IMG/VR virus record: IMGVR_UViG_3300042311_001406
Span: 1 to 64,000 of that record
DNA length: 64,000 bases
Source of the DNA: a virus
Direction: 5' to 3' (one strand)
Part shown: positions 1 through 64,000 of the stretch, one piece after another
How the letters are laid out: each line of letters starts with the position of its first letter
How positions within the stretch are numbered: the stretch's first letter is position 1
Notes under the pieces: generated by a model
Told to the model about the DNA's origin: nothing
Database searches by the model: none
Seen by the model: only the letters and a program-made list of their open reading frames with translations
Program-made: the position numbers and the translations under genes

Positions 1-538
1 TGGAGGCCGCCGTCGGGTTGCCAGGCTGGCTCTCGACGTCGGTCCGCATGGTGGCTGCCGGCTTCGTGTCGCTCTTCAACTTCTTCGCCAGCTCCTTCTC
101 CTTGAGCAGGCGAGACACGTGCGCCGCGGCGCCCGACGTCGTCTTTGGCAACGGCTTCACTGGCTGCCTGCTGGAGACTTCCGTTGCAGGCTCCGGGTAC
201 GGCTCCGTTGGCCCCAGACGGATCGACCCCTTGGAGTCGGTGTCGGTGTGCGGCGTGAAGTCGGCTGTCTTCTCGGCGACGACGACGGCGGTCTCGACGA
301 CAGCGGCTGGCTTCGGCGCCTCGAAGCCTTCATCGGGAATCGAGTATTCCTTGTCGCCTTCAAACGCACTGGAGCGTCGGGTGCTTTGCACGGGTCGATC
401 GTACGCAGGCGCGTACGAAGGACGACCAGCTGACGCCTGCTTCTGGGCGTAGAAGCCGCCACCCGAGTCCGACCCGACGTTGCTTGCGCGCATCGCGTCG
501 GGTGACGGCGGCGGGAAGATCTCATCAAACACTGACAT
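1..538 (-). CDS. Hypothetical low-complexity protein, truncated at window start; carries K-x-A motifs (QKQAS, EKTAD)
   Basis: Not in ORF track. ATG at 538 preceded by GAGGAG; frame open to position 1 (MSVFDEIFPPPSPDAMRASNVGSDSGGGFYAQKQAS...). Confidence 0.75.
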   Translation of the reverse strand, partial: MSVFDEIFPPPSPDAMRASNVGSDSGGGFYAQKQASAGRPSYAPAYDRPVQSTRRSSAFEGDKEYSIPDEGFEAPKPAAVVETAVVVAEKTADFTPHTDTDSKGSIRLGPTEPYPEPATEVSSRQPVKPLPKTTSGAAAHVSRLLKEKELAKKLKSDTKPAATMRTDVESQPGNPTAAS

Positions 539-553
539 GTGTTGCTCCTCTGA

Positions 554-1219
554 TCAGCGCACGAACGAGAGGATGATGTCCTTCTCGATGTCGTTCGCAC
601 CCTTGAAAGATTCGAGCGTCGCCGCCTTGGCCACGACGTCGCTGGACACGAGCGCTTTCTCAGCAGCAACCTTGTCGAACTTGCTCAGCACTTCAGCGGT
701 CACCTTGCGACCGCCGACATCGACATGAGGCTTGGCGCCAAGGCTGGCGATCTTCTCGTTGTCGACGATGAGGAACACGGTGCTCACGGCGTTCGGAATG
801 ACAGCTCGCAGGCGTGGGCTGAAGACCTCTTCGTCGAAGGCGGCAATCTTCTCACAGAGCATGTCGAGCATGTCCCAGCGCAGCTTGTCGTTTTTCTCTT
901 CGGCGATGCGCATTCCGGCCGTCTTGAGGTGCTTGATGCGGTTCTCTTCGACGCGGTCACGAGCCTCGGTGAGGCGGACATCCATGAAAGCCTCGAAGTT
1001 TTCGCTCAGCTCGCGGCCAGCACGGCGGCGGATCTCCAGTGCGGCGCCACCGTCGATGTCGAACTGGTCGCAAGCACTGGCGATCTTGCGCATGCCGGAG
1101 AGCTGCTCGGCAACAGGAAGCCGATCCATCGTCAGGCGGAAGCGCTCAGCGCTCACCTTCGTGTGATCTCGGTCGGTGATCGGGAACAGGCTCTTGCTTT
1201 CCACCGCAAACGTATGCAT
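554..1219 (-). CDS. Hypothetical phage protein with five K-x-A motifs, possibly head-associated
   Basis: ORF 554..1273; likely start ATG 1219 after AGGAG; RKIAS, LKTAG, EKIAA, EKIAS, DKVAA. Confidence 0.75.
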   Translation of the reverse strand: MHTFAVESKSLFPITDRDHTKVSAERFRLTMDRLPVAEQLSGMRKIASACDQFDIDGGAALEIRRRAGRELSENFEAFMDVRLTEARDRVEENRIKHLKTAGMRIAEEKNDKLRWDMLDMLCEKIAAFDEEVFSPRLRAVIPNAVSTVFLIVDNEKIASLGAKPHVDVGGRKVTAEVLSKFDKVAAEKALVSSDVVAKAATLESFKGANDIEKDIILSFVR

Positions 1220-1364
1220 CTCGCGCTCCTGTGAATGTGCAGTGGAATGTACCACCGACGGCGTGACCAGCACAGCATGTAGCCTCCGCTGAAAATAATA
1301 ACAACACCCATCTTGCGGTTATTACGATCCGTGCTACCCGCTGAGCAGCAGAAGGAGGTCACAC

Positions 1365-2432
1365 ATGGCCGCGAAGAAGAAAACGAAGACCAGCCTCGAC
1401 ACCGGCAGCGGCGTAGACGGCATCATCTGGATCAACGGCCTTGGTTTCCGCCGATCCGCCCTGGCTGACATTGTCGAGAATGGCGCTGACTCCATGAGGA
1501 TTGATCAGGCTGTCGGCGCTGTGATGGCCGTTGGCTCTGAGCCTGGTCGACCATGTGTCGAGGGCAAGGAGCCGTCGCGCATCGAGGCTGCCGCCGCACT
1601 CCCGGTGAAGACATCCGTCGCCAGCGAGCATGGTGTCCTGCTGTACCCGCGCGTTGACGGAGGCATCCTGCAGATCGCCAGCGGATCATCCCGCTATGAG
1701 ATGCCAAGCCTTTCGCACTGGGATTCTTTCGAGGCTGACCTGTTCAACGATGTGCCCATGCAATCCAAGGTCCTGGGCGCCTTCAAGAATGAGAAAGGAC
1801 AGCGCATCAAGAACCTGCAGCGCGTCAACGAAGCCATCTCGCTGATTGGCAAAATCCCTGACGCCACACGATGGCTCTTCTTCTGGATGACGACCAGCGA
1901 AGAAGGGCAGAAGCTCTTCACCGTCGACATGGTTGAAGATTCCCTCAAGAACCCGGCTGGAGGCGCAGCCATCCGCAAGGCCTTCGCGGAAGCTGGCCTC
2001 ATGAAGATGACGACGCACTACGCGTCGCCCATCGCCACGGCCCTGTCGCGCCACAACACACTCTCGCTGTTGGTGAGCGCACAGCAGATCATCCTGAAGA
2101 AGGAACTCGTCGTTCCTGCGCTGACAGCCATCCTGGCCAACTTCGCTGAAGCCAAACGTGTCGCGTTCGCCGACATCTTCGACAAGGCGCCAGCGGCAAC
2201 GCAGCGCGAGCTCATCACAACGCTGTTCACAAAGGCAGCCAAGAGTCCTGAGGCTGGCGCTTTCGTGCTTTGGAACTTCGACAACGGACACGTCGGCAGC
2301 GCCATGATCTCCACGTGGCTGCGAGGCCAGAACCAGAACTTTTGGGAGTGGGCGACGCGCGTCGTGATCGGGGCCTGCGTCACCGACAACTACGGCAACA
2401 TCGTCAAGGGCCTGCTGCGGGAACCGGCATGA
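1365..2432 (+). CDS. Hypothetical protein (355 aa)
   Basis: AAGGAGG SD, genome-typical codon use, divergent from 554..1219. Confidence 0.8.
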   Translation: MAAKKKTKTSLDTGSGVDGIIWINGLGFRRSALADIVENGADSMRIDQAVGAVMAVGSEPGRPCVEGKEPSRIEAAAALPVKTSVASEHGVLLYPRVDGGILQIASGSSRYEMPSLSHWDSFEADLFNDVPMQSKVLGAFKNEKGQRIKNLQRVNEAISLIGKIPDATRWLFFWMTTSEEGQKLFTVDMVEDSLKNPAGGAAIRKAFAEAGLMKMTTHYASPIATALSRHNTLSLLVSAQQIILKKELVVPALTAILANFAEAKRVAFADIFDKAPAATQRELITTLFTKAAKSPEAGAFVLWNFDNGHVGSAMISTWLRGQNQNFWEWATRVVIGACVTDNYGNIVKGLLREPA

Positions 2433-2815
2433 GCGGCACCAGGGAGCCAAACGCCATGAGCCTCGCCCTGGTGATGGTCGGCCAGGGATGGTCGGCCGTT
2501 TTGAGGCAGTGGACACCAGCGCAGTTGACACCTCGTCGGCTTCGTGCGGCGATCCTCATCCTGAAGAACCACAAGTTCGATGTGCCTCCTGAGGCGATCT
2601 TGGCTTTGGAAAAATCTACGGCATTGAAACCAACAAAGAAGAAGTCTGATGGCGACATGGACTTCAAGGTCACGACGAACGGGCGAGCAAGCATTCCGGT
2701 TTCGGATCTGCTCGGTATTCCAGCTGGACACATGGTGCGCGTCTCTCGTCATGTCGACGGATACGGCTGCCCTGTTTTGACAATGAAGCCAGCCGATCCA
2801 CAAGTCGGCCGGTGA
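2429..2815 (+). CDS. Protein with C-terminal AbrB/MazE-like swapped-hairpin DNA-binding domain
   Basis: ATGA overlap with upstream stop; KVTTNGRASIPVSDLLGIPAGHMVRV resembles the AbrB pattern KVxxxGRIxIP...LGIxxGxxV. Confidence 0.55.
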   Translation: MSGTREPNAMSLALVMVGQGWSAVLRQWTPAQLTPRRLRAAILILKNHKFDVPPEAILALEKSTALKPTKKKSDGDMDFKVTTNGRASIPVSDLLGIPAGHMVRVSRHVDGYGCPVLTMKPADPQVGR

Positions 2816-2824
2816 GAGGGAATC

Positions 2825-3181
2825 ATGTTTACCAAGGAAGACATCATCAATCTGGAGAAGGTGCGGCTGATGTCGCACATTCAAAACCTCAGAACAGCAA
2901 CCAAGGCGATCGACGACCTGAAAGCGCAGCAGAAATCTGTGAATGAGCAGATCAGTCTCGCTTGCGACCAGCAGCGCCAGGTGCTGTGTCAGGCGACCGT
3001 GGAAGCCAAAGACCAGATCCACAGGCTGTTCGAGTTGCTTGGTGAGCAGGGCGTCAAAGAGTACGTCGAAAGCCTCGACGCTGACGACGTGATACTGTCG
3101 CTTGGCGCCACCAGCACGGCTGACGCTGAAGCCAAGATGCGACAGACGCTGGCATCCCTCAAGACAGCGAAGTCATCGTGA
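2825..3181 (+). CDS. Hypothetical coiled-coil protein
   Basis: GAGGGA SD; heptad-like helical sequence. Confidence 0.7.
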   Translation: MFTKEDIINLEKVRLMSHIQNLRTATKAIDDLKAQQKSVNEQISLACDQQRQVLCQATVEAKDQIHRLFELLGEQGVKEYVESLDADDVILSLGATSTADAEAKMRQTLASLKTAKSS

Positions 3182-3750
3182 CGTCGCGGCGCCAACTTCC
3201 GCTGGTCAACGACCAGTCAAGCAACCTCGTCCGCTGCCATCGTCACGGGTACACCAGCATCTCGCCGCAGGCTTGCTTGGAGAAGGCGTCCAAGCACTAC
3301 GAGCTGTGTGGCTCATGCGGCCACAGCGAATCGTCCATGAAGCGTCTCGCCGAGGCTGTTTCCGGTGGCTATGTTCGTCTCGCTGCGCTAGCACGTGAAG
3401 GAAGGCTCGGATCAGTCAGTGATCCGCACATCAACAATGAGGACCGGCCGCACGAAGGCCGACCAGGAGAGAAAAGAGTGAATACCGAGATCGTTTTTAT
3501 CAACGGCATGCTTGTGCTGTCGAGCCTCTACAAAGTCACCAGCCGCGGAGGTCTCGACAAGGAATACTCGATCGAGTTTGAGCGCTCGCTCATGAACCGC
3601 CGCGACCTCAACTCGGTCCAGGTCTTCGTGTACAGCGCCGGCCGCATCCAGGCTCGCGGTGAGTGGCAGCGCCCTGCCGACTACACCGACCCGGAAGACA
3701 AGTACAAGATCCGCCTCAAGTCCGTCTCTGGCGGCGAGTTCCCGGTCTGA
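3178..3750 (+). CDS. Hypothetical protein with N-terminal Cys/His cluster
   Basis: GTGA overlap; CHRHG...C...CGSCGH. Confidence 0.65.
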   Translation: MTSRRQLPLVNDQSSNLVRCHRHGYTSISPQACLEKASKHYELCGSCGHSESSMKRLAEAVSGGYVRLAALAREGRLGSVSDPHINNEDRPHEGRPGEKRVNTEIVFINGMLVLSSLYKVTSRGGLDKEYSIEFERSLMNRRDLNSVQVFVYSAGRIQARGEWQRPADYTDPEDKYKIRLKSVSGGEFPV

Positions 3751-3777
3751 TCTCACACCACCGTCCAGGAGGGCAGC

Positions 3778-4464
3778 ATGTCCGAAGAAGAAGTGAACGA
3801 AGAGAAGCCGATCGACGTCTTGAAGCTTGGTCGATCTGAACTCGAAAGCCTTTCGGCTGAGCAGGTGGCGTATGTCATCGGCATCAGCCTTCGCCGTCAA
3901 TCTCCACGTGTCTTCGACGCTGTGAAAGCAGCACTGAAGGGTCGGGAGTCGGACGTCATCCGCGCGATGATCAGTGCTGGCTACAAGTACGTCTCGCCTG
4001 AAATCGAGATCATGCCCGGTCTCAAGGTCTCGTTTCAGACCATGTACGAGCTGCAGTTGAGCGACGTGTATGAGACGACGGCGGCGGCGGCGCGCACAGC
4101 GAAGAGCCAGAACATCGCACCATCGATGATGAGCAAGTTGTTCCTGTGCTACAGCATCCACCGCTTGAACGGCGACTACCTCGGCCAGACCGAGTTCGGT
4201 ACGACGTTCTTCGAGTCGATGGAGCAGGACATCGTCTCGGCTGAGAAGTCGATGATCGCGGCTCGTGAGAAGCGCATGCATGCGATTTCTCGCATGTCGC
4301 CAACGATCATCTCGGCGCTGTCGGCGGCCCAGCAGTCGTTCCAGCTCTTTGTGGACGGCGTTATCGACTATCGCCCCACTGGCGACATCGTTGCTGACAC
4401 CGAGCGAGCGCAGGCCCTGGTGGGTGAAGTGGGAAAATCACAAGGTCCAGATCGGGCTGGGTAG
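3778..4464 (+). CDS. Tail assembly chaperone (gpG-like)
   Basis: AGGAGG SD; upstream of tape measure gene; in-frame slippery heptamer G GGA AAA near its end. Confidence 0.75.
   Translation: MSEEEVNEEKPIDVLKLGRSELESLSAEQVAYVIGISLRRQSPRVFDAVKAALKGRESDVIRAMISAGYKYVSPEIEIMPGLKVSFQTMYELQLSDVYETTAAAARTAKSQNIAPSMMSKLFLCYSIHRLNGDYLGQTEFGTTFFESMEQDIVSAEKSMIAAREKRMHAISRMSPTIISALSAAQQSFQLFVDGVIDYRPTGDIVADTERAQALVGEVGKSQGPDRAG
4431..4437 (+). promoter_or_regulatory. Programmed -1 ribosomal frameshift site (GGGAAAA)
   Basis: X XXY YYZ heptamer in the correct phase (GTG GGA AAA); the -1 frame is open from 4437 to TGA 4776-4778. Confidence 0.85.
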
Positions 4465-4778
4465 ACGCGAACCTCCGTTACGACGGGATTCGCACCCACG
4501 GCATTCTCCATCGGCTGCAGGCGGAGAATGTGTTCTGGGCCAGAACAGAGCTGCTCACACGACTCGTGGAGCTCTTTGTTGTGACCACGCTTCCTGACGA
4601 CGCCAGCCAAGGTCGACGAGACAAGGTGCTGGCTTCATTCAGGATGGTGCAGGAGGCCCTGTTCCCGTACTCGCAAGGTGAACGCCTGGAGCGAGAGCAG
4701 CGGCTGAAGCAGAAGATGGATTCCCCTGAGATGCAGAAGGAATTCACCGTCACAGCACAGAAGGCGCCACGAGACTGA
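4437..4778 (+). CDS. Frameshifted C-terminal part of the chaperone (gpGT-like fusion, about 333 aa from 3778)
   Basis: -1 frame reads ITRSRSGWVDANLRYDGIRTHGILHRLQAENVFWARTELL... and includes track ORF 4530..4778. Confidence 0.75.
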   Translation: MTRSRSGWVDANLRYDGIRTHGILHRLQAENVFWARTELLTRLVELFVVTTLPDDASQGRRDKVLASFRMVQEALFPYSQGERLEREQRLKQKMDSPEMQKEFTVTAQKAPRD

Positions 4779-4832
4779 GATGCCGCCGACAGAGTCCTGT
4801 CGGCGGCTTTCGTTTCGGGCTACAGTGCGTGC

Positions 4833-7800
4833 ATGGTTGAGCCAAGCTACGGTTACGCCGGCACCCTCGACATGCTCTCGCGAAACCGCCCCTCGGAGGG
4901 CGGGAGCAGTCTGTATTCGGCGGCCAGTGAGCTGTCGAGCGCCGCGCGCATCATGCAGATGAGCCAGGGCGGCGTCTCGAACCAAACGCAGGCCATCGCT
5001 GCGATGGCTCAACAGCAACAGCAGCAGTCCCAGCAGATTGCACAGCTGATCAGTGGGCTGAGTTTCAACATCAGCCAGCTGTCTTCTGCCGTTGCGCAGA
5101 GTGTGGGTGCGCAGCGCGCTGCATCGCTCGCCACGCCACCGCTGGTGCAGTCGACTGGCGGCTTCATGCCAGGCGGCTTTGGCCACTCCGGCATGTCGGC
5201 GTTCAACCCGATGCCGATGATGTCGGCGCTCGGTGGCGGCGCGATGGCCGCTGGCCGACTCTTCGCTGGTGGCGCCAATCTGGCGATGCGCGGCATTGGC
5301 TACGCTGGTGGTGCCATGGCGTCGCCGTTCCTCGGTGGCCAGTACATGGGGCCTGGTGCTGGCCAGATGATGGGCACCTTCGGCAACGCAGGCTTCGCTC
5401 GAAGCTTCGCTGGCGGCATGGGCCTGAACATGGGCCTGCGTCCCGGCCAGTTCGCCATGGGCACCGAAGCGGCAGCAGACCGAGCTGGGTTCAAGGCTGG
5501 CGAGATCGCGATTGGTGCTGGTGCCGGCATCATGAATCTCGGCGGCAGCGTAATCGGCGGCCTGGGTCGCATGGGCGGACTGGCGGGCGGTCTTGGTGGC
5601 ATGCTGGGCGGCGCCCTCGGCGGCCAGATGGGGCCTGTCGGCGGCGCCCTTGGCACCATCGGCGGCACGGCTCTCGGCGGCTTCGCTATGGGTGGCCCAG
5701 CGGGAGCCGCGGCTGCCTTGGCCGGTCTCGCCATCACGAAGGCCGTGGAGGCCACCGTCGGCAAGATCGTCGAGAAAGCTGGCGAGATCCGCGGGAGCGG
5801 CGAGATGTTCGGGCGCAACGCGTTCCGCATGGGCGGCTCGCGACGCATGTCTCAGGTCGATCGCACGCAATTCGGCGTCGGCATGAGCAAGATGGCGACT
5901 GAAGACCTGACCTACAACATGCAAGATCTCCAAGAGATCATGGCTGGCGGCATCGAGAACGACATGTTCCGTGGCGTCAACGGCGCGCGTCAGGCTCAGC
6001 AGCGCATGCGCGAACTGAAGGACACCGTCAAGACGATCAGCCAGACGCTTGGCACCAGCATTCGCGAATCCATGGATGTGATGAACTCCATGCAGGGTCT
6101 TGGCATCGCTCCATCTGGCCAGATGAGTGCCATCCTCAGTGGATCAACAATCCAAGGCATGACTCGTGGTGAGGCTCTGCAGGGAAGCATGAGCTTCTCG
6201 AACCGATTTGCTGGCACCGGATTCCAAGGTCGCGGCCTCTTCAATCTCGGCACGCAGAGTCAGGGCCTTGGCCAAACGGCCATGCGCATGGGCCTGCTGA
6301 GCTCTGAGCAAATCGCAGCGGTTGGTGGCCGCCAGGGTGTTGGTCAGGTCATGGGCAACGTGACCATGGGCTTGGCGCAGAGCGGTCTCGGCACGATGAA
6401 CATGGCGGCGGCGATGCGTCGAGGCCATGCCGGTGTGAGCGGGAACGCCATGTCCGCGCTGTCTCAGGCGGGCGGTGCCGGGGGCGCCAGCGATCTCGTC
6501 GACTTCGCCGCCAACAAGAGCGAGTTGATGCGTGACGCCATCAACGATCCAGCGTTCCGCCTCAACATGCTGGCGCAGGTCTCCTCGATCGCCGATCAGT
6601 TTGCTGGTCAGGGCACGAAGAAGAATCGAATGAAGCTGGCGCTCAAGAGCTTCGGCATTGATGGCGCTGAGGCTGGCGTCTTCATGGCGATGATGGAGGC
6701 TGAGCCGCAGGCACAGCGCGACAGGCTCAACGAACTCCAGCGCGCCCGCAGCGACCTGCAGGCGAACCAGATCGCCGAGAACTACGACATTGGCGCTCTC
6801 GCGAGCCGCAAGGTTGGACGTCTGCTTGGTGGCCCTGCGGCGGCTGTGGCACGTGGAGCGGCAACGCTGGGTGACGCCGTCAACAACACGTCGCTGCGGA
6901 TGCGCAATGCCATCTTCGGCATCGGTCCAGACGTGTCGATGCGCACGAGCGATGTCACCGCCGAAGCGGCGCTGGCTTCTTTGAGCCGCACCGGTGTCGT
7001 CGGAGACGCTGGCGTCATCAACAGCTCGCCAACTTCTGACGACCAGAAGATTGCCAAGGACGCCGTCGAGGCCTTGAAGATCGACGGCGACTCCGACTTG
7101 TCGACGCTCCAGAACACGGACAACGACTCTGACAAGAAGACCGCGGCGAGCAGCCTGATCCAGAAGCTGACCCAAAACGTCGGCGACAACAGCCCCGAGA
7201 TGAAGAAGGCGCTGGCGATGGCCTTGGCAGCGGCGACCGGCCAAGACGTCAACGGCCTCCTGTTTGGCAGCGGCGGCATGGGGGCCAGCGCTGAGCGCCT
7301 GGCTGGTGCTCAGGCGATGAACGATGCCCTGCGGAGCGCGCTCACGGGCGGCGGTGAGACCGCGGCAGGCGTTGGCCTGGGGGCAGGCATCGGCATGGGC
7401 ATCGGCGCCCTGCTGTCGCCGTTCACGGGTGGCGCCAGCATCCTGGCCGGTGGCGCCCTCGGCGGCTACCTGGGCAACAAAGTCGCTGGCAACCAGTTCA
7501 GCGACGAAGACATGAACCGCGTGATGCGTTCGCCTGCGGCGCTGCGCATGCTGAAGAACAAGCAGAAGCTCGCCAGCGGCAACCTGTCCGCCGAGGAAGC
7601 CGCCAAGGTTCGGCAGGAGATCAACGCGGACAAAGCCTCGCTGAGCGGTGAAGGCACCAGCGACAACATCATCCAGCGCCTCGACAGCCTGAGTGGTGGC
7701 AGCCTCGACGCGGCAGTCAAGACCATCGTGTCTGGCGCTGCTGATGCGGCCAGCCTTGGCTTCGACCTCTCGCTGCAGGGCGGTATGAGCGCGGCCCGTA

Positions 7801-8237
7801 TGGCTGCAGAGGAAGCTGGTCTTGGCGGCCTGAGCACGCAGCTTTCTGGCGGCGTCGACAACCTTGGCGCAGCGCTGTCGTCGATCGCAGGCCTCTCGGG
7901 AGAAGATCGCGAATCCCTCAAGGCACACGGCGGCGACGCGCTCATCAAGGCAGCCAGCATCAACAGCAGCATGACCGATGCGCAGCTGCAGAAGATCCTG
8001 GGCACAGACGCTGTCTTGAACAAAGACGGCACCGTCAACGTGGCCGCCAGCCAGCGCAAGATCATCGCCGCCAGCGGCGCCATGGACAGCAACCGTGCTG
8101 CTGGTGTCGGCAGCTCGGCGTTCACGGCTGAGCAGACGCGAGCCCAGGTGCAGCTCTCCGCCCAGATCCAGCAAACGGCTTCGCTGCTGAAGGATACCGT
8201 GCAGGTCATCGAAGCAATGAAGCTGAAGGGGAAATGA
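4833..8237 (+). CDS. Tail tape measure protein (1134 aa)
   Basis: Long Gly/Ala/Met-rich helical protein with glycine-zipper hydrophobic segments, directly after the G/GT chaperone. Confidence 0.75.
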   Translation: MVEPSYGYAGTLDMLSRNRPSEGGSSLYSAASELSSAARIMQMSQGGVSNQTQAIAAMAQQQQQQSQQIAQLISGLSFNISQLSSAVAQSVGAQRAASLATPPLVQSTGGFMPGGFGHSGMSAFNPMPMMSALGGGAMAAGRLFAGGANLAMRGIGYAGGAMASPFLGGQYMGPGAGQMMGTFGNAGFARSFAGGMGLNMGLRPGQFAMGTEAAADRAGFKAGEIAIGAGAGIMNLGGSVIGGLGRMGGLAGGLGGMLGGALGGQMGPVGGALGTIGGTALGGFAMGGPAGAAAALAGLAITKAVEATVGKIVEKAGEIRGSGEMFGRNAFRMGGSRRMSQVDRTQFGVGMSKMATEDLTYNMQDLQEIMAGGIENDMFRGVNGARQAQQRMRELKDTVKTISQTLGTSIRESMDVMNSMQGLGIAPSGQMSAILSGSTIQGMTRGEALQGSMSFSNRFAGTGFQGRGLFNLGTQSQGLGQTAMRMGLLSSEQIAAVGGRQGVGQVMGNVTMGLAQSGLGTMNMAAAMRRGHAGVSGNAMSALSQAGGAGGASDLVDFAANKSELMRDAINDPAFRLNMLAQVSSIADQFAGQGTKKNRMKLALKSFGIDGAEAGVFMAMMEAEPQAQRDRLNELQRARSDLQANQIAENYDIGALASRKVGRLLGGPAAAVARGAATLGDAVNNTSLRMRNAIFGIGPDVSMRTSDVTAEAALASLSRTGVVGDAGVINSSPTSDDQKIAKDAVEALKIDGDSDLSTLQNTDNDSDKKTAASSLIQKLTQNVGDNSPEMKKALAMALAAATGQDVNGLLFGSGGMGASAERLAGAQAMNDALRSALTGGGETAAGVGLGAGIGMGIGALLSPFTGGASILAGGALGGYLGNKVAGNQFSDEDMNRVMRSPAALRMLKNKQKLASGNLSAEEAAKVRQEINADKASLSGEGTSDNIIQRLDSLSGGSLDAAVKTIVSGAADAASLGFDLSLQGGMSAARMAAEEAGLGGLSTQLSGGVDNLGAALSSIAGLSGEDRESLKAHGGDALIKAASINSSMTDAQLQKILGTDAVLNKDGTVNVAASQRKIIAASGAMDSNRAAGVGSSAFTAEQTRAQVQLSAQIQQTASLLKDTVQVIEAMKLKGK

Positions 8238-9814
8238 TGACGTCAACGACCTTCTTCAAGACCGCGACTCCATCGAACCGGGTCACGAGCCGCGATGTCG
8301 TCGCGACACGGACCGCAGGCGCGCTCGACGTCGTGACAAACCCAAGCCTTGGGTCATCTGTCGATGGCGCACTGTCGAGCGTCATGCCGAGCGGTGCGCG
8401 ACTGAACGGGCCGGCGACCATCAGCCAGCTCAACGTGCTCAACCCTTCGAGTGAAGACTTCACGGGCGCCATGGCGGAGCGCGACATTGGCGCCGTCCCC
8501 GTCGGCGACTACATCAAGCACACGTCATTCAAAACCGGCAGCAAGCTGATCATCCGAATCGTGCAGATGTCGGCGACCTCTACTTCGGTGAAGTCGAAGT
8601 TCGGCGAGAACAAGAGCAACCGAGACATCTTCGCGCAGGCGGGACTGCAAGCTGTCAACGAGATCAGCGAAGAGAAGTTCCAGCTCTACGAGGGATTCGA
8701 CTCGCACAAGCTCCTCATGTTTGGTCGCAAGCCAAAGATCTGGAACTTCCAGCTGATGGTGCTCAACGGCGCTCGTCCTGGGACAGGCGAAGGAGCCACA
8801 GCTGAAGAGTACGAAGCCGAGAACATGGACTTCGCCGACGAGCTCTATCGGCGCTACGAGGCGTACTACGCCGGCACCAAGGCCGTCGAGGCTGATTCGC
8901 GCGTGTTCCTCAGTTACGAGGATCGGATCATCGAAGGCTACCTCGTCAACATGACGCTGGCACGCAACTCACAGGCTCCGGCTGTCGCGCCTATGAACAT
9001 GGTCGTCGTCGTCACCCATGACTCGTTCTCGACCAACAGCTTGGCGCCGCAAGACAACATGTCGATCAACGATCTGTTGGACCAGAAGAAAGAGTCCGAA
9101 GAGATGGCGACGTCGCTGTCTCCGACGGAACTTGTGAACGCTGTGCTGACGCCAGAGCAGCGCCAGGCCATCTACGAGGAGAACCAGTCGAACACGGCTG
9201 AAGCCCAGTCGCGTGCGAGTGACCTGAGGGAGCAGGCGCTGCGAGCGAAAGACCTGCAGCGCCAGGCGGCCACGATGTTCACGGCCGTGCAGGACATCAA
9301 GCAGCAGGCACAGGACGATCTGGTGTTGGCCGAGAGCGAAGCAGACAAGGCCCATGCCCTTGGCCTGATTGCTGAGATGGAAGCCAGGGAGCGTGAGCTG
9401 GTCGCCATGCAGCAGGACCTCGGCAAGACCGCGGCTCAAGCTGAAGGCCCGCTCACGTTCATGGGCGATCAAGCCCAGATGTCAGCGCTGGAAGAAGTGA
9501 CCAAGCAGCTCGACGCGGCTGAGCACGCGCAGAAGTCGATGGAGAACAACATGAAGTTCTCCACGGAGGGTGACCTGACATCGGCCTACGCCACCGACAA
9601 AACCTTCACGGACATCCTGCAGACGTACCCTGATGGGACTCGGCACCTGTTCAGCTACGTGACGAACGACAACGACCTCTCAAACGAGATATTCCTCGAC
9701 GAAGAGGGCGGTGTTACGCTGCTGATTGGCGAGCGCGACGTGAGCGACAATCCAGAGTACGATGACATCCCGGATGGGAAGACAACACGGCTCAAGAGGG
9801 TGTTCTCGAAATGA
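8234..9814 (+). CDS. Putative baseplate/tail-tube initiator protein with coiled-coil C-terminal half
   Basis: Overlaps the tape measure stop; beta-rich N-terminal domain; position in the tail operon. Confidence 0.5.
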   Translation: MMTSTTFFKTATPSNRVTSRDVVATRTAGALDVVTNPSLGSSVDGALSSVMPSGARLNGPATISQLNVLNPSSEDFTGAMAERDIGAVPVGDYIKHTSFKTGSKLIIRIVQMSATSTSVKSKFGENKSNRDIFAQAGLQAVNEISEEKFQLYEGFDSHKLLMFGRKPKIWNFQLMVLNGARPGTGEGATAEEYEAENMDFADELYRRYEAYYAGTKAVEADSRVFLSYEDRIIEGYLVNMTLARNSQAPAVAPMNMVVVVTHDSFSTNSLAPQDNMSINDLLDQKKESEEMATSLSPTELVNAVLTPEQRQAIYEENQSNTAEAQSRASDLREQALRAKDLQRQAATMFTAVQDIKQQAQDDLVLAESEADKAHALGLIAEMEARERELVAMQQDLGKTAAQAEGPLTFMGDQAQMSALEEVTKQLDAAEHAQKSMENNMKFSTEGDLTSAYATDKTFTDILQTYPDGTRHLFSYVTNDNDLSNEIFLDEEGGVTLLIGERDVSDNPEYDDIPDGKTTRLKRVFSK

Positions 9815-12393
9815 CGATGACGATCACGAACTTGACCGTTCTTCCTGGTTTGACGCTGGTTGGCCGTCGACTTGCGTTCGGGTTCGTTGTGTCGAGCGAC
9901 GACATTGAAGATCCAGCCTTGTCGGAAGACGTCAAGGTGTCATGCGCTGGCCAGGTGCTTTTCGACAACGGCAAGCTGGTCACCGACGGTGTCAGCTTCA
10001 TTCGTCGACCGATGGTCCGCGCGTCCGATCGGCCAGACGTCAATGGCGTCGAGTTCAGCATCGTCACCGGTGAGATCTTTGAAGAAGGACAGGAGTACGA
10101 CCTCGCCATCGCTTTGCGCGACGTGACGACGGTCGTCGTGCCTTTCTCTGTGGCCATCACGAGTGGCCCGGTGATCGCAGCCATGACACCAGTCCTCGGC
10201 TCAGATGGGGCGTCGACGACGCCCACCATCACCATCGACATCGCGCCAAGTGTTGATGATGCCGACGTCGAACTCTCTGTCGTCGACTTCGAGGTGTCTG
10301 CCAGCCTCTCTGGCAGCGTTCTCGCCATTGACGACTCCACCTACAGCCTCAAAGGCATGGAGGGTCGCCGCGTCGACTTCGGTGGCAGCACCGTCAAGAT
10401 TCTCACCGTGCTCGATCCGACACATGCCACGGTGAGCGCAGGCGCAACGCCAGGTGCAGCTGTGGCCTCGTTCTACACGAACGGCGGCCTCAATGTGCGC
10501 GTGGGCGGCGCCACTGTCGTCGACACGGGCATCGGCAAGACGCACGGCGACTGGACTGGCGCCATCGGCGCTCCCGCCCACATCGGCTGGCGCCGCGTCG
10601 TCATCACGCCTGCTGGTGGCGCCCCAGCACTGGCGATTGGCGACCGCGTCGACATCACGATTGACGCCGTCGACAGCGACGGCCGACGCAGCTCGCTGAA
10701 CGCTTTTTTTTACGTTGGGCTCCGCAATGGTCCGACTGTCACCGAGGTCTCTCCTGATCCAAACACGAGAGGCGTCGGCGCTCGGCCATCCGTGTCGTTC
10801 AAAATCAAAGACGACTACGGCATCGACCTCGCCAGCTTGAACGTGCGCTACGGGCAGACCAACGCCATCGTCAACGGCGTCATCCAGGCCGCCTTCACCA
10901 CTGCAAGCTCGATCACCGCCATCACCAACGGCTACACCGTTGTGCTGCAGCCCAACGTCGGCTCGACAGCGGCCCATCTCGTTGGCGACATGGCCACCAT
11001 CATGGTGATGGCGACCAGCACGCCGGGGAAGAAGATGAACCCCGTCTCCTGGTGCTTGCTGCCAGCCACGGCATCTGCTTCTGGCGCTGATGCTGTTGGG
11101 CCGTACTCGTCGATGACGCCGACACCGAACCAGGCGATTGTGAGAACGATCCCGTTTGACATGCGCAACGAGTCGTTCGGCGATCCGCAGCGCTTGAAGC
11201 ACAACGGCTACGCCTTCGACGGCTACTGGTACAACGATGGCTTGCGATCCTCGCTTCGCGCGAGCTGGGCGACAGAGGCTGCCAGCGTCAACCGCAGCAC
11301 TGTCGCCGAGATGCCCGTCGTTGGCTTCATCGTCGTCACGAAGACCGGCTGGTGGATCGCTGACGCTTTCCACAAGATGTGGATGCGGGCGGACGCCGTC
11401 ACGCTTGTTCCCGGCTGGACGATGGCCAACGGCAACGACGGCGGCGGCGACATCACGGATGCGTGCTGGTCAAACGGCATGCTGTTCTTCACGCAGAACT
11501 CCTGCGTGTTTCAGGTCTCGTTCTCCGACGACTTGGCTTGGAGGATGACGGCTTTCGGCCGCTTCGAGTCGATGACGCACATCGCCGACCGCTACGCCAA
11601 TGCCAGTGGCGGCGTCGTCGATCCCGACTGGAAGCTGTCGTCGTCAACCAGTCAGTTTGATGGCTTGGATGCCCAGTCGTTTGGTCGTGGCGCCTGGGTG
11701 CTGGCGGCATGCCGAGATGGCGACATCGAGATGTCTTGGGAGTGCGACCTGCTGATGATCGCCAGGCACGCTGGGCGCGCGCTGAACCTCAACTTCAACC
11801 GTCGCACTGTCGTCATCGCTGGCCCTGGAACGCCGACAACCTGGTGCCGACCTGCGTTCATGCGCGGCGAGGAAACCAAGCTGGTGGCCGCCGTCGACAA
11901 CAAGATGATGATCATCGACTGGGTCATGACGCTGGGTGCACTTGCTGGCGCCGTGTCGACGACGACACTCCCTGGTGCCACAGCCAAAGACCTTTCGCTC
12001 GCCAAGACACGCTACAGTGATCGGCACTTGGCTCTGGTGACGCAAGCCGACCGTGGGGTTTTACTGGATCTTTCGCTGGCTTCAGCACCTGTCATCGTCA
12101 AGCAGATCCAGCTGACAGACGTGCATGCATCGGCGACGGAGTTCACCCGTGGCGCCCTTGATCCATCGTGCGAGAAAGACGATGGGTTCATGTACTTCGC
12201 CACCAAAAGAGGGTCTGGGCAGGTGGACGTGTCGCGGCACTTCATGCTCCCTGCCAGCGGCGTCGCGGGAGACAGGAAGCTCGCTCTCGCTGGCCCATTT
12301 GCATCAGGCACAGTCATCAGCAGCCTGACCGTCGTCATGCCGACACCGCATGCCGCGCATCGTTTCCTCGGCACCAGCTGGACGCTGGTGTAA
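9811..12393 (+). CDS. Virion structural protein with Ig-like repeats and a possible beta-propeller C-terminus
   Basis: Two P-V-x-x-x-P...P-x-I/V-x-I/F Ig-like segments; coupled in tail operon. Confidence 0.55.
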   Translation: MTMTITNLTVLPGLTLVGRRLAFGFVVSSDDIEDPALSEDVKVSCAGQVLFDNGKLVTDGVSFIRRPMVRASDRPDVNGVEFSIVTGEIFEEGQEYDLAIALRDVTTVVVPFSVAITSGPVIAAMTPVLGSDGASTTPTITIDIAPSVDDADVELSVVDFEVSASLSGSVLAIDDSTYSLKGMEGRRVDFGGSTVKILTVLDPTHATVSAGATPGAAVASFYTNGGLNVRVGGATVVDTGIGKTHGDWTGAIGAPAHIGWRRVVITPAGGAPALAIGDRVDITIDAVDSDGRRSSLNAFFYVGLRNGPTVTEVSPDPNTRGVGARPSVSFKIKDDYGIDLASLNVRYGQTNAIVNGVIQAAFTTASSITAITNGYTVVLQPNVGSTAAHLVGDMATIMVMATSTPGKKMNPVSWCLLPATASASGADAVGPYSSMTPTPNQAIVRTIPFDMRNESFGDPQRLKHNGYAFDGYWYNDGLRSSLRASWATEAASVNRSTVAEMPVVGFIVVTKTGWWIADAFHKMWMRADAVTLVPGWTMANGNDGGGDITDACWSNGMLFFTQNSCVFQVSFSDDLAWRMTAFGRFESMTHIADRYANASGGVVDPDWKLSSSTSQFDGLDAQSFGRGAWVLAACRDGDIEMSWECDLLMIARHAGRALNLNFNRRTVVIAGPGTPTTWCRPAFMRGEETKLVAAVDNKMMIIDWVMTLGALAGAVSTTTLPGATAKDLSLAKTRYSDRHLALVTQADRGVLLDLSLASAPVIVKQIQLTDVHASATEFTRGALDPSCEKDDGFMYFATKRGSGQVDVSRHFMLPASGVAGDRKLALAGPFASGTVISSLTVVMPTPHAAHRFLGTSWTLV

Positions 12394-12423
12394 GCTCAGC
12401 AAGACCATCACAGGAGAATCTTC

Positions 12424-12822
12424 ATGGCCCTTGGCTACAGCACCCCTCTTCGCAATGCGCGCCTCGACGCAGCCTTGGCCATCATCGGCTCGGCCGCCAA
12501 GATCGCGCTCTACTCTGGCGTTCGCCCTGCCACTGGCGGTGCCGTCACCACCAAGCTCAGCGAGAACGTGGCCGGCTCGCCCTTCGCCCCAGCCGCCGCG
12601 GGTGGCGTGCAGACCGCCAACGCCATCGCTGACGGCACCGGCCTGGCGAACGGCACGGCCACCTGGGGTCGCTTGACCACCAGCGGCGGCACCTTCGTCA
12701 TGGACTTTTCCGTGACGGTCGTTGGCGGCGGCGGCGACCTGCAGCTGACGGGTACCGCTGCCATCGCCACGGGGCAAACCGTGAAGATCGCGAGCTTTGC
12801 GGTCACGACTGGCAACGCCTGA
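12424..12822 (+). CDS. Small virion structural protein (paralog of 43022..43426)
   Basis: AGGAG SD; RNARLDA...IALYSG.RP...GTATWGRL...DLQL...IATGQTV pattern shared with 43022. Confidence 0.7.
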   Translation: MALGYSTPLRNARLDAALAIIGSAAKIALYSGVRPATGGAVTTKLSENVAGSPFAPAAAGGVQTANAIADGTGLANGTATWGRLTTSGGTFVMDFSVTVVGGGGDLQLTGTAAIATGQTVKIASFAVTTGNA

Positions 12823-12855
12823 AGCTGCTGCTGGAGCCCTTGGCTGTTTTGGGGT

Positions 12856-12888
12856 AGGCTCGTCGACGTCGACGGGCCTTTCTCTTTT
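12856..12888 (+). terminator. Rho-independent terminator
   Basis: AGGCTCGTC-loop-GACGGGCCT followed by TTCTCTTTT. Confidence 0.6.
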
Positions 12889-12900
12889 GGTGGTGACGAC

Positions 12901-14982
12901 ATGGCACTCCGTACGCTCGAATTCCCATGGCCGAACGGAACCCCGAACCTTGCTGCTGGCGCGACGTTCACGTCGCCACTGATCAACGTCCTCACTGAGC
13001 GGCCAGCCGCCAGCGACACATGGGAATGCATCTCGGCCAAGCTGGAGATCTACTGCCACAACAATGGCGCTGCCGCATTCGACATGGCGTCATACACGAT
13101 TGGCTTCGGCCGCGGCACAACTCTGCCGACGACAGCAGACTACACCACGGAAGTCACGACCAATGCGACGGTGGGCATCAAAGCTGGAACGCTGATGTTC
13201 AGTCGAGATCTGACGTCGTGGTTCAACACAACGCTGACGGCTTCAGACAAGAGCAGCCTTGTCGCAGGTAGCGGCACCGGCATCGGCTACACGTTCAGCT
13301 TGACGACTTCTGGTGGTACAACCATCAGCCTCACAAATTTCACGGCCAAGCTGATCATCACTGTGCATGTGACCGAGTCGGCTGGCAAGCCGCTGCGTCG
13401 ATGCAACATGGTGCGCATCCCCATGGATGGCCGTTTGGGTCATCTTCCGTTGACGACGACGTGGACTGCCTACGCTGTTGGCAACCTGCCAGCGCTCAAC
13501 ACCTTCCTGCCAGAAGGCGGCAAAACCATCCAAGCAGCCTGGGTGGAGATCGAAGGGAACGATCAGAGCAGCGGCACTGCGGACCTTGGCCTGGCAATGC
13601 GTTGCGACAACATCGTCGGCAGCGACGTGACGTTCGGCTCAACGATCAAGTCACAGAACCTCGCCAACTTCTTCAAGTTGCACTACTTGATTCCTTCTGC
13701 GTATTGGACTGCGGCATACACGCTCAATCTCCTCGCTGTTTGTGGCGTTGGAACCAAGAATGCGTTCTACCACCCGAGCTTCGTGCTTCATGTGGTCTAC
13801 ACGTACACGCCGGCTTCAACGACACGATGCTTGATCTCTCAAATGTTGGTGCACGGTCACGAAGCACCGTTTGGACGAGTCAACATCAATGAAAGAGTAA
13901 AAGCGCTGATCCAAGAGCAGAATCCGACACTTGTGCAAAGTGGCGTCGTCATGAACTGGACATGCTCATCCAACTCCACCAAGGGCGTTCGCGTCAAAAT
14001 GGAGGGGCATGCAGACTACGCGTATCTGACTGCAGCATCAGCAGGATCAATCGCAACACAAGCAGGCCAGGAGCAGTATTCATTCCGCTTTGATCCAGGT
14101 GGTGCGCTTGGTGCTGGCGTCTCGATTGCCAGGGGTATGAATGATCTGTCGATCATGTTCTACCAAACGGCACAGAGCACCAATGACACGTCAAACAGGC
14201 CAGCGATGATCAACTTCAGGACGTACCTGAATTACACATGCGATGCGCCAAGTAACGCGTATGAGACCTACCCGGAATTCAACGGAACAGGACCGTACGC
14301 ATACAACAACATGTCGAGAACCATTTACAAGGGCTTGTTCTCGTCGAACTCGCTACCTCAGTTCCAAGAAACCGGACTGATCACGTCAAACATGAACATC
14401 CCCAACAACTACGGGGAAGATGGTCGATACGTCACCAACCTGGCCATGGATTGGCGTGCACTTGTCTTCGGGCAATCAGCGAACGTGCGTATGGGAGTTT
14501 TGCGCATGACCACTGAACCCAAGGGTCAGGCGTTCCTGCCAGCTGGTGTTGCCTATGCTCAATGGGCAGAGCTTGGCGTTGGTGTCTCCAAGTCTGACGC
14601 TGGAAGCGTGATCAGTTTCCGCTGCGACTTCAATCGCCACTTCAGGCCAAGCTGGTACCATCCCGCAGATCAGGGGCTCGACTGGTTTTTGGTTGATCGA
14701 AGGTTCCTGGTTGAAAACCAGCGAGACGTTGTCATCTGCTCAGACTCGTGCATGTGGGAAACATCTTCTGGCATTTTCCAGACGAAGTTTGGTTCCGTCG
14801 TCAAAGCTGGCGAGTCGCTCACTGGACAGGTTGTCGACGTGTTCGATCAAAATGATGTCCATGTCTACGAAGCAACATGCAATGCGGCTGGATCTTTCAG
14901 CGCCATCGTGTTCGATGACACGATCCAGTATTACGCCGTTGCGCGTCGTGGCCTCAAAGCCGGATCGTCGCTTCTCTTCTGA
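12901..14982 (+). CDS. Putative tail fibre/receptor-binding protein
   Basis: Thr/Gly/Ser/Tyr-rich beta protein, lower-GC C-terminal half, in fibre cluster. Confidence 0.55.
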   Translation: MALRTLEFPWPNGTPNLAAGATFTSPLINVLTERPAASDTWECISAKLEIYCHNNGAAAFDMASYTIGFGRGTTLPTTADYTTEVTTNATVGIKAGTLMFSRDLTSWFNTTLTASDKSSLVAGSGTGIGYTFSLTTSGGTTISLTNFTAKLIITVHVTESAGKPLRRCNMVRIPMDGRLGHLPLTTTWTAYAVGNLPALNTFLPEGGKTIQAAWVEIEGNDQSSGTADLGLAMRCDNIVGSDVTFGSTIKSQNLANFFKLHYLIPSAYWTAAYTLNLLAVCGVGTKNAFYHPSFVLHVVYTYTPASTTRCLISQMLVHGHEAPFGRVNINERVKALIQEQNPTLVQSGVVMNWTCSSNSTKGVRVKMEGHADYAYLTAASAGSIATQAGQEQYSFRFDPGGALGAGVSIARGMNDLSIMFYQTAQSTNDTSNRPAMINFRTYLNYTCDAPSNAYETYPEFNGTGPYAYNNMSRTIYKGLFSSNSLPQFQETGLITSNMNIPNNYGEDGRYVTNLAMDWRALVFGQSANVRMGVLRMTTEPKGQAFLPAGVAYAQWAELGVGVSKSDAGSVISFRCDFNRHFRPSWYHPADQGLDWFLVDRRFLVENQRDVVICSDSCMWETSSGIFQTKFGSVVKAGESLTGQVVDVFDQNDVHVYEATCNAAGSFSAIVFDDTIQYYAVARRGLKAGSSLLF

Positions 14983-14994
14983 TCGGAGTATGAA

Positions 14995-15666
14995 ATGCCT
15001 GTGATCTGGGACCGCATCTTGCAGATTGGGGCGGCGCCCGGTACCGGCAACTTCACGCCGGTATCAACGCCCACCCAGTACAAACCGTTGTCGACGATTC
15101 CGTCGTCGACGGACTTCGACTACGTCATCGAAGGGATCGACTCCTCGAACCAGCGTACGGCGTTCTGGGAACAGGGCGTCGGCCAGCTAGTCGGCGGCGA
15201 CCTGGTTCGCACAGATCTTGGCGTCACCGATGGCAGCTCTGGCCCTGGAGTGCGCGTCAACTTCCCGAGCACTGGCGGCGCCCAGGTGCGTGTGATGAAT
15301 GCGGCCACGGCTGAGGCCTTGCGAAAGGCTGCGCTTGACGCCCTGCGCGCCACCGGAGTCGACACGCTGACGGCATCCGTTGGCACACTGACGGTGCCGA
15401 TGAGCACTGGGAACTCCCGCAAGAAGGCGGACCTGAGCTCGAACACCACCGTGCAGCTGTCTGCCCTGGCTGACGGCGGCCGCGTCAGCCTGACGCTGAA
15501 GAACGTGAGCGCAGGCGTCATCACGCTGACCTGGGACACCGGCATGGTGGTGGTTGGCGCTGCGCTCCCACTGACCTTGGCTGCAGGCAAGACCGTCCGC
15601 TTCGTCGCGGACATGACCGGAACAGCCCTCACTGGCGTCGTCTGCGGCGCTTCGGTGCAGTCGTGA
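14995..15666 (+). CDS. Putative tail fibre adaptor/short fibre protein
   Basis: GGAG SD; YVIEG...WEQGVG...LVR...SS motif of the kind seen at fibre N-termini. Confidence 0.55.
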   Translation: MPVIWDRILQIGAAPGTGNFTPVSTPTQYKPLSTIPSSTDFDYVIEGIDSSNQRTAFWEQGVGQLVGGDLVRTDLGVTDGSSGPGVRVNFPSTGGAQVRVMNAATAEALRKAALDALRATGVDTLTASVGTLTVPMSTGNSRKKADLSSNTTVQLSALADGGRVSLTLKNVSAGVITLTWDTGMVVVGAALPLTLAAGKTVRFVADMTGTALTGVVCGASVQS

Positions 15667-18600
15667 GCATTTCCGTTTTCGATGACCCCTCGTTTGTGGC
15701 TCAGCTCGACCAAGGCGTCGACTACAGCGACATGCAGTTCTACCTCAAGTACGAGGGGCAAGCCGATGGTCCGCGTGTTCTGCCGGAGACGATCGACTTC
15801 GGAAACGGACTGGGGCCGCAGCTGCCGCTGTTGAAGTATTTCGGCGAGGAGGCGACGACAACGTCGTGGGTCAACCGCGGCTCTGCTGGCGCTGCAGGCA
15901 ACCTGACAGCTGTTGGCATCCGGTCGGGCGACCTTGGTCGAGATACGCCATTCCGGGACGCCACCGTGAAAGGTGTTCGCTGCCAAACGGAGGTCGGCAC
16001 CGGCCGATACTTTGAGGCGATCGACGCCTTGCTTGCCGACGTGACGACTGAAGACATCTTCTTCGAGTGCGTCTACTCGCGCGAGGCCGGCACCGTTGCG
16101 TGCCCATTCGGCAAGCGAAACCAGGGCGCCTCCACGAACGTGGGATACCATCTTTCGACGGCTGCCGCGACGACCATGCTGTGGACGACTCGTCCAGCAG
16201 GCGACGCAGTCCGCAGCGGCAGCGTGACGACCTCGCAGAACTCGTTCTGCCACGTGAGCGGCTACCTCGACAACAGCGCCAGCGGCACAGAGCGTCAGCG
16301 CACCTATCTCGGCAGCCAGACGAGCGTCAACGCCCCAACCGCCACAGTGCTTGGCAGCCTGTCGAACGCCACGCCTTTCCGCGTTGGTGCACGCTGGCTC
16401 TCTTCGTTTGCTGCTGCCGAAGACGTGACCATCGTCTATCTGGCCATCTGGATCGGCAACGACATGATCCTTGCTGGGTCAGATGCTGCGCTGACTCAGA
16501 TCATCAGAAACCGACAAATGCTGATGGGCGGCATCGCTCCACAGGTCGGCGTCAAGAAGATGTTGTCGCTGTCGACGCCGTTCCGGTACGTCACCCGCAG
16601 CCGCAATGGCTTGCTGAAGGGGTACCGCAAGGGTGCTGGTTTCGAGATTTCCGACGACAGGATCTCCTTTTTGAATGGAGAAGTTGTCGCCGGCATCGAG
16701 TTTGCTTCGGTGCTCAACGCTGTTGGTGGCGTCAGTGCAGAGTCGTACACGACGGCATGGTCAGCAGTGAACTGCGTGATCAACAACAACGCAATCGATG
16801 CGCCACTTCGTCCTGTTATTGCTTTTGAGGGCCAGTCGCTGGTTGCTGCCAGTGGGACAAATGTCGCCAAAGCCACGAGGACAATCGGACTCAGCGTGTC
16901 AACGCGGTACCACTTCGGCACGTTCGCAAAAAGAGGATCATCTCGATACCTGTACATCGCCGTCAACGACTCAGCAGGGAACCCTGCGAATCGGTTCGCC
17001 TATTTCGACCTCGACACAGGAGCAGCTGTCAACATCGGCAGCGGACTGCTGTCTGCTCGTGCGACACCGTTTGTTGATGGCTGGTACAAAGTCTACGTTT
17101 GGATCGACAATCCTGCTGTGGATGCTGCAGCTGTTTTCAATGTCGGCTTCAGCGAATCGTCTTCGTCGCAAAATGCAGTCGGAGACGGATCGACTGTGAA
17201 TGGGTACCTCTACGGCGTCATGCCTGTGAGCGCTCCAGCGACTTACATCAACCAAGACATGCCGATCATTATCGATCAGTCATCGACTGGTCCGATTCAC
17301 ACGTACGATGGAGCAAGTGTCACGTCGACACCATATGCCCTTTTGTGGGAGATGGCTGTTCTCGATATGGCCAACTCACCGTTGGTCGCCTCTCCTTGTT
17401 TGACGCTGTACACGGACGCCAGCAACTACGCCCTCATGTCGTTCAGCTCATCGACAACTGTTTGGCGCATGAGCTGCGTCAGCGTTGTTGCTGGTGTTAC
17501 ACAGTATTCGCTGAACACAGATCTGACGACCGGCGTGAGGCCTGCTGATGGCACACGAAACAAGCTGGTGATGAGCAACGATGTCAACGACATGTCTGCG
17601 TACAGCGGAGACAACAAGCTCGTCATTTTCGACTACAACACGACTCCTTTTGCGAATCCCGCGCAGATCAGATGGGGGCAAGACAACAACGCCAGCATCA
17701 GCGGTCGCAGCCACTTTGTCATCAGCGGCGGCGTGGCAAAGTCTGCGCGAAAAACAAACAGCCACCCATATCGTCGCGGTGTGATCGATGGCCTTGTGGC
17801 TTTCGCACCGTTCAATGAGCCTGTGACGCTGCCGCGAAACACGGTGACAAGAGCTGACCTGACCACCAGTGGCTCGGTGACGTTTGGCCAGGCCGGCGTT
17901 GAAGGTCGCGCCATTGACCTCGGTGGCGGCTACGTGGAAACCGACGTGGCGCCCATGAGTGGACCATGGTGCTGGGCGGTGCGCGCACAGGTGCTCAGCG
18001 CGACGCTATCCGGCAACCAGATGATCTTTGACCAGATGGTTCCTGGAGCCAGCACCATTGGCAACGGCCTGGTTGTTGGCATCAACAGCAGCTTCCAGGT
18101 CTACGTCGCCTACGGGGCAGGCACAGCGACGTCGACAAAAACCGTCGCACCGCTGACGACGTACACCTTTGCCGTCGTCTGGGATCAAACCAGCATCTCC
18201 GTCTACGTTGATGGCGCCTTGTACCTGTCAACAACCGCACCTGGTACGGCACCAATGCCGAGCTCGGCGCCTGTGCTGCGCCTTGGCAGCAACACGCGCA
18301 GCGGCCAATCGCAAGTCGCCAGCTCGCTTCGCCTGGAGAAGCTGAGGGTGTTCAACTACGCGATCCGTATGGGCGCCCTGATGCCGCTCTACGGTCGAAA
18401 GTTTGCACCAGATCTCGTAAACCCAAGCTTCTGGGTGAAATCAGCGTCCGGCAACGTGATACTGGACGGCAGCAACGGCGTGATCCAATGGACCGACTTG
18501 AGTGGAAATGGCTTGCATGCTGCGCAGCCCACCGCTGGTAATCGACCGATCTTCGGCACCCCAGCAGCGGACATCAACGGAAAACCGACGCTTCGCTTCA

Positions 18601-19133
18601 CGCGTGCGAACGCGACGTTCCTCGACCTTGGCGACGTGCTTGACCTGGGTCTCAATTCGTACTCAATGGCGATCGTGCTGCGACGCAGGAACGATGTCGA
18701 CGGGCAAGGCATCATCGGCAAGAACATCGCTGCAGGCACAGATGGAAGGTACGGCCTCTTCTTCTCTGGTCCGACAAGCGAGTACCAGGCGATCTACGAT
18801 CAAGACGCAAGTGCGTCTGGCGTCGTGAACGTGCCGATGGAGCCAGTGAACACGGTGACGGCCATCGTCGACGTGCTCACCAGAAACACGGTCAGTGTGG
18901 CGCAGTCAAACCACGACATCAGAATGAACCGCGTCAACTACCCGAAGGGGATCGCAGACGTCGCAACGAACTGGAACACGACCGCACCATGGGTCATCGG
19001 ACGATACGGAGCCAGCTCACTGTACGACGCTGACGTCGACATTGCTGAGATCATCGTCAGCCTCCGAGCCTGGAGCCGCGACGAGCGCAAGTGGATCGAA
19101 GACTACTTCGCTGAAGAGTGGGGCACGCCATGA
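15663..19133 (+). CDS. Multi-LamG/concanavalin A-like domain tail fibre or adhesin (1156 aa)
   Basis: FAVVWDQTSISVYVDG...LRLGS...LRVFNYA and WTDLSGNGLHAAQ...INGKPTLRF...IAEIIV...IEDYFAEEWG LamG-type motifs. Confidence 0.75.
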   Translation: MSISVFDDPSFVAQLDQGVDYSDMQFYLKYEGQADGPRVLPETIDFGNGLGPQLPLLKYFGEEATTTSWVNRGSAGAAGNLTAVGIRSGDLGRDTPFRDATVKGVRCQTEVGTGRYFEAIDALLADVTTEDIFFECVYSREAGTVACPFGKRNQGASTNVGYHLSTAAATTMLWTTRPAGDAVRSGSVTTSQNSFCHVSGYLDNSASGTERQRTYLGSQTSVNAPTATVLGSLSNATPFRVGARWLSSFAAAEDVTIVYLAIWIGNDMILAGSDAALTQIIRNRQMLMGGIAPQVGVKKMLSLSTPFRYVTRSRNGLLKGYRKGAGFEISDDRISFLNGEVVAGIEFASVLNAVGGVSAESYTTAWSAVNCVINNNAIDAPLRPVIAFEGQSLVAASGTNVAKATRTIGLSVSTRYHFGTFAKRGSSRYLYIAVNDSAGNPANRFAYFDLDTGAAVNIGSGLLSARATPFVDGWYKVYVWIDNPAVDAAAVFNVGFSESSSSQNAVGDGSTVNGYLYGVMPVSAPATYINQDMPIIIDQSSTGPIHTYDGASVTSTPYALLWEMAVLDMANSPLVASPCLTLYTDASNYALMSFSSSTTVWRMSCVSVVAGVTQYSLNTDLTTGVRPADGTRNKLVMSNDVNDMSAYSGDNKLVIFDYNTTPFANPAQIRWGQDNNASISGRSHFVISGGVAKSARKTNSHPYRRGVIDGLVAFAPFNEPVTLPRNTVTRADLTTSGSVTFGQAGVEGRAIDLGGGYVETDVAPMSGPWCWAVRAQVLSATLSGNQMIFDQMVPGASTIGNGLVVGINSSFQVYVAYGAGTATSTKTVAPLTTYTFAVVWDQTSISVYVDGALYLSTTAPGTAPMPSSAPVLRLGSNTRSGQSQVASSLRLEKLRVFNYAIRMGALMPLYGRKFAPDLVNPSFWVKSASGNVILDGSNGVIQWTDLSGNGLHAAQPTAGNRPIFGTPAADINGKPTLRFTRANATFLDLGDVLDLGLNSYSMAIVLRRRNDVDGQGIIGKNIAAGTDGRYGLFFSGPTSEYQAIYDQDASASGVVNVPMEPVNTVTAIVDVLTRNTVSVAQSNHDIRMNRVNYPKGIADVATNWNTTAPWVIGRYGASSLYDADVDIAEIIVSLRAWSRDERKWIEDYFAEEWGTP

Positions 19134-19486
19134 GCAGCATCATCAGCGACCTCGACGCATACCTTCAGGCTGCAGGCTTGATCGGTGAATTCACCAGTGC
19201 AGATGTCGCCGAGTTCCAAAAGTTCCTTCGAGAGATGGCTCACGCTGAAGGAAGCGCTGTCGAGCTTGTTCTCAGCTCAACCCTGTTCGATGCGTCGGCC
19301 ATGGGCAGACTGATGGACGAAGGCATGATCACGCACTGGAGCCAGGACGAGAAGACCGGCGACTACCTCATCAAGAGCGACAAAGAGAGGATGAAGCGAT
19401 TCAGCATGAAGAGCCTTCTTCATCTCAGGATCATGAGGGCCGTAACAAAGCCAGAGCGAACGTCGTGGTCGAGCTCGCCATCTTGA
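19130..19486 (+). CDS. Hypothetical protein
   Basis: ATGA overlap with the 15663..19133 stop. Confidence 0.6.
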   Translation: MSSIISDLDAYLQAAGLIGEFTSADVAEFQKFLREMAHAEGSAVELVLSSTLFDASAMGRLMDEGMITHWSQDEKTGDYLIKSDKERMKRFSMKSLLHLRIMRAVTKPERTSWSSSPS

Positions 19487-19539
19487 ACTCGAAACGCTGA
19501 TGTCGACATGCAATACTCTCGACCCGGCGAGGATGAAGT

Positions 19540-21390
19540 ATGACATTCGGCAGCAGCAGCTTCGGCACCACACCACTTGGCGTCCTGAGCGACGATGGGC
19601 TGCCGCCGCTCACTGGCGTTTTTGCTGCCACGGAGGATTCTGACACGCTCGCTGCGTTCGCCAACGATGGGACAGGTGCCGCGGCTGTTGCCAATTTCGC
19701 GGCAACGGAAGCTCCTGACACGATGGTGGCTGCTGGCTCCATCAGCAATACGCCGCTTGGCGTCGTCATCCTCAGGAACGTTGGCGCCATCTACGGGAAC
19801 AACGTCGTCTGGCTGGACGACATCGAGAGCACGGCCGCATTCGCCTCAACAGAAGCCAACGACACGATGGTTGCCCTGGGCAACGCCGTCGTCAGCAGCA
19901 CGATGTCGGCAGTCGAAGGCGACGACACGCTGGTTGCCCTGGGTGACATCTACGCCAGCGGCGTGTTCGCTGCCACAGAAGACGCTGACACGCTGTCGTC
20001 ATCCGGTGACGTGTACGCCAGCGGCTTCGTGAGTGCATTCGAGGCCGACGACACGCTTGCTGCTTCAGGGTCGTTCCTTGCCGTTGGATCACTGGCATCG
20101 ACCGAAGATGAAGACACGCTGTTTGCTCAAGCCAGCATTGTCGTCGGTGGATCGCTGGCTTCGACGGAGGCCGACGATGCCATGTTCGCGTCTGGCGACA
20201 TCCTCGCCTCTGGCGGCATGGCTGCGATCGAAGGCGACGACACGTTGGTAGCCACAGCGAATGCCGTGCTGAACGCTTCTCTGGCGTCGACTGAAGCGGA
20301 CGACACGCTTTCTGCGACCGGTGTGATCGGCCTTGTTGGCAACCTGGCATCGACTGAAGCGGACGACACGCTCTTTGCGACTGGCGTTATCTCGGCCGTT
20401 GGCGCCATTGCGACCACCGATGATGACGACACGGCAGAGATCTCCGGCTACATCTACGGCTCAGGTTCACTGGCTGCCTCCGAAGAAAACGACACGCTGT
20501 CGGCCGCTGGGTCTGTTTCTGCTGTCGCTATCTTCAATGGAACCGAGGACAACGACACACTCTCTGCGTCTGGCGTGGCTGATGTGATTGGCTCTGCTGC
20601 CATGCATGAGGATGACGACGTTCTCGTCGCCGTCGGACTTCCTGTCTTCGTTGACTCTCCTGAGCTGAGCGCTCGCGGTGTTGATGCAGCGATCCAGCTC
20701 AAGTGGAATTTGAACCCGCTGGTTGTGCCGCTGCAGTTCGAGCTCTTTCGGTCAACGACGACGTTCCCGCAGTTCCACGGCGATGGCGACCTCATCTACA
20801 CAGGGCTCGACTACGCGTTCATGGACACGGATGTCGTCGGGGACGTGCGCTACTTCTACACCATCTTCGCCTTGACCGAGACGACGCCAGAGATCAAGTA
20901 CACGCCTTTCGCAACCAAGGCGACTGCGTTCGCCTCGCTGCGCATCGTCATGAAGGCCAGCGTTGTCACGGAAGAGTACCAGCCGAAGCGTGGTGAGTTT
21001 GGGGCCGCGGCAGCGCCCATTCGATTCCAGCGCGCCAGCAAGGCGTGGGGCGACATCGAGCCAGGAGGCATCCGCCGCAGCGACATCCTACTGTTGCAGC
21101 CTGGAGCGCCAACCAATGTCGTCGCGCCTGTCGCTGGAACCATCTCGGCGGTGCGCGGCAACAGCCTGACGCTCACGAGCGCAGTCGGTGGCTTCCGTTT
21201 CGTCTTGCGCGGACTCGATGCCAGCGTCACTGTCGGCGACGAGGTGCGGGTTGGAGCCAGCATCGGCACACTGCAGGATCGCAGCCTGGAATTCGAGATC
21301 TTCAAACTGCCCGTCGGCACCTTTGGCACCAGAACCGTTCGCCCAGCGCGGTTCTACCTGGAGATCGACGTGCGCGACGGCCGAGGTTAG
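19540..21390 (+). CDS. Acidic 21-aa-repeat fibre protein with FN3-like domain and degenerate M23-like C-terminus
   Basis: About 15 repeats of type ASTEADDTLSATGVIGLVGNL; IQLKWN...FMDTDV...YFYTIFA; VVAPVAGTI...VTVGDEVRVGASIG. Confidence 0.7.
   Translation: MTFGSSSFGTTPLGVLSDDGLPPLTGVFAATEDSDTLAAFANDGTGAAAVANFAATEAPDTMVAAGSISNTPLGVVILRNVGAIYGNNVVWLDDIESTAAFASTEANDTMVALGNAVVSSTMSAVEGDDTLVALGDIYASGVFAATEDADTLSSSGDVYASGFVSAFEADDTLAASGSFLAVGSLASTEDEDTLFAQASIVVGGSLASTEADDAMFASGDILASGGMAAIEGDDTLVATANAVLNASLASTEADDTLSATGVIGLVGNLASTEADDTLFATGVISAVGAIATTDDDDTAEISGYIYGSGSLAASEENDTLSAAGSVSAVAIFNGTEDNDTLSASGVADVIGSAAMHEDDDVLVAVGLPVFVDSPELSARGVDAAIQLKWNLNPLVVPLQFELFRSTTTFPQFHGDGDLIYTGLDYAFMDTDVVGDVRYFYTIFALTETTPEIKYTPFATKATAFASLRIVMKASVVTEEYQPKRGEFGAAAAPIRFQRASKAWGDIEPGGIRRSDILLLQPGAPTNVVAPVAGTISAVRGNSLTLTSAVGGFRFVLRGLDASVTVGDEVRVGASIGTLQDRSLEFEIFKLPVGTFGTRTVRPARFYLEIDVRDGRG
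19840..20640 (+). repeat. Coding tandem repeat, 63-bp period
   Basis: Recurring GA(C/T)GACACGCT units, e.g. CTGGC(G/A)TCGACTGAAGCGGACGACACGCT at 20281 and 20344. Confidence 0.8.
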
Positions 21391-21393
21391 CCA

Positions 21394-24285
21394 ATGACGA
21401 TGACCGATGTCATTCGTGTTCGTGTCTGGATCGAAGGCGTCCTTCTGCCTGATGCTGCGTTTGGCGGCATCGACACAAACTCAGCGGCCAGGGGTGGCGC
21501 TGGCGCAACGTTGTCGATCCTCAACATTCCTGGCATGCGACCTGAGGAGTGGGGGCGCGCTCGCTGCGCCGTGGCGTGGAGCAACGTCGAGATCAGAAAG
21601 ACCCGAGGCGAAGACTGGCCGATGCTGTACGACGGAGAGATCGTCGCGTACGGCGACCACAAGAACCCGATGAGTCGCAGCGTCCAGTTTTCGCTCAACA
21701 GCGAGGACATTCACTTCGATCAGTGCCGTCTGTACTACTTCAATCGAGATACGGGAGCCAACGTCATCAACGTGCCGAAGACAGCGTACTTCTTCGGCAA
21801 CTCGTCGATCGAAGAGAGCATTGCGGCACCCGGTCTTGACACCGTCAATCGTCTCGTCGAAGCCATTCGTGCGCAGGGGAACGCCCCGCTGCCATCGAGC
21901 ATGCGCACGGCTTTCAAGGCAACGCTGAGCACGAACTTCTTCTTTGAGCGAGCTCGCCAGCAGCTTGGTCTCGATCGACGCTTCGGCGTGGCGAAGGATG
22001 ACTTCGCGGCTCTCTTGTACTCGAAGAGGGACCTGTTGTTCTCGCAACTGGAAAACGGCGTCGCCGTTCGCGAGGGCGACACGCCTATTCGACAGATCAT
22101 CGAAGAGATGCTCTCGAAGTTCCGCTACGGCCTGACGGTGAACCCGCAGCCAACCGTGATTCGTGGCGGCGACAAAACCGACTTGTCCCCCATCACCGAA
22201 CAGCGAAACCAGGCGCTCGCATCGGCCGAAGAGATCTGCATTCGCCTGCTGGGTGTTTCGCCTTCGATGGTGCCCATCACCGAGCGAACGACGGACGAAG
22301 AGATCAAGGTCATCGCGCTGAAGATTGCGCACCCCACGACCCGTGCGAACCTCTTCCCGGCTGCAGACCTCAGCCTCGAAGGCGTCAGCCTGCTCAGCGA
22401 TCCGGCGACCAGCACCGGCGACATCCAGAGCTACATGGATGAGATTGGCCCCAGCATCATCGAGTCGTTGAAGCTGATTCGCAGCGAGCTGTTGCGCGCC
22501 GCAAGCACAGCGACGACACGAGCTGCCGTCGAGGTGATGGACGAGGACGCAGACTTCAGGGATTACGTCGCTCAGTTCATGCTGCTGCCAGACATGCAGC
22601 TGGCGGCGATCCCTCGTTGCAATGTGATCTTTCCGAACGAGAACAGCAGCTACAGCACCAGCAGGAACTTTCTGCAGGAGCCGACGCGCACCATGAAGTC
22701 GGTGCCCACCGTCAATGGCGCCTCGGATGAAGTCTACTTCGCTCCTGGCAATCTCTCGACGACTGCCGTCAAGAAGACACCGGTCACGACGTACACCGGC
22801 AACTTCTCCATGTGCCCGCCTGTGCTTGTAGCTGGCGGCATCAGCAAAGTGATGGGGAGCAAGTTCGGGAACCGACAGGACCCACTCAACAGCACGGAGA
22901 CCAAGCTCAAGGCTCACAGGGGCATCGACCTCCGCGTTCCCAAGAGAACGCCAGTGCTCTCGGTGCTGGATGGCACCGTCATGTCGTCCCAGCTCGACAA
23001 GCCAAAGGCTGGTGGCCTGTACGTGGTGATCCAGCATGTCGGGAACGACTATACGAAGTACATGCACCTGCTCTCGTCTTCAGTGAAGCCTGGAGACACG
23101 GTCAAGGCTGGCCAGCAGATCGGATTCAGCGGTGGTGATCCAGCCGACGGGCTCAGCGCTGGCGGCAGCACTGGTCCACATCTTCACTTCGAGCTGCACC
23201 GCGGTAGCCGGTCGAATCCGGTGAACCCGGCCGACTTCCTGTTCAAGTGCCAAGACGCGTTCGACAAGAGCGTTGGCAGCGGCAGCGTGTTGGCGACGTC
23301 GTCGGCAGCCACGGAGATCGCGGCCGTTGACGAAGAAAATGCGCAGACGATGGCTGACGGCATCAACAACACCAGCGAGAAGCCGTTCGCTGATTTCGAG
23401 TTCCTGACGCCCGCAGAAGAGGTCCTTGGCATCGTTCCGAACATCGACACGTCGATGGATCGAACCATGACCACGTACTCCGTGCAGGGTGGAGAAGATG
23501 GCCGGAAGAAATACCTGCAGCAGCTGGTGGAAGCCGATCATCAGTCAGCCAGGTACAGTAGCCGAAGCTTTTCGCCGGTGACGATGCCGTTCACGCCGCG
23601 ACTCGTCGCAGGAATGCCCGGTCTCATCGTCGACAACTTTCGACCCGTGATCGTGTTCATCGAGTCGGTGCATCACTCCTATAACCCAGCTGGCGAGGCA
23701 ACGACGACGGCGTCGGTGCGCGGCTACCGGTTCTGGGACGAGGGCGACCCGTACTACTGGCGCGGCGGCAGGGAAGCATTCAAGGAGGCAACCAAGGATC
23801 AGGATGGCGTCAAACAGCCGGACCCTGACGTCGCCAACTTCCCTGGGTTCATGCTGCCCTCCATCTTCGCGACCAACAGCTACGAAGGTCCGCCTGAGAC
23901 CAGCAATGAACCGTTTGGCGGCAAGAACCAGGCACGTCCGAACGATGCGTTCTTTGAGTCGATGATCGGGTGCAAGGGGCTGCCGTACTACTACACGGAG
24001 CGCCAGAGCCCCATCACCGGCGAGACCTTGTCGTACAACGCCTTCATTGGCCACCTCGTGAACTACTACCGGGCGCTGGTTGACACCAGCCACGAGGCTG
24101 CCTCTGGTTTTGTGGACAGTTTCACCTCTCGCTCGTCAATGCACGTCGACGAATACTTCCTGCAGCTCCTCAAATGCCAACCGGGCGCAGGCGGCTACAA
24201 CGGACCCGCATTCCGTGCAACAATCAGGGCCGTCGTTTTGGACTACGTGGCCAAGGTCAGCTCGTCGCACGCATTCAGAGGGTGA
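21394..24285 (+). CDS. Baseplate hub-like protein with inserted M23 (LytM) peptidoglycan endopeptidase
   Basis: HRGID (HxxxD), TKYMHL, VKPGDTVKAGQQIG, STGPHLHFE (HxH), PVNP. Confidence 0.85.
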   Translation: MTMTDVIRVRVWIEGVLLPDAAFGGIDTNSAARGGAGATLSILNIPGMRPEEWGRARCAVAWSNVEIRKTRGEDWPMLYDGEIVAYGDHKNPMSRSVQFSLNSEDIHFDQCRLYYFNRDTGANVINVPKTAYFFGNSSIEESIAAPGLDTVNRLVEAIRAQGNAPLPSSMRTAFKATLSTNFFFERARQQLGLDRRFGVAKDDFAALLYSKRDLLFSQLENGVAVREGDTPIRQIIEEMLSKFRYGLTVNPQPTVIRGGDKTDLSPITEQRNQALASAEEICIRLLGVSPSMVPITERTTDEEIKVIALKIAHPTTRANLFPAADLSLEGVSLLSDPATSTGDIQSYMDEIGPSIIESLKLIRSELLRAASTATTRAAVEVMDEDADFRDYVAQFMLLPDMQLAAIPRCNVIFPNENSSYSTSRNFLQEPTRTMKSVPTVNGASDEVYFAPGNLSTTAVKKTPVTTYTGNFSMCPPVLVAGGISKVMGSKFGNRQDPLNSTETKLKAHRGIDLRVPKRTPVLSVLDGTVMSSQLDKPKAGGLYVVIQHVGNDYTKYMHLLSSSVKPGDTVKAGQQIGFSGGDPADGLSAGGSTGPHLHFELHRGSRSNPVNPADFLFKCQDAFDKSVGSGSVLATSSAATEIAAVDEENAQTMADGINNTSEKPFADFEFLTPAEEVLGIVPNIDTSMDRTMTTYSVQGGEDGRKKYLQQLVEADHQSARYSSRSFSPVTMPFTPRLVAGMPGLIVDNFRPVIVFIESVHHSYNPAGEATTTASVRGYRFWDEGDPYYWRGGREAFKEATKDQDGVKQPDPDVANFPGFMLPSIFATNSYEGPPETSNEPFGGKNQARPNDAFFESMIGCKGLPYYYTERQSPITGETLSYNAFIGHLVNYYRALVDTSHEAASGFVDSFTSRSSMHVDEYFLQLLKCQPGAGGYNGPAFRATIRAVVLDYVAKVSSSHAFRG

Positions 24286-24287
24286 AC

Positions 24288-25019
24288 ATGCAGCCGAATC
24301 AAGACTCAGAAGAAGCGCTCGCCCTGGCGTTCCAGCGTGGAGATCTCGAAGCGCTGCGTCGCCTTCGGTCGAGGACGAACGACTTGGTTCTGGCTTCCAG
24401 CCGACGGTTCCAGACGGGACCGGGCCACATCCCGGTGACGGTGCTCAACGCCAAGGCCGATGAACTCCTCGTCGACGCTGCTCGCACGTACAAGCCTGGA
24501 ACCGGTGCGACGTTCAGGACGCACCTCTTCAACCATCTGCGTCGCCTGGATCGGTTCACCAAGGCGAATGCGAACATTGCGCACAAGCCAGAAGCTCGCG
24601 CGAACATGATCACAAACTTCAATCAGCAGTACGCTCTGCTGGCTGACAAGAAACAGCGGCCGCCGACGCCAAGCGAGATGGCTGACCACATGTCGATTCC
24701 TGTCGAGCATGTCCAGCTCATGATGAGTTCGCAGCGTCGAGAAATCCCATGGAGCCATGGGACTGGCACCAGCAACGCCTCCATGAATGAAGCGCACGTC
24801 AACATGGTGCTCTCGAACATCCGCCACGAACTCACTCCTGATGAGATCAAGGTGTTCGACTACCTCATGGGCACCAACGGCAAGAAGAAGACAGCGGTCG
24901 GCGGCGAGATCGCCAAAGGCACTGGATTCAGTCAGGCCAAGGTGAGCCAGCTGCGCACCGCCATCGCCAAGAAGATTCAGCCGCACCTGTCTGGGATGAC
25001 GGCACGGAGCTTCGCGTGA
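24288..25019 (+). CDS. RNA polymerase sigma-70 family factor (FliA/SigF-like)
   Basis: Region 2 GATFRTHLFNHLRRL; region 3 RPPTPSEMADHMSIPVEHV; region 4 LTPDEIKVF...EIAKGTGFSQAKVSQL; likely start ATG 24288. Confidence 0.8.
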   Translation: MQPNQDSEEALALAFQRGDLEALRRLRSRTNDLVLASSRRFQTGPGHIPVTVLNAKADELLVDAARTYKPGTGATFRTHLFNHLRRLDRFTKANANIAHKPEARANMITNFNQQYALLADKKQRPPTPSEMADHMSIPVEHVQLMMSSQRREIPWSHGTGTSNASMNEAHVNMVLSNIRHELTPDEIKVFDYLMGTNGKKKTAVGGEIAKGTGFSQAKVSQLRTAIAKKIQPHLSGMTARSFA

Positions 25020-27835
25020 ACCCAAGCGACATCCAGACCTCAGCCGAGCTCAAAGCCGAGCTGTTGCGGACCGCGGCCCAAGCGGAGTCGGACGCTGCTG
25101 TCGACAAGCAGGCGCTCTTTGGTGACGCTGCTCTGCCGAGCAGTGACCTCAGCGCCTTCGACGTCGCCTTCGAGGCCATTCGGCAGCAGGTGCTCTCGCA
25201 GATGTCGACTGGAGCAGACCAGCTCCTGGTCATTGCGTTGCAAGAGGCCGTGAGCCTCATCGACGACCTTCGTGCACTGGTTGACGAGATTGGCCTCAAC
25301 GCCATCCAGATGGGCCTCGCAGCAGCCAGCGGCGTGCTGATCCCGCCCACAAGCGACGACCTTGACGACTACAGCGACGAGGTCAAGGAGGCACAATCGC
25401 AAGCTCGCTTGGTGGGGCGTGACCTCGCCAACGCGCGCGCGCGTCGCGAGGCGGCCCGCACTGGCCAGCTTGTGGCGACGGCGACACCCACTGAGCGCGA
25501 AGACGCCGTCGACGTCAACGGGAGCTTCGTCACGGCTGGCAACAACAGCGCCACGCGGCCAGGCACCAGCACGAACCAAGCACAGCAACTGCAGGAGATG
25601 CTGCGGGCGCCGATCTTGACGCGCCTGCACTACGTGGCCATCTGCACGGCGTTGGCGCAGCTTTCTTCGTCGAGAGCGGCCCAGCAGAAAGCCCAACGGA
25701 TTCACACCAAGCTGAAGACACTGATCGACCAGATCAAAAGGGTTCTGGATGAGGGGTTTCTTGGTGTGCTGCAAGACTCGATTCAGGAGCGCGCCAACGC
25801 CGCCGTCACCGGCCTGGTCGACACCCTGCAGTCGAAGCTTGACGCCATTGACGCTTTCACGAAGACAATCGCCGGTCTGCCTGGCGCGCTGGTCTCGACT
25901 GTTTCAGCCATTGGCGACATTGGTGACCAGACGCCGCTGCTGAACAGCCTCGGCACGCTGTGTGGCATCAAGGGGTCGCGGTTCTGCGACTTCCAGGGTT
26001 TGCTCGACATCGCTTCGAGCCTCGACGGCGACCTTGGTCTCAAGTTCCCGAAGCTGCCCATGGTTGGGCGCATTCAACTTGCTCTCGTGGTCAGCGGCCA
26101 AGATCAGGTGGCAACGATTCCGGTGATCCCTGGGCAACAGGCTGAACTCATCCTTGTCGAGGCTTCGCCAGCGGGCTCAACACAGATCAAGGCAAAGTTC
26201 TCGGGAGACGACCGACCGACGACGACGAACTCTGCCGGTGGAACCAGTGAGCGGCCAGACGCCTTCGGCAACGGAGCAGGATCGCTGACACTGCGATCGC
26301 CAGGAGCATCGGTCTCAGAGACGGTGCGCTACACGAGCGTCACGTTCTCGAATGGCGTCTACACCTTCAACCTCGCGACACCGCTGGCGTCTCGCCATGC
26401 GCCATGGATGGTAGCCAACACGGACACCGCACAGCTGGCTGGCTGGAACGATGACACTCGGTTCCTGCCGGGGAGCCAGTTGCGTGTGCGGATGCCGACA
26501 TCGCAGCGTCAGAAGGATCTGGTTGTCCCGTCGAGCATCCTCATTGGCGGCAACGAGACGTGGTCGCGCAACGGCACGTACAAGCGCATCTCGTCGACGG
26601 TCATCGAATCGACGACACAGAACACGTCAACGCTGCGAACCTTCAGGTCTTGGCACATCGGACAGCGTATCCTGGTCAACGGCGCCGCCATGTTCATCGA
26701 CGGCATCACCGACGGCGGCAACTCTGGGTACGATCGCGCGACGCTGAGCGCCTCCATTAGCTCTGCCACGACTGGCAGCTACTCCATCAACTTCAGCAGC
26801 TCAGAGATTCGCGACCTCGTCAGCGTCAACGACGTGGCTGGATCTCCTCAGATCCTGCAGCTCGGCATGAGCAGCCTTATCGGGCGAGATCACCAGCGTC
26901 TTGTGCTTTCGGCCCAGAAGACGCTGCGTGTCGTTCCTGATGCTGTTGGCGCATTTCTGTCGTCATCAGAGTCGCCAGCCAACCCAAACGTCCGCACGAA
27001 CACACGCACGCTTCCAGTCGGCAGCACCGTGGTTCGCGGTCGCTTCCTCGACTCGACTCAGGCCGCCATCTTCACGCCGATCATCACAGGTCTTGGATCT
27101 GGCAGTCTCACCATCGCTGGAGGTTCTGATCTCTCATGGTCAGCGGTCGTCTCCGAGCCTGATGACGTTCTTCGCTTTACGCTGTCGACGCCAACGACGG
27201 TGGCAGCAGAGCAAGCCGCGGCCGTCGAAGTCGAGACGACGAGCATGCTCACGCAGTTCTCTCTGACGTTTGACATGACATGGTCTGATCCTCTGGACAA
27301 TGCTCTTCGCCAGATTCTGGTGATGATGAACCGGATCGAGTCTCAGTTCTGCAAACTGCTCTCTGGGAGCAGCCAGGAGATGGCTGGCAACATGGCCATT
27401 CTTGCTGCTGGCGCGACGGCGGCCAGCCTGTCCCTGACCGCGACCAGGTTCATGCTGGTGGCCTGGCTGGCTCCGCTGCTCATCAATAACGACATGAGCT
27501 CGCTGGTGTCCCAGCTGCAGGCAATGGGCGCTGTGCGGGCGGCGCAGGCGTTGCGGGAGGGCAGGGTCGAAGACTTCGTGGCGATGAAGCCAAGCGAATC
27601 GACACAAGCCGGGGCCAGCGAAACCCTGATTGAGGAGCTCCGCGGAAGACTTCGTGACGAGAACGAATACGCGGCTTACGCTGCGGCCAGTGCACAAGTT
27701 TCTGGGCAGCACAACTCGGTCATGATGGCCGGAGCCGTGACTGCCGACATCAAGATCGCCCAGCGTGACGAACTTCAGCGACGTGAGCAGGCCGCAAGAA
27801 ATCTGAGACGGTTGGCGGAGGACATCCCCGTATGA
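25016..27835 (+). CDS. Large baseplate-region structural protein
   Basis: Helical termini around a beta-rich core; coupled to flanking genes. Confidence 0.55.
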   Translation: MNPSDIQTSAELKAELLRTAAQAESDAAVDKQALFGDAALPSSDLSAFDVAFEAIRQQVLSQMSTGADQLLVIALQEAVSLIDDLRALVDEIGLNAIQMGLAAASGVLIPPTSDDLDDYSDEVKEAQSQARLVGRDLANARARREAARTGQLVATATPTEREDAVDVNGSFVTAGNNSATRPGTSTNQAQQLQEMLRAPILTRLHYVAICTALAQLSSSRAAQQKAQRIHTKLKTLIDQIKRVLDEGFLGVLQDSIQERANAAVTGLVDTLQSKLDAIDAFTKTIAGLPGALVSTVSAIGDIGDQTPLLNSLGTLCGIKGSRFCDFQGLLDIASSLDGDLGLKFPKLPMVGRIQLALVVSGQDQVATIPVIPGQQAELILVEASPAGSTQIKAKFSGDDRPTTTNSAGGTSERPDAFGNGAGSLTLRSPGASVSETVRYTSVTFSNGVYTFNLATPLASRHAPWMVANTDTAQLAGWNDDTRFLPGSQLRVRMPTSQRQKDLVVPSSILIGGNETWSRNGTYKRISSTVIESTTQNTSTLRTFRSWHIGQRILVNGAAMFIDGITDGGNSGYDRATLSASISSATTGSYSINFSSSEIRDLVSVNDVAGSPQILQLGMSSLIGRDHQRLVLSAQKTLRVVPDAVGAFLSSSESPANPNVRTNTRTLPVGSTVVRGRFLDSTQAAIFTPIITGLGSGSLTIAGGSDLSWSAVVSEPDDVLRFTLSTPTTVAAEQAAAVEVETTSMLTQFSLTFDMTWSDPLDNALRQILVMMNRIESQFCKLLSGSSQEMAGNMAILAAGATAASLSLTATRFMLVAWLAPLLINNDMSSLVSQLQAMGAVRAAQALREGRVEDFVAMKPSESTQAGASETLIEELRGRLRDENEYAAYAAASAQVSGQHNSVMMAGAVTADIKIAQRDELQRREQAARNLRRLAEDIPV

Positions 27836-28254
27836 GCGACATCAGCCTCTTCACCTTGGACAGAGACGGCATCGTCGTCTTCAGCATGAAGGGCATCGAT
27901 CGCGAGGTGTCTGGGCCGGCTGAAGCGCTGCAGCTTGTCGCGAAGTGCATGCTCACCGAGCCAGGCAGCGACGCCTTTGCTCCCAGCGACGGCGGCGGCG
28001 TCAAGGACATGATGGCCAAGGGGATGCAGGGCGTCGAGAGCACCCGAGTGGATGCCGCCATCATCGTACGCAAGACGATGGAGACCATCCGGCGCACGCA
28101 GCGCAGTGACCGCCCAGCCAATGCCACCGTGGTTGCGCTGGAACTCGTTGACGCCGTCCCAGTCCGCAACGACACCAAGATCATCATGCGTGTCAGAATT
28201 CGTCTGCAGGACGGCAGTTCTTTCGTTTCAGGCTTCCGAGGTGTCTATGGTTGA
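27832..28254 (+). CDS. Baseplate wedge/sheath initiator (T4 gp25-like)
   Basis: 140 aa; VSGPAEALQLVAKCMLTEPGS..F.P..GGG; directly before J-like gene. Confidence 0.7.
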   Translation: MSDISLFTLDRDGIVVFSMKGIDREVSGPAEALQLVAKCMLTEPGSDAFAPSDGGGVKDMMAKGMQGVESTRVDAAIIVRKTMETIRRTQRSDRPANATVVALELVDAVPVRNDTKIIMRVRIRLQDGSSFVSGFRGVYG

Positions 28255-30577
28255 CGATCGCTACCGCGCCAATGCCGAGTCCTACATTGCCGGCGTCATC
28301 AAAGCCGACAACCCAGACATCAGCGTCGACGGCGCTGGCGTCAGCAGCCTGATCGTAAAGCCAGGTGGCGCCATCGCCAGCGCCTTCCTGCAGGAGCTGG
28401 AGCACACTCGCAGCGCTCGCGACATCAGCGACCCGGAAGCGATCAGCGAAGAGGACATGGACCTGAACCTGTCCACCCTTTTGGTGCCGCGTCTGCGTGG
28501 CCTCAAGTCGACTGGACCCGTCAACATCCACTTCACGACGCGCACGCGAAAGCAGCTCACGGCGGGCACACGGGTCAGCACCAGGGACCAGCAGTACGTC
28601 TACGTCCTCGACAACGACCTCGTCTTCGAGGAGTTCGATTTCATCGCGAATCCCGACGACGGCACGTACTACGTGCGCGCAACATTCTCAGCCGAGAACG
28701 AGGGCGAATCGTACGATCTGGACATCGGCCAGATCAACACCATCATCGACAACAACGTCGGCGCCTCGTACGTCAGGAACCCGGAGCGCTTCCAAAGCGG
28801 CGAAGACGCACAGTCGAACACCGGCTACCTGCGCTACGTTGGCCGTGGCGTCAGCGTGCGAACACCCGTCGTCAGCGACGGTGCAACCTTCACCGTTCAG
28901 CAGCTCTTCGGCCTCAAAGTCCTGGACGTGCTCAACGTCGGCAATGGCGACAGCGAGATGCTGCGAGACGAACTCCACCGACAGCCAGATGGAACCCTCG
29001 ATCTGCTGCCGACTGGAACCCCCACCGGCATCCACATTGGCGGCCGCAGCGACATCTACCACTGGTACAAGCGCGTCAACTACATCGAGGTCACGATCGA
29101 CCTGAGCACTGACCTGGTGCTGATCTCAGCGTCATCTGTCGGCGCTGCATCGATCGTTGCAGGCCTCGCGAATGGTGTGACTGCAGTGAATGCTGTCCCC
29201 CAGAGTGGGAAGCTGGTCATCGAGCTTGGCGCTGGCCGCGAAGAGACGGTGCAGTACACGTCGTGGACCTTCAACACGACGACGCAGCAGTACACGTTCC
29301 AGCTGGCGACGACGCTGACTCAGCCGCACAGCGCGCAAGCCACTGTCAAGATCGCTGGCGATGGCCGTGTTGCCATTGGTCCGGGAACCAAGATCGATCG
29401 CCTCCCGGTGCTGCGTGTGCAAAGCGTTCAGCTGTTGGACCCGTTGACGCTGTCCCCTGTTGGCGACTTGGTTCCGAAGACCACTGCCGCAAGCCGCAAG
29501 CCAGGCTGGTACATCTCGGACATCAACAAGTTCAACCACCTCAGCGCCAAGGAGACCAAGACGCTGGTGATTGACGAGAAGGTTGATGTCGACGGCAACA
29601 GCGCAGTGCACGACACCAATGGCGTCACCAGCGCAGGAAGCCGAACGCTCACGTCGACGACGGTGAACTTCACTGGCCGCAAAGGACAGACAGTGACGTT
29701 GACGTTCGCGGATGGGACGAAACGCTCGTTCCCCATCATCGGCTTGCTGTCTTCGACGTCGGTGTTCCTTGGTCCAGATGGCGTACTGCCGACACAGTCT
29801 GGTGTGACGATCGACATCGAGGCGCAGTCTGGTGATTACCTCCAGTACGCCATTCGCGTCGGGTACTACACCCACGTCGAAGCCATGTCGTTGCAGGAGC
29901 AGCTGGACACTCCGCGCAAGCGTGTCGTCACCAGCAACATCCTGAGCCGGCTTTTCTATCCGGTCTTCCTCGACTTCAAGCTCCGCTACAAGGGGACAGG
30001 GACCGAAGCCGACGTTCGCGAGGCCGTACTGCGCCTGATCCAGCAAAGCCAAGGCAACGCCCTTGGCGAGAACGACGGCGCCAGGTTCGAGGCCAGCGAC
30101 ATCATCGCCGCAGCCTACGAGGACAACCTGGCGACGTACGTCGAAATGCCATTCGAGATCAAGGTGACGACTGTTCACCCAGACCAAGCAGATACCGTGT
30201 CGTGGGTCTCGCCCAGCATCAAGACCATCGTGCCCATGGTCATCTCCACCAGCGCCATCGCCAATGATGGCTACGTGCGGGCTCGATTCCCAACGGGCAC
30301 CGCCGCGGTCGCCATCCCTTCCACCGGAAAACTCTTCCTGGGCGCCTTCGAGACCAACAAGGAGGTCGTGAACTACACCGGCTTCTTTGTCGCCGAGGAC
30401 GGGCAGTATTGGTTCATGGTCGACGGACAAGTCACGTACACGCACCAGACGGCTGAGCCGCTCTCTGTGACGGTTGCCGACTACGACCCAGCCAACGTCA
30501 TCACCGATGGCGTGATCAGTGCCGACAGAATCCATCGACCATACTTCGGCGTCGTCGCCGTGGAGAAGATCCAGTGA
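28247..30577 (+). CDS. Baseplate wedge protein (baseplate J/gp6-like)
   Basis: Likely start ATG 28247; LDLNL...PRLRGLKSTGPVNI-like segment, AENEGESYDL..GQI, VRNPERFQSGEDAQSN. Confidence 0.75.
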   Translation: MVDDRYRANAESYIAGVIKADNPDISVDGAGVSSLIVKPGGAIASAFLQELEHTRSARDISDPEAISEEDMDLNLSTLLVPRLRGLKSTGPVNIHFTTRTRKQLTAGTRVSTRDQQYVYVLDNDLVFEEFDFIANPDDGTYYVRATFSAENEGESYDLDIGQINTIIDNNVGASYVRNPERFQSGEDAQSNTGYLRYVGRGVSVRTPVVSDGATFTVQQLFGLKVLDVLNVGNGDSEMLRDELHRQPDGTLDLLPTGTPTGIHIGGRSDIYHWYKRVNYIEVTIDLSTDLVLISASSVGAASIVAGLANGVTAVNAVPQSGKLVIELGAGREETVQYTSWTFNTTTQQYTFQLATTLTQPHSAQATVKIAGDGRVAIGPGTKIDRLPVLRVQSVQLLDPLTLSPVGDLVPKTTAASRKPGWYISDINKFNHLSAKETKTLVIDEKVDVDGNSAVHDTNGVTSAGSRTLTSTTVNFTGRKGQTVTLTFADGTKRSFPIIGLLSSTSVFLGPDGVLPTQSGVTIDIEAQSGDYLQYAIRVGYYTHVEAMSLQEQLDTPRKRVVTSNILSRLFYPVFLDFKLRYKGTGTEADVREAVLRLIQQSQGNALGENDGARFEASDIIAAAYEDNLATYVEMPFEIKVTTVHPDQADTVSWVSPSIKTIVPMVISTSAIANDGYVRARFPTGTAAVAIPSTGKLFLGAFETNKEVVNYTGFFVAEDGQYWFMVDGQVTYTHQTAEPLSVTVADYDPANVITDGVISADRIHRPYFGVVAVEKIQ

Positions 30578-31056
30578 AGATTGTGTACGGAGACCTGTTC
30601 CAGGTCATGAAGAACGGGTACGACGCTGTCGGCATCCCGACCAATGGCCACACCAACAACTCAGGCTTGGCGACCATGGGTGCAGGCGTCGCCAGGGCTG
30701 CCGTGCAGACCTTCGGCATGTGGATTCGAGAGTTCCTCGGCGCGAAGATCGACCGCCACGGCAACAATGTTCATGTGCTGCAGGCGCTCAATGCTGACGG
30801 CGACCCCATCAAGAGTCCGCCGTTCATCTTCAGCTTTCCGACGAAGCACCACTGGAGCGACAAGCGCAGCGACATGGCGCTCATCGAGAAGAGCGCTGAG
30901 CAGCTCAAGGCTGTGATCGCGGCCAACAAGTGGAAGTCGGTCTGCATGCCGGAGCCCGGAACCGGGATGGGTGGATTGCAGTGGGACGACGTCTCGAAGA
31001 TCCTGGAGAAGCGCTTCGGCGACGAGCTGACCATCGTGCGACTGCTCGGGACCTGA
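30574..31056 (+). CDS. Macrodomain ADP-ribosylhydrolase (DarG/TARG1-like)
   Basis: GDLF, MGAGVARA, FPTKHHW, MPEPGTGMGGLQW. Confidence 0.85.
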   Translation: MKIVYGDLFQVMKNGYDAVGIPTNGHTNNSGLATMGAGVARAAVQTFGMWIREFLGAKIDRHGNNVHVLQALNADGDPIKSPPFIFSFPTKHHWSDKRSDMALIEKSAEQLKAVIAANKWKSVCMPEPGTGMGGLQWDDVSKILEKRFGDELTIVRLLGT

Positions 31057-31084
31057 CTCCAAAGGGGATCGCCTTTTGGAGTTC
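31057..31084 (+). terminator. Probable terminator hairpin
   Basis: CTCCAAAGGG-loop-CCTTTTGGAG directly after the stop; weak U-tail. Confidence 0.45.
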
Positions 31085-31116
31085 ACAGTCGCGCTGACCG
31101 ATGCCATATCTGGGGC

Positions 31117-31437
31117 ATGAACAAGAAAGCAGCCTCACTCTTTGCGGTCATCATCACAGCCATCATCGCGGTGGCGTGTGAGCCGCCGTCGCGCGCTCTG
31201 AGCCACGAGAACAGCGGCAACATCCAGGTTGGCGTCGAGCTCGTTGGTCACATCCCGAAGCACGACTGCGACATCTATCGCATCACCAACGCCATCGACT
31301 ACCAAACGGTGGCTGTGATCTGCCAGAAGCCAGTGCAGGATGTGACGTCGGAGGAAGAGCACGCTGAGAGCTGTGGGAAGAACTGCACGCGCATGATCCG
31401 CAACACCACTGTTGTCACGGGCGCATCCAAGGATTGA
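31117..31437 (+). CDS. Putative lipoprotein
   Basis: MNKK, hydrophobic stretch, lipobox-like AVA-C. Confidence 0.65.
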   Translation: MNKKAASLFAVIITAIIAVACEPPSRALSHENSGNIQVGVELVGHIPKHDCDIYRITNAIDYQTVAVICQKPVQDVTSEEEHAESCGKNCTRMIRNTTVVTGASKD

Positions 31438-31463
31438 CCGGCTCGATGGCAGGCATGTAGAAT
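31434..31463 (+). promoter_or_regulatory. Sigma-70-type promoter
   Basis: TTGACC-N18-TAGAAT. Confidence 0.55.
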
Positions 31464-31469
31464 CCTGCT

Positions 31470-31640
31470 GCCTTGGCGCTTGTACCTTGTCGGTGTTACC
31501 CCTTCCGCCAGACGAGGACGAGACGACGAGGCTCGTCATCCTGCCGGTCGCCGCTGTGTCCCACCCTCCACTCAACGGCGACCGGCAAGGGTGATTTGAT
31601 CCAGACACGAAAAAGCCGCCTCCAGGGCGGCTCTCTCGTC
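31470..31640 (+). ncRNA. Candidate structured small RNA
   Basis: Follows the promoter; no credible ORF; stem TGCCGGTCGCCG/CGGCGACCGGCA with a C-rich loop; ends at a terminator hairpin. Confidence 0.35.
31610..31637 (-). terminator. Rho-independent terminator of the H1-like gene, possibly bidirectional
   Basis: Minus strand AGCCGCC-CTGGA-GGCGGCT-TTTT. Confidence 0.7.
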
Positions 31641-31669
31641 TGACGATGTCGGCGTCGTCAGGTTCGCAC

Positions 31670-32383
31670 TCAGGCTTCAGCGGCGCCAGGCGTGAAGCTG
31701 TCGTCGGTGTGGTCGGCGTCAGCAGCGGCCACTGGCGTGTTCTCGCTGGTGTCGACCGCCGCGGCGGCAACGGCCTTGGCCTTCTTGGCTTTCTTGGTCA
31801 CGATCACGATCTCAGCCTTCGCGGCCTTGGCTTTCTTCGCGGCAGGCGCCGCCTTCTTCGAGGCCTTCGCGGCCTTCGCCGCCGCCTTCTTCGGCTCAGC
31901 CTTGGCCTTCGCCTTCGTGGCCTTGGCCTTCTTGGCGGCGGGGGCCGCCTTCTTCGCAGCCTTCGTGGCCTTCTTGGCTGGGCCAGACTTGGGCGCCTCA
32001 TCGAAGTGCCACGCGTCGACAGTCGAGCAGCGGGGCGTGTAGTAGTGGACGTTGCCCTTCTCGTCGGTCGAGGCCACGAGGTACCGGCGATGAGCGCTCT
32101 GCGGGGTGCGGGTCTCGACACGCGACGGCAGGGTCTTGGCGGGGACGTGCTTCCACGCGTCGACGTTCTCGGCGAGGAACTTCTTGACGACGCCAGACTT
32201 GACGTTCCACTCGCCGCGGACCTGCGAGGACCACTCGACCGTGGTGCCAACTTCGATCCGAGGCTTGTAGGCGGCAGGCGCCGCGCTCTTGGCCTTCACC
32301 TTGGCAGCCTTGGGGGCCTTCGTCGCCTTGGCAGTCTTCGCGGCTTTCGCCGGCTTCTTCTTCGAGTTCTTCTTGCTGGCCAT
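31670..32383 (-). CDS. Histone H1-like Lys/Ala/Pro-rich DNA-binding protein with a central globular domain
   Basis: Likely start ATG 32383 (MASKKNSKKKPAKAAK); AKP-rich tails flank IEVGTTVEWSSQ...YLV...YYTPR. Confidence 0.8.
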   Translation of the reverse strand: MASKKNSKKKPAKAAKTAKATKAPKAAKVKAKSAAPAAYKPRIEVGTTVEWSSQVRGEWNVKSGVVKKFLAENVDAWKHVPAKTLPSRVETRTPQSAHRRYLVASTDEKGNVHYYTPRCSTVDAWHFDEAPKSGPAKKATKAAKKAAPAAKKAKATKAKAKAEPKKAAAKAAKASKKAAPAAKKAKAAKAEIVIVTKKAKKAKAVAAAAVDTSENTPVAAADADHTDDSFTPGAAEA

Positions 32384-32482
32384 GTGATTCTTCCCTTGCG
32401 TGAGCGGTTGGACTTCCCTTATAGGATCGATGCAGATGATCACAGCCTCGGATCGGCTGTCAACACGAAACTGGAGGAAATA

Positions 32483-33163
32483 GTGAGCGTTCAGACGAAT
32501 ACCAGCATCAAGAAGATGATTTCTGAAGACGAGATCATCATGAGGCCCATGCGCCCGGAGCAAATCAACAACGGGAGCGTCGACGTCACACTGGGCCGGT
32601 TCGCGTGGCGCCTCAAGGACAAGTTTCGTAACGACTTTGATCCAAGCAAGCCGCTGATTGGGCAGCTTTGCGTCTGCCCAACGGCCATGGTCGGACACGA
32701 CATCTTCGACCTTGTCGACATCCAGCGAGACCACGGAGGTCAAATCTGGTTCGGCCCTGGTGAACGGATGATCATGCACACGCATGAGTTCATCGGAAGC
32801 CGACATCGCTCCCTTCCAGAAATGCGCGCAAAGAGCTCGTCCATGCGGTGGGGGTTCACCTTGTCAGGGGACGCCGGATGGGGTGATGTAGGCTTCTTTT
32901 CGAGGTGGGCAACGGAGCCCGTCAACTTCAATCCATGCCCAATGGTTCTGGCTGTTGGCCAGCTGGTCGGCCAGGTCATCTTCCACGCCGTCGAGACACC
33001 GGAGGCTGGCACCCTGTATCACGAAAAAGGGAACTACCAGAACGAGAGCGACATCGAGGAGATCATCAAGAGCTGGCATCCGCGCGATCTTTTGCCAAAG
33101 AGGATGAAAGTCGTTCCATTTGAAGCGATGAACGACGCGGACCGTTTTGGAGTGCAGCCATAG
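32483..33163 (+). CDS. dcd: dCTP deaminase
   Basis: GGAGG SD and GTG 32483; QINNGSVDVTLG, AKSSSMRWG, GDVGF...TE, QVIFH, GNYQ. Confidence 0.8.
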   Translation: MSVQTNTSIKKMISEDEIIMRPMRPEQINNGSVDVTLGRFAWRLKDKFRNDFDPSKPLIGQLCVCPTAMVGHDIFDLVDIQRDHGGQIWFGPGERMIMHTHEFIGSRHRSLPEMRAKSSSMRWGFTLSGDAGWGDVGFFSRWATEPVNFNPCPMVLAVGQLVGQVIFHAVETPEAGTLYHEKGNYQNESDIEEIIKSWHPRDLLPKRMKVVPFEAMNDADRFGVQP

Positions 33164-33209
33164 GCATTGAGCTACCCAGGCGGCCTCGGTCTGTAGTACG
33201 CTGCCGACC

Positions 33210-35936
33210 GTGGCCAACCTCGACACCAACCGCATCTGGCAGGCACTCGGGACCTTCTTCTCCGAATACTTCCCGGAGGAGGAGCGTCGGTACTGGGATT
33301 CGTACTGGCTGTCGTTTGCAGACATCTGCTCCGACCTCTGGGGATACGCCTACCAGATCGACCAGTGTCGATCCGTTTTCTCGGCGCCAGCGTCCTACGA
33401 GCGCCTCAACGTCATGCTGAACCCAGTCCTGCAGGAGCAGTTGCCGCTGCTCTCGATGCAGCTGTGCTCGGTGTCATCTGTTGGTGGCGTCAACGTCGTG
33501 CGTGGCTTCGTTCCGCGCAGCAAGCTCAGCTTCAAGAAGAACGACATCCCTGGCCGTGGGCTGATTCGCATTGGCGTCGACGTCGTTCCCTATGTTGCCG
33601 TCAACGTGATCACGGTGCCATCTGGCCCAATGGCTGGGTATGTGAGCGAGGCAACGTTCACACTGGGCAGTGTGCTGCCACACAACTACGTCGACACCAT
33701 CGACCTGAACGAGTCGTTCACCAAAGACTTTGTTGATCTCGCTTTCCGCGTGCCACAGGTGCCAGGGCAGACGTACATCGATGCCACCAGTGACGGCGTC
33801 GACGTCACCCTCGACCAGACAGGTCTCTTGGAGATCGGTGTCGCTGGCTACAACCGCGAGTTGCTGGAGTACCAAAGCTTCTCTCGATCCGGCGACCGCT
33901 ACGTCTTCACCTTGCCGAGCACCTTCAAAGCTCCTGGTGGCGGCGTGCCGCCGAAGACGTCATTCTTCCACGCGCAGGGCGAGCGGGTCCGGGTCTCGAA
34001 GCTGATGTCGAGCACCGGCCGGTGGCAGTTCTTTGGTGCCGGACCGGTCCGCGTCTACAACGACAGCGCCGCAGTCATCAGCATCGACAACGAGCCATCC
34101 AGCAGCGCCTGCAGCGCTGTGCTCTCGGACACCCGCCGTATCCAGAGCAACACCGACTTCGACATGGAAGTCACTCTGATCCTGAACACGTGGATGGAGC
34201 CCACCGGCGACAGCGACCGCGCTGCAGGTTTCCGTGTGAGCGTTGGCCCACATGTGCACGATGTCGCGCTCCGCACGCGCCGTGTGGGCGCAACCACCCT
34301 CCACACCCTGGTTGCCACGACGCCGGATGGAGAGACGGTGCGACTTCTGGCCGAGAAGCCAGAGCGAGTCGTCTTCCGCATCGCCAGGACCAAGAACACG
34401 ATTGAGCTTCAGGCCAAGGTCGATGACGAGCCTGACTTCAGAACCCTGTCCTCACGAACCGTACCCGGCCTTGCCTCGGCGATGGAGCTGTTCTGCCTGG
34501 ACACGGGCACCGGCACGCCATCGCTGCTGCGTTTTGACGAGATCGTTCGTCGGCTCGGACAGGCTGTTGGCAGCCAGCGGCTGGAGTCATCGTTCACCGT
34601 CAGCGACAGCTTCCCCTGGCGCTACAGCGTCGACGTGAATGTCGCGACGGCGCCACGGCTCCAAGAGGAGCCCAAAGCTCGCGCTCAGAACCTGAAGACC
34701 GTCTTCGATGTGGCAGAAAGCGGCGGCGCATCCATCCGCTGCGAGGGCGTTGGCGACGATTTCTTCGCCGCCGCCGTCCCACAAAGCGGCGTGCTCGTCA
34801 TCGCAGGAAAGCGAATCGTCTACGACAGCATCTTGCGTGTTGGACCAAAGACTTTCGACTTCTTCGTCCGCGGCGGGAAGATCGATCCAGATCTGATTCC
34901 CATCGCCATGGGCACTGACGCGATCGCGCGCACCCGGACGCTTTCAACGTCCGAGTTCCAATTCAACGGCGACAGCACGTTGTGGTTGCGCGACCCTCCG
35001 ACTCGCAGCCAGTTGTGGGCGCCGCTGGCGCATGTCGATGAGCACGAGATCCAGAAGATCTACGGGCCGCTCGTCGGCATGGATGCCGTCAAGAGCAGCG
35101 AGAGCTACGCCCGCCGCGTGCAGGGCGCGTTCTTCGCCCTCATGAACGGACCCGCGATCGAGAACGTGCACATCGGCGTTCACCTCGCTCTCGGCCTGCC
35201 TGCGGCCAAGATCGACGGGGTCGTGACCGAAGTCGCCGTGCAGCGTGACGCGGTTGGCCGGGTCATCCGCCAGACGATGACGATCTCCGGCGCTGACGGC
35301 GTCGCCATCCACGAGCTCGACCCAGGCCTGCCCTCGCTGTGGAGCGTCGGCCTCGGCGACCGCGTGGAGAAGTTCCAGCCTCTGACGTCAGGCGTTGAAG
35401 TGCTCGACGTCGAGACAGATCCGAACTGGGGCACCCGGTTCGGTGGCACGGCGCCGACGGAGAAGAGCCTGGAGCGCTGGAATGCATTCGGCGTTCTCGC
35501 TGACGTCTCGGCGCTCGGAGATGACGCCAGCATCTACGACGCCGTGAAGTTCGCGATCCGCATCAGGCCTCTGTGGGCCAAGCTCTACTTCAGCTTCACG
35601 ATGGGTGAACTTGGTCACGAGCACCTGCAGGTGTCTGACGACAGCTTCTTCACGCAGTCTGTCGGCGACATCGAAGACATCAGCTTCGACCACGGGACAC
35701 CGCCGCTGCCAGGTCAAGAGCAATTGCGGATGGGTGACGGCCACAAGATGGGCTGGGGCAAGTTCATGGGTGACCACAACCTGTGGAAGCCGTTCCCTTT
35801 CATGAGCCCATTCCTGCACATGGGGATCGGCTTGACGATGGGCATGGAGCCTCGTGTCGTCATTGGCGATCCAGATCAGGATGGTCACGCCTACGAAGCG
35901 CTCACGGCAACCGCCATCGAAGAGGTCGATGTATGA
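33210..35936 (+). CDS. Large baseplate wedge/structural protein
   Basis: 908 aa; SESYARRVQGAFFALMNGPAIENV and IRIRP wedge-like segments; context. Confidence 0.6.
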   Translation: MANLDTNRIWQALGTFFSEYFPEEERRYWDSYWLSFADICSDLWGYAYQIDQCRSVFSAPASYERLNVMLNPVLQEQLPLLSMQLCSVSSVGGVNVVRGFVPRSKLSFKKNDIPGRGLIRIGVDVVPYVAVNVITVPSGPMAGYVSEATFTLGSVLPHNYVDTIDLNESFTKDFVDLAFRVPQVPGQTYIDATSDGVDVTLDQTGLLEIGVAGYNRELLEYQSFSRSGDRYVFTLPSTFKAPGGGVPPKTSFFHAQGERVRVSKLMSSTGRWQFFGAGPVRVYNDSAAVISIDNEPSSSACSAVLSDTRRIQSNTDFDMEVTLILNTWMEPTGDSDRAAGFRVSVGPHVHDVALRTRRVGATTLHTLVATTPDGETVRLLAEKPERVVFRIARTKNTIELQAKVDDEPDFRTLSSRTVPGLASAMELFCLDTGTGTPSLLRFDEIVRRLGQAVGSQRLESSFTVSDSFPWRYSVDVNVATAPRLQEEPKARAQNLKTVFDVAESGGASIRCEGVGDDFFAAAVPQSGVLVIAGKRIVYDSILRVGPKTFDFFVRGGKIDPDLIPIAMGTDAIARTRTLSTSEFQFNGDSTLWLRDPPTRSQLWAPLAHVDEHEIQKIYGPLVGMDAVKSSESYARRVQGAFFALMNGPAIENVHIGVHLALGLPAAKIDGVVTEVAVQRDAVGRVIRQTMTISGADGVAIHELDPGLPSLWSVGLGDRVEKFQPLTSGVEVLDVETDPNWGTRFGGTAPTEKSLERWNAFGVLADVSALGDDASIYDAVKFAIRIRPLWAKLYFSFTMGELGHEHLQVSDDSFFTQSVGDIEDISFDHGTPPLPGQEQLRMGDGHKMGWGKFMGDHNLWKPFPFMSPFLHMGIGLTMGMEPRVVIGDPDQDGHAYEALTATAIEEVDV

Positions 35937-36271
35937 TCATCAGCGTCGCCACCAGTGATGGTGCAACCGGAGAACGGCTGCTCTTCGTCAACAAACACCG
36001 GAGCCCAGCGCTCTTGGCTGTGATGCTGGTCAGCCTTGGACAGCCTGAGACCTGGGTGCCATCCACGGGAGAGGTCACAGCGATCGTCAAACAGATGGAC
36101 CTCATCGTCGTCGACGTCACCGTCATTGGCGCCTTCAACGGCACGCTGACGCTCTCGTCATCCGGTGGCCAATGGCTGGCGGCCAGAAACGTGGTCATCG
36201 GCGTCGGCGAGCGCAAGATCGTCAGGTTCCGCTTTTCGTTCAGCGAGCAGCGAGAGAAATCGCTGTCCTGA
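35933..36271 (+). CDS. Hypothetical baseplate-associated protein
   Basis: ATGA overlap, 112 aa. Confidence 0.55.
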   Translation: MIISVATSDGATGERLLFVNKHRSPALLAVMLVSLGQPETWVPSTGEVTAIVKQMDLIVVDVTVIGAFNGTLTLSSSGGQWLAARNVVIGVGERKIVRFRFSFSEQREKSLS

Positions 36272-36345
36272 TAGCGTTCAGCAAGTCTTTGTTTCTCGTG
36301 ACGATGAAGTGTGGCATCATTCACGCCACCACGGAGCCTGTGAGC

Positions 36346-37227
36346 ATGAACAACGCGGTCAAGGTCAAACATTCCGTGCAGGGCATCTTCCGCGGTCGGC
36401 AGATGATCGAAGTCGGCGGTCGCCGTTTCGACATCAACGATCCAGATGTCATGGAGATCCGGGACGAGCTTGCCGCCAAAGCCAGCAAAGACTTCGGCGT
36501 CAAACTGCAAAGCGTTCACCGTCACAACCTCGTCGTGAACAGTGGCCGCCTGATGACATGCCGCAAGCTTGCCGAGCGCGATCTGAACGCCGTCATCTAC
36601 GCGGTGCAGTTTGGCGACTGCAAGGTCGACGGCGTCGTCAGCAAAGACCTCTTCCCTCCAGACCTCAGCGACAACCGCCTGGTCCGCGAGATCCGCACCA
36701 TCGGCGGCGCGCCGGGTGCCACCTTCGAGCTCGACGGCTACGAGTACCCGGAGCAGGTGGTCAAGGTTGCACCGGCTGGCCTTCCAGGCTCGTTGACGGG
36801 CGGCGAGGTCTCGACGTTCACCGACGCCTCCTCGGACTTCGTGGTGGCGGGTGTCACCGACGACGATGTCGTCAACGCGGTCATCGGCGGCGAAAGCTTC
36901 ACGCTGCCCATCAAGCGTGTCGTCGGCCCCCATGACCTTGAGGTCGAGAACAACGGCGGCATCGCTGGCGCCGGCATCTCGTACACGATCACGACACCAG
37001 CAGGGCAGGTCCTGTTCCGTAAGTTCGTCAGCGGTGAGAACTTCCCGACGTCGCTCTACGGACCGATGACCATCGCACACGAAGCAGGCCTCCTGTTCAG
37101 CGACGGCACACTCTTTAACCGCGTCGTATTCGCGCCAAGCTCGCCGACCAATGGGCTCATCTTCCAGCCGATGGACATCAACGGCGTCACGCTTGGCGTG
37201 CAGGTCGATTGGCTCATCGTCATCTGA
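36346..37227 (+). CDS. Putative fibre-attachment/baseplate protein
   Basis: Likely start ATG 36346 after GGAG; HNLVVNSGR...EAGLLFSDGTLFNRVVF motif. Confidence 0.6.
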   Translation: MNNAVKVKHSVQGIFRGRQMIEVGGRRFDINDPDVMEIRDELAAKASKDFGVKLQSVHRHNLVVNSGRLMTCRKLAERDLNAVIYAVQFGDCKVDGVVSKDLFPPDLSDNRLVREIRTIGGAPGATFELDGYEYPEQVVKVAPAGLPGSLTGGEVSTFTDASSDFVVAGVTDDDVVNAVIGGESFTLPIKRVVGPHDLEVENNGGIAGAGISYTITTPAGQVLFRKFVSGENFPTSLYGPMTIAHEAGLLFSDGTLFNRVVFAPSSPTNGLIFQPMDINGVTLGVQVDWLIVI

Positions 37228-37291
37228 CGCGCCCGACACTGCTGCCGCCAGCACCATCTCGATCCAGATCGAACATCCCTGAGGTTCACCA

Positions 37292-39592
37292 ATGACCACG
37301 AGCATCTTCCCCTGGTACAATGTCGATCTCGATGCAGGTCGATTCCTTGAGCTGTTCCGACAGGTTGTTCGGAGCGGCGTCGTCGAAGGCAGCGAGGTCA
37401 CTGCAGGGTCCAGCGGCTGGAACATCAGCATCAATGCCGGCAAGGTCTTGGCTGACGGCAGCGTCGTCTACGACGACCTGACGAAGCTCAACCACACGAA
37501 CCTCGGCCACGTCGCTGGCAACGATGGCCACTACGCCGTCTACGAGACGTACGCCTACGCGCCCACGAACCCGCCGCCAGCACCCGCCTACTTGGTAGCC
37601 GCAGCGACGCCGCCGCTGCAGCCGGTTGTGCCTGGTGGTGGCGTCAAGCTCGCTGACATCTTCATCCCGGACACGGCGACCAGCATCCTGAGCCCAGGCG
37701 TGCGCATCGTCAACGCGCCCAAGCTCTTCTCGCGCGCCGACAGCGGAGAGCTGATCGATCGTCTGGTGATGAGCATCGGCAACACGCAGACGCGAACGAA
37801 TGGCGCCGTCAACTACGACGACACGACCGGCAACATCACGCTCACACAGAACCTCATCATCGAGGCCACGTGCTCGTCGCACCGTCAGCAGTTTGAAGAG
37901 GCCCCGCCGTTGGTCCGCGGCGTCATCCCTGCTGGCACCTACGCGGTCCCTGGTACGTCGCCGAACCGTGATGTGCTGGTGTACACCCTCTTCGACCGAA
38001 GCGTCCCGAACGAGAACCTGGCGTGCACGCTCAAGTTCTTGGATCGAAACGCTCCAGACTTCGGCAACGTCACGGAGCTTTTGCTGCCGTCGAACCACAC
38101 CAAGATCAAGATCCTGGGCATCGTCAGCGGCACCCGCATGTCGCTGGTCGACCTGAACGGCCAAATGCCGCCGCCAGATGCTGATGATCGCAAGTTCTTG
38201 CGGGATGCTGCTGATGGACAGCACCTGTGGGAACTCGTCAGCGACAGCAAGTCGGTGGGTGGCCACAAGGCAGGTGTCTCGAACATCACGGCTCGTGACG
38301 CCATCGCCAGCGACCTGCGGAAGCAAGGCATGATCTGCTACGTCCAAAGCACTGGCCTGTTTTACGTGCTTGAAGGTGGCCTCACCAACAGCGACTGGCG
38401 CGTCTTCAACGACTCGAATTTCGCCATCGGCGGCCACCACGTCGTCGCCGATCAGGCAACGCTGCTGGCGATCCCCAGTAAGTATCTGCGCACCGGGATG
38501 TCGGCGTACCAGGTCGACACCAGCGCCGTGCGTCGCTGGAAAGAGAACATCTCGATCGGCACGCCCAACAACTGGGACTTTGAGTTCTATAGTCGCGGTG
38601 ACGAGCTTGGCGCCAGGATCGGTGTCGACACCATCTACCCTGGCAACGAGTTCACGGCCAGCACCAAGATCGCAAAGCGAGAACTCAAAGCGCTGGCATT
38701 CCTCGGCAAAAACCCAGATGCGAATGCCGGATCTCGCGTCGTCAATGGCGGTGAGCTGGTGCCGTTTGAAGTCGGCAGCGTGCCGATGGCGCTCCTGCAT
38801 CCAACGACCGCGATCACAGCCAATGCGACTGAGGGGGCCACCAGCTTCGTGCGCACCACCAGCGCCGTACAGATCAGCCTGAACACGGGCGTTCCGGCGT
38901 CGTTCATTGGTGGCGTGGTGCCCAGCTCGTACCCGTCGAACGTGTACTGCTTCCTGCGAAGCGATGGCTCGCTCCGGGCCAGCACCGTGGCGCCAGATTC
39001 CCGAGGTCGCCCATCGGCGGCTGACGCCACCTACACGACGAGCGACTACTGCTACGTCGGCATGCTGCGACCCAAGGCCAATGTCGGCGACTTCACGGCG
39101 GTGTGGGGCACTTTCAGCGTGAGCCACGACGGAGACGGACGTCGTCACATCATGTTCGACATGGATGAGACGGCTCTGTACGGGTCCAGCGTGTTCGGCT
39201 CCATCACGGAAGGCGTTCCGGAAACGATCGACACTGGTCCAGTGTCGGGTCCCGCCACACTGTTCCCGACTTCCATCGACGTCGACGCCAACCACCTCAT
39301 CACGGTGGCCTGCGGCTCGGATGGTCTTGAGGCTGTACTGGAGGCGACCATCGGCGGCGCCATGATCACAGCTCGCGTTCTCAGCAACGCCACTCCGGCC
39401 GGCATCAACGGATCGGCGTTTGCCACCACCACAACGCCCAGCCGCGCAGACCGCCCCAGGGTCAAGCTCTCGCTGAACGTTTCAGCGGCGACAGGTGCTT
39501 TCCGCGCCTGCAAGCACGAGCTGCGCTACACTGGCATCCTTGAGAACGTCAACCGTCCGATCACCCTTCGCCAGAGCACGTTCCTGCCATGA
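37292..39592 (+). CDS. Tail fibre protein
   Basis: GVVEGSEVT...INAGKV N-terminus; two RDAI...RKQGMICYV-type repeats. Confidence 0.65.
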   Translation: MTTSIFPWYNVDLDAGRFLELFRQVVRSGVVEGSEVTAGSSGWNISINAGKVLADGSVVYDDLTKLNHTNLGHVAGNDGHYAVYETYAYAPTNPPPAPAYLVAAATPPLQPVVPGGGVKLADIFIPDTATSILSPGVRIVNAPKLFSRADSGELIDRLVMSIGNTQTRTNGAVNYDDTTGNITLTQNLIIEATCSSHRQQFEEAPPLVRGVIPAGTYAVPGTSPNRDVLVYTLFDRSVPNENLACTLKFLDRNAPDFGNVTELLLPSNHTKIKILGIVSGTRMSLVDLNGQMPPPDADDRKFLRDAADGQHLWELVSDSKSVGGHKAGVSNITARDAIASDLRKQGMICYVQSTGLFYVLEGGLTNSDWRVFNDSNFAIGGHHVVADQATLLAIPSKYLRTGMSAYQVDTSAVRRWKENISIGTPNNWDFEFYSRGDELGARIGVDTIYPGNEFTASTKIAKRELKALAFLGKNPDANAGSRVVNGGELVPFEVGSVPMALLHPTTAITANATEGATSFVRTTSAVQISLNTGVPASFIGGVVPSSYPSNVYCFLRSDGSLRASTVAPDSRGRPSAADATYTTSDYCYVGMLRPKANVGDFTAVWGTFSVSHDGDGRRHIMFDMDETALYGSSVFGSITEGVPETIDTGPVSGPATLFPTSIDVDANHLITVACGSDGLEAVLEATIGGAMITARVLSNATPAGINGSAFATTTTPSRADRPRVKLSLNVSAATGAFRACKHELRYTGILENVNRPITLRQSTFLP

Positions 39593-39864
39593 GCCTTCCC
39601 ACCTGCCGCATCACTGGAACCATCATCAACGCCCAAGGCTCACCTCGCAGCCGTGTGCGATTCACAGCAAGGATCAGCTCGACTGGAGATCTCCCATCTG
39701 CGGTCACCCAGGACACGGTGGCCGTCTTCACCGACGGGAACGGCCAGTTCGAGCTCGATCTTCTGCAAGGTGTCGAGGTGATTCTCATCTCTGAGGAACT
39801 GCGCTACTACAAGCGCACCACGGTGCCGAGCTTGTCCACCATCGACTTCAGGAGCCTGACATGA
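39589..39864 (+). CDS. Small beta-sandwich structural protein
   Basis: CRITGTIINAQGSP...TDGNGQFELDL. Confidence 0.6.
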   Translation: MSLPTCRITGTIINAQGSPRSRVRFTARISSTGDLPSAVTQDTVAVFTDGNGQFELDLLQGVEVILISEELRYYKRTTVPSLSTIDFRSLT

Positions 39865-40532
39865 GCGAGTACGTCCAGATCTCTGGAGCCGGGAACCAGA
39901 ACGCGCAGAACGTGTTGCGTGTGGTGTTCTCCGGCGCCGACCAGAGCGACATCCCACAGCTTCAGGCCTGGGCCGATTTCAACCTGAACACCACCAACAT
40001 CGAGGCGCTGCAGGGTACGCCGGTCAACGGCGAACGCAGCATGCTCGTGGCCAAGAGCACGCACGCTGGACCCTCTGGCGTCGACTGGCCTGTGGGCTTG
40101 GCGCAGACGCCTGGTGGCGCTGTGGCCAACCGGCTTCGCGGCAACGACGCCTTCGTGCTTCTGGGGACCTCGGCCCCTGTCGCTCCATTCCCAGTGGCGC
40201 GGACCTTCAACATGGCCTTGCTGGTCCCTGCTGATGCCAGCCCTGGTGGCGTCGGCTTCCAGCCTGTGGTGGCCGTGAAGGTCTTCTACGCAGGCGCCCC
40301 GCCGACGATCGAATTCGAGTGCAACGAAGGCTCTGATGGATCGCCAGTTTGGCGGCCGCTGACCAGCTCGCCGCAGGGCGTCAACATGCCCATCGCCGCC
40401 AACAATGGGTTGCTGTTCACGGGGCCAAACACGGTGCCTGGCACTGGCAGCAACAATGGCAGCATCGACCCCATCACCAAGCCAGGCTCTGGTGAGAAGG
40501 TCGCTGAAGAAGTTTGGGTCCGGAGCCTCTGA
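39861..40532 (+). CDS. Hypothetical virion protein
   Basis: ATGA overlap; Gly/Pro-rich beta protein. Confidence 0.65.
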   Translation: MSEYVQISGAGNQNAQNVLRVVFSGADQSDIPQLQAWADFNLNTTNIEALQGTPVNGERSMLVAKSTHAGPSGVDWPVGLAQTPGGAVANRLRGNDAFVLLGTSAPVAPFPVARTFNMALLVPADASPGGVGFQPVVAVKVFYAGAPPTIEFECNEGSDGSPVWRPLTSSPQGVNMPIAANNGLLFTGPNTVPGTGSNNGSIDPITKPGSGEKVAEEVWVRSL

Positions 40533-40879
40533 TGTTTTTCGCTGTCACCAAAGACGACAAGGTCATCAGCGGCCAGGAGCTGGAGTGGTCCGGGATTCCG
40601 GCCGATGTCGTGATCAAGTCGCTGCAATGCAAACTGAAAGACACCAGTGGGCGAGTGATCGCGAACTTTGAGGTCGAGGGTTTCGATGAATACGGCTTCC
40701 AGCGTTATGACCTTGTTGCTCAGCAAGGCCTCATTGGTCGTGGCATCCAGCTGCTCGCGCGTCGTGGTGAAGTTGTTGTCGTACACGACGTCGACATTCA
40801 CTCCGGCACCACTCGCATTTCTTCGATCAGCAAAGACGCATGCTCCTACCGGAAAGATCTGTGGAGGTCTGGATGCTGA
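40532..40879 (+). CDS. Hypothetical protein
   Basis: TGATG coupling at 40530-40534. Confidence 0.6.
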   Translation: MFFAVTKDDKVISGQELEWSGIPADVVIKSLQCKLKDTSGRVIANFEVEGFDEYGFQRYDLVAQQGLIGRGIQLLARRGEVVVVHDVDIHSGTTRISSISKDACSYRKDLWRSGC

Positions 40880-41196
40880 CGGAAGGCAAGCAAAGGATCG
40901 ACTTCGGCGCCAGGGTGTCTTTGTTTCCCGGCAAGGACACCTCCGAAAGCCTGCTCTTCTTCGACATGGTAGCGGTTGGCTTGGTCGCACGCATCATCGT
41001 CGAGCTCGACGCCAGTAAGCATCAGATTATCCGCGAAATCACGATGCACAAGTCTCCGTACGCGAGCCAGGAGTTCATCTCCTACATGGAGGAGTGCGGT
41101 TTCAAGGTGAACGTGGTCGATCATCTCGCTGGTGAGGTGGTCAAGGTTTCACCGTCGACAGACCTGAACCCTATCCAACCGCCCGATAGAATCTGA
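40873..41196 (+). CDS. Hypothetical protein
   Basis: GGAGG SD, ATG 40873. Confidence 0.6.
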   Translation: MLTEGKQRIDFGARVSLFPGKDTSESLLFFDMVAVGLVARIIVELDASKHQIIREITMHKSPYASQEFISYMEECGFKVNVVDHLAGEVVKVSPSTDLNPIQPPDRI

Positions 41197-41251
41197 CACA
41201 CGGCCAACCAATTTGATGACCGTCGGTTCCCGGCAACGTAGAATTGCCGGC

Positions 41252-42214
41252 ATGACGAAACCGACGGCCATCTCTTTGTCTGCTGCAGTCCAAGGGCTCC
41301 CGCCTTCGGACGTGAATCGCCCTGTCCGCAGCCTGGAGACAGACCTTTGGTTGGTGCTGAGCGGCAGTGGGGCAAAGTACCCTGCCTACTTCGGCGCCGT
41401 GCGGCGCTTCATCACCAAGTACGGCCGCCGCTTCAGCCGCTTCTGTGGCTGCAGTGGTGGGGCCTTGGCGGCCGCCTTGATGGCGACCGGCAAAGACATC
41501 CAGGAGTGCATCGAGATCGCGAAGGCCATCAACCCGAGCGAGTACCTCGACAGCAACATCTTCACGCCTGCTGTCATCGTGTGGCCATTCAACAACGAAG
41601 GTCTCTACGACGGCGACAAGCTGCTTGGAGTGCTCCGCAAGGTCTTCAAAGGACTGAAGATGGCTGACCTGCAGCATGAGCTGCACGTCGTCACCTACAA
41701 CATCCAGCGCAAGCAGACGATGATCTGGGGCAACCGCCCCATCAACCATCCGAATGCTGTCTACGCTCCAGACATGGAGGTTGCGCTTCTGGTGCGGGCC
41801 AGCATCAGCCTCCCGCTGATCTTCAACATGGTGAAGATCAAGTACAACCGTCTCATCGGCGGCAAGGTCGTCGAGGACTACCACATCGACGGCGGCGTCG
41901 GCGGGAACTTCCCGATCGACATCTTTGGCGACAGTTCACGAGTTGTTGGCCTCAGGTTCAAGCAGCAGAGCCAAGATGTCGCGACGCCCATCAACAACAA
42001 GATCGACCTGATCTCCTCTGTTGTTGACGCCTTCATCGACTCAACCATGAAGGAGCACATTGAAGATGCGCTGCACGCAAAACAGGTTCACATCGACACG
42101 AAGTTCAACGGCCTCGACTTCAATCTGACGCCTTCAGCCTTCAACGGACTGATGCAGGATGGGGAACGCTGTGTCGACCAATGGATGAAGGAGAATGCTG
42201 ATGACGCTCGCTGA
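41252..42214 (+). CDS. Patatin-like phospholipase
   Basis: LVLSGSGAK oxyanion loop, GCSGG (GxSxG), RASISLP, IDGG; likely leaderless start ATG 41252. Confidence 0.9.
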   Translation: MTKPTAISLSAAVQGLPPSDVNRPVRSLETDLWLVLSGSGAKYPAYFGAVRRFITKYGRRFSRFCGCSGGALAAALMATGKDIQECIEIAKAINPSEYLDSNIFTPAVIVWPFNNEGLYDGDKLLGVLRKVFKGLKMADLQHELHVVTYNIQRKQTMIWGNRPINHPNAVYAPDMEVALLVRASISLPLIFNMVKIKYNRLIGGKVVEDYHIDGGVGGNFPIDIFGDSSRVVGLRFKQQSQDVATPINNKIDLISSVVDAFIDSTMKEHIEDALHAKQVHIDTKFNGLDFNLTPSAFNGLMQDGERCVDQWMKENADDAR

Positions 42215-42533
42215 AATCGGTTTGCTCATGCGGGATCTCGGCGGATGGGGTGTCTCAGCCGTCCTTTTGTACGCTTTGAAGAAAATCTATGATGACAAGG
42301 AGGCTGCGGCCAAGAAGTACAGCGTCGAGAAAGACGAAAACTTCAAGATGATTCTTTCGATAAGCGAGAACATGGCTGAGGTGTTGGCGACCAACACCGA
42401 GACGAGTCGTGCCCTGAGTGCTAACCTGCACGAGCTGCGAGACCGCTTCTTGTCAAATGGCAAGGCTGGCGCTGGCAGCCGAACCTTGCTGGCGGGCACC
42501 TCAGAAGATGGTCGTTCGCACGGAGACAGATAG
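42201..42533 (+). CDS. Holin-like protein (one N-terminal TM helix plus coiled coil; BhlA/UviB-like architecture)
   Basis: LGGWGVSAVLLYALKK followed by a charged helix. Confidence 0.5.
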   Translation: MTLAEIGLLMRDLGGWGVSAVLLYALKKIYDDKEAAAKKYSVEKDENFKMILSISENMAEVLATNTETSRALSANLHELRDRFLSNGKAGAGSRTLLAGTSEDGRSHGDR

Positions 42534-42535
42534 CC

Positions 42536-42928
42536 ATGACGTTCATCAAGAAGCTGTTCGATCGTATCGGCAACGTGTCGCCGCGCTGTGAGGCACCATC
42601 GGACACAGCCAGCATCGGCAAGATTCTCGTCGATGCTGGCCGCATCTCAAGCGATCAGCTTCAAGAAGTCACCGTCTCCCAGAAGCACATTACAGAACGG
42701 GTCATCAGCGACGAGATACTGCGTCGCGGATGGGTCGACGAAGAAGACATGAAGCGCGCGCGCTCCATCCAAGCGAAAATTCAAGCTGGTGACGAGATGC
42801 GCGCCCAGATCGAAATCACCCAGATGCGCCTCAGTGAGGCCCTACGCGTCGAGAAGAACCTGAAGGCTGTCGTCAGGACCACGATGCCAATGCTCACGGC
42901 CATGAGCGCCATCTCCGCGGACTCCTGA
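42536..42928 (+). CDS. Protein with MshEN-like tandem motif (putative c-di-GMP-binding fold)
   Basis: SIGKILVDAGRISSDQLQEVTVSQ...RVISDEILRRGWVDEEDMKRARSIQ. Confidence 0.6.
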   Translation: MTFIKKLFDRIGNVSPRCEAPSDTASIGKILVDAGRISSDQLQEVTVSQKHITERVISDEILRRGWVDEEDMKRARSIQAKIQAGDEMRAQIEITQMRLSEALRVEKNLKAVVRTTMPMLTAMSAISADS

Positions 42929-43021
42929 AGACAGACGCAGCCTCGGCGCTGTATGCGTCGACTTGGCACCATGATTCATGTAACCTTGCAGTCGCCAATG
43001 TTGGCGCCTTTGAGGTGAGTC

Positions 43022-43426
43022 ATGGTGCTTCGAGTTGATGATGCTGTTCGTTCTGCTGTCGTGAACGCGATTCGCGACGCCATTGACGCTGGTGCTGGCG
43101 CCGGCCTCCTCCGCATCTACGCTGGCGCAAAGCCTGGCACCAAAGGTGCCGCTCCTGCAGGCCTTCTGCTGGCCGAGTTGACGCTGGCAGATCCTTGCGG
43201 TGTCACCACCACTGGCGTGCTCAACTTCACCGTGCCGTTCTCGGACACCAGCGCCAACAACAGCGGCACCGCGGCGTTCTTCTACCTGTGCACCAGCACC
43301 GGCGCGTACGTGGCGGAAGGCGACATCGCCACCTCCGGCAGCGACCTGAACCTCGTGACGACATCGATCGTCGCTGGTCAGCCGGTGCAGGTGACGTCGT
43401 TCTCGTTCACCGCTGCCGGCGCCTGA
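43022..43426 (+). CDS. Small virion structural protein (paralog of 12424..12822)
   Basis: LLRIYAGAKP...SGTAAFF...SGSDLNL..TSIVAGQPV. Confidence 0.75.
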   Translation: MVLRVDDAVRSAVVNAIRDAIDAGAGAGLLRIYAGAKPGTKGAAPAGLLLAELTLADPCGVTTTGVLNFTVPFSDTSANNSGTAAFFYLCTSTGAYVAEGDIATSGSDLNLVTTSIVAGQPVQVTSFSFTAAGA

Positions 43427-43454
43427 TCGCTCACACGACTGAAGGAGGTGGCCT

Positions 43455-43904
43455 ATGGCTGACGACGTCAACATTCCAGATGCAAGCGATGTCCCCACTC
43501 CGATCGCTACTGATGAGGTGGCTGCTCGGCATCATCAGCTCGTCAAAATGGAGTTTGGTGAGGACGGCGTGGCTACGCCTGTCAGCGCAGCCAACCCGAT
43601 GCCGACCACGCTGTTCGGCGAGGTCGTTGAGCAGCTGTCGGCGATCCGCATGCTGCTGCAGTCGATGATGAAAGCAAGCATGGGCTCCCTCCCCGACGTC
43701 GCAGGCCGCATGCGCGTCAACGTCGAAACAGGATCAGTGGGTGTGAGTTCACTGCCAACGCTTGGCACGGTGACGACCGTGACGACGGTTGCATCCCAAA
43801 CGAACCAGGTGAACATCGGCGGCCTTCCGGCCATCGAACAGATCCCATCCCTTATGCGCCTTGGCGCTGACTCGCTGCGCCGAAACATCACGGTGACACC
43901 ATGA
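43455..43904 (+). CDS. Hypothetical virion/fibre-associated protein
   Basis: AAGGAGG SD; IATDEV...HHQLVK...VSAANPMP. Confidence 0.7.
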   Translation: MADDVNIPDASDVPTPIATDEVAARHHQLVKMEFGEDGVATPVSAANPMPTTLFGEVVEQLSAIRMLLQSMMKASMGSLPDVAGRMRVNVETGSVGVSSLPTLGTVTTVTTVASQTNQVNIGGLPAIEQIPSLMRLGADSLRRNITVTP

Positions 43905-45340
43905 CCACCACGAATGGCAATCGACCGATTTTGGATCTCAAGCGCTGGGAGTTCTGCGCGCCAGCGCCAGTAGCGTCCGCTGCTGGATCGTTTATCATGT
44001 CATCACGACACCACCGACAGCGTCAGCTGTACATCGTCAATGCGACGACGCACTACCTCTACATGCCGGAAGAAGATGGTTGGGTGCAGATTCCCAGCGG
44101 CGCGCTCGCGGGAACATTTGCGGCTGGTGCCTGCGGAACAGGCACAGCTGTTGGCCCATCAGGCACTGCAACAGTCGCGTCGACGACGTCGACGATCGTC
44201 AGCAACTTGAACCTGCAGCGCGATCTCCGTGGCTACTCGTTGTTTGTGACGGGCGGCCCCAACGCGGGCGCAACGCTGAAGATCCTGAGCAACACGATTG
44301 GCGCCAACAGCGTGATCACGGTGGCCACACAAGGCACAGCGTTCAACGCTAGCACCACGTTCCGCTTGTTCACGCCTCGGTGGTACGTTCTCAACGCCAT
44401 CACGGCATCAGGAACCACCACCGCGAACGTGTTCAAAATCTACGACCTGGCAACCAACACTTGGTCCGCCGCAGAAACAGGCGCAACTGACGGCGTTGCT
44501 CCAGCTGCAGTCATCGGCACCGATGGAAAGCTGATCGCTACGCCATCATGGGTTGACGATGACTACGTGTCGTTCGCGACAGGGACCGCCACTGCAGGTG
44601 CGACCAGCACGTTGACGTTCGGCAGCGCAAACTGGGCTGTCAACCAGTGGGCCAACTCACAAGTCCGCATCTCGGCAGGCACAGGCGCTGGTCAGATTCG
44701 CAGCATCACTGCCAATACAGCAACCGTGTTGACGGTAGCAGCGCCTTGGACCACTCCGCCAGATGGAACGTCGGTGTTCTCGATCGAAGGGAATGACGAC
44801 TACATCTATTACACCGGATCTGGTGCCACCGCAGTCTTTCGATATTCGATTTTGTCGGGTGCTTGGCAGTCGATGACTGCTCGTGGCGGTGCACCTGGGG
44901 CCGGCATGTCTGGTCATTGGATCTATGAGGTCGATGATCCGGCGTGGAACCTTCCAAATGCCATTTTGAATGGTCGGTACATCTACTCGTTCCGCGGCGC
45001 CAACGGCGCTGTGCTGGATCGGTACGACATTGCCGCCAATACCTGGACGACGTTGTCGTATGCGCCTGCTGCAGAGTTGATCAACACAGGCGCTAAGCAC
45101 GTCTACCGAAAAAACTTCATCTACACCCAGCAGCTCAACACGGGTCGATGGTTGGTGTTCAACATCGTCACCAGCGGACAAAACGGCTTTTCCACGATGA
45201 TGTACACTCAGGGAGCCGCAGTCGTTGGCGACACAGCCTTCGATGTACACTACCGAGACGGCACAACTCAGATCGACTATGTGTACATGCTGTTGAACAC
45301 GTCGACGGTTTTGCTGCGGTGCATGATCATCAACGACTGA
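43901..45340 (+). CDS. Kelch/beta-propeller-like fibre protein
   Basis: YDLATNTWS, YIYSFRG...RYDIAANTWTTL Kelch-like blades. Confidence 0.65.
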   Translation: MTTTNGNRPILDLKRWEFCAPAPVASAAGSFIMSSRHHRQRQLYIVNATTHYLYMPEEDGWVQIPSGALAGTFAAGACGTGTAVGPSGTATVASTTSTIVSNLNLQRDLRGYSLFVTGGPNAGATLKILSNTIGANSVITVATQGTAFNASTTFRLFTPRWYVLNAITASGTTTANVFKIYDLATNTWSAAETGATDGVAPAAVIGTDGKLIATPSWVDDDYVSFATGTATAGATSTLTFGSANWAVNQWANSQVRISAGTGAGQIRSITANTATVLTVAAPWTTPPDGTSVFSIEGNDDYIYYTGSGATAVFRYSILSGAWQSMTARGGAPGAGMSGHWIYEVDDPAWNLPNAILNGRYIYSFRGANGAVLDRYDIAANTWTTLSYAPAAELINTGAKHVYRKNFIYTQQLNTGRWLVFNIVTSGQNGFSTMMYTQGAAVVGDTAFDVHYRDGTTQIDYVYMLLNTSTVLLRCMIIND

Positions 45341-45356
45341 TCTGTGAGGTGACGTC

Positions 45357-46955
45357 GTGACACTGCTGCTCCTGCTGTCAGGGCGAAGGGCGAGTGCCGC
45401 CAGCGGTGTTACCGGCACTGGCGCCATCACGCTTGGCATCAACGAGACGGGTGTTGGCTCACCTGTCATCGTCGCCACTGGTGGTGCCGGCAGCTTGGGT
45501 GTGGTGGTGGCTGGCGCTGGCACCGCTGGCGCTGCCCCCATCACCGGCACTGGCTCTATCGCCCTTGGCTTTGCCGAGGCTGGTGCTGGCGCTCCAGTTG
45601 TCACAGGCGCTGGCACTGGTGTCTTGGGTCTCACCGAGACTGGTACTGGTAGCAGCACGGTTACAGGCGCTGGTACTGGTGCCCTTGGCATCACTGAGGC
45701 TGGTGCTGGCGCTCCAGTTGTTACTGGCTCTGGTGCCATCGCCATGGGCCTCGCCGAAGCTGGTGCCGGCAGCAGCACGGTCACAGGCGTAGGCGCAGTC
45801 ACGACGATTAGCTTGACGCCTGCGGCAGCGGGGTCGCCGGTTGTCGCAGGTTCTGGCGCCATTGCCCTGGGGACAACGGTCTCAGGCGTCGGTGGTTCCT
45901 CGACAGCCGGGGCTGGCGCGATTTCCTTGGGGATCGCGGTCGCTGGTGCAGGAAACAGCACGGTCGTCGGCACGGGCGCCATTGCGCTTTCGATCACACC
46001 TGCTGGCGTTGGACGCCCAATCGGCACTGGCACTGGTGCCATCGCGATCGGCCTATCACAGGCGGCAGCGGGATCGCCCGTCGTCAAAGGCGATGGTGCC
46101 GCCACCGTCGTCGGCATCACGCCGACCGGCTCTGGCCGTCCCATCGTCACCGGCGCTGGGTCCATTGGACTTGGTCTCGCCGTCAGCGGTGCCGGAGCAC
46201 AAGCATCAGCAGCCAGTGGCGCCGTCACTCTGGGCGTCACGCCAGCCGGCGCTGGCTCGTCGGTGGTCACCGGTGCCGCAACAGCTCAGACCATTGGTCT
46301 CGCGGCTGCTGGCGCTGGCGCTCCGGTTCAGCGCGGTACTGGCAGCAGCGTCATTGGCTTCAGCGCCAGCGGCACCGCCTCCGTCATCGTCGCCGGCAGC
46401 GGCGGCCCCAGTGTTGGCCTCGCGGTTGCCGCCAGCGGAACCGTCGTTGTTCCCGGCACAGCCGCCATCCCCGTCGGCCTGTCGTCGACAGGCATCGGCG
46501 GCATGGTTGTCGTCGGCACAGCTGCCGGCAGCATGGGCCTGTCGTCGACTGGTTCAGGCGCGCCAGTCCTCCAGGGCAGTGCTGCATCTACTGTCGGCGC
46601 ACTGACTTCCAACGGCGCAGGTAGCCCCGTCGTCAACGGTCAAGGATCGGCTGGCACTGACTTCTCTGTTTCTGGCGTCGGTGATCCAGTTGTCTCTGGC
46701 AGCAGCCAGGTCACTGTTGAGCTGTCGTCATCTGGCGACGTCAACATCACCATCCTGGGCGACGGGAACACTGTCGTAGGATTTGAGGCCACAGGCGAAG
46801 GTCGTGTCCTCAATACGACGTACTTTGGAATCATTCTCGGATCGATTGAGGATTTGAGCGTTCTCTCTTGCTCCATCTCCGACGAAAGAGAAGAGATCTT
46901 CGCGACCGTCGACAACGATGCCACCGTCATCGCGACATCAATCGAAATGCTGTAG
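45357..46955 (+). CDS. Gly/Ala/Thr-rich 20-aa-repeat fibre/shaft protein
   Basis: About 20 or more repeats like TGSGAIAMGLAEAGAGSSTV. Confidence 0.75.
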   Translation: MTLLLLLSGRRASAASGVTGTGAITLGINETGVGSPVIVATGGAGSLGVVVAGAGTAGAAPITGTGSIALGFAEAGAGAPVVTGAGTGVLGLTETGTGSSTVTGAGTGALGITEAGAGAPVVTGSGAIAMGLAEAGAGSSTVTGVGAVTTISLTPAAAGSPVVAGSGAIALGTTVSGVGGSSTAGAGAISLGIAVAGAGNSTVVGTGAIALSITPAGVGRPIGTGTGAIAIGLSQAAAGSPVVKGDGAATVVGITPTGSGRPIVTGAGSIGLGLAVSGAGAQASAASGAVTLGVTPAGAGSSVVTGAATAQTIGLAAAGAGAPVQRGTGSSVIGFSASGTASVIVAGSGGPSVGLAVAASGTVVVPGTAAIPVGLSSTGIGGMVVVGTAAGSMGLSSTGSGAPVLQGSAASTVGALTSNGAGSPVVNGQGSAGTDFSVSGVGDPVVSGSSQVTVELSSSGDVNITILGDGNTVVGFEATGEGRVLNTTYFGIILGSIEDLSVLSCSISDEREEIFATVDNDATVIATSIEML

Positions 46956-46993
46956 GCGGCACAGCAGCACAACACTGTTCACCGGAGCCAGAG

Positions 46994-47440
46994 ATGACCT
47001 ACAGCGAGATGTCACCAAAAACCCGTCTTCGGATGCTTGTTCGCGGCGATAGCTTTCGCTGGAAGCTGACATGCACGTCGCCAAATCCGTCGCCAGGTTC
47101 CGATGCGATTGGTCCGAGGTTTGATCTCACAGGTGTCTTGATCATCTTCACCATGAAGCTGTGGCGGGCAGATGGCGGCAGCGTCAGCACTGACCGCATC
47201 ATCATCCGCAAAAGCAGCGACGACACTGATGAGATTTCAGTTCTTGATCAACTGTCTGATGTAACGATCGGCCAGTGTGTCATCAAAGGAAATCCAGACG
47301 ACACGCAGTACCTTGAGCCTGGTGTCTACCGCTACGACATCAGGCTCCATCTGACCAATGGAGAACGCATCACCGTCATCAGCGATGAGATCTACGTTCG
47401 AGGTGATGTAGGCTCAGCAGAGGACAACACGACGCCATGA
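46994..47440 (+). CDS. BppU-like fibre-anchoring domain protein
   Basis: RGDSF...DLTG..IIFTMK...DTQYLEPGVYRYDI; start after GGAG. Confidence 0.65.
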   Translation: MTYSEMSPKTRLRMLVRGDSFRWKLTCTSPNPSPGSDAIGPRFDLTGVLIIFTMKLWRADGGSVSTDRIIIRKSSDDTDEISVLDQLSDVTIGQCVIKGNPDDTQYLEPGVYRYDIRLHLTNGERITVISDEIYVRGDVGSAEDNTTP

Positions 47441-47527
47441 CGGAAAGTTGGTGTTTGTGGAACACCGCTGCGCATGGTGATAAGCTCTCATGGACTTCAC
47501 AACCGTTCCCGCTGACAGGAGGACCAC

Positions 47528-48127
47528 ATGCCGATTCTCAAGATGAAACTGCTCGAAGCCGACAGCGCTCCCGAGCTGCAGACCAAGATCAACGCCCTCG
47601 TCGCTGCCGACTCCATCGTCAACGGCCTTCGTGGCATGGCGCTCTCGGCGTACCGCGCCGCCGACCTCGACACGCAGATGGTGGCCTGCTTGGCCTACGC
47701 GGGCACCGATCTTCCGGCTGGTGCCGGCAAGACCTCGAACGTGAAGGTCCTGTCCGTCGAAGGCAACACGTTGGCCAAAGCCCAGGCCGCCCTTGATCTG
47801 GCGCTCAGCGAAGTGCTGCAGGCCACCAACGCCACCGGCAACGCGAACACCAACCCCGGCGACATCAACGTCACCGGCAACATGTTCCTCGCTGGCGACG
47901 TCGGCCGCAAGATCCGCATCGGCGGCGCCTTGCGCACGATCACGGCCTTCACGAGCACGACCCGCGTCACCTACTCGGGTGCCGCCATCGCCGGTACCGG
48001 CCTGACCGTCGAGCTCCTGGGCGCCGAAGTCCTGCAGCCCGATGGCATCTGCGTCTCGGCATTCAAGGACCAGAACGGCGGCTCGCGCATCGCCCTGCTG
48101 GTGGCTGTCAGCGGCGAACAGCTCTGA
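47528..48127 (+). CDS. Hypothetical, probably abundant virion protein
   Basis: AGGAGG SD, strong codon bias, own terminator. Confidence 0.75.
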   Translation: MPILKMKLLEADSAPELQTKINALVAADSIVNGLRGMALSAYRAADLDTQMVACLAYAGTDLPAGAGKTSNVKVLSVEGNTLAKAQAALDLALSEVLQATNATGNANTNPGDINVTGNMFLAGDVGRKIRIGGALRTITAFTSTTRVTYSGAAIAGTGLTVELLGAEVLQPDGICVSAFKDQNGGSRIALLVAVSGEQL

Positions 48128-48159
48128 GCCCGGTGGCTCAACAGCGGTGAGCAGACAGT

Positions 48160-48197
48160 GGGTGACGGCGGCCAGCAATGGTCGCCGTCGCTCTTTT
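48160..48197 (+). terminator. Rho-independent terminator
   Basis: 15-bp stem (3 G-U), GCAA loop, TTTT. Confidence 0.75.
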
Positions 48198-48228
48198 GTG
48201 GGACAGGTGGCCGTGGTACGGTCGCGCC

Positions 48229-48561
48229 ATGTCGCTCATCCCGCCGCCGCTTCCGCGCCTCAGCAGCCTTCCCGAGGTGTCGCTTGTGACCTGGAACCCA
48301 GTGAGCAAGTGCATTCACCGAGCGAACAAACTCATCGAAGCGCAGGGCGTGCAGTTCGAGTGCCCGTGTGGCGAAGGCCACATGATCTGCATCTGGTTCC
48401 ACACGCCGCCAGTGCTCCCGCCTGCCAGCAGCGACTCGCCGCCGAACGAGAAGCGCTGGGAGCATGGCGGCACCAGCCTCGAAGACCTCAGCCTCTGGCC
48501 GTCTATCCTGCTGCCGTGCTGGCATGGCTTCATTGAAAACGGCGCCGTGAAGTCGGTCTGA
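48229..48561 (+). CDS. Small Cys/His protein, DUF6527-like
   Basis: FECPCGEGH...W...LSLWPSI..PCWHGFIENG; family assignment from memory. Confidence 0.55.
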   Translation: MSLIPPPLPRLSSLPEVSLVTWNPVSKCIHRANKLIEAQGVQFECPCGEGHMICIWFHTPPVLPPASSDSPPNEKRWEHGGTSLEDLSLWPSILLPCWHGFIENGAVKSV

Positions 48562-48593
48562 CCAACAACGATCTCGATCCGGAGCACACGCAC

Positions 48594-50300
48594 ATGCCAT
48601 TCCGATCAGAGCAGCAGCGTCGTCTCTTCTACGCCCTCCGACGGAAAGGCGAGATGAGCCAGCACACCATCGACAAGTGGAACGAAGAGACCAAGCAGAA
48701 GCAGGACGGGAAGCCGCTGCCACGCCGTGTGAAGCAGGCCGCCGCTGCGCTGGTTCCGCCTGAGGAAGTTCGAGCCGCCGCACGCCGCGGACTCGCTGCA
48801 CGCCGAGCGGCCCCGCAGAGTCAGCGTGGCGGCCTCACCGCCAGCCAGGCGAGTGCCCAGGGCATTGGCAGCGGTGTGGTGCGCGCACAGACCCTGGCCA
48901 GCGGCCGTGGCGTCAGCCCCGAAACCGTGAAGCGCATGCACTCGTTCTTCAGCCGCCACCGGAAGAACAAAGACACGCCACGTGGACGCATCGCCTGGGA
49001 CCTCTGGGGTGGCGACCCCGGCGCCCGCTGGGCCGCCAGCCAGGTCGCTGCCATGAAGTCCTCCACCACCACCTCCTCAGCCAAGAGCCACGCCATGAAG
49101 ACCACGAAGACTGCCGCCAGCATGGAGCAGACGTTGCAGGGCGCCATCAGTGGCGCGATCGGCGGCGCCCTGATTGGCAGCCGTCGCAGCTTGGACGACG
49201 CTGTTGTCCGCGGCATGGTGCAGGGCGCCGTGACCGGAGCACTGGCTGGCGGCGCTGCGGCACAAGCCACACGTGACCAGCGCGCCCACTTTGGTGCCGG
49301 TGTCGTCGGCGGCTACCTCGGCAGCCGGGGGCCGCGCGGCGAGAGCCGGCCGCAAGTGCACGTCCGCATGGACCGCCACAACACAGGAACACCGGAGAGC
49401 TTTGTGACCGAAAAGCACGCTGCAGCATCTGAGCTTCGTCGTCGCCACCACGTGAAGCTGGCCGACGCCATGGCACGTGCAGTTCAATCAGGTAAGCTTC
49501 GCTCATTGGCGAATGCGGCATCGTCGATCAACAACAAAAGTCCTCACCCTGTCCTGCGTGGTGGAACAGTTCTGAGCGGTCTTGAGGCAATGAAGTATTA
49601 CCCAAGAGGGTCCAATGCTTACAACGGACAAGATGTTCGCCTTATGCGGCTGGCGCTGAAGAAATCACGAGATGCAAAATCTGCCGCTTCTGCCGATCGT
49701 AGACAGTACCTCCGGGAGGCTCTTGAGCGAAATCTCCGGAAGAAAACAAATACCACCATCACGCATGGATCTGTGAAGCTCGCCGAGGGCAATTTTGGCC
49801 ATGGCGCCGAACTCGCGGGTCTGGCAATGCTGGCGGCCCCCAGCATTCAGCACTTCCGCAAGAAGCCCATGAGCGATCGCACCAGCCACAAGATCAACGC
49901 CGCAGGCCTGGCCGTGCTCGCCGCTCCGAGCCTGTTGGAGCTGGCGAAGCGCCACAAGAAGACGGCTGCCACCAAAGATGACGGCCAGACGCAGAAGCGC
50001 CTTGGCATCGGAGCAGCTCTTGCTGGCACTGGTTTGCAAATCGCGCATAATTACAAGCATCGAAACAACCGACACATGAATTACCTGAACCCAGTGAACC
50101 TTGCAGGGCATGTGATCCAAGCTGCCGGTTGGGCTGCTTACGCCAACGGAAAACAGAAATCACAAAAGAAGACCGCTGCCGAACGCCGAACCCCCGCCGA
50201 AGTCGAAGCGCGCCGCAAAGCTCGCATCGCACAGGCTCGCGCCAACACCAAGAAGCGCCCGTCATCGGATGATGATTGTGGCGACCATGAGTACCGATGA
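48594..50300 (+). CDS. Basic modular protein punctuated by K-x-A motifs (putative processed head cargo polyprotein)
   Basis: Unrelated modules separated by VKQA, TKTA, EKHA, VKLA, VKLA, KKTA, KKTA; includes TVKRMHSFFSRH...RIAWDLWGGD. Confidence 0.7.
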   Translation: MPFRSEQQRRLFYALRRKGEMSQHTIDKWNEETKQKQDGKPLPRRVKQAAAALVPPEEVRAAARRGLAARRAAPQSQRGGLTASQASAQGIGSGVVRAQTLASGRGVSPETVKRMHSFFSRHRKNKDTPRGRIAWDLWGGDPGARWAASQVAAMKSSTTTSSAKSHAMKTTKTAASMEQTLQGAISGAIGGALIGSRRSLDDAVVRGMVQGAVTGALAGGAAAQATRDQRAHFGAGVVGGYLGSRGPRGESRPQVHVRMDRHNTGTPESFVTEKHAAASELRRRHHVKLADAMARAVQSGKLRSLANAASSINNKSPHPVLRGGTVLSGLEAMKYYPRGSNAYNGQDVRLMRLALKKSRDAKSAASADRRQYLREALERNLRKKTNTTITHGSVKLAEGNFGHGAELAGLAMLAAPSIQHFRKKPMSDRTSHKINAAGLAVLAAPSLLELAKRHKKTAATKDDGQTQKRLGIGAALAGTGLQIAHNYKHRNNRHMNYLNPVNLAGHVIQAAGWAAYANGKQKSQKKTAAERRTPAEVEARRKARIAQARANTKKRPSSDDDCGDHEYR

Positions 50301-50518
50301 TCAACATGTTCAAGAAAGCCTGGTCGTGGATCGTCATCTTCTACCAGACCGCTGTCTTCCTTCGTGACCGCAACACGGAAGCTCGCCTGCGCTCTGCGCG
50401 TGAGCTCGACGACACCAACCCAGACCTGAAGACGAGGATCGACCATGAAGCCACAACCGAGCCTGGGGCGCATGCTGTTGGCGACGTCCGGCATGTTGGT
50501 CGAGAAGACAGCGTCTGA
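50297..50518 (+). CDS. Small hypothetical protein
   Basis: ATGA overlap with upstream stop; overlaps next ORF by 74 nt. Confidence 0.45.
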   Translation: MINMFKKAWSWIVIFYQTAVFLRDRNTEARLRSARELDDTNPDLKTRIDHEATTEPGAHAVGDVRHVGREDSV

Positions 50519-51461
50519 CGACGAGAGCTGCTGTCCAGAGTGCAAGCGAAGCATCGCCGTGGCCAAGCGGCGGGCTCGTGCGAAAGCTGCACATCGAGAT
50601 GCTCGACGCACCTGGACCAAGACCGCGGCGGCTGTGCAGGACTACGCGGCGAAGGCCACGGCCAGCGTTCAACGCCAGTTGACCGCGCGGTTCTCCAAGA
50701 TGAACCGGAACCCAGCCACTAGCCGACTGCCGGTGGCGCGGCCACCAGCCGTCGCTGCGCCCTCGCCCATGAACATGACGCGCAGCATGAGGCCAATGCG
50801 GCCGCCTCAGCCCGCTGCCATGTCGTCGATGGTGAAGCGTGCAGGTTCCATCCTGGCGCCATCTGTCGCTGGGCCACAGCCATGCATTGAAGGATGGGGA
50901 AGTGCAGCGAGTTCGGCGCTGCGAAAGCGCGTTGATGCGCTCAAGAAGAAACTGAAACCGGGAGACATCATCTCCACAGATCCGCGGCGTCCCGTTGGAG
51001 TGCATCGCGCTTTCAAAGCGTTGAGCTCGACGGTGCAAGGCACACGTTTTGGCCACTCGGCAATGTACGTTGGCAACGGCGCCATCGTTGAATCGCGAGA
51101 CACGGCCGTCATCAAGCGACCGCTGCTTGATCTTGCGCGCTGCAACGAATTCGTCGTGCATCGTGTTGAGAATGCTTCGCCGACGCAGCGTCAACGTGCC
51201 GCGGCATGGATGAAGAAGCAGGTCGGCAAAGAAGGCGTCCGCACGACCGTTGGACATCTTGCGTACCGAGGCGCAAGACCAACGGCGCTAGCCGGGAAAC
51301 ACGAAGGAAAAAGGCAGAAGCTTGACCGCATCATCTGCAGTTCGCTCATCGCCAACGCGTACTCGCGCGTGCCCTTCAATCCAGACCGCGCAATCCTCAA
51401 CCACAGACCGAATGACATCGCCAACAGCGAACATGTCACACCTGTGGCTCAGATGACTTGA
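50445..51461 (+). CDS. Permuted papain-like NlpC/P60 (YaeF/YiiX, C92) enzyme with K-x-A-containing N-terminal region
   Basis: LKPGDII, FGHSAMYVGNG..VE, ICSSLIANAY (His before Cys). Confidence 0.8.
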   Translation: MKPQPSLGRMLLATSGMLVEKTASDDESCCPECKRSIAVAKRRARAKAAHRDARRTWTKTAAAVQDYAAKATASVQRQLTARFSKMNRNPATSRLPVARPPAVAAPSPMNMTRSMRPMRPPQPAAMSSMVKRAGSILAPSVAGPQPCIEGWGSAASSALRKRVDALKKKLKPGDIISTDPRRPVGVHRAFKALSSTVQGTRFGHSAMYVGNGAIVESRDTAVIKRPLLDLARCNEFVVHRVENASPTQRQRAAAWMKKQVGKEGVRTTVGHLAYRGARPTALAGKHEGKRQKLDRIICSSLIANAYSRVPFNPDRAILNHRPNDIANSEHVTPVAQMT

Positions 51462-51540
51462 TCAGGTTGACTTCTAGTTGATCACGTGGCACAACCTCCG
51501 TCCCGTCGCTGCTCAGCGTCGACAGGGTGGAGGAAGATGC

Positions 51541-52251
51541 ATGCGGAACAAGTACAGGAAGGATGTCTTCGTCGTTGCCGTGGAAGGCATCATCGGAGCA
51601 GGAAAGACCACGCTCACCAAGCGCTTGCGCGATGAGCTTCATCTGCATGAAGTGCCGGAGCCGGTTGAAGACAACCCGTTCCTCGAAAACTTCTACAAGG
51701 ACCAAAAGAAGTGGGCCTTCCCCATGCAGATGTGGATGGTGCAGCGTCGAGCGGAGTCGATTGCTGACGCCGTCGAAAGTCACAAGAACATCATCACGGA
51801 CCGCAGCCTGGTGGGAGACATGGTCTTCGCCAAGATGCACAAAGACAACGGAAACATCGACGCCGAGATGTGGCCCGTCTACCGCGACACCTGGAGCATG
51901 ATGAACCGCTTGCTGGCACCCGTGCCAGACGTCATCGTCTTCCTGGATGTGAACCCCAGCACCGCGTTCAAACGCATGCACAACCGAGGGAGACAGTCCG
52001 AAGTCGACGGCGTCACACTGTCGTATCTTCAGGATCTCTGTGCCACATACCGCTCCACCATCGAGAAGTTGGGTAGCAACTTCAACGGGACGGAGTCATT
52101 CCGTCATACGCGCATCGAATGCCTCAAAGGAGACACTGATCACGCCGTGATCGTCGACATCGTCAAGCGACACATGGCCAACAAGACCGCCGCTTTCTCG
52201 AACGCCGCCGCCGCCAACGAGTACAACAACGACAACGAGGTCAAGCTGTGA
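51541..52251 (+). CDS. Deoxynucleoside kinase
   Basis: VEGIIGAGKTT P-loop, EPV...L..FY.D, DRS, PDVIVFLD, RGR..E. Confidence 0.9.
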   Translation: MRNKYRKDVFVVAVEGIIGAGKTTLTKRLRDELHLHEVPEPVEDNPFLENFYKDQKKWAFPMQMWMVQRRAESIADAVESHKNIITDRSLVGDMVFAKMHKDNGNIDAEMWPVYRDTWSMMNRLLAPVPDVIVFLDVNPSTAFKRMHNRGRQSEVDGVTLSYLQDLCATYRSTIEKLGSNFNGTESFRHTRIECLKGDTDHAVIVDIVKRHMANKTAAFSNAAAANEYNNDNEVKL

Positions 52252-55200
52252 AGAACACCGTCACGATTCCATCCGCCGACTCCATCGACTACACGCTGAG
52301 CATTGCCGGCGACAAGATCGAGTGCAGGGTCCATAGCATCGACATCGTCAACTTCAACAAGCGTGACGTCGCCATCGAAGGCAGCGGCTTCAAGCAGAAG
52401 GATGTCGAGGCTCCTGACTTCTGGAGCGACACGGCCGTCCGCATCGTCGCCAACAAGTATTTCCGCGGCCACGACAGCGATCGCGAGAACAGCGTCAAGC
52501 AGCTGGTTGCTCGTGTCGTCGGCTCAATCGTCGACTTCCTCGACAGCAAGGACCGTTTCGCCAGCGCCACCGACAAGCACAGCTTCAAAAGTGTCCTGAC
52601 CCATCTGCTCTACGTGCAAGCGTTCGCGTTCAACAGCCCGGTGTGGTTCAACCTCGGCACCGAAGTCAGCCCGCAGTGCAGCGCTTGCTTCATCCTCGGC
52701 GTCGACGACAACATCGAATCCATCCTCAAGTGGATCAACGACGAAAGCCTCGTCTTCCGTCGTGGCAGCGGTGCCGGCGTCAACATCTCCCGCATCCGCC
52801 ACAAGAACGCGCGTCTGCAGGGCGGCGGCCACGCCAGCGGCCCGCTGAGCTTCGCCAACGGCGCCAACTACATGGCCGGCGCCATCAAGAGCGGCGGCAA
52901 GACGCGTCGCGCGGCCAAGATGCTGGTCATGAACGACAACCACCCCGACGTCTTCGACTTCATCGACACGAAGTCGATTGCCGAGCGCGTCGCCAAGGCG
53001 CTGATCGCTGGTGGCTTCAGCTCGAAGTTCAATGCCGAAGGCGGCGCCTACGAGCTCGCCCCCTGGCAGAACGCCAACAACAGCGTGAGCCTGTACGACC
53101 GCTTCCTCAATGCCGTCTTGGTCGACGGAGACCATGACCTCGTTGACCACAAGGGCGCTGTGGTTCGCACCATCAAGGCTCGCGAGCTGTGGCGCAAGAT
53201 GGGTGAGGCAGCCTGGGAATCCGGTGACCCCGGCCTCCACTTCCGTGACACGATGAACCGCTTCAACACGGTCGCAGAAGATGGCGAGATTGAAGCCAGT
53301 AACCCGTGCTGCTTCACCGGCGAGACGCTCGTCGACACCAGCGAAGGAAAGATCCGCATCGACGAACTCGTCGCTCGAAGCCAGCGCGGTGAGGACCTGC
53401 CAATGGCATGGGCCTTTGACCTTGAATCGTCGCTGCCTGTCTTGCGCCGCATCGTCAAAGCCTGGAAGGCCGGCGACGCGACCAAGCTTGTCCGCGTCAC
53501 GACGGACCGCGGCATCAGTGTGTTGTGCACACCTGAGCACCGCTGGCTGAAGCGCAATGGCGCTTGGGTGGAGGCTCAGCATCTGAAAGCTGGGGACAGC
53601 CTGCGCAAAACGGCGCGCTGGGTGAACAAGGATCGCTCTGGTCGCCACTGCTTGAACATGCGTGGCACAGAGTCAGCGCCAAACGGAACCGTCTGGCAGA
53701 ACCGATACATGTGGGAGCAGGCCTATGGACCAATTCCTGACGGCATGGAAGTTCACCACAAAAACGGAGACCCGACTGACGACCGCCTCAGCAACTTTGA
53801 GCTGATCCCTGTCAGCGATCATCGCTCTGAACACTCGGCTGGCGACGAGAACCCACGTTTCATTGACGTGGAAGATCATGTGCTTGTGGAGGCGTGGGAT
53901 GCTGTCGCTGCCGGCAGAAAGCGTGGTTCCGGTGTGACGCCAACAACATGGAACGCACACATCAACAGCAATGGGCTCAAAGGACATCTGCCGTTGGCTG
54001 CATCACCAACGAACGGAGGGCGAATCCAAGGCATGCCTTGGGCGGAGTTCGAGAGCAAGATCAACGAGCTGCGTTCATCTGTGAACGATCGCGTCGTCAG
54101 CGTCGAGTTCATTGCCAACGACACGGCGACATCCGTCTTCGACATCGAAGTTGAAGGCGTGCACAACTTCTCGGTGACCAGCCCCGGCGCTGTTCATTCG
54201 GTCGTGGTGCACAACAGCGAGTACCTGTTCATCAACAACACCAGCTGCAACCTCGCGAGCTTCAACCTCGTGCGGTACATGATCCGTGACGGTCTCAAGC
54301 GCGTGTTCAACTGGCGCGCATTCCAGCGTGACGGCTTGGCGATGTACCTGTGTCTCGACGCCATCGTCGACATCAGCAGCTACCCGACGCCAGAGATCGA
54401 CGAGACGACCCGCAAGTACCGCACGCTTGGTGCCGGGTACGCCAACATTGGCGGCATGCTGATGCGTATGGGCATTCCGTACGACAGCGACGAAGGCCGT
54501 CACATGATCGCCGTCATCACCAGCGCGCTCCAGGGCACCATGGTCTGCAACAGCATGAAAGCTGCTGAGGCCTGGGGCACATTCGATCGCTACGAAGCGA
54601 ACCGTGATCACGTCGACAAGGTGATTCTGTCGCACTACAACGCACAGGTCGGGCTGACCTACAACAAAGACGACGTGGTGTGGAATCCGTGGCAGCACTA
54701 CGAGCAGACTGTCCTGCGAGACAACACGAAGATCGCGCGTGTGCGCAACGCGCAGTTCACGGTCGTGGCGCCCACTGGCACCATCGGCTTCATGATGGAC
54801 GTCGACACGACGGGCATCGAGCCAGACTTCAGCCTGGTGAAGTACAAGGAGATGGTTGGCGGCGGCTACATGACGCTGGTCAACACCGCGATGTCCGAAG
54901 GCCTCGAAGTGCTGGGCTACGATGAGGAGACGCGCAAAGCCATTGAGGCGCACGTCACAACCACTGGCGGTGTCGTCGAAGGCGCTCCCGGTCTGAAGCC
55001 AGAGCACTACGGCGTCTTCGACTGCGCGGTCGCAGCGTTCGGCGGCACACGCTTCATTCGCCCTGAGGCGCACATTGAGGCCATGGCCGAGGCGCAGCCG
55101 TTCCTCAGCGGCGCCATCAGCAAGACCGTCAACATGCCAGAGTCGTCGACGGTGGATGACATCCTCGACATCTACATGAAGTCGTGGAAGCTGGGTCTCA

Positions 55201-55949
55201 AAGCTGTTGCCGTCTACCGCGACAACTGCAAGCAGAGCCAGCCGCTCAGCACCTCGAAGACGACGGACAAGGGCAGCGCCACCGTCATCCTTGAGTCGGC
55301 TCCAGCGACGTCGATGTCTTACGACGACATGACGATCTGCAAGTTGGAAGCGCAGATCAAAGACCTGAAGTCGATCATTGGCAGCCTGCGACGTGGAGAG
55401 CGTGAGCGCCTGTCGACGTCGCACATGGGCCACATCCACAAATTCACCATTCAGGGGATGAGTGGCCACTTGACGGTCGGCTTCTACGACGATGGCCGCA
55501 TCGGCGAAGTCTTCGTCGAGATGAGCAAGGAAGGCAGCACCGTCGGTGGCTTCCTGGACGCCTGGAGCAAGGCATTCTCGCTCATGCTGCAGTACGGCGC
55601 TCCGCTGACTGAAGTCCTGCAGAAGTTCGAGGGCAGCCGCTTCGAGCCATCTGGCTTCACGCTCAACGAGAACATCCGCACCTGCACATCGGTGATCGAC
55701 TACGTCAGCCGCTACATGAAGATGCTGAGCTCAAGCGCACCGAAGGCGGCTCCGATGCTCGACAGTGCCCCTGGCGACCATCAGGTTGAGGAAGGTGAAG
55801 ACGTCGACGATTCGCACGTCCCGTCAAACACGCAGAAGTTCGTCGACACCAATGGTCGCATCTGTTCGTCATGCGGAAGCAGCAACCTGCGTCAAAGCGG
55901 CGCCTGCTTCGTTTGCAATGAGTGTGGCTCAAGCACGGGGTGTGGCTGA
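52248..55949 (+). CDS. nrdJ: Class II (B12-dependent) ribonucleotide reductase, intein-containing
   Basis: FNSPVWFN, QCSACFI, SGGKTRRAAKM, NPC|SE, CNLAS, APTGTI, SGAISKTVN, C-terminal Zn ribbon CxxCG...CxxC..CG. Confidence 0.95.
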   Translation: MKNTVTIPSADSIDYTLSIAGDKIECRVHSIDIVNFNKRDVAIEGSGFKQKDVEAPDFWSDTAVRIVANKYFRGHDSDRENSVKQLVARVVGSIVDFLDSKDRFASATDKHSFKSVLTHLLYVQAFAFNSPVWFNLGTEVSPQCSACFILGVDDNIESILKWINDESLVFRRGSGAGVNISRIRHKNARLQGGGHASGPLSFANGANYMAGAIKSGGKTRRAAKMLVMNDNHPDVFDFIDTKSIAERVAKALIAGGFSSKFNAEGGAYELAPWQNANNSVSLYDRFLNAVLVDGDHDLVDHKGAVVRTIKARELWRKMGEAAWESGDPGLHFRDTMNRFNTVAEDGEIEASNPCCFTGETLVDTSEGKIRIDELVARSQRGEDLPMAWAFDLESSLPVLRRIVKAWKAGDATKLVRVTTDRGISVLCTPEHRWLKRNGAWVEAQHLKAGDSLRKTARWVNKDRSGRHCLNMRGTESAPNGTVWQNRYMWEQAYGPIPDGMEVHHKNGDPTDDRLSNFELIPVSDHRSEHSAGDENPRFIDVEDHVLVEAWDAVAAGRKRGSGVTPTTWNAHINSNGLKGHLPLAASPTNGGRIQGMPWAEFESKINELRSSVNDRVVSVEFIANDTATSVFDIEVEGVHNFSVTSPGAVHSVVVHNSEYLFINNTSCNLASFNLVRYMIRDGLKRVFNWRAFQRDGLAMYLCLDAIVDISSYPTPEIDETTRKYRTLGAGYANIGGMLMRMGIPYDSDEGRHMIAVITSALQGTMVCNSMKAAEAWGTFDRYEANRDHVDKVILSHYNAQVGLTYNKDDVVWNPWQHYEQTVLRDNTKIARVRNAQFTVVAPTGTIGFMMDVDTTGIEPDFSLVKYKEMVGGGYMTLVNTAMSEGLEVLGYDEETRKAIEAHVTTTGGVVEGAPGLKPEHYGVFDCAVAAFGGTRFIRPEAHIEAMAEAQPFLSGAISKTVNMPESSTVDDILDIYMKSWKLGLKAVAVYRDNCKQSQPLSTSKTTDKGSATVILESAPATSMSYDDMTICKLEAQIKDLKSIIGSLRRGERERLSTSHMGHIHKFTIQGMSGHLTVGFYDDGRIGEVFVEMSKEGSTVGGFLDAWSKAFSLMLQYGAPLTEVLQKFEGSRFEPSGFTLNENIRTCTSVIDYVSRYMKMLSSSAPKAAPMLDSAPGDHQVEEGEDVDDSHVPSNTQKFVDTNGRICSSCGSSNLRQSGACFVCNECGSSTGCG
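53310..54215 (+). mobile_element. Intein (302 aa) with HNH homing endonuclease
   Basis: Starts CFTGET, block B CTPEHRW, ends VVVHN before S; internal GPIPDGMEVHHKNGDPTDDRLSNFEL. Confidence 0.92.
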
Positions 55950-56233
55950 TGGTCGCCAAGAAGAAGCAGAAAACTGTGAACATCGATCGCTTCTGCTGCG
56001 CTCGTGGCTGCAAGAAGGAGTTCACGTCGCCAGCGGGAACGTTCTTCTGTCCTCGGCATCAGGCCATTGCTCTTGAGCATCACCCTGATCTCGTCGAGTC
56101 GCTTCGAGCGGAAGCTGATGAAGTTGGCGTGCAGAACAAAGGACTGCACTTCAAGATCATCAAGCTGCAGACCATCATCGCGAACAACGACGAACACGTT
56201 CTCGATCAGATCGAGATGTTTGCCGACACGTAA
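55949..56233 (+). CDS. Small Zn-finger-like protein
   Basis: TGATG coupling; CCARGC...FFCPRH. Confidence 0.6.
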   Translation: MVAKKKQKTVNIDRFCCARGCKKEFTSPAGTFFCPRHQAIALEHHPDLVESLRAEADEVGVQNKGLHFKIIKLQTIIANNDEHVLDQIEMFADT

Positions 56234-56255
56234 AAAAAAGCAGACAGGGCCATTA

Positions 56256-56307
56256 GTGTGTCGCCGTCGAGACCACCACCATATGTGGCGTCTTGACGGC
56301 GACACAC
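56256..56307 (+). promoter_or_regulatory. Stable hairpin upstream of the primase gene
   Basis: 18-bp stem GTGTGTCGCCGTCGAGAC/GTCTTGACGGCGACACAC with one G-U. Confidence 0.55.
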
Positions 56308-56362
56308 GTCCCTGATCAACTGCGTTTCCTTCGACAAAGACACACCGGGGAGCAGCATCTCG

Positions 56363-59200
56363 ATGACGACACTCTTCAACGACGATGACGACGACAGCTT
56401 CTTTGACATCGTCAACATCACGGCGAAGGCAGCTGTGAACAACGCCGCCGCCGCCAAGAAGACGGAGCCCGCAGCAAAGGCGTCGTCATACGGAGACGCG
56501 AAACCCAACAAGGGCAACGAAGCATCGCAAGCCATGACGCGACTCGTCGCCACGATCCCCGGTATCCGCGCGATGCCTGTGCGTGATCGACTGCCATTCA
56601 TTGAAGGATGGGCATCAGAGGCGTTCTGGTCGAAGCCGATGCCTGAACTCATGGAGCAGTGGCAGAAGGAATACGGAAACGACATCGACTACGCCTTCGT
56701 GCTTGGCGATCACTGCGGCCAGGACAGCGGTGACCTCGTCCTCGAAGCCGACAACGAAGCCGGTGAACAGTGGCTGCGCGAGAACGCGCCTGCGACACCG
56801 ACGATGGTGAGCACGCGTCGCGGTTTCAACCACCGCCACTATCGCATCGACATGGCCGGACGCGGCAACCGCATCGACATCTTTGGCAGCGTCAAGAAGC
56901 ACAAGAAGGCGGCCCTGGACGCCGGCTTCAAGGTTGAACTTCCGCGTGGCCGCAAGGCCACCGAAGAAGAGCGCGCCGCACGCGACAGCGAGATGGCGAA
57001 GGCGTTGGCTGCCATCCCGATGGGGCCAGTCATCGACCTGAAGTGCAACGGCGGCCAGGCCATGGCGCCAGGCGGGCGCAACAGCAAGACGCCGAACTTC
57101 CGCTACGAAGAAGTCGGCGGCCTGTGGACGATCGACATGTGGCGCGCGCGTCCCGTGTTCGACCCGAAGTGGTTCCCTGATAGCGTCTGGGCTCGTGAGC
57201 TGGCTGCCGACACGCAGCAAGGCTCGCACGCCAGCTACGACGTCGAATACTGGACCCTGGACCGTCGGGTCTCTGCGGCGATGCGGTACGCGGCCAACAT
57301 GAAGCCGACGGTGAGTGGCGAGGGTGCGCACAGCTCGTTCTTGCGGAACGCCATCCTCATTGTGCGCGGCTTCGACCTCGACGTGCAGTCCGGTCGTCGC
57401 GTGCTCACGTATTGGGGCCAACAGGTCTGTGCGCACGAACCCTGGAGCACCAAGGAGATCGAACACAAGCTCGAATCAGCACTGCAGCAGGGCAAGGAAC
57501 CGATGGGGTTCAAGCTTGCTGCTCGTCGTGGCGATGAGACTGTTGGTGAACGGTACGCGGCCATGATGCGTGCCATGGCCAACGACAGCATGACCGCTGA
57601 ACTCGAAGGCGACCTCATCAGCGAGGTCATGAACGACGCGGCTCCCACCTATCGCAGCGAAGGCAGCGAGGACCAGGACGATGGCACTGTCGATCCGTTC
57701 GACATGTCACCAGTCGAGGTGCCAGCGGCGTCGCCAGCCAGTGCTCTGGCCTCGCAACTCCCGCAGACGACGCCGATGTTTGGTCCCGGCTCTGGGGCGG
57801 CGACGGCAACCAAGATGACGGTGGCGGCTCGTGCGGCCGGCGCCAGCGACGCGGCGCATGGTGCCAGCGACATCGCCGACAGCGAGCGCCAAGTGCTGGC
57901 CGAGCTCGGCATGGACATCGCCGACATCCTCAGCAACCCGAAGATTGGCGTCATCTACAAGCGCATCGAAGGGAAGGTCGTTCGCCTGCCGCCGACGACG
58001 CTGAATCTGGCTCAGTTCCTGATGCACAGTCGCATGTTCAAAGGGCGGCTCCGCAAGAACCTGATGAACCATGAGATGGAGTTCGACAACGTCGGCCTGG
58101 AGAGCATTCACACGCTGAAGACGACGATCGATACGCTGTTCCAGGAAGACGTGCCAAAGGAACGCATCGAGGATTCTCTGGAGACTGTTGGTCTGTACTG
58201 CCGGTATGACCCCAGCCTTGAAGAGTTCGAGAAGCTCCCGCCGTGGGACGGCGAAGAACGGCTGATGCGTGTGGCCGGTGAAGTGCTGCCAGTTGAATCG
58301 GCGAGCCTGTACCTCTCAAAGGTCAAGATGGCGAAATCCATCATGGCGATGGTGGCCCGCACACTTGATCCTGGCTGCAAAGTCGACACGATTCCGATCT
58401 TCATCGGCAAGCAGGGTGCCCGGAAATCGTCGTTCTGGGAGATGCTGGCTGGGCCAAAGTTCTTCTCGGACACCGCAATGCAGAACATCGGCGGCCGTGA
58501 CGAGATGTGGCTCATCTCCAGGTTCCGGGTCATCGAGATTCCTGAGATCGACGGCATGTACTCGAAGCACCAGAACGCGCAGATGAAGGCCTTCTTCTCG
58601 AAGCGACGGGATGACTACCGTCTCCCGTACGCCCGTCGCATGGTCAGCGTGGCGCGACGCAGCATCATGGTCGGCACCACGAACGAGCACGAGATTCTGA
58701 GCGACCCCACCGGCAGCCGTCGGTATTGGCCGATTCCCACCATCGGCAAGGCCCGCCTGGACCTTCTCGGGAAGTGGCGCGACCAGCTGCTGGCGGAGGC
58801 GATTCACAAGGTCTCGGCCCACCTCGTAGCCAAAGCCGCGGGACGTGAAGAGTCAAAAGAGTACAAGGAAGGCATGTGGTGGCTCGATGACCAACAAGAC
58901 GAGGAACGCTCCAAAGACAACCTGAAATACCAAGAAGACGACCCATGGCGGCCAGCGATCGAGGAGTTCCTGCGCCCCATGACACCTGACCACAAGTTCC
59001 AGGTGGCCGACGTTATCGACTACCTCAAGCTGCCGATTGACCGAGTCGCGCGCCGAGACAGCATCAGAATTGCGAACATCCTGAACAATCTCTCCTGCCG
59101 ACGCTTCAACGAGGGAAGACCAACGACCGTCGACAAAAAAAATGGGCGCTGGTGGGAGCCGCCAGCAAGCCAAGACCCTTTGGCGAGCACGGAAGAATAG
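56363..59200 (+). CDS. Primase-helicase (Prim-Pol, PriCT-like and VirE/VapE P-loop domains)
   Basis: LVLEAD, STRRGFNHRHY, IDLK..GG.A.APG; PWS..EIEHKL; PGCKVD...GKQGARKSS, TTNE...DPTGSRRYWP. Confidence 0.88.
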   Translation: MTTLFNDDDDDSFFDIVNITAKAAVNNAAAAKKTEPAAKASSYGDAKPNKGNEASQAMTRLVATIPGIRAMPVRDRLPFIEGWASEAFWSKPMPELMEQWQKEYGNDIDYAFVLGDHCGQDSGDLVLEADNEAGEQWLRENAPATPTMVSTRRGFNHRHYRIDMAGRGNRIDIFGSVKKHKKAALDAGFKVELPRGRKATEEERAARDSEMAKALAAIPMGPVIDLKCNGGQAMAPGGRNSKTPNFRYEEVGGLWTIDMWRARPVFDPKWFPDSVWARELAADTQQGSHASYDVEYWTLDRRVSAAMRYAANMKPTVSGEGAHSSFLRNAILIVRGFDLDVQSGRRVLTYWGQQVCAHEPWSTKEIEHKLESALQQGKEPMGFKLAARRGDETVGERYAAMMRAMANDSMTAELEGDLISEVMNDAAPTYRSEGSEDQDDGTVDPFDMSPVEVPAASPASALASQLPQTTPMFGPGSGAATATKMTVAARAAGASDAAHGASDIADSERQVLAELGMDIADILSNPKIGVIYKRIEGKVVRLPPTTLNLAQFLMHSRMFKGRLRKNLMNHEMEFDNVGLESIHTLKTTIDTLFQEDVPKERIEDSLETVGLYCRYDPSLEEFEKLPPWDGEERLMRVAGEVLPVESASLYLSKVKMAKSIMAMVARTLDPGCKVDTIPIFIGKQGARKSSFWEMLAGPKFFSDTAMQNIGGRDEMWLISRFRVIEIPEIDGMYSKHQNAQMKAFFSKRRDDYRLPYARRMVSVARRSIMVGTTNEHEILSDPTGSRRYWPIPTIGKARLDLLGKWRDQLLAEAIHKVSAHLVAKAAGREESKEYKEGMWWLDDQQDEERSKDNLKYQEDDPWRPAIEEFLRPMTPDHKFQVADVIDYLKLPIDRVARRDSIRIANILNNLSCRRFNEGRPTTVDKKNGRWWEPPASQDPLASTEE

Positions 59201-59217
59201 AAATCTTTGAAGTCAAA

Positions 59218-59244
59218 AGCCACCTTCGGGTGGCTCTTTTTTTT
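59218..59244 (+). terminator. Rho-independent terminator
   Basis: AGCCACC-TTCG-GGTGGCT, then C and a T8 run. Confidence 0.88.
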
Positions 59245-59437
59245 CTTTAGCTTGACTTTTTTCTTTGAATAGAAAAATTTTGACCAATAGAAATATCTGC
59301 AGAGCCTAAAATATTTCTATTCAAAGTTTCACTTCTTTTAGTTCAGCGATTTCTTTGAGTTCAGGCTCCGCAGTTCAAAGAAGTTGCCGGAATTTATTTG
59401 AATCGATAATGTATAGTGAGAAAAAAAAGTGACAAAC

Positions 59438-60155
59438 AAAAGTCAGTCACTTTTCCATGTATACAGTTTTGCTGGGAGCGGTTTTCATGGCTTCAGGATG
59501 CGGCGGCCAACGACGTCGTCGCGCAGTGATCGATGCAAATATACTCTGTAGGAAAAACGCGTTAACAAAAGTCAGTCACTTTTTCAGTCACTAGCTGTGA
59601 AATCAAGGACTTACGCCCGGAATCGGCGCGACCTGAAGCCGCGAACCACTGTCATGATAAAAGTCAGTCACTTCCTTGTAAGTCCTTGTGGCGCCTTCTC
59701 TTTTCCCTCTCTTTTTTCCTTTAGTGACTGAAAATCAGAAAATAGAAACTTTTCGGAGTCGGAGAAAAGCACGGTCGGTCTGCTGGTGCGGCGCACGCGG
59801 GAGTGCTGGCCGGTCCCTGGCTCTGGCGCTGGGCTGGGAAACTTGTTGAATTTCTGAAAAGTCAGTCACTTTTTTAAATTTGCAGCGAATTCCGTTGGCG
59901 CCACAAGGACTTACAAGGAAATGACGAACTTAAAGTAAGGCACTGGGTCGACGGTTCACGGAAGGTCAACTTCCGGCGTAAGTCCTTGATTTTACAGCTA
60001 GTGACTGAAAAAGTGACTGAGAAGTGACAGAGATGAAATCCTACACAGTAAAGTGAACGAGTGTTCTCGTTTTGACGCCGCGTCCGGAAGCCATCCCACG
60101 GCCCCGCGTGCGCACAACAATGGCCGCAAACCCCCGAAAAAAGTCAGTCACTTTT
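59438..60155. repeat. Nine TCAGTCAC cores (extended form AAAAGTCAGTCACTTTT) within a large imperfect palindrome
   Basis: Plus-orientation cores at 59443, 59572, 59584, 59664, 59862, 60144; minus-orientation at 59724, 60001, 60013. Confidence 0.9.
59601..59613 (+). promoter_or_regulatory. IHF consensus site (mirror copy at 59979..59991)
   Basis: AATCAAGGACTTA matches WATCAANNNNTTR. Confidence 0.55.
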
Positions 60156-60220
60156 TTGAGCAGTATATATTTTGGGCAAATTCAGATTCTGGCGTTTTCT
60201 TTGAGTTCAGAACGACACGT

Positions 60221-60245
60221 AAAAAAAGCGGCACGGAGCCGCTTT
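60221..60245 (-). terminator. Terminator-like hairpin
   Basis: AAAGCGGC-ACGGA-GCCGCTTT with an A7 run on the left. Confidence 0.55.
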
Positions 60246-60402
60246 CATCACGAAGCACGCCTGAGCGCTTCAAACCCTGTGAGGGGTTCAGCGCTTTGGC
60301 GGCTTCGTGATGGCTGTCAGGACGTCATCAAGCATGGACATGTGGAACTCCGGAATCTGAGAGGGGGCGCGGCGACCAGCTGTTGGCCGCCTGCTTGTGG
60401 AT

Positions 60403-60470
60403 AAAAAAAACCATCCACCCTGCACCCACCCAGTCCATTGCTGGACCAGATGGGTACAGAGCGAATGGCT
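60403..60470 (-). terminator. Very long terminator hairpin (29 bp, GCAA loop, U-tract)
   Basis: Uninterrupted 29-bp helix on the minus strand with 8 G-U pairs. Confidence 0.8.
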
Positions 60471-60519
60471 GCCCTTGGCCAGGCGCCCTGGGTCAACCAG
60501 GGCGTGGCCAGGAGCGAGC

Positions 60520-61545
60520 TCAGGCCTTGGTCACCGCCGAGGCGGCGGCCAGCTCGGCTGCGGCCTGCTGCTGCACCGTTGCGTTGAGGGCCGGGAGGCT
60601 CTTCATCACCGCGGTCATGGCTGCCTCGACCGCAGCCGCCGTGGCGCGCGCCACGATGGCTTCGATGTCCGGCTGGTTGGCCTTGGCGGCTTCGAGTGCG
60701 GCCGTGGTCGCAATCGTCACGGCCTGCTCGATGTCACGGCTGTGGGACTTGACCTGGCCCATGGCCGCCTCGACTGCCGCCGTCGAGACTTCACGAGCGG
60801 CAGCCACGGTCTCGTTCTTGAGGCGGGTGGTGAAGCCTGCCTCCGCGCCGTAGTACAGACCGTCGCGCTGCTTCTGCTGGCGCACCACGCGGCTGTACAT
60901 GTCCGAGCGCGCCAGGTAGCGCTCGTCGACGTACTTGATCAGCGTGTACCGCATCGACGCGTTCGTGTCGTAGACCGCCTTCTGGGTGCGGCTCGCACGC
61001 TCGAAGATCTGGCGGCGCATGCCGACACGACCAATCGTCGCGCCGGAATACACGTAGCAGAACGCAGCGATGAGGCTGTCGCCCTTGATGCCAAGTTCCG
61101 TGGCGATCTTGCGCATGTCCTCATTGAGGCCACCACGGATCGCGCTGTTGTTGAGCTGGGCCGGGGCATCCATCTCGATGACGTCAGCCACCGAGCGGAT
61201 CTGCTCAATGGTGCTGTCGATGTTCGAGTCCACGAGGAACTCTTCGACCTTGGTCACTTCGAGACGGGCGATCATCGAGAGGAACGCGTCGACGTCGGGA
61301 ACGAAGTGACGCACTTCGGCCTTGTTCTCGATGAGCATGGCGAGCGTTTCTTCGGCATCGCGCAGTGCAGCGTCTTCCGGCATCTTGATCTTGCCGCCCT
61401 CACGCAAAGCAGTCGACAGGCGACCGCCGTGGATGCGCTTGGTGTCCTCAAGGAACTGCTTGTCGGCGCGAGCTTCAGGGCTCGTGCTGCCGAGGATGGC
61501 GGTGGTGACGAAGTTGTTGAGCTTGCGGGTGATGGTGCTGGTCAT
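60520..61545 (-). CDS. Hypothetical protein (341 aa) with Ala-rich helical C-terminus, probably early
   Basis: Strong codon bias, own promoter and terminator. Confidence 0.8.
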   Translation of the reverse strand: MTSTITRKLNNFVTTAILGSTSPEARADKQFLEDTKRIHGGRLSTALREGGKIKMPEDAALRDAEETLAMLIENKAEVRHFVPDVDAFLSMIARLEVTKVEEFLVDSNIDSTIEQIRSVADVIEMDAPAQLNNSAIRGGLNEDMRKIATELGIKGDSLIAAFCYVYSGATIGRVGMRRQIFERASRTQKAVYDTNASMRYTLIKYVDERYLARSDMYSRVVRQQKQRDGLYYGAEAGFTTRLKNETVAAAREVSTAAVEAAMGQVKSHSRDIEQAVTIATTAALEAAKANQPDIEAIVARATAAAVEAAMTAVMKSLPALNATVQQQAAAELAAASAVTKA

Positions 61546-61618
61546 GGTGTTGTCTCTTTCTTTCTGTCAGGCGATCAGTGGGTTACGAGAGAAGCGATCG
61601 CCATATTGATCTTCTCTC

Positions 61619-61652
61619 TACTATATTATACCGCATTTTAGGCGGTATTTTC
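61619..61652 (-). promoter_or_regulatory. Phage promoter motif GAAAA-N14-CGGTATAATATAGTA
   Basis: Shared with 62341..62374 at identical spacing. Confidence 0.75.
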
Positions 61653-61851
61653 ACGATCCAAACGTGTCATACCCGCGGAATGCGGGGTTACACTCAATTT
61701 CTCTGTCTTCAGATGAACCGCTGCCAATGCAGATGTTCAGCCGCCTGGTGGCGTGCCGTTTCCTGTCGATGGCATCCTGACGCTGCAGTTCATCCCTCGT
61801 GTCTCCAGCGGCCAAGTGGAGATCGACGAGCAGGATCATCAACTCATCCAT
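61651..61851 (-). CDS. Small hypothetical protein (66 aa)
   Basis: AGGAG SD, MDELMILLVD... Confidence 0.5.
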   Translation of the reverse strand: MDELMILLVDLHLAAGDTRDELQRQDAIDRKRHATRRLNICIGSGSSEDREIECNPAFRGYDTFGS

Positions 61852-61861
61852 CTGCACGCTC

Positions 61862-62302
61862 CTAGAAGCTGTCGAGGCACAGGCTCTCAGACTCGAAGTA
61901 TCTGTCGCAGACACCATCAAGATCCACTGGGATCTCGAAGCCGTTTTTACCGCAGAACCCGTAGTGGTTCAGGCAGGAGACAGCCTCATAGGTCTCGGCG
62001 TCACACGGGTTGTCGACGAAGTAGTCGTTGTCGGCGCACACCTCGGCAGCCTCGCTCTTCGTCAGGCCGCCATCACACATGGCCTCCTTGACGCAGAGGT
62101 CATGGTTGACGGTGTCGCGCGACAGCCAGGTGATGGGACCTTTGGCTTCATTCGCGCGGTACACGACCTCGACGTCAGGCTCTTGGGTGCAGCCAGTGAG
62201 GCTGGACATCGCAAAGAGGCCGAGCGCTGCGACCCCGAAGACGACGGTGCCATAGGTGGCACCAAAGGCAAAGCACTTCAGGCATTGTTTATTCGTGATC
62301 AT
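61862..62302 (-). CDS. Cys-rich putative lipoprotein/exported protein
   Basis: Hydrophobic segment then LTG-C; multiple Cys; AAGGGG SD. Confidence 0.65.
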   Translation of the reverse strand: MITNKQCLKCFAFGATYGTVVFGVAALGLFAMSSLTGCTQEPDVEVVYRANEAKGPITWLSRDTVNHDLCVKEAMCDGGLTKSEAAEVCADNDYFVDNPCDAETYEAVSCLNHYGFCGKNGFEIPVDLDGVCDRYFESESLCLDSF

Positions 62303-62340
62303 TGGAGCCCCTTAATGAGCACCGGAATGGTTGCTCTTGT

Positions 62341-62374
62341 TACTATTTTATACCGTGAAATGGAGCCGCTTTTC
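62341..62374 (-). promoter_or_regulatory. Phage promoter motif GAAAA-N14-CGGTATAAAATAGTA
   Basis: Shared with 61619..61652. Confidence 0.75.
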
Positions 62375-62415
62375 ATGGTCTACCCCTTGGCCCTGTCGAC
62401 GTGTAGACTTCGCGC

Positions 62416-64000
62416 ATGAGCATCCAGCACGCGTCCTCGACCTTCGACAGCGTCAAGCGCAACCTCGTGGAACACCTCACGAGCTTGTTCCCTCTGGAGA
62501 GCGAGGGTCGAACGTTGCGGCTCACTGGCCCAATCGTGGTCGATGATCGACTGGCGATGGATGACTACGAGGGGCAGCGCGCGGCTCGTACGGCCGGGAA
62601 GTCGTGGACGGTGCCCGTCAAAGCGCCGTTGGAACTCCTGAAGGGCGACCGGGTCATCGACCGGAAGACGGTCAAGCTGCTCGACCTGCCACGTCTGACC
62701 AACCGCGGCTCGTACATCGTTGGCGGCACCGAATACATGTTCCCAGCCCAGAAGCGCCTGCGCTCTGGCGTCTACGTGCGCACCCGCGGCGACGGCACCA
62801 CCGAGGCCATGTTCAACCTCAAGAAGGGCCGCAACTTCTCGGTGGCGATGCACCCGTCGAAAGGGAACTTCGTCATCGAGATCGCGACGACCACGACGCT
62901 GCCGCTCTACCCGCTCCTGCGTGCACTCGGTGTCGAAGACAGCGAGATGGTGAAAGCCTGGGGCCGTGAAGTGTTCACGGCGAACCACATGGTCGAAAGC
63001 AGCGACGCCTACAAGAAGGCACAGCAGCGCATCTTCGACTTGATCTCGTACAACGATCGTCGGGAAGACGCTCAGGTCCCACAGCCCGCAGACATGAACG
63101 CCGCCATCCGTGACAAGATCGGCGAGTCGTCGTGGGATGGCGACAACGTCGAGCTGACTCTCGGCTTCAAGACCGCGGGTCTCGACGGACCCAGCCTCTT
63201 GGCCGCCGCCACGAAGTTGCTCCAGGTGAACCGCAACGAGGCCAAGGAAGACAACCGTGAGTCGCTGATCCACAGCGACATCGTCGACTTGAGCGACTAC
63301 ATCGTCGAGCGCTACAACGACCGCCAGTTCCGTGGCCGCCTGCAGCGCCAGCTTGCCCGCATGGTGGGCAATGCCGACACCGTGACCGACGCGATCCCGC
63401 GTGACGCTTTCCAGCGCCCTGTGAACTCGCTGATGACCGAGGCCGCCATCAGCCGCAGCCCGAACCAGGGCAACCCGCTTGGCATTATGAGCGACTACAC
63501 CGCAGTCACGGTTCGCGGTGAAGGTGGCATCGAGAGCGACCATGCGCTGACGCGTGGCGTGCGCGCGCTCGACCCCAGCCACCTCGGCTTTCTGGACCCA
63601 GCCCACACGCCTGAAGGCGCCCAGATCGGCACGACCCTGCACTTGGCTGCCGGTACCCGCAAGAAGGGCCGCACCTTGGTGACCGACGTGTGGAACTTCC
63701 GCAGCAAGTCTCTCATGGAGGCGACGCCGATCGACATCCACAAGGGCGTCATCGCGTTCCCCGACTTCTTTGACGTCGTCAGCAAGCGGCTCAAGCCGGT
63801 CAATGGGAAGATCAAAGCCATGAAGGCTGGCGAGATCGTTGAGGTCTTGCCTGCAGAAGTCGACATGGCTTTCACGCTCCCAGAGCAGCTCTTCGACACC
63901 AACTCGCTCGCTGTTCCGTTCTTGAGCCACAACAACGGTGTGCGCTTGATGACGGCTGCCAAGATGGGTGTGCAAAGCAAGACCCTGGTGCACCGCGAGG
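62416..64000 (+). CDS. DNA-directed RNA polymerase beta-subunit homolog (phage-encoded), truncated at window end
   Basis: Not in ORF track. LPRLTNRGSYIVGGTEY...QKRLRSGVY; QGNPL...GEGG...VRALDPSHLGFLDPAHTPEGAQIG; VPFLSHNNGVRLMTAAKM. Confidence 0.93.
   Translation, partial: MSIQHASSTFDSVKRNLVEHLTSLFPLESEGRTLRLTGPIVVDDRLAMDDYEGQRAARTAGKSWTVPVKAPLELLKGDRVIDRKTVKLLDLPRLTNRGSYIVGGTEYMFPAQKRLRSGVYVRTRGDGTTEAMFNLKKGRNFSVAMHPSKGNFVIEIATTTTLPLYPLLRALGVEDSEMVKAWGREVFTANHMVESSDAYKKAQQRIFDLISYNDRREDAQVPQPADMNAAIRDKIGESSWDGDNVELTLGFKTAGLDGPSLLAAATKLLQVNRNEAKEDNRESLIHSDIVDLSDYIVERYNDRQFRGRLQRQLARMVGNADTVTDAIPRDAFQRPVNSLMTEAAISRSPNQGNPLGIMSDYTAVTVRGEGGIESDHALTRGVRALDPSHLGFLDPAHTPEGAQIGTTLHLAAGTRKKGRTLVTDVWNFRSKSLMEATPIDIHKGVIAFPDFFDVVSKRLKPVNGKIKAMKAGEIVEVLPAEVDMAFTLPEQLFDTNSLAVPFLSHNNGVRLMTAAKMGVQSKTLVHRE

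Follow-up and report, generated by a model that had tools for sequence, protein, structure and literature searches.

Within a 64,000-nucleotide stretch of phage DNA, hereafter called the window, a stand-alone protein with an MshEN motif, ORF3, is encoded directly downstream of a small, putatively membrane-anchored partner, ORF2. These two genes are the conserved core of the locus: they lie side by side, always with ORF2 first, in all 9 viral records containing an ORF3 homolog, whilst the gene for a patatin-like phospholipase that precedes them in the window is facultative. The combination of an MshEN-motif protein with a putative membrane partner is kept in at least nine phage lineages and is located repeatedly beside a lipase.

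The source record is a 91-kb IMG/VR fragment of an uncultivated large phage and is about 50% complete. The three ORFs are packed on one strand at 41216-42928, in a late/structural block, with a predicted RNA structure at the start of the longer version of the first ORF:

41216 (or 41253)..42214, + strand: patatin-like phospholipase, 332 aa from ATG 41216; PF01734
42201..42533 (or from 42195), + strand: ORF2, predicted small bitopic-type protein, 110 aa (112 aa from 42195)
42536..42928, + strand: ORF3, stand-alone MshEN_N-like protein by model and NF053729, 130 aa
41222..41265, + strand: predicted RNA hairpin, CCGGCAA/UUGCCGG core lengthened by outer pairs

The ATG at 42201 is favored as the start of ORF2 by a Shine-Dalgarno sequence, GGAG, at 42190-42193. 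With this start, ORF2 overlaps the end of the patatin gene by 14 nt, and its stop codon is separated from the start of ORF3 by 2 nt. The composition of the patatin gene, ORF2 and ORF3 is of the coding type (GC3 of 0.78, 0.68, and 0.75, respectively; GC2 about 0.4). Thus, the three coupled genes of the original prediction are indeed present, and, as reported there, no endolysin gene lies next door; the neighbors of the trio encode virion-type proteins. A −10 element that had been assigned to the trio fared less well. The sequence TAGAAT is present at 41239-41244, and a second promoter-like element lies at 41187, but neither exceeds chance expectation: TAGAAT occurs 3 times in the window where 3.8 occurrences are expected, and a promoter scan yielded 2 promoter-like sites vs. 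1.0 ± 1.1 in shuffled sequences. The TAGAAT at 41239-41244 is located in the loop of the hairpin (−17.4 kcal/mol, z = −2.46; 2 of 200 shuffles equally good), which directly precedes the ATG at 41253.

The AlphaFold2 (AF2) model of ORF3 (pLDDT 87) consists of a four-helix bundle (residues 25-82), followed by one long helix (residues 87-129). The bundle is built from two 24-residue motifs connected by a 6-residue spacer, and the C-subdomain of MshEN is missing. Its best structural match is the N-terminal domain of MshE in complex with c-di-GMP (5HTL; Z 8.7, rmsd 2.3 Å over 56 residues, model residues 25-82 aligned to residues 8-64 of the chain). All five top matches obtained with VIA-align, i.e., 5HTL, 8PDK, 6F8L, 7LKM, and 2D28, with Z scores from 8.7 to 6.7, are GSPII/MshEN domains, representing MshE-N, PilF GSPII, PilB-N, and XpsE-N, and unrelated coiled coils enter the ranking only from a Z score of 5.8. 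A Foldseek search of the PDB with the whole model, which is dominated by the long C-terminal helix, gave no match. At the sequence level, the NCBIfam profile NF053729 (“c-di-GMP motif, MshE-related”) matches residues 27-78 with positions 2-52 of its 53 positions (32.1 bits, E = 7.2e-8). This score is below the cut-off of 38, but 10 of 25 members of the ORF3 family reach E ≤ 1.2e-9, estimated to be equivalent to about the cut-off level, with a best value of 2e-13. In contrast, the Pfam MshEN model (PF05157, 90 positions), which spans the C-terminal part that is missing from ORF3, does not match ORF3 even at E ≤ 10, nor does it match anything in five of the pair-bearing phage genomes at E ≤ 0.1. 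Thus, the proposed HMM check gave a match under the cut-off with one profile and no match with the other, whilst the tandem MshEN-like motif itself is confirmed by profile and fold. Together, the profile and the modeled fold support the membership of ORF3 in the MshEN-motif superfamily. The family comprises more than 40 sequence clusters, and a search with its profile gave 970 matches, multi-repeat MshEN/DUF4388 proteins among them. CdgR was considered as a relative but rejected, as it has a ComFB-type fold and another binding mode.

ORF2 starts with a short N-terminal helix, followed by a hydrophobic segment with a G-G-W sequence and by a long, charged helix. Its AF2 model (pTM 0.27) shows a single helix over residues 17-92 and a charged, disordered C-terminus. 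The family consists of 82 clusters with LLQKGGPW and EKQxLNDRLI as common motifs and without a match in Pfam. The protein had been described as a coiled-coil protein with a single transmembrane segment. The model agrees with this insofar as it shows a single long helix, hydrophobic towards its N-terminus and with a charged section that is a coiled-coil candidate, but the transmembrane segment is marginal in the copy in the window, with a Kyte-Doolittle value of 1.29 over 19 aa. It is clearer among homologs (1.75 in the homolog of L002), which makes a single membrane passage plausible, and positive charges that follow this segment point to a cytoplasmic location of the C-terminus.

The designation of ORF2 as holin-like was not upheld, since it is based on the architecture alone. 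No matches to ORF2 were found in Pfam, PHROG, and NCBIfam, including their holin families, and family searches of the locus gave none for holins, spanins, or endolysins. In two complete relatives, G004 and G006, the pair and the SLT and Amidase_2 matches are 30 kb or more apart. The 91-kb record contains no match to Phage_lysozyme, SLT, or Amidase_2, which is uninformative at its degree of completeness. Since holin families are diverse, the missing match leaves room for a holin-like action of ORF2. A spanin function of ORF2 and ORF3 was rejected, as ORF3 has no lipobox and its family does not have a conserved Cys. Likewise, no support was obtained in Pfam or PDB sequence searches for two tentative assignments, i.e., an M15-type endolysin (L018:3630-4298) and a papain-type hydrolase (L019:4768-5319). 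Searches of ORF2 and ORF3 against the PADLOC models yielded only one marginal match (E = 0.0087).

The patatin-like protein matches PF01734 over profile positions 1-190 of 191 (99.4 bits with a cut-off of 27.7, E = 3.8e-28). The catalytic set was predicted to be intact, and this is correct: in alignments of 5 and 8 homologs, the oxyanion motif S-G-S-G-A-K (G50, G52), the G-x-S-x-G elbow G78-C-S80-G-G82, and D225-G226-G227 are all invariant. Residues 1 to ~45 are variable, and a signal peptide is not kept among family members. Secretion of the enzyme was dismissed: the N-terminal extension has an S-R-Q-R-R stretch but is not kept even in the closest homolog, P0002 (51% identity), and most relatives begin at the catalytic domain. 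The likeness to CapV, the lipase of CBASS systems, does not extend to orthology, as the CBASS_lipase model (NCBIfam NF041079) scores 25.5 bits with a cut-off of 200 and no CD-NTase cyclase is encoded nearby. Matches to the phospholipase effector models of PADLOC (E = 3.6e-11) are confined to the catalytic core and are weak, far under the cut-off.

Inspection of the gene neighborhoods in relatives, a check suggested with the original prediction, showed that joint conservation of the trio is partly real. The order of the three genes is identical in four different phage backbones with hardly any other proteins in common; however, it is the pair that is always present. Leaving aside one fragment (G003, 25% complete), 6 of the 8 assessable records contain a patatin gene, which is located directly upstream of the pair in four and elsewhere in the genome in two. 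It is absent from two near-complete genomes, G002 and G004, which implies that the primary job of the pair is independent of the lipase. In a tree of patatins, those adjacent to the pair are interleaved with unlinked ones, and that of L014 belongs to another clade; hence, the juxtaposition arose at least twice. In G001, G006, and L005-L009, the patatin gene is found among early or DNA-metabolism genes, which argues against a purely lytic enzyme that destroys membranes indiscriminately. The pair is located within structural gene blocks in all nine records. In the group of L002, L012, L013, L014, and L027, it lies between capsid-side and tail/baseplate-side genes and is always followed by a conserved gene of ~170-200 aa, and in L017 it adjoins tail-fibre-like genes. 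Small additional ORFs were found at the same junction.

All relatives are metagenomic. No match was obtained when deposited phage genomes were searched at the DNA and protein levels for the region, the patatin, and homologs of ORF2 and ORF3, and a tblastn search with the patatin of the window itself found no relatives in 50,697 such genomes. Single-sequence scans of IMG/VR were equally negative, a metagenome scan gave no further contig beyond the known one, and two scans of the GTDB species genomes, based on alignments of the ORF3 and ORF2 families, gave no match and hence no prophage copy and no clue to the host.

How could these proteins work together? The best explanation, albeit one of low confidence, is that the pair forms an MshEN-like adaptor on the membrane and, in the late phase of infection, positions or gates a lipase of the cytoplasm. 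The locus would then represent a membrane module of the phage that is expressed late and built on the two conserved proteins. The N-terminal hydrophobic helix of ORF2 would insert into the cytoplasmic membrane with the long helix reaching into the cytoplasm, where the soluble ORF3, with its bundle and long helix, could dock onto it by coiled-coil pairing and would thereby be kept at the cytoplasmic face of the membrane. Its bundle may offer a sensing or adaptor surface, either for c-di-GMP or for a protein partner of host or phage. In phages that have the gene for a cytoplasmic patatin-like Ser-Asp lipase just upstream, like that of the window, the pair might position or gate this enzyme on membrane phospholipids late in infection, and the lipase so placed would aid envelope breakdown at release. 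Several observations favor such tethering or gating: the close coupling of the genes and their location within a late/structural block; the preserved trio order in four backbones with the constant presence of the pair and at least two independent juxtapositions; the frequency of patatin genes among the assessable records, set against the lack of relatives of the window's patatin in the 50,697 phage genomes; the MshEN fold and motif of ORF3; and the single long helix of ORF2, as both proteins have long helices suited to pairing. Moreover, MshEN-type domains are known as docking modules for membrane machinery, as in the PilB-N:PilZ complex (7LKM). The same idea is weakened by the occurrence of the pair without a patatin in G002 and G004 and of the patatin among early genes elsewhere, by the short and marginal hydrophobic segment of ORF2 in the window, by the lack of a lysis-family match with muralytic genes at least 30 kb away in G004 and G006, and by the consideration that the adjacency could stem from a permissive insertion site between structural blocks. 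If the pair does gate the lipase, an enzymatic membrane-attack element would be added to phage release.

The nature of the ligand is a separate question, and c-di-GMP gating by the ORF3 module is possible, considering its sequence. ORF3 could bind host c-di-GMP and, via ORF2 and/or the patatin, couple the timing or degree of membrane damage or lysis to the c-di-GMP state of the host, or it could serve as a membrane-tethered sponge. In MshE, each 24-residue motif contains six key residues (R, L, G, L17, L21, and Q24), and the motifs are separated by a 5-residue spacer (PMC5013675). The consensus of the ORF3 family retains five of the six in each motif, i.e., L10, G11, L25, L29, and Q32 in the first and L39, G40, L54, L58, and Q61 in the second, with the Arg missing from both. 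Binding by MshE is mostly hydrophobic, and a reported change of its Arg9 shifted the affinity less than 5-fold (PMC5013675). Also the NF053729 matches of ORF3 (E = 7e-8) and of the 10 family members mentioned above and the identity of the closest structures, c-di-GMP-bound MshE-N and PilF GSPII-B, agree with binding. However, the first position of the motif is mostly Ser in motif I (29/42) and Leu in motif II (24/42), the lead-in to motif I is acidic (D-x-x-S) where MshE has a basic patch, and the spacer has 6 residues instead of 5. The copy in the window deviates further: as the original prediction had cautioned, the first motif starts with S-I-G (S-I-G...L...T...Q) and the second is degenerate (V-I-S...M...R...Q), and among the family's key positions L29 is changed to T, G40 to S, and L58 to R; two to three such Leu changes in MshE ended binding (PMC5013675). 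The NF053729 score of the copy in the window remains under the curated cut-off. The near-consensus GSPII-A domain of PilF, with a Ser opening its motif II, does not bind even with the consensus restored (PMC12002112), and a GGDEF gene was not found in these phages. All in all, binding of c-di-GMP with these consequences is considered unlikely. If the pair does sense c-di-GMP, phages would read a biofilm/motility signal of the host to time a late step. Very doubtful is the far-reaching version, in which a phage family would have its own membrane-tethered cyclic-dinucleotide receptor, an MshEN-motif protein on a bitopic partner, that reads host c-di-GMP and switches the patatin and, hence, the time or mode of envelope breakdown. 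It would constitute a phage-owned counterpart to the nucleotide-gated lipases of bacterial defense systems.

The probability is as low as for c-di-GMP gating in its plain form that ORF2 and ORF3 are membrane-associated helpers of virion assembly and the patatin an auxiliary moron at a permissive junction, a logic that resembles that of the membrane-bound head-assembly chaperone of phage T4. The position of the pair in structural blocks in all nine records, the conserved gene that always follows it in the L002 group, the mobility of the patatin within these genomes, and the small extra ORFs at the junction would fit such a role. It is less easily reconciled with the intact trio in the phage of the window, whose backbone shares almost nothing else, and with a second patatin clade at exactly the same spot, and no function in the assembly of virions is known for a domain with the MshEN motif.

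Still less probable is that the membrane-held ORF3 acts as a decoy of the MshEN/GSPII domain at the N-terminus of PilB, MshE, or GspE, and would compete for a PilZ-type or platform partner, with the patatin as an unrelated neighbor. Late in infection, this would shut down type IV pili or type II secretion and thereby result in superinfection exclusion or keep progeny from adsorbing to cells that are dying. The PilB-N:PilZ complex (7LKM) and XpsE-N (2D28) are among the top structural matches, the remaining ATPase and the MshEN C-subdomain are absent as expected of a minimal mimic, and conservation of the pair does not depend on the patatin. Some phages are known to disable PilB or PilZ by means of the proteins Tip, Aqs1, and Zip (PMC11656802), but these are unrelated in sequence and have been described neither as genes of late structural operons nor as mimics of MshEN. 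Such a decoy would leave the repeated juxtaposition with the patatin unexplained, and the motif pair is present in many proteins that have no part in pili, among them glycosyltransferases, chemoreceptors, and PATAN proteins.

Even if neither sensing nor gating holds, ORF2 and ORF3 represent a well-defined, unannotated phage gene pair, now with a fold assignment. ORF3 shares with the MshEN/GSPII domains of MshE, PilF, PilB, and XpsE (5HTL, 8PDK, 7LKM, and 2D28) the four-helix bundle of two 24-residue motifs and, at the family level, the hydrophobic, Gly, and Gln positions. In contrast to these domains, it stands alone at 130 aa, with a long helix instead of an ATPase and C-subdomain; both motif-start Arg residues are replaced, the spacer and the acidic lead-in differ, Pfam MshEN does not match, and it is phage-encoded, always beside a small, predicted membrane protein. 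In phage T4, T and RIII are a holin and its cytoplasmic antiholin. Like these, ORF2 and ORF3 are predicted to be a small membrane protein and a small, soluble, helical cytoplasmic partner produced late, but they show no holin or antiholin similarity in sequence or profile, they do not adjoin a muralytic enzyme, and the hydrophobicity of the ORF2 segment is marginal. CapV, which is activated by cGAMP, resembles the patatin in the window in its fold, its Ser-Asp dyad, its presumed action from the cytoplasm on the membrane of the same cell, and, possibly, a link to a cyclic dinucleotide. However, the nucleotide acts on CapV itself, whereas any nucleotide-binding motif of the phage module is on a separate protein; furthermore, the module has no cyclase gene and is encoded by the phage rather than the host.

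A search of a library of papers revealed no virus-encoded MshEN-type c-di-GMP receptor, phage MshEN mimic, or phage patatin with a partner. Stand-alone patatin genes, with functions that are predicted only, as in the window, have been described in phage WO, where the gene ends the tail/structural region, and in marine megaphages (PMC5062602; PMC9723777), but an MshEN-like or membrane-anchor partner was not reported for those. As for the homolog P0002, it is reported from a 21,744-bp contig, as is the ORF3 homolog P0172, which is the sole hint of linkage for this patatin.

The conserved unit at this locus is the pair formed by ORF2 (110 aa) and ORF3 (130 aa). When IMG/VR was scanned with alignments of the patatin, ORF3, and ORF2 families, eight further viral records with an ORF3 homolog emerged, and in all nine records an ORF2-type gene is located immediately upstream of the ORF3-type gene, as judged with HMMs of the three families and, for two intervals, by eye. 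Several ORF2 and ORF3 clusters stem from contigs of identical reported size, which fits their co-occurrence. The patatin gene is found directly upstream of ORF2 in four of the nine records (the window and L002, L013, and L014, loci from other viruses). In the related genomes G001 and G006, it lies tens of kilobases from the pair among DNA-metabolism genes, and it is absent from two near-complete pair genomes, G002 (96%) and G004 (100%). G003 gave no patatin match either, but as a fragment of 25% completeness it is uninformative. Other phages (L003-L009) have same-clade patatins without the pair, again in non-structural contexts.

The source is a novel, uncultivated large phage. Its IMG/VR record comprises 91,322 bp (~50% complete according to CheckV), of which the window covers 1-64000; no tRNAs were found in its DNA, and a search of 50,697 deposited phage genomes revealed no likeness to the region or its proteins; all relatives found are metagenomic. 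The GC content is ~60%, and nearly all genes of the window are on the plus strand. The trio consists of head-to-tail ORFs of coding-type composition amidst virion-type genes.

Features in the window
21394-24285, M23 peptidase domain within a 963-aa protein
37292-39592, tail/virion PHROG matches
41216-42214, plus strand, patatin-like phospholipase (Pfam, E=3.8e-28)
41222-41265, hairpin with TAGAAT in the loop (-17.4 kcal/mol, z -2.46), just 5' of an alternative patatin start at 41253
43022-43426, phrog_3758 'virion structural protein', directly after the trio, where other pair phages have a gene for a ~170-200-aa protein
43901-45340, Kelch motifs

Over ~99 residues, the protein with Kelch motifs shares 51% identity with ORFs in L005-L008 (tblastn, E down to 1e-15), which lie ~5-6 kb downstream of the patatin gene in phages without the pair.

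The patatin has an intact catalytic set, as noted before: the Gly-rich oxyanion motif, G-C-S-G-G, and D-G-G show no variation in the homolog alignments. Since the catalytic domain is at the very start of most relatives and the 45-residue N-terminal extension of the window protein is not conserved, the enzyme is probably cytoplasmic. In the extension (41216-41350), S-R-Q-R-R-I-A-G precedes a weakly hydrophobic stretch, giving it the faint look of a twin-arginine signal; this feature is missing in a 51%-identical homolog. Orthology to CapV, the patatin of CBASS, was rejected by an NCBIfam comparison. As for the proposed -10 element, TAGAAT is present but statistically unremarkable. It occurs three times in the 64-kb window, always on the plus strand and twice within 70 nt upstream of the patatin gene. 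The moderately stable hairpin with this hexamer may serve in regulation or processing, or as the promoter of a leaderless transcript.

The tight coupling of the three genes noted earlier was confirmed. The most likely ORF2 start is ATG 42201, 7 nt after GGAG and with a 14-nt overlap with the patatin stop, and ORF3 starts 2 nt past the ORF2 stop. In its AlphaFold2 model, ORF2 forms a short helix, a single unbroken helix (residues 17-92), and a disordered tail. The N-terminal part of the long helix is hydrophobic, marginally in the window copy and more clearly in homologs, and is followed by positive charges. The ORF2 family, with the signatures LLQKGGPW and EKQxLNDRLI, comprises 82 sequence clusters; no Pfam domain was found in it, and the names in source databases are generic or evidently wrong. 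The earlier label 'holin-like' reflects only size and architecture; no holin family was matched.

Four independent lines of evidence place residues 25-82 of ORF3 in the MshEN/GSPII motif superfamily. A profile built from ORF3 and two relatives matched 970 of 1.84 billion proteins (E<=1e-3). Two kinds are present among the best 150 listed, namely stand-alone, full-length relatives of 94-155 aa and multi-repeat proteins covering only profile positions ~24-84. The latter include a 135-bit Pfam MshEN protein, a GT2 glycosyltransferase fusion, a chemoreceptor, and PATAN/DUF4388 proteins. The Pfam MshEN model itself did not match ORF3, but residues 27-78 aligned end to end with the 53-position NCBIfam model 'cyclic di-GMP-binding domain, MshE-related', at 32.1 bits and thus below the cut-off of 38. 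Ten of 25 family members matched this model at E<=1.2e-9, estimated to be about the cut-off level (best 2e-13). The top match of the AlphaFold2 model (pLDDT 87) in a structural search against representatives was MshE-N with bound c-di-GMP (Z 8.7, rmsd 2.3 A, 56 residues); residues 25-82 superpose on MshE-N chain 8-64 with the motif register in agreement. PilF GSPII-B, PilF, the PilB-N:PilZ complex, and XpsE-N followed, in this order, whereas unrelated coiled coils appeared from Z 5.8 and matched the C-terminal helix. Unlike MshEN, which has a C-subdomain after the bundle, ORF3 continues in one long helix (residues 87-129).

Within the DNA compared, the window phage shares with the other pair phages, apart from the trio, almost nothing beyond a 158-aa protein and a weak Gly-rich match, yet the trio is intact and in the same order. 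A maximum-likelihood tree was built from 24 patatins; those adjacent to the pair, four in all, are interleaved with unlinked ones. The L013 patatin is sister to the unlinked L005/L008/L009 group (support 100/100), and that of L014, which retains G-A-S-A-G and D-G-G, falls in a different major clade, on a long branch whose placement is to be read with care. Hence, the juxtaposition arose or was lost several times, with at least two origins, which favors a functional link between patatin and pair. Alternatively, the junction between the structural blocks may merely be permissive for insertions; small unrelated ORFs are found there in L013, L014, and L027. The only clear backbone protein in common, encoded at 90247-90723 of the whole record beyond the window and at L013:7839-8333 (phmmer E=1e-9), is located 1.5 kb downstream of the pair in L013 and 47 kb away in the window's phage.

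With respect to the proposed role in lysis, no trio member matches any holin, spanin, or endolysin family, and in the two complete relatives that have a muralytic Pfam domain, at least 30 kb separate it from the pair. The lysis reading is weakened by this, though not refuted, because large phages may have their lysis genes dispersed over the genome. In several relatives, the patatin gene is among early-type genes, which argues against an unregulated membrane destroyer. We tentatively prefer a membrane-tethered adaptor, in which ORF2 would anchor ORF3 at the inner membrane face via paired long helices and the MshEN-type bundle would provide the surface for sensing or docking. In phages with an upstream patatin gene, the pair might position or gate the enzyme late in infection. 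This reading and the three that follow are not all mutually exclusive.

The first, unlikely one is a nucleotide-gated version of the module. MshEN consists of two 24-residue motifs with a 5-residue linker and contacts c-di-GMP mainly by a hydrophobic cluster (L10, L25, L29, L39, L54, L58), besides the G11/G40 backbone amides, Q32 and Q61, and base stacking of Arg9/Arg38; alteration of Arg9 shifted the affinity of MshE less than fivefold, whilst alteration of two or three Leu abolished binding (PMC5013675). A set of 42 stand-alone relatives of ORF3 retains the Leu, Gly, and Gln of these contacts. Position 1 of motif I is Ser in 29/42 and a helix N-cap residue in 39/42, and that of motif II is Leu in 24/42. 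The spacer is usually 6 residues rather than 5, and the residues leading in are acidic, in contrast to the basic ones of MshE. The window protein departs further (L29->T46, G40->S58, L58->R76). PilF GSPII-A, where Ser begins motif II, does not bind even with the consensus restored (PMC12002112), and is a close precedent for ORF3 as a non-binder. No GGDEF gene was found in the pair phages. Because of the substitutions and this precedent, c-di-GMP binding by the window's ORF3 appears unlikely to possible, whilst other family members are candidate binders. Similarly unlikely is an assembly accessory pair next to an unrelated lipase moron, which would suit the virion-type surroundings, but not the repeated juxtaposition. 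A decoy of the pilus/secretion ATPase N-termini that ORF3 resembles in structure is slightly less likely still.

Phage patatins were known earlier from phage WO and marine megaphages, without partners or function (PMC5062602, PMC9723777). The literature searched contained no phage-encoded MshEN-type protein and no phage patatin with such a partner. Bacterial MshEN domains are well known; new here are a stand-alone phage-borne MshEN-motif protein, its predicted obligate small membrane partner, and the recurrent coupling to a lipase.

In the non-window phages, a ~170-200-aa protein without Pfam or PHROG match is always encoded after the ORF3-type gene.

Post-ORF3 proteins of ~170-200 aa
L002:9400-10017
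L013:6407-6928
L014:6417-6941
L018:488-1081
L020:6387-6926
L027:5656-6168

An ORF3-type gene is present at both contig ends of IMGVR_UViG_3300042898_006838 (L017 and L018; 155,932 bp), suggesting a terminal overlap, i.e., a complete genome in circular or terminally redundant form; IMG/VR classifies the record as linear. At L019:4442-5319 (IMGVR_UViG_3300035701_000168), two proteins are encoded close upstream of the pair, a multi-pass membrane protein of 109 aa and another of 183 aa, roughly in the place of the patatin in other pair phages, with a small coiled-coil ORF between them and the pair. The 183-aa protein has a His...Cys pattern and may be a permuted papain/NlpC-type hydrolase; Pfam and PDB sequence searches were empty, and PHROGs gave only phrog_1128 (E=4e-9), with an unlikely name. 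Finally, in two low-GC phages, a conserved ~77-aa Lys/Glu-rich protein with PG-PW-K is encoded beside the patatin (L003:5883-6119, L004:7749-7982), downstream in one and upstream in the other, and is a candidate patatin partner distinct from ORF2 and ORF3.

Follow-up and report, generated by a model that had tools for sequence, protein, structure and literature searches.

A K-x-A tag, most likely cut by the phage's own prohead protease, at the joints of a modular polyprotein

Two neighbouring genes of an uncultured phage encode what we consider, with fair confidence, to be a capsid-packaged polyprotein and a pro-amidase, both cut after Ala by the prohead protease. The short motif K-x-A recurs in both proteins. 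Judged from sequence, it is most likely where the phage's own capsid protease cuts, and the larger of the two proteins, a chain of 568 residues, is probably taken into the head and divided there. The reading draws on motif statistics, positional conservation, a fold similarity and module swaps located at the sites. The window (the whole stretch of DNA analysed, 64,000 nt) contains the 568-aa ORF and comes from a genome of 91 kb with a circular map. The main features are as follows.

48594..50300, + strand: 568-aa basic polyprotein ORF (pI 11.2, net charge +58, eight K-x-A sites)
50445..51461, + strand: 338-aa C92/YiiX-like amidase of permuted NlpC/P60 type, with a 133-residue N-terminal extension that holds three K-x-A sites
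554..1273, - strand: 239-aa acidic protein with five K-x-A sites (5 vs 0.74 expected, p 0.0005)
84840-86432 of the genome, outside the window: 530-aa protein with a gp21/assemblin-like N-domain and a helical scaffold-like C-domain

Distribution of the K-x-A motif

The start of the polyprotein at 48594 is backed by an N-terminus that is conserved in the relatives P0005-P0011. The Lys residues of its sites lie at positions 47, 172, 274, 288, 362, 395, 456 and 526. Seven of these sites had been listed in the original prediction and all seven are confirmed, together with an eighth at residues 362-364; each of the eight is followed by A, D or E. The pattern K-x-A-[ASDEG] occurs 8 times against 2.5 expected, both in whole-protein shuffles (p 0.0045) and in shuffles within local windows of 25 residues (p 0.003), and the control patterns A-x-K, R-x-A, E-x-A, K-A and K-x-[SG] are without enrichment in shuffle tests. 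Relatives of the polyprotein carry 57 K-x-A sites (29.8 expected). Pfam yields no family for the 568-aa ORF, a blastn search of the region against phage records gives zero matches, and a related-locus search with the alignment of polyprotein relatives (A1) returns two weak loci in viral contigs and none in genome contigs.

The motif, proposed at the outset as a signal of this lineage, is enriched against shuffles genome-wide. An unbiased scan of the 70 predicted proteins ranks KTA as the most over-represented tripeptide (29 vs 9.1, z 6.9) and K.A as the top gapped pair (198 vs 142). The excess is confined to seven proteins (44 vs 13.9, the seven being chosen post hoc with their counts already known); the remaining 64 proteins have no excess of K-x-A (47 vs 46.3) and control patterns are flat. 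Five of the seven are encoded by consecutive or nearly consecutive genes of the head module, namely a 512-aa protein, the 530-aa candidate protease, an acidic 359-aa scaffold, a 125-aa protein and the 239-aa acidic protein. The last of these adjoins the head module on the circular map and is a probable further head-core substrate. Sites in N-terminal leaders show a mild excess across the proteome (11 proteins vs 5.5 expected).

The gene order of the head module is 512-aa protein, protease, acidic 359-aa protein, 125-aa protein, 148-aa protein and MCP (phrog_2522), with the protease gene just ahead of the scaffold and major capsid genes. The identical order is found in Salmonella phage Arash (gp220-gp226). 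Whether the MCP has a site at its propeptide had been named as a check, and a K-x-A is present at its N-terminus, aligned with the corresponding site of the Arash MCP (24% identity). The head modules of Arash and of Bacillus phage G are likewise enriched in K-x-A. The published virion paper on Arash is without a cleavage analysis and its supplement consists of sequences, with no peptides; the 116 proteins it lists as structural include early enzymes, and the list is therefore too broad to discriminate.

The candidate prohead protease

The N-domain of the 530-aa protein (residues 21-240) is modelled with pLDDT mostly >85 (AF2 model from 54 homologs). Its best match by VIA-align is T4 gp21, 5jbl_B (Z 9.5, rmsd 3.2 over 141 residues), and the next matches are herpesvirus proteases with Z 8.2-5.5, eight entries among them with Z 8.2-5.8. 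T4 gp21 (5jbl) belongs to MEROPS family S77 and assemblin/pUL26 to S21. Foldseek alone gives a weak result (E 0.1), Pfam at E 0.01 gives no match, including S77, S78, U35 and S21, and sequence and profile searches of the PDB return nothing meaningful. Among PHROGs the protein is found in phrog_2774 only, which has no annotated function. His112 and Ser165 are invariant in the 54 homologs and, from conservation and spacing, are the presumed catalytic residues; in this protease class the conserved His and Ser are about 50-55 residues apart. The family is large, with 4,637 cluster representatives at 50% identity, all without annotation, and includes proteins of Arash and phage G; a related-locus search of viral contigs with the single protease sequence found none.

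The protease chain itself carries the motif. K36-x-A38 and K241-V-A243 are invariant in the 54 homologs, K285-x-A287 is nearly so, and K463-x-A465, which lies some 65 residues before the C-terminus, occurs in 47-50 of the 54; the sites at 241 and 285 lie within a disordered linker (pLDDT <50). In 140 family representatives K.A is again the top gapped pair (1353 vs 593), and the family logo reads [MLF]-[EQT]-K-[TVI]-A, then S, then E or A. Around 80 protease homologs from IMG/VR, the observed/expected ratio of the motif peaks at 4.5 at the protease and declines to ~1.0 by 8-10 kb on either side, with controls at ~1.

Because the catalytic residues of the 530-aa protein are deduced from sequence, a host enzyme or a second phage protease could in principle cut the tag instead. 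We regard this as quite improbable: the enrichment peaks on and around the protease gene at 80 independent loci, the protease carries the tag invariantly in its own chain, and phages of Salmonella, Bacillus and Vibrio, hosts that share no obvious protease of this kind, show the same rule. The finding in these phages also bears on the original prediction, which had attributed the rule to one lineage; it extends instead over a very large family of proteases, some of them from cultured phages.

Modules of the polyprotein and their exchange

The modules described in the original prediction (N-terminal leader, RIAWDLWGGD domain, glycine-zipper block, basic block and two A/L/G-rich hairpins) are real. 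Read from the N-terminus, the 568-aa chain consists of the following parts.

48594..48740, + strand: module 1, residues 1-49, conserved N-terminal leader ending in K-Q-A, a candidate capsid-targeting peptide
48741..49115, + strand: module 2, residues 50-174, RIAWDLWGGD domain (phrog_2859, E 9e-14)
49116..49421, + strand: module 3, residues 175-276, glycine-zipper block, the core that is best conserved in the family
49422..49463, + strand: spacer peptide of 14 residues (277-290) between two sites
49464..49784, + strand: low-GC cassette, residues 291-397, two basic sub-modules (74 + 33 aa) with V-K-L-A sites at both ends
49785..49967, + strand: double A/L/G-rich hairpin, residues 398-458, conserved, ending in K-K-T-A
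49968..50177, + strand: second low-GC cassette, residues 459-528, hydrophobic hairpin with a K-K-T-A site at either end
50178..50297, + strand: C-terminal tail of 40 residues

The leader is common to six relatives (P0005-P0008, P0010 and P0011), in which a K-x-A site always comes next. The RIAWDLWGGD domain is a head-associated domain of many phages. In S-CBS4 and in Vibrio phages it is encoded in a head-module gene; elsewhere it is fused to HK97-type protease-capsid proteins, NUDIX or pyrophosphatase, and Atlas models place it in fusions with portals and with S78 and Mu-like proteases. The glycine-zipper block has 30 invariant residues in alignment A1, and a K-x-A lies directly N-terminal of it in all 8 aligned relatives that reach upstream of the block. 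In P0014 the ORF begins precisely at this boundary, with the residue that follows the Ala. Weak Gly-zipper Pfam matches occur in relatives; structural leads from the Atlas for this module were set aside, as the matches are too weak. Ahead of the double hairpin (residues 398-458), seven relatives in A1 have K-x-A or K-x-G 4-7 residues before the conserved start. The motif is thus positionally conserved before two modules and the points of exchange coincide with it, in agreement with the idea that sites and homology boundaries fall together; judged by these homology boundaries, the K-x-A sites appear to lie between folded domains.

Exchange at the sites is most apparent in comparison with P0002, where the breakpoints fall exactly at three K-x-A sites. 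P0002 is without the cassette 291-397, though it is 98% identical on both sides of it, is 100% identical over the hairpin module 398-458 as far as the site and diverges after it, and carries a different module in place of the cassette 459-528. Among relatives of the polyprotein, modules are reordered, lost or replaced at K-x-A sites, some of these proteins contain NUDIX or pyrophosphatase modules, and HSP ends lie near K-x-A sites twice as often as near random positions. Of the two low-GC cassettes, the first has a GC of 0.52-0.54 and a GC3 of 0.46-0.55, compared with a GC3 of ~0.8 in adjoining modules, and is flanked by codon stretches of 14 nt that are identical at 13 of 14 positions; the second has a GC of 0.52 and a GC3 of 0.54, with flanking stretches identical at 14 of 15 positions. 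A repeat search at the joints found no long DNA repeats, with matches limited to these stretches of 14-15 nt, and the latter may simply reflect the same peptide and codon bias.

The near-identical flanks of the two cassettes, together with the richness of the proteins in K and A, would suit a tag that only marks recombination joints or arises from the K/A-rich composition of linkers. This view is largely refuted and in our judgement highly improbable, given that the excess over shuffles persists when composition is kept within local windows, that A-x-K and R-x-A are not enriched, and that the tag also occurs in non-modular proteins, for example at the N-terminus of the MCP. Moreover, the middle residue differs among the eight sites, as do the synonymous codons, and the latter variation indicates that selection acts on the peptide.

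The C92 amidase

The assignment of the second gene rests on PF05708 (25.4 bits, E 1.6e-5, 74 residues covered), slightly below the gathering cut-off of 27; the same family is given in the precomputed Pfam column for the shorter gene call P0128 as well as for P0139 and P0140. His204 and Cys298 are invariant in 13 sequences, and the order of His before Cys is the permuted one. The ATG is preceded by GAGGA 7 nt upstream, and the long N-terminal extension is also found in P0129. Its three K-x-A sites are confirmed at K21, K59 and K131 (codons at 50505, 50619 and 50835); their number is not significant by itself (3 vs 1.1-1.5, p 0.1-0.2). The third site, ~25 residues before the catalytic core, is kept in 11 of 12 homologs (alignment A3), and in P0139 the C92 domain is itself a module flanked by tags. 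Short homologs begin 2-3 residues before the conserved site, which leaves almost nothing to be removed there unless their starts are miscalled. The 568-aa ORF and the C92 ORF are in the same frame, but a second stop at 50427-50429 rules out their fusion by read-through.

These short homologs would fit a tag that serves as an uncut docking signal marking assembly partners and binding the protease, the scaffold or the interior of the shell, a role that predicts the same enrichment and conservation as cleavage does. We hold docking to be improbable. The P0014 ORF starts with the residue right after the Ala, the tags of the protease lie in the disordered linker right after its domain and near the C-terminus, as do the R and M sites of herpesviruses, and it is hard to see what use one small protein would have for eight docking tags.

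The position of the two genes admits another interpretation. The polyprotein gene lies ~33 kb from the head module, and the pair stands downstream of tail-fibre-like genes and at the end of the late structural block; the region after tail-fibre genes is a common place for lysis genes. Both ORFs could form a lysis or membrane-attack cassette in which the glycine-zipper and hairpin modules serve as holin-like membrane peptides and the C92 enzyme as endolysin, with tags that are cut, if at all, outside the capsid. Enzymes of the NlpC/P60 type are commonly endolysins, PHROG scans showed no other canonical endolysin, a 73-aa hydrophobic ORF separates the two genes, and residues 175-276 give weak Gly-zipper and holin-like structural leads. 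A lysis cassette is nevertheless unlikely in our view, since it leaves unexplained why the joints share their tag with the scaffold, the protease linker and the N-terminus of the MCP. Prohead proteases of the gp21/assemblin fold work inside proheads, as established for T4 gp21 and assemblin, module 2 is head-associated and elsewhere fused to portals, proteases and capsid proteins, and the modules are strongly basic with just moderate hydrophobicity.

Proposed processing in the prohead

For the preferred reading of a packaged and protease-cut polyprotein, we infer the cuts, the loading into the head, the ejection and what the individual pieces do as follows. The phage would make the 530-aa protein as a prohead serine protease, with the gp21/assemblin fold fused to the scaffold-like C-domain, that cuts after the Ala of hydrophobic-x-Lys-x-Ala, mostly before Ser, Ala, Gly, Glu or Asp. 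The 568-aa substrate, presumably made late, would enter the prohead through its N-terminal leader (probably) or by charge attraction to the acidic scaffold; the conserved leader is a better candidate for targeting than the K-x-A tag. Cutting at the eight joints would yield about nine basic pieces of 14-125 residues that remain with the DNA and probably enter the host by ejection, and the C92 amidase would be taken into the head as a pro-enzyme, to be shortened at the conserved site before its core. Since every module ends in the same short tag, modules could be gained, lost or replaced without harm to the others.

The original prediction is supported in part: a tag cut by the head protease and a polyprotein with joints are supported by motif distribution, conservation and swap points, and the label of effectors is unsupported. 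All modules are strongly basic, moderately hydrophobic and lack a recognisable enzyme, so that internal head proteins associated with the DNA and membrane-active ejection peptides are equally likely roles.

Comparison with known systems

On this reading the kind of system is already known and the K-x-A specificity would be what is new; the literature searches found no paper stating such a rule for a phage protease. The prohead core of T4 contains gp21, the internal proteins IPI-III and Alt, which carry a capsid-targeting leader, and small peptides from gp67 and gp68. The likeness extends from the best structural match (Z 9.5) to the substrates (scaffold, capsid N-terminus and basic internal proteins, here predicted), to a short N-terminal leader that ends at a protease site (here residues 1-49, with targeting predicted) and to products that stay in the head with the DNA (again predicted). 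However, gp21 cuts after the Glu of (L/I)-x-E and the predicted cut here follows the Ala of K-x-A, the 530-aa protein has no sequence similarity to gp21, and the cargo of T4 is encoded by single genes rather than by a chain of about nine modules.

For herpesvirus assemblin we know of no cargo polyproteins. The likeness here is one of layout and fold: a protease domain, then a linker with a release site (K241-V-A243) and a scaffold part, and close to the C-terminus a maturation site (K463-x-A465), with cutting in the phage protein presumed from this arrangement, and the fold similarity to the N-domain of the 530-aa protein noted above. The release and maturation sites of pUL26 are cut after Ala, mostly before Ser (PMC4498786); they differ in reading V/L/Y-x-A without Lys at P3, and the hosts are eukaryotic.

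In phiKZ (gp175) and SPN3US (gp245), one head protease processes many packaged proteins at a short motif and the products are ejected (PMC5694885, PMC10052503). They use the motif (S/A/G)-x-E and a protease whose sequence is gp21-like, and the proteins that make up their cargo are large and separate. The polyvalent proteins of phages and conjugative elements (Iyer et al. 2017) unite several unrelated modules in a single late-gene polypeptide, for which packaging and delivery are predicted (PMC5512222), and they resemble the present case in the mosaic order of modules among relatives and the late structural-block context. In contrast to the tiny, basic and unannotated modules found here, two or more enzymatic domains linked to conflict (such as MuF, zincin-like peptidase, ART or nucleases) can be recognised in a polyvalent chain, and the zincin-like peptidase within it is held to carry out the processing (PMC5512222), whereas the joints here match the tag of the capsid protease.

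Significance

If the rule is true, cutting after the Ala of K-x-A is common to a head-protease family that is very large (4,637 clusters) and lacks annotation. To our knowledge, every studied phage with a protease of the gp21/assemblin fold follows a cut-after-Glu rule. Mature capsid, scaffold and cargo proteins would then be predictable from sequence in thousands of uncultured phages, and the cultured phages Arash, G and Vibrio D69/D148/D181 are open to a direct test of the rule. A functional link would be added between the maturation of phages and of herpesviruses, and a defined route for loading foreign peptides into capsids would be at hand. The 568-aa polyprotein illustrates how such a tag makes cargo modular and exchangeable. 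More tentatively, and at a likelihood well short of even, the protease tag may be a universal joint in evolution: a large group of phages would swap small cargo cassettes at the codons of cleavage sites, the two low-GC cassettes here looking like recent imports, and so obtain fast-changing sets of injected basic or membrane-active mini-proteins, under a cut-after-Ala rule like that of herpesviruses.

Genomic setting of the polyprotein and C92 ORFs

The window forms the first 64 kb of one 91,322-bp contig with a GC content of ~60% and genes almost all on the plus strand; its source is a highly divergent tailed phage. The 568-aa polyprotein ORF and the C92 amidase ORF lie at the extreme end of the structural block.

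1-47 kb: large virion and tail genes
21394-24285 (+): M23-peptidase virion protein, 963 aa, with an M23-type metallopeptidase domain at residues ~480-620
43901-46955 (+): Kelch-repeat protein (479 aa), then a 532-aa Gly/Ala/Thr/Ser-rich repetitive protein
48594-50300 (+): 568-aa polyprotein
50297-50518 (+): 73-aa ORF with hydrophobic N-terminus, ATGA overlap with the polyprotein stop
50445-51461 (+): C92 ORF
beyond 51.4 kb: deoxynucleoside kinase, intein-bearing ribonucleotide reductase and replication genes
52248-55949 (+): the ribonucleotide reductase, 1233 aa, with an HNH-type endonuclease segment of its intein visible in translation
genome 83250-90723: head module, outside the window

The M23 protein is probably a tail-associated cell-wall lysin. 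The Kelch-repeat and repetitive proteins, probable fibre or decoration proteins, sit just upstream of the polyprotein. The 73-aa ORF overlaps the initial 74 nt of the C92 ORF; it may encode a small membrane protein or be no more than a shadow ORF.

The K-x-A motif as a property of the proteome

The original prediction had listed seven K-x-A sites in the polyprotein and three in the C92 ORF. All are present, and the polyprotein contains an extra one at residue 362, giving eight sites, each followed by A, D or E. The proposed excess over composition is borne out, with 2.5 sites expected both from whole-protein shuffles (p 0.0045) and from shuffles within 25-residue windows (p 0.003), while none of the control patterns (the reverse pattern, R-x-A, E-x-A, K-A and K-x-[SG]) shows enrichment in this protein. 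The site count of the C92 ORF is by itself not significant in shuffles.

The motif marks the proteome and not just these two ORFs. When every tripeptide and gapped pair is scanned across the 70 predicted proteins, KTA is the top tripeptide (29 versus 9.1 expected) and K.A the top gapped pair. The excess is limited to seven proteins (44 sites versus 13.9 expected), which were chosen post hoc, the scan and the later tests being independent of that choice; the remaining 64 proteins have 47 sites versus 46.3 expected. Besides the polyprotein and C92 ORFs, the seven comprise a 512-aa, a 530-aa, an acidic scaffold-like 359-aa and a 125-aa protein, consecutive in the head module, and an acidic 239-aa protein. 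Two others have a K-x-A site inside their first 27 residues and are possible further leader-bearing head proteins.

window 554-1273 (-): 239-aa acidic protein, adjoining the head module on the circular map
genome 79058-81430 (-): 790-aa protein with early K-x-A site
genome 89569-90240 (+): 223-aa Pro/Ala-rich protein with early K-x-A site
genome 84840-86432: 530-aa protein, candidate head protease

A candidate head protease

Sequence searches with the 530-aa protein returned no Pfam match and no PDB match. In a model based on 54 homologs, the N-domain is confident and is joined by a disordered linker (236-300) to a helical C-domain. Among known structures, gp21, the prohead protease of T4, matches it best (Z 9.5, rmsd 3.2, 141 residues), with herpesvirus proteases next (Z 8.2 to 5.5). 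Within the family His112 and Ser165 are invariant, as are K36-x-A38 and K241-V-A243 within variable sequence, where K285-x-A287 and K463-x-A465 are nearly so. The layout resembles that of herpesvirus pUL26: a protease, a site-bearing linker and a helical part with a site near its end. The release and maturation sites of pUL26 are cut after Ala (PMC4498786). Two homologs, P0057 and P0076, are ~900 aa long and have intein and homing-endonuclease Pfam domains within the protease gene.

The 530-aa protein is likely the enzyme that would cut the K-x-A tag. Less probably, a different protease might cut it, or the tag might serve for docking and stay uncut. Against the latter, one polyprotein relative has an ORF start at the residue right after the Ala of the tag.

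Exchange of modules at the tag

Fifteen relatives share modules of the polyprotein in varied order and combination, and the tag closes each module. K-x-A directly precedes the glycine-zipper block (residues 175-276) in 8 of the 8 aligned relatives that reach upstream of it, and K-x-A or K-x-G lies a few residues ahead of a conserved hairpin. The motifs were expected to match homology boundaries in relatives, and breakpoints and alignment ends do cluster at the sites. P0002, the closest relative, matches residues 1-291 at 98% identity, lacks residues 292-394, is identical again between 395 and the K-x-A site 456-458, and continues with different modules; all three breakpoints lie at K-x-A sites. 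Among the relatives, 21% of local-alignment ends fall within 3 residues of a site, versus 9.6% of random positions, a value above every one of 500 random draws.

Where the polyprotein departs from P0002, its two modules show a GC content of 0.52-0.54 and a GC3 of ~0.5, versus a GC3 of ~0.8 elsewhere, which suggests cassettes of recent import. On both sides of each cassette lie near-identical codon stretches of 14-15 nt that encode the tag, a point in favour of the improbable alternative that the tag is an artefact of recombination or composition. Across the eight sites, synonymous codon positions differ and the middle residue varies; selection therefore acts on the tag peptide.

The C92 enzyme has His204 and Cys298 as invariant residues, in permuted order. 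The N-extensions of its homologs range from 0 to ~130 residues, and 11 of 12 homologs retain K-x-A ~25 residues before the conserved core, mostly followed by Ser. In one homolog (P0139) the C92 domain sits between tags as one module of a longer chain; this chain also bears DUF5661, itself a module of the polyprotein relative P0011. Polyprotein and C92 homologs sit on contigs of equal length in five cases.

All polyprotein pieces are basic (pI 9.6-12; entire protein +58), with no identifiable enzyme among them. Module 2, the RIAWDLWGGD domain, is widespread in phages. Synechococcus phage S-CBS4 has it as a stand-alone gene of the head module, and in Vibrio phages it makes up part of such a gene. 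Elsewhere its fusion partners are HK97-type protease-capsid proteins, portals, Mu-like proteases, and NUDIX and pyrophosphatase domains. This distribution favours a location within the head. A less likely rival reading takes the polyprotein and C92 ORFs as a cassette for lysis or membrane attack; hydrophobicity is only moderate in the glycine-zipper and hairpin modules, for which there are weak leads to membrane hairpins.

Breadth of the protease family and of the motif

Clustered at 50% identity, the 530-aa protein family has 4,637 representatives in a profile search (2,378 at E ≤1e-30). The family is without a Pfam model and its sole PHROG is of unknown function; a curated head-protease family could come from our alignment of it. 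In 140 of the representatives no gapped pair is more over-represented than K.A (1353 versus 593 expected), and the logo reads [MLF]-[EQT]-K-[TVI]-A with S next and E or A after it. The genes around 80 IMG/VR homologs were also scanned: the motif reaches 4.5 times its expected count in ORFs lying 0-2 kb from the start of the protease, and the observed/expected ratio is 3.5 at 2-4 kb, 2.9 immediately upstream and ~1.0 at 8-10 kb on both sides; three control patterns stay at ~1 at all distances.

The protease N-domain occurs in cultured phages, among them Salmonella phage Arash, Vibrio phages D69/D148/D181 and Bacillus phage G. Arash gp220, gp223 and gp225 have 9, 7 and 6 sites versus ~1 expected, and in phage G gp19 and the portal are enriched. 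The major capsid protein, for which a propeptide site had been raised as a question, does have a K-x-A near its N-terminus, in register with that of the Arash capsid protein (24% identity).

Proposed processing pathway

Both polyvalent phage proteins and the processing of cargo by head proteases are already known (PMC5694885, PMC10052503, PMC5512222). Our literature search found no paper describing the K-x-A rule or its herpes-like cut after Ala, nor one describing a chain of tiny modules exchanged at the tag. We are fairly confident that the cleavage rule, with the cut after Ala, holds. With less assurance, we lean towards the complete statement of co-assembly, tag cleavage and retained, probably ejected basic cargo. 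The protease-scaffold fusion, scaffold and cargo would assemble together in the prohead, where the protease would then cut after the Ala of each tag. The acidic scaffold fragments would exit, and the basic polyprotein pieces and trimmed amidase would stay with the DNA and probably be ejected.

Follow-up and report, generated by a model that had tools for sequence, protein, structure and literature searches.

A nested dyad of iterons downstream of a primase-helicase gene as the probable replication origin of a large uncultured phage

The non-coding gap that follows a primase-helicase gene in this phage contains a nested dyad of short repeats, which is probably the phage's lytic replication origin, recognised by the primase-helicase encoded just upstream of it. 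The protein itself is most likely a self-loading initiator of the SaPI Rep/pRN1 ORF904 type, as judged from sequence homology, a structural model and analogy. The evidence consists of the anatomy of the repeats, their confinement to the locus, their position behind the gene, the homology of the protein to 7PDS, its predicted winged helix and the repeat clusters of two other contigs. Together with the precedents of SaPI and pRN1, these support in part an earlier note on this DNA, namely its main proposal that a nucleoprotein platform assembles next to the primase-helicase gene and serves as an origin.

Genomic context of the locus

An IMG/VR virus record of 91,322 bp supplied the window, which comprises its first 64 kb; the record is classed as linear, with an estimated completeness of about 50% and a GC content of about 60%. 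A gene at 52248-55949, which encodes an intein-bearing class II ribonucleotide reductase, precedes the gene of the primase-helicase and proposed initiator (56363-59200, + strand, 945 aa), which ends in an intrinsic terminator at 59218-59245 (+ strand; a seven-pair GC-rich stem and then a T run). The right boundary of the gap is formed by a convergent gene of 341 aa (60520-61545, - strand), whose product carries an Ala-rich C-terminal repeat and has no match in Pfam and PHROG searches, and whose GC3 is 0.85, as against ~0.78 typical of genes. Two terminator-like elements lie 3' of this gene on the - strand, namely a 20-pair hairpin with a T run at 60406-60463 and a second hairpin with a T run at 60218-60252 (identified from its inverted repeat and the sequence itself). 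Further to the right, a single-chain RNA polymerase of 2041 aa is encoded from 62416 onwards, and a large terminase of the lambda gpA type is encoded at record positions 70228-72123. The phage encodes its own RNA polymerase and sigma factor.

The dyad lies in the non-coding gap of ~960 bp that these two convergent genes, each followed by its terminator, leave between them. The local GC content of this gap is 46% and it contains no credible ORF, the candidate at 60072-60404 showing a GC3 of 0.51 compared with ~0.78 for genes. The stretch of repeats begins ~240 bp past the stop codon of the primase-helicase (the gene ends at 59200 and the first iteron starts at 59438), which places the putative origin directly downstream of the putative initiator gene.

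Geometry of the dyad

The arm pairs and boxes that had been described from reading the DNA are all present, as established by repeat search, by mirroring and by self reverse-complement alignment. When 59400-60200 is aligned globally to its own reverse complement, the score is 278, compared with -101 +/- 27 (maximum -18) for block shuffles that keep local composition. The nested dyad spans ~480-720 bp, with a core at 59542-60050, and its principal element is one inverted repeat whose 124-nt arms (59572-59695 and 59897-60020) are 80% complementary and have 201 nt between them.

Under ungapped mirroring about x+y=119592, the 46-nt block 59572-59617 mirrors at 98% and the 24-nt block 59672-59695 at 100%, whereas the spacer between them (59618-59671) is only 56% mirrored. 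Outside the arms, a block found nowhere else in the record (TACTCTGTAGGA, 59542-59553) mirrors its partner at 60039-60050 at 92% (11/12). The remaining stretches mirror at 17-42%, the background for random mirror pairs being 26 +/- 7% with a 99.9th percentile of 48%. Two further pairs are slightly off centre: the outer blocks 59487-59510 and 60071-60094 are 83% complementary over 24 nt with their centre shifted by 6 nt, and AGTGACTGA, at 59723-59731 and 59862-59870, is mirrored with a 1-nt shift.

A common centre is shared within +/-0.5 nt by five of the seven mirrored pairs, indicating that the spacers have kept their lengths though their sequence has drifted; on this point the earlier note was right. 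As the blocks that bear the boxes are conserved, while the spacer has lost its pairing and shows no compensating changes, selection appears to have acted on the sequences of the sites and not on the pairing of the arms. This contrast in mirroring between blocks and spacer speaks more for sites that a protein binds than for a hairpin that acts through its structure alone. The divergence between the arms, together with flanking genes that are unique and intact, led us to reject an assembly artefact.

Repeat families

The most abundant repeat, box A, has a 9-nt core (TCAGTCACT) that occurs nine times in the 91-kb record, and all nine copies fall within 710 bp (59443-60152). Six of them are on the + strand (59443, 59572, 59584, 59664, 59862 and 60144). 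The - strand carries the other three (59723, 60000 and 60012), the copy at 59723-59731 being the inner left, inverted core. Five of the nine copies extend to a quasi-palindromic 17-mer (AAAAGTCAGTCACTTTT) of the form AAAAGT-N5-ACTTTT, which is exact at 59438, 59567, 59857 (inner right copy, 59857-59873) and 60139 and carries two mismatches at 59659. Because every long copy reads along the + strand, the outermost two (59438-59454 and 60139-60155) are direct copies of a quasi-palindrome and do not mirror each other.

Each arm carries a tandem pair of box A copies 12 bp apart, a third copy 80 bp inward and an opposed copy 60 bp further. The set as a whole therefore offers several short iterons, with at least two per side and in opposite directions, which is the arrangement of SaPI-type origins. 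Interleaved with these iterons is a second family, box B (GTAAGTCCTTG, 11 nt), with four copies at 59604 (-), 59678 (+), 59904 (-) and 59978 (+), which form one inverted pair per arm, 74 bp apart. From left to right, the left 124-nt unit thus contains the tandem box A cores at 59572 and 59584, a box B on the - strand (59604-59614), the drifted spacer, a box A (59659-59675) and a box B on the + strand (59678-59688). The right unit is its mirror: it comprises two copies of box B (59904-59914, -, and 59978-59988, +), a degenerate box A near 59921 and, on the - strand, the two box A cores of positions 60000 and 60012.

The earlier note had also read a mirrored pair of IHF sites into the arms. The IHF consensus (WATCAANNNNTTR) does match at 59601 (+) and 59979 (-), the only two matches in the window (0.43 expected); in a host that has IHF, they would be candidate sites. 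These matches are, however, the two box B copies that are preceded by AAT, and the other two of the four copies lack the consensus. As both matches lie within the same repeated block, they count as one independent occurrence.

Two more families flank the dyad. Box C (TTTCTTTGAGTTCAG) brackets it as a direct repeat on the + strand at 59350-59364 and 60196-60210, with 15 of 15 positions identical (18 of 19 for the extended 19-mers that start at 59346 and 60192), and has a degenerate copy at 59332. Box D (GAATAGAAAT) occurs four times in the AT-rich left flank. Like the mirrored blocks other than box A, boxes B, C and D are confined to this locus within the 91-kb record.

Base composition and candidate melting zones

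A GC-rich centre and a very AT-rich left flank had been reported, and both stand. The centre (59746-59846, ~100 bp) is non-symmetric, with a mirror identity near background, and reaches 64-74% GC over 59750-59850; it includes a small palindrome (GTGCGGCGCAC) at 59786-59796. Folded as ssDNA, this centre gives no signal on either strand (z +0.2 for each), and it matches no Rfam family; nothing credible emerged from Rfam (E up to 1) and ARAGORN searches.

The left flank (59201-59500) is, at 35% GC, the lowest 300-nt window in the 91-kb record. It adjoins the dyad from outside and is a candidate unwinding region; besides the four box D copies, it holds a hairpin at 59263-59326 (ssDNA fold z -3.6). 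Within each arm, AT-rich pockets (32-36% GC) separate opposed iterons at 59696-59722 and 59871-59896. On the left, a 29-nt AT-rich tract that is all-pyrimidine on the + strand (59694-59722) lies between opposed box A copies and is a candidate melting or priming zone. It is the sole homopurine/homopyrimidine run of at least 18 nt in the record and has no mirror on the right; the window 59700-59749 is 32% GC. GC skew tracks the orientation of the genes and switches neither at this locus nor at that of a near-complete relative (G001, described below), so that a skew switch, suggested earlier as a check, proved uninformative.

The primase-helicase as putative initiator

The protein combines a PrimPol domain (residues ~67-241), an SF3/VapE helicase (627-853) and a predicted winged helix (~860-943), which is the architecture of SaPI5 PriRep5 and pRN1 ORF904. 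Pfam recognises the VapE-like domain with an E value of 2.6e-54, and the Prim-Pol match (2e-4) falls just under the Pfam cut-off and is clearer in homologues. When a profile of seven homologues was compared with the PDB, a single sequence matched, 7PDS (E 2.8e-40), residues 585-820 being aligned with chain residues 82-317. This entry is SaPI1 Rep1 bound to DNA (PMC9371898), and the match relates the SF3 helicase of the phage to those of Rep1 and PriRep5.

The C-terminal winged helix that an initiator of this type would carry is predicted by an AF2 model of the last 146 aa (pLDDT 82.7), in which helices are followed by a beta wing at ~860-943. Nearly all structural matches of this model are winged-helix domains (Z 5.3-7.0), and the C-terminal domain of 7pds_A (346-474) is matched with a Z of 5.9 and an rmsd of 3.2 over 80 aligned residues. 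The Foldseek matches are also winged-helix domains but weak (E of at least 0.2). With all Z scores below 8, the fold matches are middling, and we count this against the origin reading.

Repeat clusters behind primase-helicase genes of other viral contigs

Relatives of the phage were reached through the RNA polymerase gene. Among these, an orthologous primase-helicase was found in one genome only (G001); the gene is absent from four of the five closest records and from the 31 more distant related ones, and none of the 38 related loci has it at 10 kb or less from the gene of the RNA polymerase. The primase-helicase of the phage is 33-50% identical to its closest homologues (P0002-P0007). G001 is 155,932 bp long and 96% complete, and its primase-helicase, with PrimPol and VapE domains, is 31% identical. 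Eight of the 13 genomic copies of ATGGGAC in G001 (four forward, four reverse) are located within 307 bp (127344-127650), in a stretch of reduced GC that lies 0.5-0.8 kb downstream of the primase-helicase gene and includes a perfect 23-nt palindrome. Similarly, in an unrelated IMG/VR contig (L006), TTGGAGCA repeats, direct and then inverted, start 9 bp past the stop codon of a VapE gene and are followed by a strongly AT-rich run.

In three of three lineages, then, repeats that are unique to the locus and present in both orientations follow the gene of a VapE primase-helicase. The repeated word differs in each lineage, as expected of iterons that are specific to their initiators. The symmetry is not shared: neither G001 nor L006 has a large nested dyad at the locus, and G001 shows short local palindromes only (local self reverse-complement score 41, compared with 22 +/- 3 for shuffled sequences). 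The symmetry itself is therefore not a conserved feature.

The DNA of the locus appears to be singular. No match to 59200-60400 was found in the phage collection, and local blastn of 59201-60520 revealed no second copy in the record, in G001 or in the 38 related loci. The 17-mer box, compared with IMG/VR, gave five single chance matches in low-GC contigs, and scanning viral, metagenome and genome collections by pattern, with the protein or the homologue alignment as query, returned two distant partial matches only (L006 and L007). Relative to G001, the locus sits at the breakpoint between an inverted block and a co-linear block.

Proposed course of initiation

As regards binding, melting, priming and directionality at the locus, we infer the following course. 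Winged-helix domains of the initiator would bind the nine TCAGTCACT iterons, and one or more helicase rings would assemble on each arm, in opposite orientation. As the right arm mirrors the left, the rings would load facing opposite ways, ~300 bp apart. The DNA would then melt in the left flank with its 35% GC, in the AT- or pyrimidine-rich pockets (59696-59722 and 59871-59896), or in both, and the PrimPol domain would lay the first primers, with forks departing both ways. Box B might bind an accessory bending factor or, after melting, extrude as a stem-loop.

By analogy, each arm taken alone resembles a complete SaPI-type origin, with three iterons in the same orientation, an AT-rich pocket and an opposed iteron. 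Several observations weigh against the origin reading. The global centre is GC-rich, unlike the single AT-rich central region of SaPI origins, the genes on the left side read in the direction of the locus, so that a leftward fork would meet their transcription head-on, and the large nested dyad has no counterpart in G001 and L006. Moreover, as the record holds half of the genome, another origin could exist.

A possible though unlikely variant supposes that a complete Rep-type unit has been mirror-duplicated around a GC-rich clamp. Several rings, together with a second factor that binds box B, would then form a symmetric nucleoprotein of ~700 bp with two melting zones. Such a cassette may be mobile or recombinogenic, given the 19-nt direct repeats that bracket it and the inversion breakpoint relative to G001.

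Alternative explanations

We consider it distinctly unlikely that the origin acts as folded ssDNA, with the arms extruded as a cruciform or large hairpin, or the 124-nt units as stem-loops, on which the initiator assembles. Folding energies are what this explanation has in its favour: as ssDNA, the 736-nt region reaches -175.8 kcal/mol, as against -103 +/- 6 when shuffled (z -11.6), and the box B pair gives each unit an 11-12-bp stem with a 63-nt loop (z -1.2 to -3.9). A folded origin has also been proposed for pRN1 and phage BIP-1 (PMC4234260). Were pairing the selected property, however, one would not expect spacers mirrored at 56% and free of compensating changes next to box blocks at 98-100%, a centre devoid of structure signal, or a G001 locus devoid of a large dyad.

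It is improbable that the locus is a transcription-control zone, in which box A would be the operator of a dimeric regulator and serve leftward promoters, antisense transcription or termination between the convergent genes. The AAAAGT-N5-ACTTTT form of box A does look like the site of a dimer, and four sigma-70-like promoter matches occur on the - strand where 0.7 are expected, each overlapping or abutting a box A. These matches carry little weight in a phage that has its own RNA polymerase and sigma factor, and they have no gene downstream: transcription from them would enter the primase-helicase gene at its 3' end. A set of nine sites over 700 bp, together with a second motif and the symmetry, also goes far beyond what an operator needs, and a comparable layout follows VapE genes in unrelated contigs.

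Quite improbable, too, is a relic of an inverted duplication, or a cassette inserted at a rearrangement hotspot, that has no present function. The 19-nt direct repeats at 59346 and 60192 and the breakpoint relative to G001 are what such an event could leave. Neutral decay, on the other hand, would not have spared blocks of 46 and 24 nt at 98-100% beside spacers at 22-56%, nor would it have held spacer lengths to +/-0.5 nt, and no other copy was detected in the record, in G001 or in the 38 related loci.

Finally, a packaging or genome-end site (cos, pac or telomere-resolution), an alternative raised in the earlier note, is highly improbable. In its favour, cosN and tel sites typically show large dyad symmetry, the phage has a terminase of the lambda gpA type and an IHF-consensus match is present. 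But lambda-type cos and pac sites adjoin the terminase genes, whereas the terminase gene is 10 kb away here and the G001 repeats lie 0.5 kb from the primase-helicase gene and 57 kb from the terminase gene, and a search of 61 ORFs of this ~50% complete record for ParB, integrase and protelomerase families found none. The non-palindromic centre rules out a telRL-type site, which calls for a near-perfect central palindrome as well as the gene of a protelomerase.

Significance

To our knowledge, no replication origin has been mapped for the clade of uncultured phages of ~150-190 kb with a single-chain RNA polymerase. The locus and the adjacent putative initiator provide a precise candidate, consisting of a fragment of ~750 bp and one protein. 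That iterons follow the gene of a primase-helicase is a rule known from the literature, of which this locus would be another instance; what is unusual is the nested dyad of ~480-720 bp, with its GC-rich, non-symmetric centre, its 9-nt iteron core and its second repeat family. The mirrored iteron sets, the GC-rich core and the second repeat family might reveal how two rings of a self-loading SF3 helicase come to be placed on DNA, a question that the structural papers on SaPIs call unresolved (PMC9371898; bioRxiv 10.64898/2026.10.17.759575).

Comparison with known origins

The closest parallel to the proposed origin is found in the SaPIs, whose ori of ~300 bp lies directly downstream of rep and carries iterons of 5-7 nt in opposite orientation around an AT-rich region (PMC9371898; bioRxiv 10.64898/2026.10.17.759575). 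The winged helix of SaPI Rep binds these iterons, presumably with one hexamer per side, and AT-rich segments between inverted iterons have been proposed as extra melting points (same references). The phage shares with this system a self-loading SF3 helicase fused to or partnered with a primase, a C-terminal winged helix (predicted here), a putative origin directly after the initiator gene, iterons in both orientations on both sides and AT-rich segments between opposed iterons. It differs in scale, with 480-720 bp and a 9-nt iteron core as against ~300 bp and 5-7-nt iterons, and in layout, as the whole iteron set is mirror-duplicated around a GC-rich, non-symmetric centre of ~100 bp instead of surrounding one central AT-rich region. 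In addition, a second, 11-nt repeat family is interleaved here, the main AT-rich zone is outside the dyad, and the carrier is a large lytic-type phage instead of a satellite.

The second parallel is the archetype of the folded origin. In pRN1, a stem-loop of ~100 nt lies 54 bp downstream of orf904, and Bordetella phage BIP-1 has a like layout (PMC4234260). As in pRN1, the phage has a protein with prim-pol, SF3 and winged-helix domains (the latter predicted), and a dyad element just downstream of its gene, past the terminator. The pRN1 element, in contrast, is a single stem-loop, conserved in structure and not in sequence, in which no iterons have been identified (PMC4234260). Conservation of structure among relatives despite sequence divergence is not what we observe: it is the sequence blocks that have been kept between the arms, the pairing of the spacers has decayed and the relative G001 has no large dyad.

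More distant systems share single aspects of the locus. The alpha protein of phage P4 is a primase-helicase with a C-terminal winged helix that binds the origin, whose octamer iterons are both direct and inverted; the combination of a primase-helicase bearing a winged helix (predicted here) with iterons in both orientations is common to both phages. P4 requires two sites, ori and crr, several kb apart, and its helicase belongs to a different SF3 branch. Lastly, the SV40 core origin, the papillomavirus E1 site and oriL and oriS of HSV-1 are two-fold symmetric sites that load two helicase rings head to head, with cores of 27-144 bp and an AT-rich element at or beside the dyad. Compared with these, the phage dyad is five to ten times larger in scale, and its centre is GC-rich.

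Synteny and sequence features of the dyad locus

Comparison with a related phage contig (G001; 155,932 bp, 96% complete) places a synteny breakpoint at the dyad locus, the candidate origin lying 3' of the primase-helicase gene (window 59200-62416, compared with G001 loci L053-L060). Genes on its left side (4.8-59.2 kb) are reversed in G001, where they run from 50 kb to 13 kb and then from 154 kb to 128 kb, while those on its right side (62.4-91 kb) keep the same orientation, at 61.8-85 kb. Judging from this gene order, the arrangement would fit a single large inversion relative to G001, one of whose endpoints lies at the origin-like repeats and the other immediately 5' of the RNA polymerase gene. 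To the left of the locus lies a class II ribonucleotide reductase gene (window 52248-55949), in which Pfam identifies an interrupting intein that carries an HNH endonuclease.

A 19-nt direct repeat, GCG(A/T)TTTCTTTGAGTTCAG, breaks the mirror symmetry of the dyad (~59438-60155): its copies (59346-59364 and 60192-60210; 18/19 identical) lie 846 bp apart and flank the entire dyad. The repeat could be a target duplication from an inserted cassette, or it could provide an additional binding site. A 29-nt all-pyrimidine tract (59694-59722), found in the left arm only, is the sole homopurine/homopyrimidine run of at least 18 nt in the 91-kb record.

Between the starts of the 341-aa gene (60520-61545, minus strand) and the RNA polymerase gene, no convincing ORF was found in ~870 bp (window 61546-62415). 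The longest ORF in this gap spans 61799-62419; its GC3 is 0.58 and its translation is of low complexity. The stretch could serve as an extended divergent promoter region, or a small gene in it may have been overlooked.

Repeats downstream of other primase-helicase genes

G001 carries a cluster of ATGGGAC/GTCCCAT repeats downstream of its own primase-helicase gene (L052 690-1010, i.e. G001 127344-127650), within which lies a perfect palindrome, CTGTCCCATGGGCCATGGGACAG. Gene and cluster are separated by a 153-aa ORF, for which a Pfam search returned no match. Another repeat cluster occurs in L006 (IMGVR_UViG_3300047661_000059), an unrelated viral contig with a GC content of 47%, immediately 3' of a 787-aa VapE gene (L006 6362-6560). 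There, four to five direct TTGGAGCA repeats are followed by two inverted copies and then by an AT-rich run of ~60 bp, which makes this cluster a compact, textbook-looking candidate origin. A VapE-family gene is also the main gene of a 3,117-bp Microcystis aeruginosa plasmid (NZ_AP024567.1; match H38 in the plasmid collection), a finding that agrees with a role of VapE proteins in initiating plasmid replication.
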